Source: a virus
Taxonomy: Duplodnaviria; Caudoviricetes
DNA: 30,056 nucleotides
Virus record (IMG/VR): IMGVR_UViG_3300032255_000179
Span: 1 to 30,056 of that record
Strand: one strand, 5' to 3'
Shown here one piece after another: positions 1-30,056 of the stretch (its first letter is position 1; the number at the start of each line of letters is the position of its first letter). Under the pieces are notes generated by a model. It had not been told where the DNA came from, searched no databases, and saw nothing but the letters and a program-made list of their open reading frames with translations. Both the position numbers and the translations under genes were made by a program.

Positions 1-219
1 TTATTCACTTTCCTCATCTAACTTCTTTATCAATTCACGAATATCCATCACACGCCATGCGCTCGTTCGCACTGACAGTTTAACAGGTTTTGGTGCCTTG
101 CCTATCGCCACCCATTCCCACCAGGTTGACTTACCTATCGGTATCACGTTCAACACATCTGGTAATCGTAGATAGCCCGTATTGGGTAAAGTGATCTCAA
201 TGGGATGTACTGCTTTCAT
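1..219 (-). CDS. alpA: AlpA family phage regulator / putative excisionase
   Basis: 72 aa; YLRLPDVL..IPIGKSTWWEWV..GKAPKPVKL..R.SAWR..DI pattern typical of the AlpA wHTH; usually lies next to an integrase, which would be left of the window. Confidence 0.85.
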   Translation of the reverse strand: MKAVHPIEITLPNTGYLRLPDVLNVIPIGKSTWWEWVAIGKAPKPVKLSVRTSAWRVMDIRELIKKLDEESE

Positions 220-737
220 ATTATATCCACCGGTTTGTTAATGCTTCATCGAAGACTGAAGTTGCCTATATATAGAGTGTGCTGTCCCGACTGCTGAGAT
301 GGTACAGGGTGAGAATGGATGATCTCAGATTAATCCAGATAATTTTCGCTGCTTGAGGGCGCTCAGACGCTTTTCTTTCTTTTTAACCGGCCATCCCATC
401 AATAAACCGTCTCTAGTGACCTCAGAGGGCTTAATTACCCCGAGAGTAAAGTGAGTGAGCTATATCATTAGTTTGGGTTGTGTAAATGATGTCTTCATTA
501 TTTAGCATTTTGGATAACGTGCTCAATTTTGACTCGTAAAGGTGAAACCCGTATCCACATATTTTAAATTTAGTTATATTAATACTTTTATGAATGACAC
601 AAATATAAAAATAATATGTTAAAAATAGGGTAACAGGCAGGTTTTATGGGGGGTATTAAAAATAAGAGGGCCGAGCGATAGTGTGACGAAGATTCGTCAC
701 AAGATATAAAGCGGTGCATGGATTTGTATAAGTCGTT

Positions 738-1019
738 TTATAGGACCTTGTTTTTCTTCGTTGGCGGTCTAAGGTTGTGCGCATGGACGTGAGCAAGGTC
801 GCGTTGTAGTTTGGCGGTGATCTGACTGGTTTCTTTAATGTCGTTAGACAGTTTGCACAAGGCATAAGCATAAGCGGTTTGCGCCATAAAACTAAAACCG
901 AGTATCAGTGCAAGGGGGACGAGCAGCTTGCATTGTTTTTTGCATGTCTTTAATGAGACATCTTGTTTTGCAGTGGATAATAATTGCTGTATTTCTTTTA
1001 TTCGTCCGTTCTCTTTCAC
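738..1019 (-). CDS. Hypothetical protein with one hydrophobic segment
   Basis: GTG start preceded on the minus strand by AGGAGAG; hydrophobic stretch LLVPLALILGFSFMAQTAYAYA. Confidence 0.5.
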   Translation of the reverse strand: MKENGRIKEIQQLLSTAKQDVSLKTCKKQCKLLVPLALILGFSFMAQTAYAYALCKLSNDIKETSQITAKLQRDLAHVHAHNLRPPTKKNKVL

Positions 1020-1245
1020 TTTATTACTCTCCTGAAAAATACGTCGATCTGGTCAACGGTGTGACACAATACTGTATGTAGATTATAAAAGGCAAGCGGT
1101 AAGCTTATTGTTTTTAAAGTATTTTATCGCTTAATCCTGTCTTTATTTAGTTACGACTTTAAGCGATTTAGCCTACAAAAAAGGGGCAATGTAGTGATTG
1201 ATTATGACGAATTATGATGTTCAGTCAGTGGTGAGTGACTCTTTT

Positions 1246-1701
1246 TTACGTCGCCAGGCTAATAAGACTTTTTACCTGTTGTTTATCAACTGTTCGATCT
1301 GTTTGATTAATGTACTCGCTGTAGAGCAGTTGAATTATTTTTGCCTTTTTATCGGCGACGAGTGTTAAACCGTTATCTTCTAGCCAGGACTCAACGGCTT
1401 CAATGATGTCAGTCAATAACTGTGTGTCAATTTCTACAGTTGACCTGGGAAGTTCAGGCAGTAAATGTAGCTTAACTTTCTCATAGTCTATTGGAACGTG
1501 GCCGTTTAACTGAGCAATACTGATTCCGTAGTATTGTGCCAGTATCTTCAAGGTGCCGGGTCTGGGTTTAGTCGTTGTCCCAATGATGATGTTTCTGAGG
1601 GTGGGTTGGGGTATGCCAGTACGGCGTGTGAGTTCCGTTACGTTGTCACCGACCACCATATCGGCGTCCATAAGTTGGCTTAAAATATCGTTAATTGGCA
1701 T
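1246..1701 (-). CDS. XRE/CI-like phage repressor without S24 peptidase domain
   Basis: N-terminal HTH VTELTRRTGIPQPTLRNII.G.T.KPR..TL..LA.YYGISI.QL; divergent from a Cro-like gene. Confidence 0.8.
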   Translation of the reverse strand: MPINDILSQLMDADMVVGDNVTELTRRTGIPQPTLRNIIIGTTTKPRPGTLKILAQYYGISIAQLNGHVPIDYEKVKLHLLPELPRSTVEIDTQLLTDIIEAVESWLEDNGLTLVADKKAKIIQLLYSEYINQTDRTVDKQQVKSLISLAT

Positions 1702-1793
1702 AAATGTATTATTACATTATTGGTAATGTATTGTAAACGTATTATGATTATAAAGGTGTTGACAACGTATAATATTAATTATAATTTTAGTGC
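1702..1793. promoter_or_regulatory. Divergent genetic-switch promoters/operators
   Basis: Plus strand: TTGACA(1759)-N17-TAATTT(1782)-N6-ATG(1794). Minus strand: TTTACA(1737-1732)-N18-AATAAT(1713-1708)-N6-ATG(1701). Four AYGTATWRT repeats at 1704, 1726, 1737, 1765. Confidence 0.65.
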
Positions 1794-2342
1794 ATGAATA
1801 CACGAAATATGATTAATGACTTAATTGCCTCCGGGTTTTCAACCTATGGTATATGCGATGAAGTGAACCTGATTTTAGAGGGGCGTTCTGTCACCCAACC
1901 CACGATTTACCGCAACTGGAAAGGGCGGGTCAAACGGCCACGGCGGCAGTTGATAACGGCGCTTCATATCCTGCATCAAAAATATCGGCCAGATTTATAC
2001 GGTAAAGATGGCCCGCTTAAGGTGAATGCCCCAATGGAGATAAAAGAAGAGTCGGTTAAAAAAACAGTCAATTTGACTGAGATTATTGATTACACCGCTT
2101 ATGCCTGTCGCCAACCCCGACCGATTACCAATTCAGCCTGTCAGGTGATGCTGGAACACATTGCCGAGCATTTAACCAAAGATCATGCGGTTCAGCTGAA
2201 TGGATTTGGTCGCCTGGAGGTAGTGGAAATGGCGGGTGTTAAAACAGTACGCTTTAAACCGAGCAAAAAACTACTGGAACACAAAACGCCCGACGATCCA
2301 CAGTGGCCCTTTAGCGGCTGGACTTCAGGCGGCGGGCAATAG
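1794..2342 (+). CDS. Cro-like HTH fused to HU/IHF-like domain
   Basis: N-terminal HTH (VTQPTIYR..KG.VKRP); C-terminal VNLTEIID...HL.KDH.VQLNGFGRLEV...VRFKPSKKL matches the HU/IHF fold. Confidence 0.65.
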   Translation: MNTRNMINDLIASGFSTYGICDEVNLILEGRSVTQPTIYRNWKGRVKRPRRQLITALHILHQKYRPDLYGKDGPLKVNAPMEIKEESVKKTVNLTEIIDYTAYACRQPRPITNSACQVMLEHIAEHLTKDHAVQLNGFGRLEVVEMAGVKTVRFKPSKKLLEHKTPDDPQWPFSGWTSGGGQ

Positions 2343-2697
2343 TTTTGGCTCCCGGCTTGTTCTCCAGTAACCGTGCCATGGATTTAGCCATGCTGGCCTG
2401 CTCCTTTGCGTCCAGCTTATTAAAACCTGAAGCGATAAGTGACGCCTGCTCAGACCCGGCAAAAAAACGCTCCGGTGTCTGGCCTAAAAGCTTAAGCATC
2501 ATAAAAAATTGTTGCAGTGACAGGTTGTACCGGCCCGTCGCGTTAAAAATTTCACTCATATTGGAATGGTAGATTTGCTCATGAGGTCCAAGGTTTTGTG
2601 TTTTAGCGCAGAAACTGCGCAGGCTATCATCCGATTGATCAAGCAGCGTTTTCAGTTGCTTGAGCGCGGCATTGTATTGTTTTTCAGCAATGGGCAT
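2311..2697 (-). CDS. Putative HTH DNA-binding protein
   Basis: 128 aa; SLRSFC.....HSNMSEIFN...LSLQQFF.ML.LLG.TP..FF resembles a degenerate XRE HTH. Confidence 0.5.
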   Translation of the reverse strand: MPIAEKQYNAALKQLKTLLDQSDDSLRSFCAKTQNLGPHEQIYHSNMSEIFNATGRYNLSLQQFFMMLKLLGQTPERFFAGSEQASLIASGFNKLDAKEQASMAKSMARLLENKPGAKTIARRLKSSR

Positions 2698-2713
2698 TTT
2701 TTAATAACCGGGT

Positions 2714-2732
2714 TGGTAGTAAATAACTATCA
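2714..2732. promoter_or_regulatory. 19-bp palindromic operator, copy 1
   Basis: TGGTAGTAAATAACTATCA, between the divergent HTH gene and the replication initiator. Confidence 0.55.
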
Positions 2733-2788
2733 AAGTATATAGCACATGCATGTAACAGCAAAATTAGGGAGCGTCATGGTGGCAGTAT

Positions 2789-3616
2789 ATGGCTAGACCA
2801 ACAAAGCAGGGCATTGATTATTTTCCGATGGATTGTAAATTTGATGACAAGACTGAGCTATTTTTAATTGAAAAAGGCCGGACGGGATTTACTGTATTAA
2901 TCAGTCTCTGGCAGATGATCTATTTTAATGAAGGTTACTTTATTGAGGATAACAAAGATCTTCATTTACTGGTTAAGCGGAAAATAGATGTCGATATAAA
3001 CGAAGTTTCCGACTGCATAAACCTCTGTTTGCAGCGCGGTATATTTGATGAAGTGATATATAAAAAGCATAAAATTTTGACATCAAAGGCGATTCAGAAA
3101 CGCTATTTTGAAGCAGCAAAAAAGAAAAAAACAGTAAATGTTAACGAAAACTACCTATGTAACGGGATAGATTCACGCGATAACTGGGTTAATGTTGGTG
3201 TAAATGCCACAAATGTAAATGTAAATGTAAATGTAAAGGGAAAGGTAAAAGAAAAGGTAAAAGTAAAAGAAAATAAAACCCCAGATAAAACAATATCTGA
3301 AAAACAATTTTCTGATGAAGATTTTAAATTGGCAGAATTTATGTTTGAGAAAATACAGGTGGTTGCAGATAAAACTAAAAAACCCAATTTGAAAACCTGG
3401 GCAGAGGTGATCCGTTTGATGCGAGAGCGAGATAAATATCACCTTGAAGAAATTCGTGATGTCTTCACCTGGGCAAATCAGGATAGTTTCTGGGCCACAA
3501 ATATTTTAAGCCCTGGCAAGCTAAGAAAGCAATTTGCAACATTATCGGCGAAAGCTAAACCCAAAGTGAGTGCAATTAGTGGGCAAGTTTCATCCAGACG
3601 GAGATTATCAGCATGA
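2789..3616 (+). CDS. Phage replication initiator (DUF4373-like N-terminus, lambda O-like C-terminus)
   Basis: MARPTKQGIDYFPMD...ILTSKAIQKRY N-terminus; WANQDSFWATNILSPGKLRKQF C-terminus; coupled to dnaB by ATGA overlap. Confidence 0.8.
   Translation: MARPTKQGIDYFPMDCKFDDKTELFLIEKGRTGFTVLISLWQMIYFNEGYFIEDNKDLHLLVKRKIDVDINEVSDCINLCLQRGIFDEVIYKKHKILTSKAIQKRYFEAAKKKKTVNVNENYLCNGIDSRDNWVNVGVNATNVNVNVNVKGKVKEKVKVKENKTPDKTISEKQFSDEDFKLAEFMFEKIQVVADKTKKPNLKTWAEVIRLMRERDKYHLEEIRDVFTWANQDSFWATNILSPGKLRKQFATLSAKAKPKVSAISGQVSSRRRLSA
3190..3275 (+). repeat. AAATGT/AAAGGT hexamer tandem repeats inside the initiator gene, possible origin region
   Basis: AAATGT x4 at 3211-3234, then degenerate AAAGGT/AAAAGT units; encodes NVNVNVNVKGKVKEKVKVK. 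Confidence 0.5.
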
Positions 3617-4899
3617 TAAAAATAAATCACGAGCACACTGTGATCGGTGCGTTGCTTAGACGCCCGAGTGCGATTGATGAGATTGAACTGGTCGTTGACG
3701 ATTTTGAAATTGAATCGTACCGACTGATTTTTCAAACGATTATTGACACATTGGCTGCCAATCAAATTGCCGATGTAATCACCGTGTCGAGTCGCTTAGA
3801 AAAAACGCATCCGGGTATGACCTGGCTGCATTTTGTTGGAACAGCGGCAAGTGATTGCCCGTCCACGGCAAACATTGCGGGTTATGCAAAGCTGTTAAAG
3901 GCGGAGAGTCGAAACCGCAAAACCAAAGCGATTTGTAGCGATGTCCTGTATGAAATTGACAGTGTGCAAGAGAGTGAACAGATCATTGATCGCGCGGTAA
4001 AGCAGTTGATGGCGTTATCTGATACACGCCAAAGTTATGACAGCTCTATTTCTCAAACATTGAAAAAATCATTGGAGATGATTTCAGCGGCAGAAGAAAA
4101 TGAAGGTACGGTGGGTATTGCCTCGGGTATTGCAGAGCTTGATGCTGTGCTCGGTGGTTTTCATGACTCCGACCTGTATGTCATCGGTGCGCGTCCTGCA
4201 ATGGGTAAAACCGCTTTTATGTTAAATCTGGCCAATTACCACAATGAACAGGTTGGTATCATCAGCGCAGAGCAACCGGCAGAGCAGTTAGGTATCAGGC
4301 TGATTGCAATAAATGGCCAAGTTAATGTCCAGCGTATGCGCACCGGAACCATGAAAGAATATGACTACACAAAATTAACCAGTTCCGTTTCAAGGCTTCA
4401 CCAAAATAATAATATCTGGATTAATGATCGTTCGGGTATTGGTATTGTTGAACTCATTCGACAAGCTAGAAAGTGGAGACACTTGCACGGCATAAAAGCG
4501 CTCTATGTGGATTACATTCAACGTATCAAGTGGACAGATCAAAAAATCGCTAAATGGGAGCAGGTTGGAAATGTGGTGGGTGCGCTAAAGGATTTAGCCA
4601 GAGATTTAGATATACCGGTCATTGCCCTCGCACAGGTTAATCGGGACGTTGAAAAACGCGCTGATAAACGCCCCAATATGGGGGATCTTGCAAACTCTTC
4701 TGAAATTGAAAAAGAAGCGGATGTGATCATGACGCTTTACCGCGATGAAGTGTACAACGCCGAATCAGCAGACAAAGGCGTAATGGAAGTCAACGTCTGT
4801 AAAAATCGACATGGCCCCATTGGCTATGTACAAACTGTCTGGAATGCACCGTATATGCGGGTTGAAAATTTCACGCCTAAAATGGAGTTGGTTAAGTGA
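3613..4899 (+). CDS. dnaB: Replicative DNA helicase DnaB (phage-encoded)
   Basis: Walker A GARPAMGKT, VDYIQ, IPVIALAQVNR, DLANSSEIEKEAD, KNRHGP motifs. Confidence 0.95.
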   Translation: MIKINHEHTVIGALLRRPSAIDEIELVVDDFEIESYRLIFQTIIDTLAANQIADVITVSSRLEKTHPGMTWLHFVGTAASDCPSTANIAGYAKLLKAESRNRKTKAICSDVLYEIDSVQESEQIIDRAVKQLMALSDTRQSYDSSISQTLKKSLEMISAAEENEGTVGIASGIAELDAVLGGFHDSDLYVIGARPAMGKTAFMLNLANYHNEQVGIISAEQPAEQLGIRLIAINGQVNVQRMRTGTMKEYDYTKLTSSVSRLHQNNNIWINDRSGIGIVELIRQARKWRHLHGIKALYVDYIQRIKWTDQKIAKWEQVGNVVGALKDLARDLDIPVIALAQVNRDVEKRADKRPNMGDLANSSEIEKEADVIMTLYRDEVYNAESADKGVMEVNVCKNRHGPIGYVQTVWNAPYMRVENFTPKMELVK

Positions 4900-5552
4900 T
4901 GGATTTAATAAACCACGCACCTGAGATCGACCTGTTCACCTGCCCCAACCACGCAGGCAATCTCAAAATATCAGAATCCTCCTGTGCCAGCATGTGGCAA
5001 CGCGCCAGAACCTTGCGCAATGAATCATTCAATCCGGTTGAGGCCTGCTGTGGTTGCCGTATTGGTGCAAAATGTGCCGGGTTTGATGACGCACCTGAAG
5101 AGCGAAAAATCGGTTTAATAGATCATATCTGCACCCGATGCCACCGTCCAGCCACACGCTTTGTGTATGGCCGAATCTGTATCAGTTGCTATAACCGGGG
5201 CCGTGAAGTGTTGATAGGTAAAAATGCACGGGGAGCGGTGCCCAAATATTTACCCCCGATGATCAATGTGAGTGTGAGCTATCAGGAGGATGGTGTCTTA
5301 CAGCAAGTGAATATGGATCAGGTGATAGATGAAACAGAAGCGCGTTTATCCATTGTTAGAAAATCCAGTCATGTACTGGCATTTGTGCGTTCCATCACTT
5401 CACCCCTAATGCAGGCCCGTGAACAACTGGATATGTTTGGTGGATGGTTATTTACAAAAGGCGTGCAGCGTAAAAAACATAAAACCCGATCTAAACAATT
5501 AGAGACACAAACCGCACCACACATTACACAACTTAATTTCTTTGGAGAATAA
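4899..5552 (+). CDS. Cys-rich (Zn-binding) hypothetical protein with clamp-binding-like motifs
   Basis: Several CxxC pairs (CCGC, CTRC, CISC); QLDMF and QLNFF near the C-terminus; start is ATG 4899 or GTG 4896. Confidence 0.6.
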   Translation: MDLINHAPEIDLFTCPNHAGNLKISESSCASMWQRARTLRNESFNPVEACCGCRIGAKCAGFDDAPEERKIGLIDHICTRCHRPATRFVYGRICISCYNRGREVLIGKNARGAVPKYLPPMINVSVSYQEDGVLQQVNMDQVIDETEARLSIVRKSSHVLAFVRSITSPLMQAREQLDMFGGWLFTKGVQRKKHKTRSKQLETQTAPHITQLNFFGE

Positions 5553-5610
5553 AGCTGTGCATAGAAATGTACCTAAAAAAGTAAACCTGACAAAAGACGG
5601 GCAGGAAAAA

Positions 5611-6030
5611 ATGCAACAGAAAACAAAAGGAAAAAATAATCAGGTGGAAGCAAAAGAGCAAGTCGCCTTATTTCAATGGCGTGATTACAACCTGTATCAC
5701 TACCCAGGCATTGACTTGATGTTTGCCACATTAAACGGAGCGTACTTGCAGGGCACCGGGGAGCAACGCGCACGCCAATGGATAAAACTGGTAAAGCAAG
5801 GTGCACGTAGGGGTGTACTGGATGTTTTTCTGCCCGTAGCAAAAGGGCAATACCACGGCCTATGGATGGAAATGAAAGCCCCTAAGCCATATCGCTCCAA
5901 TGTAACGCCAGAGCAAAAGGACTGGCAACAGCGTATGCGCAAAGAAGGCTACATGGCAAGAATAGTTTACGGTTGTGAGGAAGCAATCGCAGCCATAGAA
6001 GCTTACTACAATGCACCGGGGGTGGTGTGA
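5611..6030 (+). CDS. VRR-NUC family PD-(D/E)XK nuclease, Holliday-junction resolvase-like
   Basis: E..EQ.AL, GARRGVLDVFLP, GLWMEMKA, TPEQKDW motifs; ATG 5611 follows AGGA and is preferred over TTG 5542. Confidence 0.85.
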   Translation: MQQKTKGKNNQVEAKEQVALFQWRDYNLYHYPGIDLMFATLNGAYLQGTGEQRARQWIKLVKQGARRGVLDVFLPVAKGQYHGLWMEMKAPKPYRSNVTPEQKDWQQRMRKEGYMARIVYGCEEAIAAIEAYYNAPGVV

Positions 6031-6060
6031 TGTGTGAATTATTTTTTTTAATGTTCGGAG

Positions 6061-6079
6061 TGGTAGTAAATGACTAACA
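6061..6079. promoter_or_regulatory. 19-bp palindromic operator, copy 2
   Basis: TGGTAGTAAATGACTAACA, overlapping the start codon at 6070. Confidence 0.45.
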
Positions 6080-6606
6080 GTGATGATGATTTAATGTTAA
6101 GCGCGTATGTGATTCCCAATGATGAGTTTCATCCTCAACGTTATTTTAAAAAGTTGATTGAACTGCAAGAGCACCGGCATTTACTTGATGGGGAGGTGGT
6201 CGTGGATTTTCTATTGGTGCGTGAGCCGGTCATCAAACAAGGTCGCCAGGTGCTGGGGGCGGTGCATATGCCTTCAGTTCAGGGGCAGCTTAAAGGCGTA
6301 TTCACCTGGATGTTCTTAAATACCTTTGGCCGCCTGGCTGATTTTCTGGTGTTACTGGATAAGGATTTCTGGATGGGTGAATGTGACCGCACAAGAGAAA
6401 TTTTGATGTATCACGAGATGTGTCACATGGTGCATAAAGTGGATGGTGATGGTGAACCCCGTTTTAATGAATCCGGTAAACCGGTGTTTGGTTTACAGGC
6501 GCATGATGTTGAAGAGTTTGCCAATACCGTAAAACGCTATGGTGCATACAGTGCTGAGATAGAAGAATTTATAACAGCGGCACAAGTGGGAGGGCGGCAT
6601 GAATAA
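6070..6606 (+). CDS. Putative phage metallopeptidase
   Basis: HEMCH (HExxH) plus HDVEEF..V.RYG, typical of the putative phage metallopeptidase family. Confidence 0.85.
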   Translation: MTNSDDDLMLSAYVIPNDEFHPQRYFKKLIELQEHRHLLDGEVVVDFLLVREPVIKQGRQVLGAVHMPSVQGQLKGVFTWMFLNTFGRLADFLVLLDKDFWMGECDRTREILMYHEMCHMVHKVDGDGEPRFNESGKPVFGLQAHDVEEFANTVKRYGAYSAEIEEFITAAQVGGRHE

Positions 6607-6730
6607 CATCTTGCAGGTAGTCAGCATGAGTGGCGGAAAAGATTCAACTGCGACGACATTGATCGCACTTGAAAAACACCCAACAGGAAACCCCTATCTA
6701 GATTTATGTTTGTGGATTAGACAGCTATAA
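6599..6730 (+). pseudogene. Internally deleted PAPS-reductase (PP-loop) family gene remnant
   Basis: 43 codons: MNNILQVVSMSGGKDSTATTLIALEKHPTGNPYLDLCLWIRQL*; SGGKDS PP-loop joined to a PTGNPYLDLCLW segment; not in the ORF track. Confidence 0.7.
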
Positions 6731-6824
6731 ACGATTGTTCTGCAAAGGGCTGCAGCGCAAGTGTCCGGTGACCGGACAGAAAATCACACCGGTATACCGG
6801 GCATAGAAACAGGATTAAGAGAAT

Positions 6825-7919
6825 ATGAAATTTTCATTCAAACCCAAAACAATATTAAATGAACTTAAACTGGTCGCCGGTTCCATAGGGAGTGCGAATG
6901 CATTACCCATACTGGCTAATTTTTTAATAAAGCTAGAACAGAGCAAGGCCACTATAACTGCATCTGATATGGAAACACAGATGAGTGTCATTGTAGCAGT
7001 GGATATTGATAAGCCTGGTGCAATCACCTTACCCGCAAAAAAATTTGTAGAGATATGCAATGCTGTACCCGCAGATAGCGTGATGACAGTAACGGTAAAA
7101 AATGAAAGAGCGATACTTCAATCGGGTCGAAGTCGGTTTGCATTATCGACCTTACCGGCGGAACACTTTACGGGAATGGATCACATTAATGATGCGCTCA
7201 CCTTTAACCTGCCAGCAGAGAATTTACGAAACGCCCTGGAAAGAGTCAGCCACGCCATGGCAGAGAACGATGTGCGTTATTACTTAAATGGCATGTTGTT
7301 TGAAATAAAGCAAACGGGTTTACGGTGTGTGGCTACGGATGGTCACCGGTTGGCAATGGGTGAGATAGCAGTGCAGATAAACAGTGATGAAGTTGAGCAG
7401 GTCGTCGTTCCACGTAAATCAATCGGACTTATATCAAAAGCGATTAGTCTTGCAGCTGAGGTAAGCGTTTCTATAGAAAAATCTAAAATTAGTATAAATA
7501 CAGGCAAAGTATGTCTGGTGAGTCAGTTAATAGAAGGTAATTATCCACACTATGAAAAAGTCATTCCTAAAACCAATAAAAAGCTGGTGATTGATCGTCA
7601 TGTACTTATAGCCGCATTACAACGAGCCAATATATTAACCAGTAAACGATTTTGTGCGGCCAGACTGGTATTAGTCGATAGTCTGCTACGAATCGAAGTG
7701 ATGAACGATCAGGGGGAGCAGTCACATGAAGAGCTAACCATTGATTTCAAGGGTTCAATTGAGCTGGGCATGAATGTCGGCTACCTGATAGATGCTTTGA
7801 GCGGTTGTACAACCCGTGAAGTCTGTTTGGCGTTGTCAGAGCAAAATAAGGGTGTCGTGGTACAGAATAATAATGATGATAGCGCATACCGCAGTGTGGT
7901 TATGCCTACTCGTCTTTAG
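6825..7919 (+). CDS. dnaN: DNA polymerase III beta sliding clamp (phage-encoded)
   Basis: 364 aa; LPILAN, RYYLNGMLFE, VATDGHRLA, VPRK, LIEGNYP.Y.KVIP, VVMPTRL; not in a dnaA-dnaN-recF context. Confidence 0.93.
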   Translation: MKFSFKPKTILNELKLVAGSIGSANALPILANFLIKLEQSKATITASDMETQMSVIVAVDIDKPGAITLPAKKFVEICNAVPADSVMTVTVKNERAILQSGRSRFALSTLPAEHFTGMDHINDALTFNLPAENLRNALERVSHAMAENDVRYYLNGMLFEIKQTGLRCVATDGHRLAMGEIAVQINSDEVEQVVVPRKSIGLISKAISLAAEVSVSIEKSKISINTGKVCLVSQLIEGNYPHYEKVIPKTNKKLVIDRHVLIAALQRANILTSKRFCAARLVLVDSLLRIEVMNDQGEQSHEELTIDFKGSIELGMNVGYLIDALSGCTTREVCLALSEQNKGVVVQNNNDDSAYRSVVMPTRL

Positions 7920-7921
7920 AG

Positions 7922-7940
7922 TGGTAGTAATTAACTACCA
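7922..7940. promoter_or_regulatory. 19-bp palindromic operator, copy 3
   Basis: TGGTAGT-AATTA-ACTACCA, perfect 7-bp arms, intergenic after dnaN. Confidence 0.6.
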
Positions 7941-7967
7941 TATTTAGATGTTTAAAGGAGAAATATA

Positions 7968-8225
7968 ATGAGTGAACAGTGGGGAATCAGTAAACATGTC
8001 TGCCGTGTCTGTTTTGGTCGGGTGTTAATACGTGAAAACAATGATGAAACTATAGTGCGGTGTGCGGATTGTGGTCTGGAAGTAGCAGGAAAAATACAGG
8101 ATCTTTGCTCATGTGGTGCGAAGCTTAAAACTGGCAGGAATGCCGGGTTTAAGTGTGAGGTGAATGAACAGCATATTGCAGGTGTGTCACAGGAGATTGT
8201 TGCTGTGCATCGGGGGAGGTCTTGA
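7968..8225 (+). CDS. Small Zn-finger hypothetical protein
   Basis: RBS AAGGAG; CRVC, CADC and CSCG motifs. Confidence 0.7.
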   Translation: MSEQWGISKHVCRVCFGRVLIRENNDETIVRCADCGLEVAGKIQDLCSCGAKLKTGRNAGFKCEVNEQHIAGVSQEIVAVHRGRS

Positions 8226-8337
8226 TTCGTATAAATTTAGAGGTGACAGCTGCATGAGTTCAGTGATGTAGTATCACCAGACTCATAATTAATAGATTTA
8301 TGTTCAGATCTTTAATGTTTAGCTGAGATTTTTGGTT

Positions 8338-8520
8338 TTAGTGACAGTGATAAGTGCCATTTTTTCGATCATTATGACAACCATCAGAATTGGTTCTGCC
8401 GCTGTGAGAAACGGTCGAGTTACCATCATGGATGTGATCGGTAGCAATGATATTAGTGGCTATTACAGAGCCACCACCAAATAAGAAAAAGAGAGTCAGT
8501 AAAACAGAGATTTTTTTCAT
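8338..8520 (-). CDS. Secreted YHYH-domain small protein
   Basis: Signal peptide MKKISVLLTLFFLF; HSGRTNSDGCHNDRKNGTYHCH motif; RBS GAGG. Confidence 0.75.
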   Translation of the reverse strand: MKKISVLLTLFFLFGGGSVIATNIIATDHIHDGNSTVSHSGRTNSDGCHNDRKNGTYHCH

Positions 8521-8595
8521 ATCAATTCCTCAAAGTTGTTAGTCATAAACGAGCCAGTTGGAAAATCTTCTTTGTTAAAATAGATCTAAGTAAGA

Positions 8596-9108
8596 CTAGG
8601 CTTTCTTAAAGGCCTCGTTTTCACCTGCTGCATCTAACGCCATATTGTATATTTTGGGGCTTAGCTTGAAGCCGGTTGTGATGAGGCGGTCAAGGTAGGG
8701 TTGAACCTTTAGAGTGACGCCTTTCTTTTTTGCGCTTAGCAGCACACCAACCATCCCTACAATGGTGATTTCCATTTTTTTAGCGTGTCCTCGGCCTAAT
8801 TTTTCGTCAATTATCAGTAGGTCTGCATTCATCTGTTTTGCAAGTGCTATCGCCTCAGACTCTCCCGCATCCAGTGTTTTGAGTAGCGTATCGACCAGAG
8901 GTTTGTCTTTAACCGATACCCTTTTTATCCAGGGATAGGTTTGAGCTTCGTATGATCCTGGATTTTTCAGTCCGTGCGATGTCAGTTCAACATAAACCGC
9001 ATCTGGAATGTAAATGGTTGTGTAAAGCTGGTGAAGTATATTTAACGCACCTATTTTAGCCAGGTGCGTAATTGCAGTTGTGTCACTTACAACGATTTGG
9101 TATGCCAT
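8596..9108 (-). CDS. DUF3368 PIN-domain protein (putative toxin, COG2405-like)
   Basis: VVSDTT.I..L, IPDAVY.E, LDAGESEAIALA, LLIIDEK.GR..A, G.VGVLL.AK motifs. Confidence 0.9.
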   Translation of the reverse strand: MAYQIVVSDTTAITHLAKIGALNILHQLYTTIYIPDAVYVELTSHGLKNPGSYEAQTYPWIKRVSVKDKPLVDTLLKTLDAGESEAIALAKQMNADLLIIDEKLGRGHAKKMEITIVGMVGVLLSAKKKGVTLKVQPYLDRLITTGFKLSPKIYNMALDAAGENEAFKKA

Positions 9109-9128
9109 ACGAATCCCTTCACTTGAAT

Positions 9129-9365
9129 TTAGATTTTCTCGATGGTTTGAATGTCGTCCAGAAGGTCACTCTCATCATATTGAACGTATTTTTCGTATTT
9201 TCCAAGCATGTCATGAAACTCAATTTCCGACTGATTGGTTATTTTGCCACCCTGTACACCATTTATTTTTTTCATCTGGTACAGTGTTATGGCAAGTATT
9301 TCTCTTAGTTCACTGGGTGTGGCTGAAACGGTTTCAAATACTTCATCGGGCAGGCTCAATTCCAT
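9129..9365 (-). CDS. UPF0175 family protein (putative antitoxin)
   Basis: 78 aa acidic; LAI.LY....I...QG......S..EF...L.......YDE.DL..D pattern; directly upstream of the DUF3368 gene. Confidence 0.85.
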   Translation of the reverse strand: MELSLPDEVFETVSATPSELREILAITLYQMKKINGVQGGKITNQSEIEFHDMLGKYEKYVQYDESDLLDDIQTIEKI

Positions 9366-9509
9366 TGCTATTCCCTCACTTTAGTTTGTCTGTCATTAGT
9401 GTAGCATAGTGCAAAACAAGCACATAATATGACTGAATGCACTAAATTACGTGCTCTCACCCCTTGGCCAATCTGTATCTCGCCACCTTTGCAGATGGGT
9501 TAAGTCTGG

Positions 9510-9583
9510 GTCTCAAGTCTCACATTTAGTCTCAGTCTCATCGTGATAACACAATGAGACTGAGACTATTTTAAAAATGAGAC
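9510..9583. repeat. GTCTCA/TGAGAC repeat cluster with a 15-bp perfect inverted repeat; candidate packaging (pac/cos) site
   Basis: TAGTCTCAGTCTCAT (9527-9541) and ATGAGACTGAGACTA (9554-9568); GTCTCA at 9510, 9517, 9529, 9535; TGAGAC at 9555, 9561, 9578; immediately upstream of the small terminase. Confidence 0.65.
9538..9555 (+). promoter_or_regulatory. Putative phage late promoter (terminase operon)
   Basis: TCATCGTGA-TAA-CACAAT; one mismatch to the TAATCGTGA-N3-CAYnnT motif. Confidence 0.55.
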
Positions 9584-9589
9584 TACGCC

Positions 9590-10204
9590 ATGGCAGTAGG
9601 CAACGACACGCGCTTAGAAGTGCAGGCCAGAATAGCCAAGCTCCTGGAACAATACGGCAAAGATTACAACTTCACCCTGTTACTGGCTGAGTACCCTGAA
9701 GTTCCCAAGCCCACGTTTTACCGCTGGATTAATAAAATTCACAGCAGCGGTGTGCCCGGACAAAATGCCATACGCAAGGCCCGTAACCGGGTAAAGAAAA
9801 AAACTAAAAAAGAAGATATTAAAACCGTTCACCAGCACGTTGCCGTTCAAGTGGTTGAACACCTGCCCGCAACCCCCACCGTTCAAGAAACCCACGGCAT
9901 GAGTCTGGAGCAGGTCGCGATTGAATTAAACCGCTGTATAGATAATGCCAATAAAGTCGTTGAGTATGCCAAGCGCGAAGATGGCAAGGTACGCAATGCA
10001 AAATTACTGCTCACCGCATCAGAGCACCTAAGGCGCACCATCGAAACCTCCGCCCGTTTAATGGAAATGCTCTGGGACATAAAACGCACAGAACAATTTC
10101 ATCAGGCCATATTCAAACGATTAAAAGAGCGTGATCCTGCATTTGTCGAGTTGATCTTAAGTGATCTTAAACAGCTAAACATCGACTGGGGCATCGATGT
10201 TTAG
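9590..10204 (+). CDS. Putative terminase small subunit
   Basis: N-terminal HTH (VPKPTFYRWI), helical C-terminus; overlaps the start of the large terminase. Call rests mainly on position. Confidence 0.6.
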   Translation: MAVGNDTRLEVQARIAKLLEQYGKDYNFTLLLAEYPEVPKPTFYRWINKIHSSGVPGQNAIRKARNRVKKKTKKEDIKTVHQHVAVQVVEHLPATPTVQETHGMSLEQVAIELNRCIDNANKVVEYAKREDGKVRNAKLLLTASEHLRRTIETSARLMEMLWDIKRTEQFHQAIFKRLKERDPAFVELILSDLKQLNIDWGIDV

Positions 10205-12233
10205 CCGCCAGCGTTCTTTATTTAATCACTCCAGGCAATCACTTGAAAACAAAATAACCGAATTTGAAACTGAGACCGGTTTTAAAATTACTGAGCGGGT
10301 CATACCCGAGGACATGACCTTTCGCCAGTGGTGCGAAAAGTTAGGGACGCAAGGCCTAAAAGTTGATGACCACCCGTTCACACTGGAAAATCGCCAGGCA
10401 CTGCATTTTGTCTATGACCTCATTCCGACCACCCCCGAGCAAGCTTTCAAAAAGCACATCGTCTTAATGAAAGGCGCACAAATGGGCCTGACAATATGGG
10501 AGATGCTGGCTAATATTTACATGGCGATGAAATGGTCGCCCTGCAAAATAGGCATGTATGTACCGGACAGAGGGCTTGCTGGTTACAAAAGTGCTGAACG
10601 GTTTATGCCCGTGGTGCGAACTGTACCCGCAGCCTATGATCTGTTGACGGAACCGGATGCCAATACCGGGCGCAAAAAAGGCGAAGGTAACATTTTAAAC
10701 CGCACCATGGGCGCGAGCCGGTTCTTGTTCCTGTGGACCAGTGGCAAGGTCGCCACCGAGTCATTCCCGCTCGATGTTGTGAGCTTTGATGAAGTACAGG
10801 AAATGCTCATCGCCGACATGGAAAAAACCATGGAACGGATGTCAGCCTCAGTCATTCGTTTTACCCTGATGTTATCCACGGCCAAGTGGCCGGATTCCGA
10901 TATACACTTCTGGTACAAGCTAGGCAAAGGGTATCGCTTCTATACACAATGCGGTTGTGAGGGCGGCGTCATTCTGGATGATCACTTCCCGCACTTTGTG
11001 GTATTCAATGAGGATCAATACATAAGCGCACCAGCCAATGAGTACGTGTATGTGTGCCCAGTCTGTAATACCTATATTCCCGATGCTCAGGTCGGTGACT
11101 GGGTAGCGGATAATCCAGATGCGTGGATTGATTCAGTCCACCTACCGCAAATTCTCAGCCCTACCGTGAGCCCACGTGAGTTGATCGAGTCTTACAATAA
11201 TGCCGAAGATATGCAGAACTTCTATAACCGAAAACTCGGCAAGCCTTATACCGACCCATCTCAAATACCGGTTAACTTAGAAATTCTTAACCAGTGCGCA
11301 AAGCAGGGAATCGCCGCAGGCGTCGTTTGGAAAGCACAAGCCCGAGGCACCTATATGGGCATAGATCAAATGGGCGCGTTCAATGTTGTTATTATTAAAG
11401 AGCGCTTAGATGATGGCCGACAAGCCGTCATTCACGTAGAGGCCATTTATAATGATAACCCCTTTAAACGGTGTGATGAACTCATGCGCGATTATGGCGT
11501 TGCCGTATGCGTCGTTGAAACCCTGCCCAATTACAACGATGCAAAACGCTTTGCAGGTCGGCACAGAGGCCGAGTCTTTTTAGCCGGTTACGCCAATATA
11601 GAAGATAATATGCTGCGCTGGGGCGATGCAAACGTATCTAAAGCCGATAGAAAAACAGACCAGCAAGAACGGGATCGTTACACCGTTACATTAGATCAGT
11701 ACAAATGTATGCAAACCGCCATGGCACGGTTTATTCGAACCCAGTGTTTATTCCCGAATCCCAAAGGGTTAACTCAGGAAGTCATAGATAAAGGCGTAAA
11801 AAAGCGCATTGCCCTATTAAAAACAATGGTGTTTTTGCACTTTACCAAAACCGCATTAGTCGTTGAAAAAGACCCTGAAGAAAAAAAATACAAGCGTAAA
11901 GTCGTTAAAGTCGGCATCGACCCGCATTTCAGCTATGCCAATATGCTGTGTGATGTGGCCTGGGCCAGAGCGCATGGTACATCACAGTTCATCATTCCAC
12001 AGACACAGGAACAAGCAGCTCAGGAAAACCAACAGAAGATCGTGGAAAAAGGGCTCCCAGGCTTGCCCAATCAAGTCGTATCACTGCTTCAGTCGCTACC
12101 CGAAGGTGAAGTGTGCGGGCGTTGTGCAAGCTATGACCGCGAAAAAGGCGACTGGTGTAATGAGCGGGGGTTTGTGGTGCGCGCAAGAGATCCGGGGTGT
12201 TTGGTTTATATGGCTGATCCTTATTTGAGTTAA
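10197..12233 (+). CDS. Terminase large subunit, GpA family
   Basis: KGAQMGLT Walker A variant, VVSFDEV Walker B, STAK, FYN.KLG.PY, GIDQ nuclease motif, Cys-rich C-terminus. Confidence 0.88.
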   Translation: MFSRQRSLFNHSRQSLENKITEFETETGFKITERVIPEDMTFRQWCEKLGTQGLKVDDHPFTLENRQALHFVYDLIPTTPEQAFKKHIVLMKGAQMGLTIWEMLANIYMAMKWSPCKIGMYVPDRGLAGYKSAERFMPVVRTVPAAYDLLTEPDANTGRKKGEGNILNRTMGASRFLFLWTSGKVATESFPLDVVSFDEVQEMLIADMEKTMERMSASVIRFTLMLSTAKWPDSDIHFWYKLGKGYRFYTQCGCEGGVILDDHFPHFVVFNEDQYISAPANEYVYVCPVCNTYIPDAQVGDWVADNPDAWIDSVHLPQILSPTVSPRELIESYNNAEDMQNFYNRKLGKPYTDPSQIPVNLEILNQCAKQGIAAGVVWKAQARGTYMGIDQMGAFNVVIIKERLDDGRQAVIHVEAIYNDNPFKRCDELMRDYGVAVCVVETLPNYNDAKRFAGRHRGRVFLAGYANIEDNMLRWGDANVSKADRKTDQQERDRYTVTLDQYKCMQTAMARFIRTQCLFPNPKGLTQEVIDKGVKKRIALLKTMVFLHFTKTALVVEKDPEEKKYKRKVVKVGIDPHFSYANMLCDVAWARAHGTSQFIIPQTQEQAAQENQQKIVEKGLPGLPNQVVSLLQSLPEGEVCGRCASYDREKGDWCNERGFVVRARDPGCLVYMADPYLS

Positions 12234-12575
12234 TTGACTGTGGGTTTAATGCTGAGATTAAAGAAATAATCAGAAGTATGGTATTTACGCAAGGTATTGA
12301 TAAATAAAGCATAAATGGCACTTCCACAATATGTTAACTTTTCTCGTTAGAATTCTTTTTTAGAGTTTTTTTCTTGTTTAGGTCAAACTGTCCTTTGGTC
12401 TCTCTTTCTTTATTTATTGCTCTTCCTATTGTATTTTTCCAATCTCTTTCTATCTTGAGATTGTCTGGTTTAGGGCCTATTTTTTCTTTTTCATGATTTT
12501 TCCCTAGTTAGAAAGATAGGGCTTGCATCTCTATCTGATAGGGATATAATAAAGCCAGTTAGAGAGGATTTGTCT

Positions 12576-13094
12576 ATGTCATCACAATTTGAAAACTTTG
12601 CTGGAATCTTCCGTTTGGCATTAGACGGCAAGAAAGAAGAAGCTATTAATGCAGTAATGGCTGAAAGAGCTAGGTTAGTTGCCTTTAAAGCTGAGCTTAC
12701 TGACAAGCTTGCAAATGCAGATAAAGATTTAGCAATGTTAAATACTATATTGCCTCCTGCTGCTTTGGAGAGTGTGGTTCCAGCACCTTCGCCAAAAGGT
12801 ATTGTCAATTCTGTTGCATCAGCACGAGACTCTATTGATATGGTTGAACAGCGCATATCAGATGCAAAAATCAAAGAAGAACGTGACTTAGCCATTATTG
12901 ATGCAGCGAAAGAACTTGGCGGAATGTATGCACAATTTACTACTGTAAGCATAGCCAATGAACTTAAGAATAAAGGAATCGAAACTGGTGTTCCTGAGAA
13001 TAGAATAAGTACAGTTATTAGTCGCCTTCTTCTTCGTCACGAACAGGAGTTTGAGAAGGTCGAAACAGGTATGTATAAGCTTAAAAATGCTTAA
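12576..13094 (+). CDS. Hypothetical moron protein: coiled coil plus C-terminal wHTH-like domain
   Basis: ATG 12576 after GAGG; IANEL..KG......ISTVISRLL....FEKVETGMYKL resembles a winged helix; AT-rich upstream region and its own terminator. Confidence 0.6.
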   Translation: MSSQFENFAGIFRLALDGKKEEAINAVMAERARLVAFKAELTDKLANADKDLAMLNTILPPAALESVVPAPSPKGIVNSVASARDSIDMVEQRISDAKIKEERDLAIIDAAKELGGMYAQFTTVSIANELKNKGIETGVPENRISTVISRLLLRHEQEFEKVETGMYKLKNA

Positions 13095-13109
13095 TATACA
13101 GAATAAGGT

Positions 13110-13146
13110 GGACTCCCTACGCATTCCAGTGCGTGGGAGTCCTTTT
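13110..13146 (+). terminator. Rho-independent terminator-like hairpin
   Basis: GGACTCCC-T-ACGCA-TTCCAG-TGCGT-GGGAGTCC followed by TTTT. Confidence 0.65.
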
Positions 13147-13187
13147 ATCAACCAGTGTCTATCAGGCACATAACTTAGGAGACCAGA

Positions 13188-13262
13188 ATGCGTTTGGAAA
13201 ACGAGACTGGGGCAGCCATCATTAGTTTGACGGTCGATGAACCCGCAGCACTTATACCTTGA
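13188..13262 (+). CDS. Possible 24-aa peptide MRLENETGAAIISLTVDEPAALIP
   Basis: RBS TTAGGAG 6 nt before the ATG; lies between the hairpin and the tRNA. Confidence 0.3.
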   Translation: MRLENETGAAIISLTVDEPAALIP

Positions 13263-13288
13263 GTTTAAGTGCTGCGGAAAACTTTTTT

Positions 13289-13388
13289 GCAGGAATGGCG
13301 GAAACGGTAGACGCGATAACTTTGGAAGTTATTGAACACTAAACCTTTTCGAGAGGGGTTCGTGCGAGTTCGAATCTCGTCTCCTGCA
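13289..13388 (+). tRNA. Atypical class II tRNA: Leu-like body, anticodon TGG (Pro), 31-nt variable region, no encoded CCA
   Basis: Acceptor GCAGGAA/CTCCTGC+A73 (A7-C66 mismatch); D arm GCGGAAACGGTAGACGC; anticodon arm ATAAC-TTTGGAA-GTTAT; T arm GCGAG-TTCGAAT-CTCGT. Confidence 0.85.
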
Positions 13389-13585
13389 ATCTAAGTATAT
13401 ACAAAATGTTTTTAATTTGCACGTTTTGGCTCTAAGTATTGAAGTCTCTTACCTGCTGGCTTCTGTATTACAATAGATAGACGCTCTCTATCTATCATTT
13501 TTCTAGTATTGTATTTATACTCAAACTCATCAATGCCTCACACTACAGAATACTTAAAAAAAAATATAACCTTTATATTATTGGT

Positions 13586-13744
13586 ATGGCGATTGTATTT
13601 GTGTTTTTAGCCGCTTATGTCGCCAATACAACGTTTGTTTTGTTTGCCCTGTTTATGATTGGCTTCAGTATTTACAGTTTTAGAGAAGGTGTTTGCTTAT
13701 ATAATAAAGTTGAGGAAACAATAAAAAATAATTTAAATAGCTAA
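13586..13744 (+). CDS. Short hydrophobic ORF, possibly a fragment of a membrane-protein gene
   Basis: 52 aa MAIVFVFLAAYVANTTFVLFALFMIGFSIYS...; frame stays open upstream to 13481 without a clear start; AT-rich. Confidence 0.3.
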   Translation: MAIVFVFLAAYVANTTFVLFALFMIGFSIYSFREGVCLYNKVEETIKNNLNS

Positions 13745-13770
13745 CGGGCGTTGTGTTGATTGACAGCTGG

Positions 13771-14061
13771 TTACAACTTAATCACCGTTTTCATTGCAGC
13801 TAATAATTCCGCTTTGTATGGCCCCGTAATCTCAACGGGTATATTTTTAAGAAACAACCGATTAGCACAAATAAATAGATATTGCGGAATAGCACAATGG
13901 TGCTTGAACTGAACCCGTAACCAGTGCGTATAATCATCTACTGGTTGCGGCGGAGCTGCCCATGACACCGCCCCAGGGGTTGTATCAATCGTTGAAAAGT
14001 TAACACTTGCACCATATTGAATAGGTGGCCTGAGTTTGAGTAATTCATCATCGCTTTGCAT
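13771..14061 (-). CDS. Hypothetical protein, probably late-expressed and leaderless
   Basis: 96 aa; preceded at exact spacing by the TAATCGTGA-N3-CACGCT-N6-ATG motif. Confidence 0.65.
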   Translation of the reverse strand: MQSDDELLKLRPPIQYGASVNFSTIDTTPGAVSWAAPPQPVDDYTHWLRVQFKHHCAIPQYLFICANRLFLKNIPVEITGPYKAELLAAMKTVIKL

Positions 14062-14067
14062 TATATA

Positions 14068-14085
14068 AGCGTGATGTCACGATTA
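14068..14085 (-). promoter_or_regulatory. Putative phage late promoter (leftward)
   Basis: Minus strand TAATCGTGA-CAT-CACGCT-TATATA-ATG(14061). Confidence 0.7.
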
Positions 14086-14099
14086 ATCTTATACATCCG

Positions 14100-14117
14100 T
14101 AATCGTGATGACATGCT
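14100..14117 (+). promoter_or_regulatory. Putative phage late promoter (portal)
   Basis: TAATCGTGA-TGA-CATGCT-TGTCTC-ATG(14124). Confidence 0.7.
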
Positions 14118-14123
14118 TGTCTC

Positions 14124-15875
14124 ATGCCAGACAACAGACGAGACAAACCCGACCAAATCGCATTTAACTTTGCCGCACCTTCTCAGGAGCGTTATGACGC
14201 GAATGCAGAGCTCTCCCAAACCTATCAACCCCTCGCCTCAGAGCTACTACCCACCGAAGAGCTAAAACCGGTGATAGAACACATCATGAATGACCTGGCC
14301 GAACAGGACATGATGCAAAAAGCACAGGGTAAAATCATCGTGCCATTTCCCCAAAAGCAACAAACAAAGCGGGGGATGCAATCGGTTTATCTGGATGAAC
14401 TGCAGGTCTTTGCCGCAGGGGATTATTTTGATAAACCCAGCCCACTGGGATTTGATTCATTGCGCCAGATGGTGGATCAAACCCCCATCTTAAATGCGGT
14501 GATCTTAACGCGCATACGCCAGATTAATCGGTTTTGTCGGCCACAGGAAAATGAAGACTCACCGGGTTTTGTCATTCGACACATTGATTCAGATCATCAA
14601 TTACAAAGCAGTGAAGAGCAATCCATAAAGTTACTGCATCGTTTTGTGAATAACTGTGGTTGGGAGTTTAACCCGCGCCAACGCCAGCGACTAAAACGCA
14701 ATAACTTCACCGGGTTTATGGCTAAAGTGGTGCGCGATTCTTTAACCATGGATTCAGCCGCTATTGAAACCGAGTTTAAGCGGGACAAATCAAAAGGCAT
14801 TGATGGATTTTATGCGGTCGATGGCGCAACGATACGCCTATGTACCGAGGAAGGTTATCAGGGTGATGATGAAATATTCGCCCTGCAGGTCGTGCAAGGA
14901 TTAGTGCGCACCGCGTACAGCTACGAGGATTTAATCTATGTACCTAGAAACCCCAGAACCGATGTCAGATTAGCCGGTTACGGCCTGGGTGAAACCGAAC
15001 TTTTAATTCGTGTTGTCACCGGCTTTTTAAACGCCATGACCTACAACATCAAAGGCTTTGATGATAACGCCATTCCGAAAGGGATGCTGCATTTATCAGG
15101 GGATTATGACACCAATGACCTAACCGCATTTAAACGGTATTGGAATGCTATGGTAAAAGGCATTAACAATGCCTGGACCGTGCCGGTCATGGTCTCCAAA
15201 GATCAGGAAAGCAAAGCCAGCTTTGAGCGTTTCGGCATTGAATTTAATGAAATGTATTTTTCAAAATGGATGACGTTTCTCACCTCCATTATCTGTGCCG
15301 TCTATGGCATGTCACCGGATGAAATTAACTTTGAAAGTTTTGCCTCCTCTCAGTCATCATTATCCGGGAGCGATACCGCCGAAAAATTAGCCGACTCAAA
15401 AGATAAAGGCTTGCGCCCATTAATGTCCTATCTGGAATCCATCATGACGGATTACATCATTACGGACTTTTCAGACAAGTATGTTTTTCGTTGGGCAGGG
15501 CTAGACCCAGAAGATCAGGAAAAGCGCCATGAAATGCGCAAGTTGATATTAACTGTCAACGAAGCACGGGCGCAGGAAGGCCATGAAGCCATGGAGGGGC
15601 CACTCGGGGATGCGCCCTTGAACCCATCCCTAATGGGTGCCTGGATGCAACAACAGCAACAGGCGCAGGAAGACTATGGCCAGGAGGCAGAAGATCAAGG
15701 TGAACCAGAAGGCGGCGAGGTAGAAGAGCAAGACCAGTCCGAAGGTGAAGCACTTAATCAAAAGGATGAGCGCGAAAACAATAATAATGAAACTCAGGAT
15801 TTTGGGGGGGATGATCGTCAGGGTGACTTTGGTAAGGCGTTTAGCGTACCCACGATTTATACCATCGGTGATTAG
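14124..15875 (+). CDS. Phage portal protein
   Basis: VDG.TIR, YVPRNPRTD..LAGYGL.E.E, P.G.L, IICAVYGMSPDEI, KGLRPLM, LTVNEARA..G..., acidic tail; downstream of terminase. Confidence 0.88.
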   Translation: MPDNRRDKPDQIAFNFAAPSQERYDANAELSQTYQPLASELLPTEELKPVIEHIMNDLAEQDMMQKAQGKIIVPFPQKQQTKRGMQSVYLDELQVFAAGDYFDKPSPLGFDSLRQMVDQTPILNAVILTRIRQINRFCRPQENEDSPGFVIRHIDSDHQLQSSEEQSIKLLHRFVNNCGWEFNPRQRQRLKRNNFTGFMAKVVRDSLTMDSAAIETEFKRDKSKGIDGFYAVDGATIRLCTEEGYQGDDEIFALQVVQGLVRTAYSYEDLIYVPRNPRTDVRLAGYGLGETELLIRVVTGFLNAMTYNIKGFDDNAIPKGMLHLSGDYDTNDLTAFKRYWNAMVKGINNAWTVPVMVSKDQESKASFERFGIEFNEMYFSKWMTFLTSIICAVYGMSPDEINFESFASSQSSLSGSDTAEKLADSKDKGLRPLMSYLESIMTDYIITDFSDKYVFRWAGLDPEDQEKRHEMRKLILTVNEARAQEGHEAMEGPLGDAPLNPSLMGAWMQQQQQAQEDYGQEAEDQGEPEGGEVEEQDQSEGEALNQKDERENNNNETQDFGGDDRQGDFGKAFSVPTIYTIGD

Positions 15876-15879
15876 CAAA

Positions 15880-17457
15880 ATGATTGTTAAAGGGGATCAT
15901 GTTTATTTTCAAACCCCAAAAGGTCCCCGCAGTGGGGAAGTAAAAGCCGTGGGTAAACATGGGGCGAAGGTTTTATGTGATGGAAAACATCATAAAGTTA
16001 AACATGCTCATGTACTGGGTATGAAACAAAAAATTGAGCGAAAGTTTACAGTAATTGATCAGGGTGGCGATGGTGCGCTGGTAGAAGACAGTGAAGGGAA
16101 GCAACTTTATATCCATGATTCACAAGGGCATTTAAAGCAGGCATTGGCCGGTGATTTAACAAACGAAAAAAAGCCAGAAAAACTGTCTAAGTCATTTAAT
16201 GTTGAAAACAAAGCAATCTTATTTTTAAAAGCCGGACCACTTAAAAACAGAGCCGGATTAAGTCTGCAGGAAGTCACTGATAATCAGGGGCATATTACCC
16301 ACAAATGGAAACATACCAGTGGACCGGTCAAAGCGGAACGTGAAAAAAGGGGAAGTGAAAAAGGTTATGGTACCCATCACATGGAAGCCGGGGATGTCAT
16401 TGATTTTGCCGTGGGGCAGGTAAAAGGCCGTGGTAAAATTATGGCGGCCGGTAAAGACGGTGCAACCGTTAAGGACGCACAAGGCCATGAGCATAAAGTC
16501 CTATGGTCAGAAGTCACAGGCCACCAACCGGCAAAGCATAAAAAGATTGATCGAGATTCCCCAGAAAAAGCGTCGCCAAAATCATCGCCAAAAGCGTCCC
16601 AGAAAGCGATCCATCGTGATGTGTTTGAGGCAAGTGAGTATTTTGAACAACACAATGATGAATCCGTCACGCCTGAAGAAATATTAGCGGATTTTCCAGC
16701 GGATACAGCAGAGAAAATTAACCAGGCCAAAGAGCGGTTATCGTCCATAGAACAAACAATCGACAAGTACAAAAAAGATGGCTTATATGATGCCGATCGA
16801 AAACGCTTGCATAATGAAATAGCAAACAAGATTTTATCAAAAAAGGCGGTGCAAGCGGCGATGCCTCAAAACGGTGAAAAACCCACATTTACCCTCTTAG
16901 GGGGGCGAGGGGGTTCCGGTAAGAGCTGGTTCAAAGGTAAGGTATATCATCCAGAAAAGGCCATTGTTCTGGATGCCGATGAAATTAAGGGTATGCTACC
17001 CGAATACGAGGGGTGGAATGCCTTTCAGGTCCATGAAGAATCCAGTGATTTGTTCGATGAAATAACCGAACGGGCAACACAACTGGGGCTAAATATAGTG
17101 CATGACGCCACTATGAAAACAGAGAAAAAAGCCGTTGCGTTGGTAACGCAATTTAAAGCCAATAACTATCAGGTAGAAGCAAACTATATGCATTTACCTC
17201 GACAGGAGGCGGCAAAGCGAGCGGTATCTCGGTTTTTAGGAAAAAGTGGACGTTACGTGCCCGTCGAAGTCGTGTTATCAAATACGCACAATGAGCAGAG
17301 TTTTGACGGGGTTAGAAAGCTGGCGGATAAATGGCGTTTTTATGACAATAATGTATCTAAAGGGGATCAACCTATATTGATCTCAGCATCCGAAAATTCC
17401 CTGAAAAAATCACTTACCTCTGTTATAATTTTTAAGCGCAAGGGAGTTCAGTTATGA
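15880..17457 (+). CDS. Multidomain protein: KOW/SH3-like repeats plus zeta-toxin-family P-loop kinase
   Basis: LGGRGGSGKS, VLDADEIK..LPEY, VHEESS, NIVHDATM, GRYVP, YDN; two GD.V.F....G...G.V.A.GK.GA.V repeats; ATG 15880 preferred because 15745 overlaps the portal. Confidence 0.8.
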   Translation: MIVKGDHVYFQTPKGPRSGEVKAVGKHGAKVLCDGKHHKVKHAHVLGMKQKIERKFTVIDQGGDGALVEDSEGKQLYIHDSQGHLKQALAGDLTNEKKPEKLSKSFNVENKAILFLKAGPLKNRAGLSLQEVTDNQGHITHKWKHTSGPVKAEREKRGSEKGYGTHHMEAGDVIDFAVGQVKGRGKIMAAGKDGATVKDAQGHEHKVLWSEVTGHQPAKHKKIDRDSPEKASPKSSPKASQKAIHRDVFEASEYFEQHNDESVTPEEILADFPADTAEKINQAKERLSSIEQTIDKYKKDGLYDADRKRLHNEIANKILSKKAVQAAMPQNGEKPTFTLLGGRGGSGKSWFKGKVYHPEKAIVLDADEIKGMLPEYEGWNAFQVHEESSDLFDEITERATQLGLNIVHDATMKTEKKAVALVTQFKANNYQVEANYMHLPRQEAAKRAVSRFLGKSGRYVPVEVVLSNTHNEQSFDGVRKLADKWRFYDNNVSKGDQPILISASENSLKKSLTSVIIFKRKGVQL

Positions 17458-17636
17458 AAGAAAAAAAAGAGATAGATCAATTAATCAAAGAGCGCCCCGA
17501 CTTATTTGATGATATGGATTGTGGGGATTTAAATCGAGAAACAGGGGTTCAGCTGGATACACCTGACTGGATGAAAAAACGCATGGAAGAGGTCGCTGAA
17601 CAAGACGTTCAAAACGAAAACCACACTGAAAAATAA
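17454..17636 (+). CDS. Small acidic protein, candidate antitoxin/immunity partner
   Basis: 60 aa, D/E-rich, RBS GGGAG, ATGA-coupled to the zeta-domain gene. Confidence 0.55.
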   Translation: MKEKKEIDQLIKERPDLFDDMDCGDLNRETGVQLDTPDWMKKRMEEVAEQDVQNENHTEK

Positions 17637-17639
17637 ACG

Positions 17640-17681
17640 CATATCTACACCGGCACATCTACACTGGCACATTTACAAGGG
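17640..17681 (+). repeat. Three tandem 14-bp imperfect repeats
   Basis: CATATCTACACCGG CACATCTACACTGG CACATTTACAAGGG. Confidence 0.6.
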
Positions 17682-17705
17682 ATTGTTGTTTAATCATATT
17701 CATAA

Positions 17706-18932
17706 ATGAAAAAGAGCCGATCAAACACATTCAAATATTTAGTTGTATTGACTTTGTTAGCCACCAGTTTTTACATTTCTGAAACATACTTCAAAGAAAA
17801 TATTGGCTTCAATAAGCATTTACACCGTATAAAATTAAGAGCAAAAGCCGATTCCAGCTTGCCCCCAGTCGATTACCTGCACAAAAACCAATATGCGGTG
17901 ATTAATGCGCAAGCCAGGCGATGGGTTTATGTTGACTGGGGAGGGCAGGTGCTAGTGGTCAGTAAAAAAGCATTTGAGGTGGGTTACTACCGTTTTTATA
18001 AACACTTTATTGTCGAGTCAGAAAAATATACCATCGGTAAATTTAGCCTTTTAGGGTTTTTTATAATCCTTACGGTTTTTTCGATAAAATCTAAATCATC
18101 CTCGCACACTGAAAATCGGCAAGAAAAACAGCAAGAAAAACAGAATAACCAACAGTACCCTGACACAAGACAGGCGCGCCCTGATAAAAATCCAGATGTG
18201 ATAGATCGGGATACAAAAAAGCTTCAAGAAATTCAGCAACACTTTTATGAACAGGCCAAACAGGAAATAGCGCGCGTTCAAAAAGAATTAACGGCAACCT
18301 ATACCAGCAAGATAGACGAAATGGAGCAGACTATTTCTGTTTTAAAGCAGGAATTTAATGTGGCCCAGCATATAGCGAGTACGTTTGAAATAGATTTGAC
18401 GGACAGTGAAATTGATACTCTGGTAAAAGGCAGAGAATTTGAGTTGTTTGCGGCTAAACTATGGCAAGCCGATGCGCAAACTAAAATTGAAGAATGGCGT
18501 TCTGATAAAGGCGTTAAGCAAGATATATTTGTAATCAGTCACGGCTACCCCGATTTTGTCATCACGCTGAAATCAGCATCAGAAGAAAAACAGGTTGCGG
18601 TAGAGTGTAAATATCGCAGTGCCTTTCAGCCCAATCGAAAAGGGCAGGATACCTATGTTAGTTGGGCCAGTTTTAAAAATACCAATAATTATCGGAAGTT
18701 TAAAAATGAAATGAACATGGAAGTGTATATTTTATTAGGTATAGGTGGACTTGCATTGACCCCAGAGCATTTATACCTGGCAAAATTAGAGAGTATCACG
18801 GATGATAAAGTGACGTTTGAACATGTAAAATTGAAGCAAACCTGGTCAACCACTAAAAATAAGATAAAGCCTTTTAGCGTTGAGCCAGATCAGGTGGTTC
18901 AGGAAATAAAAAGCAGAGAAAATATTTATTAA
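17706..18932 (+). CDS. Membrane-anchored coiled-coil protein with C-terminal PD-(D/E)XK restriction-endonuclease-like domain
   Basis: Two hydrophobic segments, a coiled coil, then KGREFE...YPDF...VAVECKYR. Confidence 0.7.
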   Translation: MKKSRSNTFKYLVVLTLLATSFYISETYFKENIGFNKHLHRIKLRAKADSSLPPVDYLHKNQYAVINAQARRWVYVDWGGQVLVVSKKAFEVGYYRFYKHFIVESEKYTIGKFSLLGFFIILTVFSIKSKSSSHTENRQEKQQEKQNNQQYPDTRQARPDKNPDVIDRDTKKLQEIQQHFYEQAKQEIARVQKELTATYTSKIDEMEQTISVLKQEFNVAQHIASTFEIDLTDSEIDTLVKGREFELFAAKLWQADAQTKIEEWRSDKGVKQDIFVISHGYPDFVITLKSASEEKQVAVECKYRSAFQPNRKGQDTYVSWASFKNTNNYRKFKNEMNMEVYILLGIGGLALTPEHLYLAKLESITDDKVTFEHVKLKQTWSTTKNKIKPFSVEPDQVVQEIKSRENIY

Positions 18933-18957
18933 TATAATAATTTTTGTGGCATCAAAT

Positions 18958-19611
18958 TTAAATACCCGTTGTTAGTTTTTTAATGGCCTTATCGACAGCA
19001 GTGTCACCAAATCGTCTTCTTAAGCTTGCGTAGGCATTAACAGCGTGCCAGCCTCCGTTATTGAATTTTTTTACTATATTATTTTGAACAGATTGTTGTA
19101 ACATAATATTGGGTTTTTCCTGTTCGTACAAAACCTCGACTAGCCTGCATAAATCTGCCACAGGCTTACAACGGTTCCATGTAGCGGTTTGATCTGATGT
19201 ATGATGTTTTGCTAAAGTGGCCGCTAACGATGGACTTTTTTTATGGGAGTTACATCCGCCGTGCATTAAAATCAGGTTATTAAGGTCATGGTAGCACCGA
19301 TACAGATCATAATACGTGGTTGCTTCCATTTTTGTTGCATAGGTTTTCCAGTCAATGATATGGTCTATTGATGCCCCCATAAAAGCACAAAGTTGTCTAC
19401 AAATCGGGCACATGATATATGAATCGACGCCACCAAACACATTGTTTATAAAAAACTGGCCTGTTTCCCCCCAGACAATTTTTCGCATATGGTCGGTGCT
19501 GCCACCAGGGGAAAACCAGTCGGGGCGAGACCATTCGCTTTTATTATCCTCTAATGGTTTAAGTTTTAAGTCTTCTTTGGCAGGTAAGTTCTCTGGTAGC
19601 CTCATAATCAC
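18958..19611 (-). CDS. HNH-superfamily nuclease (GH-E toxin-like)
   Basis: CPIC...SIDHIIDW...DLNNLILMHGGCNSHK. Confidence 0.75.
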   Translation of the reverse strand: MIMRLPENLPAKEDLKLKPLEDNKSEWSRPDWFSPGGSTDHMRKIVWGETGQFFINNVFGGVDSYIMCPICRQLCAFMGASIDHIIDWKTYATKMEATTYYDLYRCYHDLNNLILMHGGCNSHKKSPSLAATLAKHHTSDQTATWNRCKPVADLCRLVEVLYEQEKPNIMLQQSVQNNIVKKFNNGGWHAVNAYASLRRRFGDTAVDKAIKKLTTGI

Positions 19612-19757
19612 AGTTCCCTTTTGAAAAATATAAGCATCATAAAAAAATCGAAATGATAAAAATATGCATTAAGTCATCCGAATCAGGCATATTTTATAGC
19701 TGATATAATAGTGTTTTTCAAGGTGATTTATAGGAAGGTAGAAAAAAATATAATAAT

Positions 19758-19775
19758 TAATCGTGACAGCATTCT
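19758..19775 (+). promoter_or_regulatory. Putative phage late promoter (MuF-like gene)
   Basis: TAATCGTGA-CAG-CATTCT-ATCGTC-ATG(19782). Confidence 0.7.
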
Positions 19776-19781
19776 ATCGTC

Positions 19782-20948
19782 ATGTCACACCCCATCCTAT
19801 TTGATTTAGCACCCCTGTCCTGTGGATGCACTGATCACGTACTCGATACGATGTACAAAGCACTGTCTGATCCCCCGGACAGCGATCTTTTATACAAACC
19901 CCATCACAGCCCCTATCTTCGTCAAATTATTGAAGAGGTGACACACGCGGGTCAGCGCATTCTAGCCAATATTCAAAATGACTTAATAAAACAATTTACC
20001 GCTGATGTAACGGGTTTGTTAAAAGCCGATAACAAAAATCACTGGAATCGCTGGAATCAAAAACAACTCAATGATGCAAAAGAAAAATTAGAGCGTAAAA
20101 CTCCAGACCGATACAGCATTGATGACTGGATGCTTTTTGTTGACTGGTTAATACAAAAATATTTACCCGCCGATGTGATTGAAAAAGAATCGCAGTACCT
20201 GGCCGTGCGTTCAACTATAGCCGGGAAACTACAGGCCAATACGGATGAAAAAAAATACACATCAACACGGGTTGAAAATATGGTTTTATCACTGCCATTT
20301 AAAATCAATGATATTCCCTTCTCAATAAATGCCCGTGAATATTCAGTGATTGAATTCGCCCGCACCCGTGCGGCAGAACTTATCAGTGGCATAGGGGATC
20401 GCACACGCCACCGTATTAAACACATTATCCTGGAGCACGAATACCTTAACGCTGCCAATGATCCACAGGCCAGCCAATGGCAGTTACAAAGTCAGTTACT
20501 GGGCGAATTCGGCACCTTAAACCGAGATTGGCGACGTATTGCCCTAACCGAAACCGTGCGCAATGCCAATGAAGGCTTTTTAGCCGGTTTACCCGAGGGC
20601 ACCCGTGTCCGCCGGGTTGAAGCCTATGAGGATGCCTGTAATTTTTGCCAGAAAATACATGGCATGGAATTTAATGTAGTCAGTGCATCAAAAAAAAATA
20701 AAAACGGTGAAACGGAGGTTTGGGTGGGTAAAACCAATCAATACCGATCGTCCAGTCCGCGCAAGCGAGTGGACAGTGAACTGGTCGAACGAACACCAGC
20801 CGAAATGTGGTGGCCTGCCGCCGGAACACAGCACCCTAATTGTCGTGGGAGTTGGGTTCAGGTTACGGCTAATTCTGCTGATGTGAGTGATGATTTTGTA
20901 CAGTGGTTAAATAATTTACTGGAAAAAGAGCGCCGTGAGAATGGCTAG
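19782..20948 (+). CDS. Head morphogenesis protein (MuF / SPP1 gp7-like)
   Basis: RDWRRIALTE, ACNFC, HPNCRG motifs; located in the head module. Confidence 0.78.
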   Translation: MSHPILFDLAPLSCGCTDHVLDTMYKALSDPPDSDLLYKPHHSPYLRQIIEEVTHAGQRILANIQNDLIKQFTADVTGLLKADNKNHWNRWNQKQLNDAKEKLERKTPDRYSIDDWMLFVDWLIQKYLPADVIEKESQYLAVRSTIAGKLQANTDEKKYTSTRVENMVLSLPFKINDIPFSINAREYSVIEFARTRAAELISGIGDRTRHRIKHIILEHEYLNAANDPQASQWQLQSQLLGEFGTLNRDWRRIALTETVRNANEGFLAGLPEGTRVRRVEAYEDACNFCQKIHGMEFNVVSASKKNKNGETEVWVGKTNQYRSSSPRKRVDSELVERTPAEMWWPAAGTQHPNCRGSWVQVTANSADVSDDFVQWLNNLLEKERRENG

Positions 20949-20984
20949 TGTTCGCTGTTTTGTACATACCCGTGATCATTAACT

Positions 20985-21002
20985 TAATCGTGACTGCATT
21001 GT
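20985..21002 (+). promoter_or_regulatory. Putative phage late promoter (DarB-like gene)
   Basis: TAATCGTGA-CTG-CATTGT-ATCGGT-ATG(21009). Confidence 0.7.
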
Positions 21003-21008
21003 ATCGGT

Positions 21009-24000
21009 ATGCGATTACTAATTTTTCTAAAAGGGCTATCAGAGCAACTGGGTTTATTCGATACCCCCGTTGAAGTGCATGGGCATATCAGGGCCGATGG
21101 TGTTTATGTAAAACCCCATACCTCAAAGCGTAAAAAGAAATCCCCCCAACCCAAAAAGCGTACGCGTTTAAAACGTGAAGATGCGGCTATCGGCGATTTG
21201 TTTGATGATGAAAATCGTGAGACTCAAGATGCGTCGGTAAAAAAAACAGGACCTGAATCAAAACCGAAAACGAAGCTCCCCCCAAAAACTAGCAAAGAAA
21301 AAATTAACAAAAAAAAAGTAAAACTGGCAATTGATCCTTTAGTCTTTGGAGTTAATGCCGGGGTCAGCAAAACCGAACGCCGCCGCTTAAATGCCAGCGC
21401 GGTGGAGATTATTCAAACACAGGCGAAAAGATATACCGAAAAACAAAAGACGATATTAAGACAGTATAGCGGTCAGGGTGGCGTGGGGGATTCACTCAAT
21501 GAATTTTACACCCGCCCGGATGTCACTCTCGCCATGTGGGATATATTAAATAAACTCGGCATTGATCAGGGTAATGTGCTCGAACCCTGCGTTGGTACCG
21601 GGGTGTTTATGCATACCGCACCGGGTGACATTAAGTTGACCGGTGTTGAACTGGAGCCCACCAGTGCTAACATTGCAAACGCCCTGCACGGTGTGCAACA
21701 TGAAGTCATCACCGGTTCACTGGAGCGCTTTGCCATCACCGACCCAAGACAATTTGATGCCGTCGTGGGCAATGTTCCGTTTGGGTTACGTGGCTCACTG
21801 ATTAAAGAAGACAAAAGCCAGCTTAAAACCGCTGAGCAATATTTTGTTGATACGGCTATTGATAAAACCAAAGACGGTGGCATTGTGGCGCTCATTGTAC
21901 CCACCGGCATTATGGATAATAAAAACACCCGCGCCTTTCGTGAACGGGTATTACGCAAAGCCCAATTCATTGGCGCACACCGTATGCCCAACAGTGCGTT
22001 TGAGCATGCCCATACGGGGGTGACGACCGATATCGTTATTTTTCGTAAACGTCCTACCGATGTCGGTCAGGCATTGGGCACGGTGAGCCAATCCGTATTA
22101 AAAGACCTGGAAACCCAGGGAGATAAATTCTGGGATGAAGAATTTCTAGCCGGGCAATATTTTTCAGGTCGGGGTAAAGCGCAGGTTTATGGTCGCCCGG
22201 AGGCGGGGTGGCGTTCAAAAGCGGGAATGGGTAATGATTTTACCGTGACCGGTTCAATGAAAGGTGTTGCTCAATCGCTATCTAACTGGCAACCGGAATT
22301 ACCCAGTGATGCACTCGCTATGCAGGATATTTTAAGTGCATTAGGGGATGATGAAAAAGCAAAAAACAAAGCGGTATCCGCGGCCCTTAAATCGCCCTAT
22401 GAGGTGGCAGCGTTAGGAGACACAAAAATCATTGATGGTGTGATTTATGTGCTTCAGGGGGAACCGCCTCGATGGCACCGGGCAGAGGATGATGAAGAAC
22501 CCGAGTCCGTATCTCAGGCGCGTGATCTTGCACAGAAAATAGAGACACTGGCTGAAGATCGTTTAACCGGTGTCGAAACATCCAAAGAAGAGACCAGACA
22601 GGATACGGTCAATGATCTGGATACGTATATTAAAAAGCATGGCATTCCGGCCAATAATAAAGACTTAATACTGGCGGCAAAACACGAACCGGTTTTATGG
22701 CGATTAATTGGGGCGGTTAATAATGATGGCCGTTATTCCGATTTAATCACTGGGCAAAAGCGCATCCTGGAGGGTAGCTTTGATGCGGTTGCCGCCAATC
22801 TATTAGCCAATGCGGATACCTTTTCTCCAGATGAGGTTGCCCGGTACTGGACAAAGGGGGATGCGGATGCGGCCCTGGATTATCTGTTTGCCTCACAACA
22901 CTACGCACTTAATATAGATGGGCTTAACTGGAGTAGTATGGATGATTATTTATCCGGTGAGCTATGGCCTAAAGTGGATGCACTGACTGAAAAATTAAAA
23001 GACAGTGCATTATCCTTAGAAATTCGAACTCAATATGAGCGACAGGAAAAGGCACTGACGCAGGTGATTGATCCTAAGCTGTTAGATGATGTTGAGATCA
23101 TGCTGAACTCAGGCTGGCTACCACTGGATGTGATCGAAGCCTATTTTAACGATGACATTGCACAATGGAAAAAAGATAACCCACAAAGCAGCTGGACACC
23201 AAAGGATCTAAAAATTCGTTTTGCATCGGGTTACTACACCGTAACCGGTGGACTATTTAATAGTGCCTTACTGGAAAAGTACCTTAATCGTACCGGTGTA
23301 CGCAAAGATGAGTTGCCGATGATCAATAACTGGAATGCCCGTTTTAAAGCGTGGGCGACTTCATCTGATCACAGGGAAAAATTAGAAGATTTATATAACC
23401 GCAAGTTTCGCGGTTACCGTGAAAAAACCTATTCCGATTTACCCATGGAGGTTCCTGGGATCAATCCCGCACTGGATGTTAATGCCTACCACTTTGAAGG
23501 TTTACGCTGGGCACTGGATCAGGGCAAAGGGATAATTGCCGCCGATGTAGGCTTGGGTAAAACCGGCAGAGCGTTAATGTTATCCCAGTTAGCCAAAGCA
23601 GGCGGTCAGGCCAAAAAGCCCATGATCGTTGTACCTAAATCGGTACTGGCAAACTGGATGGATGAGGCCGAATTCTGGTTCCCCGGATCGAAAGTGTTAA
23701 CCATCGGGGAAACGGTTAGCAAAGATAAAAACGGTAAGCTTAAATCCAGGTCAGACAATAAAGCCGAGCGCGATAGAAAACTACATGAACTATCACAAAA
23801 TGATTATGACTTTGTGCTCATGTCACAACCGGCCTGGAATGATCTGGATTTAAACCCGATTACAAAAGGTGAGTATGCAAACTCAGATTTCTGGGTGCAA
23901 CGTGGGGATGCATTAGGCAATGCGGGGGATAAGCGCGTTCGCAAAATTCGTGAATCCTATGAGCAAGCCTTAGCGGGGCGGGAATTTAACAAACGCACCA

Positions 24001-25724
24001 ATGCCATCTACTTTGATGACTTAGGGGTAGACATGGTCATTCTGGATGAAGCCCACGCGTATAAAAATCTGTATGCCGTTAAAACGCGCTTTGGTGAATC
24101 CCCTAAATTCTTAGGCGGCGGTGGATTATCGAATCGCGCACAGGACACCTATTTTAAAACCCGCTGGATACGGGAAAACAATCATGGCAAAGGCGTGTTT
24201 GGACTCACGGCAACGCCCACCAAAAATAGCCCCTTAGAGATTTATTCCATGCTATCTCACATAGCACCGGAAGCTTTTGATGCGATTGGCATTAAAAACA
24301 GTGAAGAGTTTTTAGATCGTTTCTGTGAATTCACCTCTGAAAACATCTTAACCACCAGTGGCGAAATAACAGAAGCCCTGGTGACCCGTGGTTTTAAAAA
24401 CCTGGATGAGTTGCGCGATATTATGCGCCGCTATATTGATCGTAAAACCGCAGAAGATGTCGGCTTAAAACTACCAGAACGCAATGATCATCAGCACATG
24501 ATTGATATGAGCGATGAACAGGAGACCGTGTACCAGGAATTGCGAGCACTTGCCGCAGACAATGATAGTGATGCCGAGGGTGATGCCCACATTTTTTCCA
24601 TCATGGACAAGATGGGTAAAGCCTCGATTGATCTTGAACTGTTAGGTGATGAGCATAAAGGGGCGCGTTCACCCAAAATGGAGGCCGCCACTACCCAGAT
24701 TCTTGAAGGCATGAAAGAGGGCGGACAGATTGTTTTCTCTGATCATATTTCCGTTCATGAAAAGTTAAAACAAGCCTTGATCAAGCAAGGTGTGAAAGAA
24801 GATGAAATTGCTATCGTCAATGCACAGGTGGCAAAAACTTCCCTACAGCGCCAGCGCATATCCAACGGATTTAATCAGGGCAAAATCAAGGTGGTGATAG
24901 GCAACACTGCCACTATGGGGGAGGGAATCAACTTACAGAAAAAAACCAGTGATATACATCATTTAGATTTACCCTGGGAACCTGCCTCTATGCAGCAACG
25001 TAATGGCCGAGGGTTACGCCAGGGCAATAAAAAACAATCCATGCGCATTCATACCTATTTGGCGAAAGGTTCATTTGATGGTTATCGCTATCAAACCATG
25101 GCGGCTAAAAAAGACTGGCAGGATTTACTCTGGCACGGTGGGGATCGAATTGATAATCAGGCCCGTGAGGGAAAATTTGGCCGTGATGAAATGTTAATTA
25201 TGCTATCGGCCAATCCTGATGAAGCCCGCGCTCAGTATAAAACCAATAAACAGGCGGCAACGCAGCGCGCGGCGGTTGTTAAGCGTCAGACAGCGGCAAA
25301 ACGCTTTGTGAAATTCCAGCAAGTAAAACAGTCATTAAATAAGCTTAAAAACAAAACCACCCACAGTGCGCAGCGTTTATCAGCCCGTGTCTCACAACTG
25401 CGCAGTAAGTTAAAAGAGGATAGTTTTTTTACGGCAAAAGATGCACTGGATGTTAAAGGGCCAGTATTAATTCAGCCGGATACAGGCAGTGCCTATTATA
25501 AAGGCGTCACGTTTGAAATGGATGCGGGTAAAAATACACCGATAGTTTATTCAGAGTTGGAAAAAAGTCAGTGGGTGGTCACTGGTGTGACCCAAAAGCA
25601 TGTAAAAGCCAGGCTACTGGATCGGCCCTGGTCTGCCTCTATCGACTTTGAACTGGATAAAATGGATAAAGGCTTATCACCGCTAATAAGTCAACCCGAT
25701 GAGAATCAAAAGGAAGCCGCATAA
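21009..25724 (+). CDS. DarB-like N6-adenine methyltransferase plus SNF2 helicase fusion
   Basis: MTase: EFYT, VLEPCVGTG, VVGNVPFG, TDIVIFRK. Helicase: DVGLGKT, VVPKS, DEAH, TATP, GEGINLQ, QRNGRGLRQG. Confidence 0.9.
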   Translation: MRLLIFLKGLSEQLGLFDTPVEVHGHIRADGVYVKPHTSKRKKKSPQPKKRTRLKREDAAIGDLFDDENRETQDASVKKTGPESKPKTKLPPKTSKEKINKKKVKLAIDPLVFGVNAGVSKTERRRLNASAVEIIQTQAKRYTEKQKTILRQYSGQGGVGDSLNEFYTRPDVTLAMWDILNKLGIDQGNVLEPCVGTGVFMHTAPGDIKLTGVELEPTSANIANALHGVQHEVITGSLERFAITDPRQFDAVVGNVPFGLRGSLIKEDKSQLKTAEQYFVDTAIDKTKDGGIVALIVPTGIMDNKNTRAFRERVLRKAQFIGAHRMPNSAFEHAHTGVTTDIVIFRKRPTDVGQALGTVSQSVLKDLETQGDKFWDEEFLAGQYFSGRGKAQVYGRPEAGWRSKAGMGNDFTVTGSMKGVAQSLSNWQPELPSDALAMQDILSALGDDEKAKNKAVSAALKSPYEVAALGDTKIIDGVIYVLQGEPPRWHRAEDDEEPESVSQARDLAQKIETLAEDRLTGVETSKEETRQDTVNDLDTYIKKHGIPANNKDLILAAKHEPVLWRLIGAVNNDGRYSDLITGQKRILEGSFDAVAANLLANADTFSPDEVARYWTKGDADAALDYLFASQHYALNIDGLNWSSMDDYLSGELWPKVDALTEKLKDSALSLEIRTQYERQEKALTQVIDPKLLDDVEIMLNSGWLPLDVIEAYFNDDIAQWKKDNPQSSWTPKDLKIRFASGYYTVTGGLFNSALLEKYLNRTGVRKDELPMINNWNARFKAWATSSDHREKLEDLYNRKFRGYREKTYSDLPMEVPGINPALDVNAYHFEGLRWALDQGKGIIAADVGLGKTGRALMLSQLAKAGGQAKKPMIVVPKSVLANWMDEAEFWFPGSKVLTIGETVSKDKNGKLKSRSDNKAERDRKLHELSQNDYDFVLMSQPAWNDLDLNPITKGEYANSDFWVQRGDALGNAGDKRVRKIRESYEQALAGREFNKRTNAIYFDDLGVDMVILDEAHAYKNLYAVKTRFGESPKFLGGGGLSNRAQDTYFKTRWIRENNHGKGVFGLTATPTKNSPLEIYSMLSHIAPEAFDAIGIKNSEEFLDRFCEFTSENILTTSGEITEALVTRGFKNLDELRDIMRRYIDRKTAEDVGLKLPERNDHQHMIDMSDEQETVYQELRALAADNDSDAEGDAHIFSIMDKMGKASIDLELLGDEHKGARSPKMEAATTQILEGMKEGGQIVFSDHISVHEKLKQALIKQGVKEDEIAIVNAQVAKTSLQRQRISNGFNQGKIKVVIGNTATMGEGINLQKKTSDIHHLDLPWEPASMQQRNGRGLRQGNKKQSMRIHTYLAKGSFDGYRYQTMAAKKDWQDLLWHGGDRIDNQAREGKFGRDEMLIMLSANPDEARAQYKTNKQAATQRAAVVKRQTAAKRFVKFQQVKQSLNKLKNKTTHSAQRLSARVSQLRSKLKEDSFFTAKDALDVKGPVLIQPDTGSAYYKGVTFEMDAGKNTPIVYSELEKSQWVVTGVTQKHVKARLLDRPWSASIDFELDKMDKGLSPLISQPDENQKEAA

Positions 25725-26051
25725 ATGAATGAAATTAATATTGAAAAAGCCATGCGAAATGTTTTGCAAATCTTACAAACCCAGCCGGAACACTATAAGC
25801 GATTTGGTATTTATTGGTGGACGGTTAAAGCCTTACTAAAACAATATTATAGTCAGGATAATATATACCTACTCGGAGATTATGTAGATGAAAGCATAAC
25901 AGATCGTGTGCCTGATGCTAATACGCAAGCGTTACTGAAAATGGCATTTGAGGAATATGCGCACAATACCGCCTACGGTCGTGATGATAAAACAGTGGAA
26001 GACACTGAGGGCGAAATCGTTACTATTTATGATGAGGATGCTGGTTTGTAA
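25725..26051 (+). CDS. Hypothetical protein
   Basis: 108 aa, starts immediately after the DarB-like stop codon. Confidence 0.65.
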   Translation: MNEINIEKAMRNVLQILQTQPEHYKRFGIYWWTVKALLKQYYSQDNIYLLGDYVDESITDRVPDANTQALLKMAFEEYAHNTAYGRDDKTVEDTEGEIVTIYDEDAGL

Positions 26052-26092
26052 TGAATTTTAACCCTCGGTAATAATTTTTTATTACGGAGGGG

Positions 26093-26470
26093 ATGATGAA
26101 AAAAATTGCATTGTTGAGCGATAACACCAAGCGAGTATTTAAAGCGGTGACTGAAAGAGAAGCCCCGTTTGCATTGGTGATTTATTGGCCGTGGTTTTAT
26201 AAAAGCTGGATTGGTTTGACCATAGGTTTTATTGTTTTTACGAAAAATTCAGATGATGTGGCACACCTTTGTCATGAGCTGGTGCATGTTGAGCATTTTT
26301 ATAAAGCGCCATTTTTGTTCTGGATGAGGTATTTCAAAGAGCGTAAGCGGGTAGGGTACTGGAATAATCGTTATGAAAAAGAAGCGTATGCCGTGCAGTA
26401 TAAAGTGCAGAGTTTGTTGCAACGGGAAGCTTATCAGCGGCAGGTTTTAGGGCAAAAAATAAGTAATTAA
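26093..26470 (+). CDS. HExxH metallopeptidase-like protein (DUF4157-like)
   Basis: GLTIG.IVF, HELVHVEH, Y.NN.YEKEA; RBS GGAGG. Confidence 0.7.
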   Translation: MMKKIALLSDNTKRVFKAVTEREAPFALVIYWPWFYKSWIGLTIGFIVFTKNSDDVAHLCHELVHVEHFYKAPFLFWMRYFKERKRVGYWNNRYEKEAYAVQYKVQSLLQREAYQRQVLGQKISN

Positions 26471-26527
26471 TACATTGCGCTGAGCATTAATTACGGTGTG
26501 TGTCCCGGATTTAGGGGGTTTTACTGG

Positions 26528-26556
26528 GTTTAACTGTATTAGTTTAACTGTATTAG
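26528..26556 (+). repeat. 14-bp perfect tandem duplication
   Basis: GTTTAACTGTATTA x2. Confidence 0.7.
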
Positions 26557-26877
26557 CTCAAGTCTAATCTTACATATTTCAAAACGGATCTAGACTTAAT
26601 CTGACAATTTAGCCTAGAGTTTAGTGTCTCAAAACACCACAAAACGGACGGTCGTGAAATTTCCGTACTTCTGCCTACAAAGCAGACCTTCAGCTAATAC
26701 CCTGATTTTGTGTTTTCAGTAAGTGATTGATTTAAATAAGAACAGGGTATATGTTATCTCCTAAAACCCAATAACAAGGAATTAGTTCCGACTTTGCTTT
26801 TTCAATAACAAAATAGAGAAATTTTAAGCTGCTGATTATTATAGAATTAATGCTTGGATAGGGTAAATGCTTAAAAG

Positions 26878-26915
26878 TGTTAACAGGAAATAGTTCCTGT
26901 TAACAGATGTTAAAA
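26878..26915 (+). other. Candidate attI-like site with a 12-bp inverted repeat
   Basis: TGTTAACAGGAA-ATAG-TTCCTGTTAACA followed by GAT-GTTAAAA; the GTT at 26909 lies 21 bp before the first cassette ATG. Confidence 0.4.
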
Positions 26916-26929
26916 AATGGAATAGAGTA

Positions 26930-27703
26930 ATGAGAGTTAACTTTATTATCTTATGTATAGCATTAGTTTTTCTTGTCATGGATAAAACAATACTTGTGAC
27001 AACGAATATTCATTTAGCTCGAATTCTATTCGATTTATTTGAGTTAAATATCATTTCATACAAATATGGATACAATATTACTATCTTAATATTTTATCTA
27101 ACATTACTTATATTTATAGTTAACACATATAAACAACTGACTAAAAACCTATTACATGGAAGTGTTATAAATAAACCTGAAACACATAGTTCAATAAGTC
27201 AAAAGCTTATAGCTGGTATTGCTGCAAGTTCATTGCTTTCATGCTTGTTTGTAGTTGCTATGGCAGCGCAGCGTGAAAGCTTAGGAGCCTCAGCACTAAT
27301 TTATATATTATATGTAACAGTTTGCGGGGTGGTTATTATTGCTCCTGTCACCACACCTATAAAGAACATTGTGCTTTATAGTTTGTGGCCATCAGCAACA
27401 TTCTTGATTTTCTCTTCAATATTACTGCTTATTGCATCAGCATTAGGAGACTTATTTTCTATTTCTAGTAGACAAGGGATAAAAGTGAATGACTTGTTAA
27501 TTATGTATGTGATTTTATCCTTTTGTGCAATACCATTAATTACGGCAGCCTCTATTGGTAGAAACATGTTAATTGACTTTGTTATTCAACTAGCTAATAT
27601 CCCTAATGATTCAGTCGAAAAATTATCAACTAATATAAAAAATATTTTAGCTATACTTGCTATAATTAGCGGCGCGATATTAGGTGTTGCGATATTTAGC
27701 TAA
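26930..27703 (+). CDS. Cassette 1: polytopic membrane protein
   Basis: 257 aa, about 7 hydrophobic segments; stop codon lies inside the attC R'' box. Confidence 0.75.
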   Translation: MRVNFIILCIALVFLVMDKTILVTTNIHLARILFDLFELNIISYKYGYNITILIFYLTLLIFIVNTYKQLTKNLLHGSVINKPETHSSISQKLIAGIAASSLLSCLFVVAMAAQRESLGASALIYILYVTVCGVVIIAPVTTPIKNIVLYSLWPSATFLIFSSILLLIASALGDLFSISSRQGIKVNDLLIMYVILSFCAIPLITAASIGRNMLIDFVIQLANIPNDSVEKLSTNIKNILAILAIISGAILGVAIFS

Positions 27704-27829
27704 CAAGACACTCAAATCCGACAAATAACCCTTAACTTCTATGAATATTTTAATTTATACTAAGCTTCAGCAAACAATAATACACCTACTATTCCATTGG
27801 GCTATTTGCGGTTTAGCTAGGCGTTGCTC
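27698..27829 (+). repeat. attC site 1 (132 bp)
   Basis: AGCTAAC...CAAATCCGACAAATAACCC / GGGCTATTTGCGGTTTAG...GCGTTGCTC; arms pair with bulged bases. Confidence 0.8.
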
Positions 27830-27846
27830 TACAAGCCGGATAAACA

Positions 27847-28581
27847 ATGGATGATAAAACACCATATATAAATGATTTTGCAAATCGCTCCTTTCGAGAC
27901 TACGCAGACCAAGATTACATAATGGCTCGCATTGCGTACCGGAAAGAGTTTGATCAGCAGTTTCGCTGGTGTTCACTTCAAGCATTGGAAAAATATCTAA
28001 AAGCAATACTTATCTATAATCGTGTTTCTGCTAAAGGCATTGGACATGATCTTGTAAAAGCAGTTAATAAAGTCAAAGGCATTAGTGATTTAGGCTTTTC
28101 ACTACCATCGGCTGATTCAGAAAAATTTATTGAGTATATCTCTACTTATGGAGCAGATAGATATTTAAGCCATCCCACACACCTAAGAGACAATGCATTG
28201 CTTACGCTAGATAAAACAGTATGGTGTGTTAGAAGGTATTGTTTCTTTATGCGCCAAGTTATAAAAAAAGATGGAAATGATGTTCATTTATTTGAACACA
28301 ATAAGAACAAAGCCACTAATCCGTACTACGAAACAAACAGACACAAATATAAAATATTTAATGGTTATCTAGAAAAGGTCATAGATAAACGACTTCCTTC
28401 ATACAATGATCTGGTGTGGAAGAACTTTTTTTATGGGCGAGTTAAGAAACACAAAATCAAGAATTTTACATTTAGAATGAGCAGCCAAAATCCTACTCAT
28501 TCATTACACCCGGAAATGTTTGACACACTAAGTCAGTTAGTAGATTTTCCAAAAGCGGTTAAAAATGAATATAAGAGCTAA
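27847..28581 (+). CDS. Cassette 2: HEPN-domain protein
   Basis: ADQDYI.AR, QALEKYLKA, GHDL, RY pattern of the HEPN superfamily. Confidence 0.75.
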   Translation: MDDKTPYINDFANRSFRDYADQDYIMARIAYRKEFDQQFRWCSLQALEKYLKAILIYNRVSAKGIGHDLVKAVNKVKGISDLGFSLPSADSEKFIEYISTYGADRYLSHPTHLRDNALLTLDKTVWCVRRYCFFMRQVIKKDGNDVHLFEHNKNKATNPYYETNRHKYKIFNGYLEKVIDKRLPSYNDLVWKNFFYGRVKKHKIKNFTFRMSSQNPTHSLHPEMFDTLSQLVDFPKAVKNEYKS

Positions 28582-28647
28582 CAAGGAGCTCGTTCGGATG
28601 CAAACTACGCTGCGCTTCGTTTGTATCGCACAGCTTAAACGTTAGAA
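28576..28647 (+). repeat. attC site 2 (72 bp)
   Basis: AGCTAAC-AAGGA-GCTCGTTCGGATGCAAAC...GTTTGTATCGCACAGC-TTAAAC-GTTAGAA. Confidence 0.85.
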
Positions 28648-28675
28648 TCATGCAGAGTGATGAGTAAAACTAAAT

Positions 28676-29245
28676 ATGAGCAATAAACTTAAAAAGTGGA
28701 GCAAGTCTCTTAATGTAATTGGTTGCCAAATACAGAACATGCTTATTAAGCAAGACACTCATCATACGTTGCTAAGAATAATCGCAGAAAATAAATCTCT
28801 TCATGAGCACAACCCATTTTATGACCACCTATTCCACACCTATATCTCATATATTTCAGTATCACTGAGAAGGCAGCTAAAAAGAGATAAAAACAGTATA
28901 AGTTTGTATGGGGTGCTATCGGACATAGCAGATAACATGAGTGATATTCCACTCCATAAGCACATAGAGCTAGACCCAGAAAGTGATATAGCACGTCTTA
29001 AGGAAGCATCGTCCGTAATCGAAAAATATGTTGATAGGAGAATAGCTCATACAGATAAGCGTTCTTTAGATAAGCGTTCTTTAGATAAGCTTCCAAACCC
29101 TAGTGAAGTTGAGAACTGTATTGAAATCATGAAAGAAATTCATAAAAGATACAATTCAGTAGTAAACAAAGTTGACGTAGAGTTAATGCCTGTAAGGTAC
29201 GACTGGACTCATATATTTGAAATTCCATGGGTACAGGTAAAATGA
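28676..29245 (+). CDS. Cassette 3: AbiU2-like HEPN protein
   Basis: LRRQL..D.NSISL..VL and YVDRRIAH.D motifs; helical protein. Confidence 0.6.
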   Translation: MSNKLKKWSKSLNVIGCQIQNMLIKQDTHHTLLRIIAENKSLHEHNPFYDHLFHTYISYISVSLRRQLKRDKNSISLYGVLSDIADNMSDIPLHKHIELDPESDIARLKEASSVIEKYVDRRIAHTDKRSLDKRSLDKLPNPSEVENCIEIMKEIHKRYNSVVNKVDVELMPVRYDWTHIFEIPWVQVK

Positions 29246-29351
29246 ATCTAACAATGCAAATTCACACGGACAAATTTCCGCGACGTTCGTTTGTGGCAAA
29301 TGCCACAAGCCTAACATCGCTCCAATTTATCGGTGATTTGCGCCGTTAGGG
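29246..29351 (+). repeat. attC site 3 (106 bp)
   Basis: ATCTAAC...GCAAATTCACACGGACAAATT / AATTTATCGGTGATTTGC...GTTAGGG; inner hairpin TTGTGGCA-AA-TGCCACAA. Confidence 0.85.
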
Positions 29352-29366
29352 GGAAATAAAAATAAT

Positions 29367-29717
29367 ATGGACATGCCAATTTCATTAATACTAAGTTATG
29401 CAGCTTTTAGCTTTTTCGGTTTTTATCAAAAGTTACACATTAAAAACTTTAGAGGCGCAAGCCAAACATATCTATTAGTGTTAAATTTATTTACATTAGC
29501 AGCAACAATATTTGGAGTCGGTTTCCTCTTTTATTACGGTTATAAAGTAAACTGGGCAGAAGCAGCAATATTATTTGGTGTGGCGTTTGCTATAAAGCTT
29601 ATCTGGTTCCCAATCGAGGCAAAGTTAGGGCTTCGTAATTCATACTTTTTGTTTAGCCTTGCTGGTTTCGTAATTATGCCAGTTTGTGCTTATTTCTTGT
29701 GGGCAGCATTACCATAA
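29367..29717 (+). CDS. Cassette 4: small membrane protein (about 4 TM)
   Basis: 116 aa, four hydrophobic segments. Confidence 0.75.
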   Translation: MDMPISLILSYAAFSFFGFYQKLHIKNFRGASQTYLLVLNLFTLAATIFGVGFLFYYGYKVNWAEAAILFGVAFAIKLIWFPIEAKLGLRNSYFLFSLAGFVIMPVCAYFLWAALP

Positions 29718-29725
29718 TGGCAACG

Positions 29726-29748
29726 CCCTCTAACAAAGCGTTTATGTG
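29726..29748 (+). repeat. Collapsed attC remnant
   Basis: CCCTCTAAC-AAAGC-GTTTATGTG; R'' is complementary (8/9) to the cassette 4 start GTTAGGGGG but there are no L boxes. Confidence 0.6.
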
Positions 29749-29771
29749 TAAAAAAAAGTAGAGAATTTTCT

Positions 29772-30056
29772 ATGAAATTACTATTTTCCATCTTACTACT
29801 TCTAACTATTTCCAATAGCGTATACGCAACCTGCTATCCACATGGCACTGAGCTATATAGGCCGTTTGTTAACAACAACAGTAAAATTATAGACATCGAC
29901 TCTCGTGTTAAATATGCAAAAGGCCTTTTAGCTGCTAGCAAAAGATGGAGCCAAAATATACGTAAGCGTCCAGCCAAGCACACGTATAATATGACTCTCA
30001 CCTATGCTAAGCAACATTCCAGGGCAACAAGTAATCAATGTCATCAGGTTTATTAG
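29772..30056 (+). CDS. Cassette 5: putative secreted protein
   Basis: Signal peptide MKLLFSILLLLTISNSVYA; stop codon at the window edge. Confidence 0.6.
   Translation: MKLLFSILLLLTISNSVYATCYPHGTELYRPFVNNNSKIIDIDSRVKYAKGLLAASKRWSQNIRKRPAKHTYNMTLTYAKQHSRATSNQCHQVY

Follow-up and report, generated by a model that had tools for sequence, protein, structure and literature searches.

Why would a phage carry a tRNA whose body belongs to leucine and whose anticodon belongs to proline? The window, by which we mean the whole stretch of 30,056 bases that was analysed, holds one tRNA only. This gene, at 13289-13388 on the plus strand, has a Leu-type body, a UGG anticodon and no encoded CCA; Rfam matches it to RF00005 (46.6 bits, E 4.1e-7) and ARAGORN names it tRNA-Pro(tgg), although in intron mode with a lowered threshold that program also gave spurious calls. 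The anticodon TGG (13323-13325, plus strand) lies in a seven-base loop, TTTGGAA (13321-13327), with A at position 37. In the acceptor stem we find G1-C72, C2-G71 and an A7/C66 mismatch, in the D arm A14, A15, G18, G19, A20a and G21, and at 13388 the discriminator A73. The variable region is 31 nt long (13333-13363, plus strand) and consists of the unpaired U44, a GAAC/GTTC basal stem, a 5' bulge, an inner hairpin and the two unpaired bases G47 and U48. An earlier note on this DNA had pointed out the same combination of Leu identity elements, Pro (UGG) anticodon and 31-nt variable region; sequence and Rfam bear it out, and every coordinate it gave is right.

Which synthetase would recognise such a molecule? 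As given in the text of PMC9976931, leucine identity in E. coli comprises A73, A15-U48, G18G19 and A20a and does not include the anticodon, and C2-G71 acts as an antideterminant against SerRS. Proline identity comprises A73, G72, G15:C48, G35, G36 and G37 (PMC9976931, same text). The window tRNA fits the E. coli leucine set: it has the A73 of bacterial tRNA-Leu, A15:U48, G18G19, A20a and the contacts between D and T loops, and departs from tRNA-Leu in its anticodon, which is TGG where NAG or YAA is expected. From the proline set it has G35, G36 and A73 and misses the rest, with G1-C72 in place of C1-G72, A15:U48 in place of G15:C48, A37 in place of G37 and 31 nt in place of a short variable loop. 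By these established identity rules, LeuRS should quite probably charge the window tRNA and a bacterial-type ProRS should do so poorly.

Is the anticodon real? The region is present in three runs; X1, possibly the source, was not counted. The X2 contig (depth 40) and the X3 contig (depth 3.3) come from two other studies and show 9 and 8 differences in or near the tRNA. None of these falls in the anticodon, which is TGG in both, and it is therefore not a base-call error, one of the outcomes that the earlier note had named as refuting its reading. Both contigs also have G at 13295 (G7), which pairs with C66, so that the A7/C66 mismatch, correctly spotted before, is private to the window copy.

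Homologs that keep UGG, the check proposed at the outset, are found in these two contigs and in a wider family. Our search motif joined the Leu D arm to the UGG loop; both are thus fixed in every match, and the D arm gives no independent evidence of Leu identity across the family. The motif matched 5 viral, at least 120 metagenome (about 160 estimated) and 43 genome stretches. Among the matches listed, 169 including the window, 121 are whole cloverleafs, 98 of them distinct; the 48 that were dropped were cut off, were 5' halves or were apparent intron-bearing tRNA-Leu. Strict criteria are passed by 79 of the 98, with 65% likeness over 43 free positions. Outside the positions fixed by the motif, A73 is present in 92/98 (missing in 6), U48 in 98/98, G1-C72 in 81/98 and C2-G71 in 80/98, and the Leu-type register of the variable arm (1+stem+2) is found in 76/98, the next best register in 13. 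Each stem position is paired in 88-98 of the 98 bodies, by several pair types each. A relaxed motif brought in further members with a variant D arm.

Could these genes encode tRNA-shaped RNAs that stay outside translation, as a regulatory or processing signal of an operon, a ligand of the protein encoded upstream or a near-neutral passenger? The long bulged variable arm of 39 members (26-40 nt) could hinder the ribosome, CCA is not encoded in 80 of the 98, and a precedent is proposed for allo-tRNA(UAU) in the text of PMC5389517. We consider such a role unlikely, given that A73, U48, the T loop and the 7-nt anticodon loop on its 5-bp stem are kept across bodies so different from one another, and that the arm is of ordinary length in 59 of the 98.

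The intact bodies also bear on another idea: that the gene is a decaying tRNA-Leu or a sequencing error, or that CCA has been reassigned to leucine. UGG is one change from UAG, the window copy has its mismatch, and two members (L107 and L146) are part of ordinary tRNA operons and resemble a tRNA-Leu(UAG) that has mutated. Taken together, these options are nevertheless hardly credible: UGG is kept in two other studies and in 98 distinct intact bodies. Of the 98, 89 are solitary, with no other ARAGORN tRNA nearby, and in the 69 members with A37 the loop is two changes away from host Leu(UAG) loops (29 have G37). As to the code, CCA in terL aligns to proline at 0.63 and CCG at 0.88 across 53 homologs, and to leucine at 0.00; the outcome is the same for 28 transposases. 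Reassignment was rejected, as CCA and CCG do not fall at conserved Leu columns and tRNA-Pro is kept in the four hosts checked. A private code for the transposase was likewise rejected, its CCA and CCG codons aligning to proline. Self-protection by codon avoidance is not seen in the transposases of the elements, where CCA and CCG make up 78% of 370 Pro codons.

All four hosts that were checked have a normal tRNA-Pro(UGG) with the C1-G72, G37 and short variable loop that the earlier note had given as typical; a loose tRNA-Pro motif search, itself at control level, merely picked the four regions, which ARAGORN then confirmed. Ordinary tRNA-Leu genes turned up under our motif in 3 of 5 hosts. Could the molecule instead be a tRNA for proline that uses a leucine scaffold, recognised by ProRS via G35 and G36 and adding to the supply of tRNA-Pro? 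With A73, these bases are Pro determinants, and some members go further towards proline (C1-G72 in 6/98, G37 as above). The idea is very unlikely all the same: the window copy has C72, A37 and A15:U48, a bacterial-type ProRS, which needs G72, is present in 3 of the 5 host genomes tested, the four hosts are already served, and the closest named phage relatives, among the matches listed, infect proteobacteria. Since the code is unchanged and hosts keep their tRNA-Pro, a UGG tRNA charged with leucine would be its competitor and a source of errors.

Where does the family live? Of the 43 genome loci 26 are intact, 16 of these in Acidobacteriota; among 401 Acidobacteriota genomes a non-Leu anticodon behind a Leu D arm occurs in 2, both times UGG, and one of the two is the seed. 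Several oddities surround the family. Six members (L002, L112, L128, L148, L151 and L158) combine C1-G72 with a long arm, which might make them substrates of ProRS as well as LeuRS. In L220 a second odd tRNA (4083-4157) lies 5 nt behind the UGG tRNA; its anticodon is GCU (Ser according to ARAGORN), but the variable loop is short and the D loop of Arg type, and the two genes may be a tandem missense pair. Eight stretches (L065, L102, L106, L126, L147, L161, L192 and L209) hold tRNA-Leu(UAG)-type 5' halves that end at TTGGGAT and run on into unrelated sequence, and L066, L186 and L192 also contain an intact tRNA-Leu(UAG), as expected for integration-site remnants. At viral loci (49 distinct intact bodies from 109 loci), about a dozen long-armed bodies have Gly, Ala, Arg, Trp or stop anticodons. 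Eleven of these long-armed viral tRNAs have a Leu-type D arm and A73 (L262, L270, L281, L304, L319, L235, L248, L277, L233, L276 and L322), with Gly, Ala, Trp, Arg, amber or ochre anticodons; no IS1595 was found near them, and L319 has a weak match to the winged-helix profile described below.

The family often travels in transposons. By a profile search, its family confirmed by Pfam (PF12762/PF12760), 44 of the 98 loci have an IS1595 transposase no more than 3 kb away, as do 33 of the 61 with at least 2.5 kb of context; the same search gave 0/39 for dropped matches and 0/104 for viral non-UGG loci. In the 27 loci with a long transposase, inverted repeats enclose the tRNA in 14 and exclude it in 1, and the other 12 gave none. 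Eleven of the 14 enclosing elements could be delimited, at 2.2-4.2 kb, and 9 of the 11 have an exact 8-bp target duplication. Thus family members show all three marks of an IS1595 passenger, namely the transposase, enclosing terminal inverted repeats and the 8-bp duplication. The window copy does not: true ends score 19.1 or more, the best repeat in the window reaches 3.5, and the window has no PF12762 match. A basic ORF of 55-75 aa with the motif HIPL...KVKPT and no Pfam match recurs in IS1595 cargo (L185:3759-3980, L201:5468-5662, L207:3722-3925, L212:4119-4289, L216:2626-2793). In L086 a UAU tRNA-like gene with a long D stem, resembling allo-tRNA(UAU), lies about 3.3 kb from the UGG tRNA and outside the IS1595 ends.

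How, then, did the window copy come to sit in a phage? The X2 contig matches the window at 12528-13501 only, with 88 differences in about 975 nt, and its flanks are unlike. The shared part contains an ORF and the tRNA and no other gene. ORF, leader and tRNA therefore move as one cassette (12528-13501, plus strand). The leader and tRNA also align with L124, a locus of a gammaproteobacterial genome at which a transposase follows; between the two, the inner part of the variable arm is nearly identical and the basal stem differs yet remains paired. We infer that the phage cassette derives from IS1595-type transposon cargo. A blastn comparison of the tRNA region with named phages and plasmids gave nothing beyond one 24-nt T-arm match, and within the flanks examined none of 53 terL-relative loci has a Leu-motif tRNA or a match to the cassette ORF.

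The window comes from a virus record, and its genes include those for a repressor, for replication, for the terminase and portal and for a DarB-like protein. The cassette sits between the terminase large subunit gene terL (10197-12233, plus strand) on its left and the portal gene (14124-15875, plus strand) on its right. The terL product is 45-56% identical to those of proteobacterial phages of 86-96 kb (10 of 44 matches listed). Ordinary tRNAs lie close by in six of the 53 terL-relative loci and in Aeromonas phage ST4; in ST4 they are found between terL and portal and include a normal tRNA-Pro. Other features of the window deserve a record: a DUF3368/PIN-like gene on the minus strand (8596-9108), a 28-nt imperfect inverted repeat at the portal start that is a possible operator (14058-14127), a 570-aa ORF with a Zeta_toxin/AAA_33 kinase domain that overlaps the end of the portal gene (15745-17457), a DarB-like methyltransferase-helicase gene followed by an Ulx-like anti-restriction gene (21009-26051), and HEPN-like (weak) and AbiU2 genes in an AT-rich stretch (27847-29245).

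That related phages also keep tRNAs in this slot fits a different role, in which the RNA is a decoy or stand-in that soaks up or resists an anticodon nuclease or a tRNA-modifying toxin. It would be an RNA antitoxin in transposons and a counter-defence in phage, and misreading by leucine would be a tolerated by-product or an emergency passage through CCA codons. In the text of PMC13056530, phage tRNAs are said to escape anticodon nucleases that act in immunity. Folds that attack tRNA or RNA do occur beside some members, as IS1595 cargo or as neighbours: Schlafen (L003), RelA_SpoT (L201), HicA (L216) and a HepT-like protein, and a divergent NYN-like gene is present at 10 loci. In L003 a Schlafen (AlbA_2) plus HATPase gene (1491-2939) lies inside the IS1595 element on the opposite strand, ending at the UGG tRNA. 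These enzymes, however, are not the same at different loci and are seen at a minority of them, the cassette common to the window and X2 consists of ORF and tRNA only, and a Leu body is poorly suited to replace tRNA-Pro. A decoy in any of these forms has, in our judgement, a rather small chance of being right. The last argument also led us to set aside tRNA-dependent lysogeny (PMC10865867), the body being no Pro replacement.

The partner of the window tRNA is the ORF upstream (P0001, 172 aa, 12576-13094, plus strand), predicted to be a DNA-binding regulator with look-alikes of HARE-HTH and Rok type. In its AlphaFold2 model, long N-terminal helices are joined by a disordered linker to a C-terminal helix-helix-hairpin unit (pLDDT 80) that we read as a probable winged helix. 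Foldseek matches are weak (all E > 0.001) and mostly winged helices, Rok among them; there is no Pfam match above cut-off and atlas scores stay under 0.9. A profile built from 17 other upstream ORFs matches the C-terminal part at 19.5 bits, where the best of 500 shuffles reaches 9.4. Those 17 and P0001 are the 18 ORFs that we picked by hand as coiled-coil plus winged helix; in a leave-one-out comparison 13 of the 18 are recovered at E < 0.01 and 5 fail. BLASTP found no direct similarity between P0001 and the ORF upstream in L124, and no P0001 relatives were found at viral loci.

Across the family, a same-strand ORF ends at most 300 nt upstream in 55/98 loci, and many of the others have only about 300 nt of flank. 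Domains in 39 scanned upstream ORFs include XRE plus IrrE/M78 in 3, SecB in 2 and DUF5343 in 2, with weak HARE-HTH or other helix-turn-helix matches in several, and no partner gene common to the whole family was found. Among 30 ORFs hand-picked as regulator-type, 18 end at most 62 nt from the tRNA. In such operons the slot directly behind a regulator gene is the position of the toxin gene. In the window, a strong terminator-like hairpin (13103-13148, plus strand) lies between the ORF and the tRNA, and a second leader hairpin (13243-13277, plus strand) ends 11 nt before the tRNA; in relatives its pairing is not fully kept, with wobble-compatible changes in L124 and two broken pairs in X2. Such a terminator is no common feature of the family: one was scored upstream in 4/94 loci against 3/282 shuffles by a simple scan that also missed the window's own hairpin, and promoter-like sites are at chance level (5 against 6.0 expected).

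The anatomy, the family, its status as transposon cargo, the gene order and the standard meaning of CCA are established. To explain them jointly we tentatively propose, at somewhat short of an even chance, that the UGG tRNA is charged with leucine, inserts it at CCA and CCG, and is the normally silent, inducible, toxin-like effector of the cassette. LeuRS would charge the tRNA and leucine would go in at CCA/CCG proline codons. The upstream protein would, judging by gene order, repress the cassette, until stress or infection by a phage releases it. Pro-to-Leu errors throughout the proteome would then slow or stop growth and could spoil the proteins of an incoming phage, as abortive defence or as a means of maintaining the element. 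The window copy would be an accessory phage cassette without transposon ends, perhaps damped by the terminator-like hairpin, the A7/C66 mismatch and the missing CCA. Against the toxin-like part of this proposal, the regulator set was hand-picked and no partner is shared by all loci; what the proposal has in common with toxin-antitoxin and abortive-infection systems is gene order, a translation poison is less obviously useful to a phage, and in relatives the place between terL and portal is held by ordinary tRNAs. Further points against the proposal are the CCA and CCG codons that the transposases retain, the C1-G72 of 6 members, the acceptor mismatch, missing CCA and hairpin of the window copy, and the allo-tRNAs, described below, that failed to suppress or decode. 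Of the three options first put forward for this gene, missense decoding, decoy and decay, the first is now the best supported, as homologs keep UGG, and the last is largely refuted by 98 distinct intact copies with covarying stems.

The same damping features would also suit a mild, constitutive mistranslation that benefits the carrier through proteome diversity or relief of proline stalling, with no toxin role. We find this highly improbable, the tRNA being rare and patchy, as in the Acidobacteriota genomes above, and tied to transposon cargo slots, not to core genomes. The inducible missense tRNA can be extended to a wider reading, possible but doubtful, in which a whole class of transposon and phage modules uses a repressor or infection sensor to silence a Leu-charged, Pro-reading tRNA whose release would corrupt the code of the cell and of the invading phage.

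Natural tRNAs that mistranslate are known from few families, to which the UGG family adds some 80 clean members. Because a single swap (Pro to Leu) is predicted, the transposon ends are defined and a predicted regulator lies next door, the purpose of missense tRNAs can be put to a direct test with a 1-kb cassette. Should the tRNA be the effector, code corruption joins the known means of defence and maintenance of mobile elements; if the wider module reading is true, we would have a natural, switchable counterpart of the firewall engineered by code swapping, and RNA toxins would gain a new type. The family has been hidden in public genomes, as annotation tools label its members tRNA-Pro or miss them, and its variable arms, extended by nature, might serve tRNA engineers as a scaffold.

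How does this family compare with known systems? Allo-tRNAs, as described in the text of PMC5389517, are also natural mismatches of identity and anticodon, many of them in Acidobacteria and with a long variable arm, and like the UGG family they occur near toxin-antitoxin and transposon genes. Some of those beside toxin-antitoxin genes mistranslate, and their induction killed E. coli; in the commonest group 0/6 amber variants acted as suppressors in E. coli, and certain irregular tRNAs were charged yet failed to decode (PMC5389517, same text). Allo-tRNAs differ in build: their acceptor branches are 8/4 or 9/3, their D arms tRNA-Sec-like, their identity is Ser or Ala and their anticodons vary, whereas the UGG family has a Leu D arm, A73 and UGG on a canonical 7/5 cloverleaf, which is also the form of the window tRNA. 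The main and supplementary text of PMC5389517, figures apart, has no word-start match to 'UGG'. The tRNA-ProX/ProRSx pair of Streptomyces (text of PMC11415595) shares with our family a dual-identity, mistranslating bacterial tRNA in which proline is involved. It runs the opposite way, with a Pro body, Ala, Thr or Asn anticodons and a dedicated synthetase adjacent; the window tRNA has neither the Pro body nor an A34 anticodon nor an adjacent ProRSx, and no synthetase is among the family's listed neighbour gene families. Engineered tRNA-Leu firewalls likewise put a foreign anticodon on a Leu body: according to the text of 10.64898/2026.09.17.752456, an anticodon-swapped phage tRNA-Leu inserts leucine in E. 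coli, and the altered code blocks phages. The firewalls are synthetic, use Ser codons and need a recoded host, whereas the UGG family is natural, would read Pro codons and goes with an unchanged host code. As mobile elements, its carriers resemble IS1595 elements with passenger genes (ISXO2-like transposase, PF12762) in transposase, terminal repeats, 8-bp duplication and cargo; the difference is that the cargo is a tRNA, and the window copy has no transposase or terminal repeat. In a literature made up mostly of papers outside subscription, the reviews PMC11415595 and PMC7609411 among them, we found no natural bacterial family with Leu body and UGG and no tRNA cargo of IS1595. The UGG family is likely a new variety of natural missense tRNA beside allo-tRNA and tRNA-ProX, one that would act like an allo-tRNA while being built differently.
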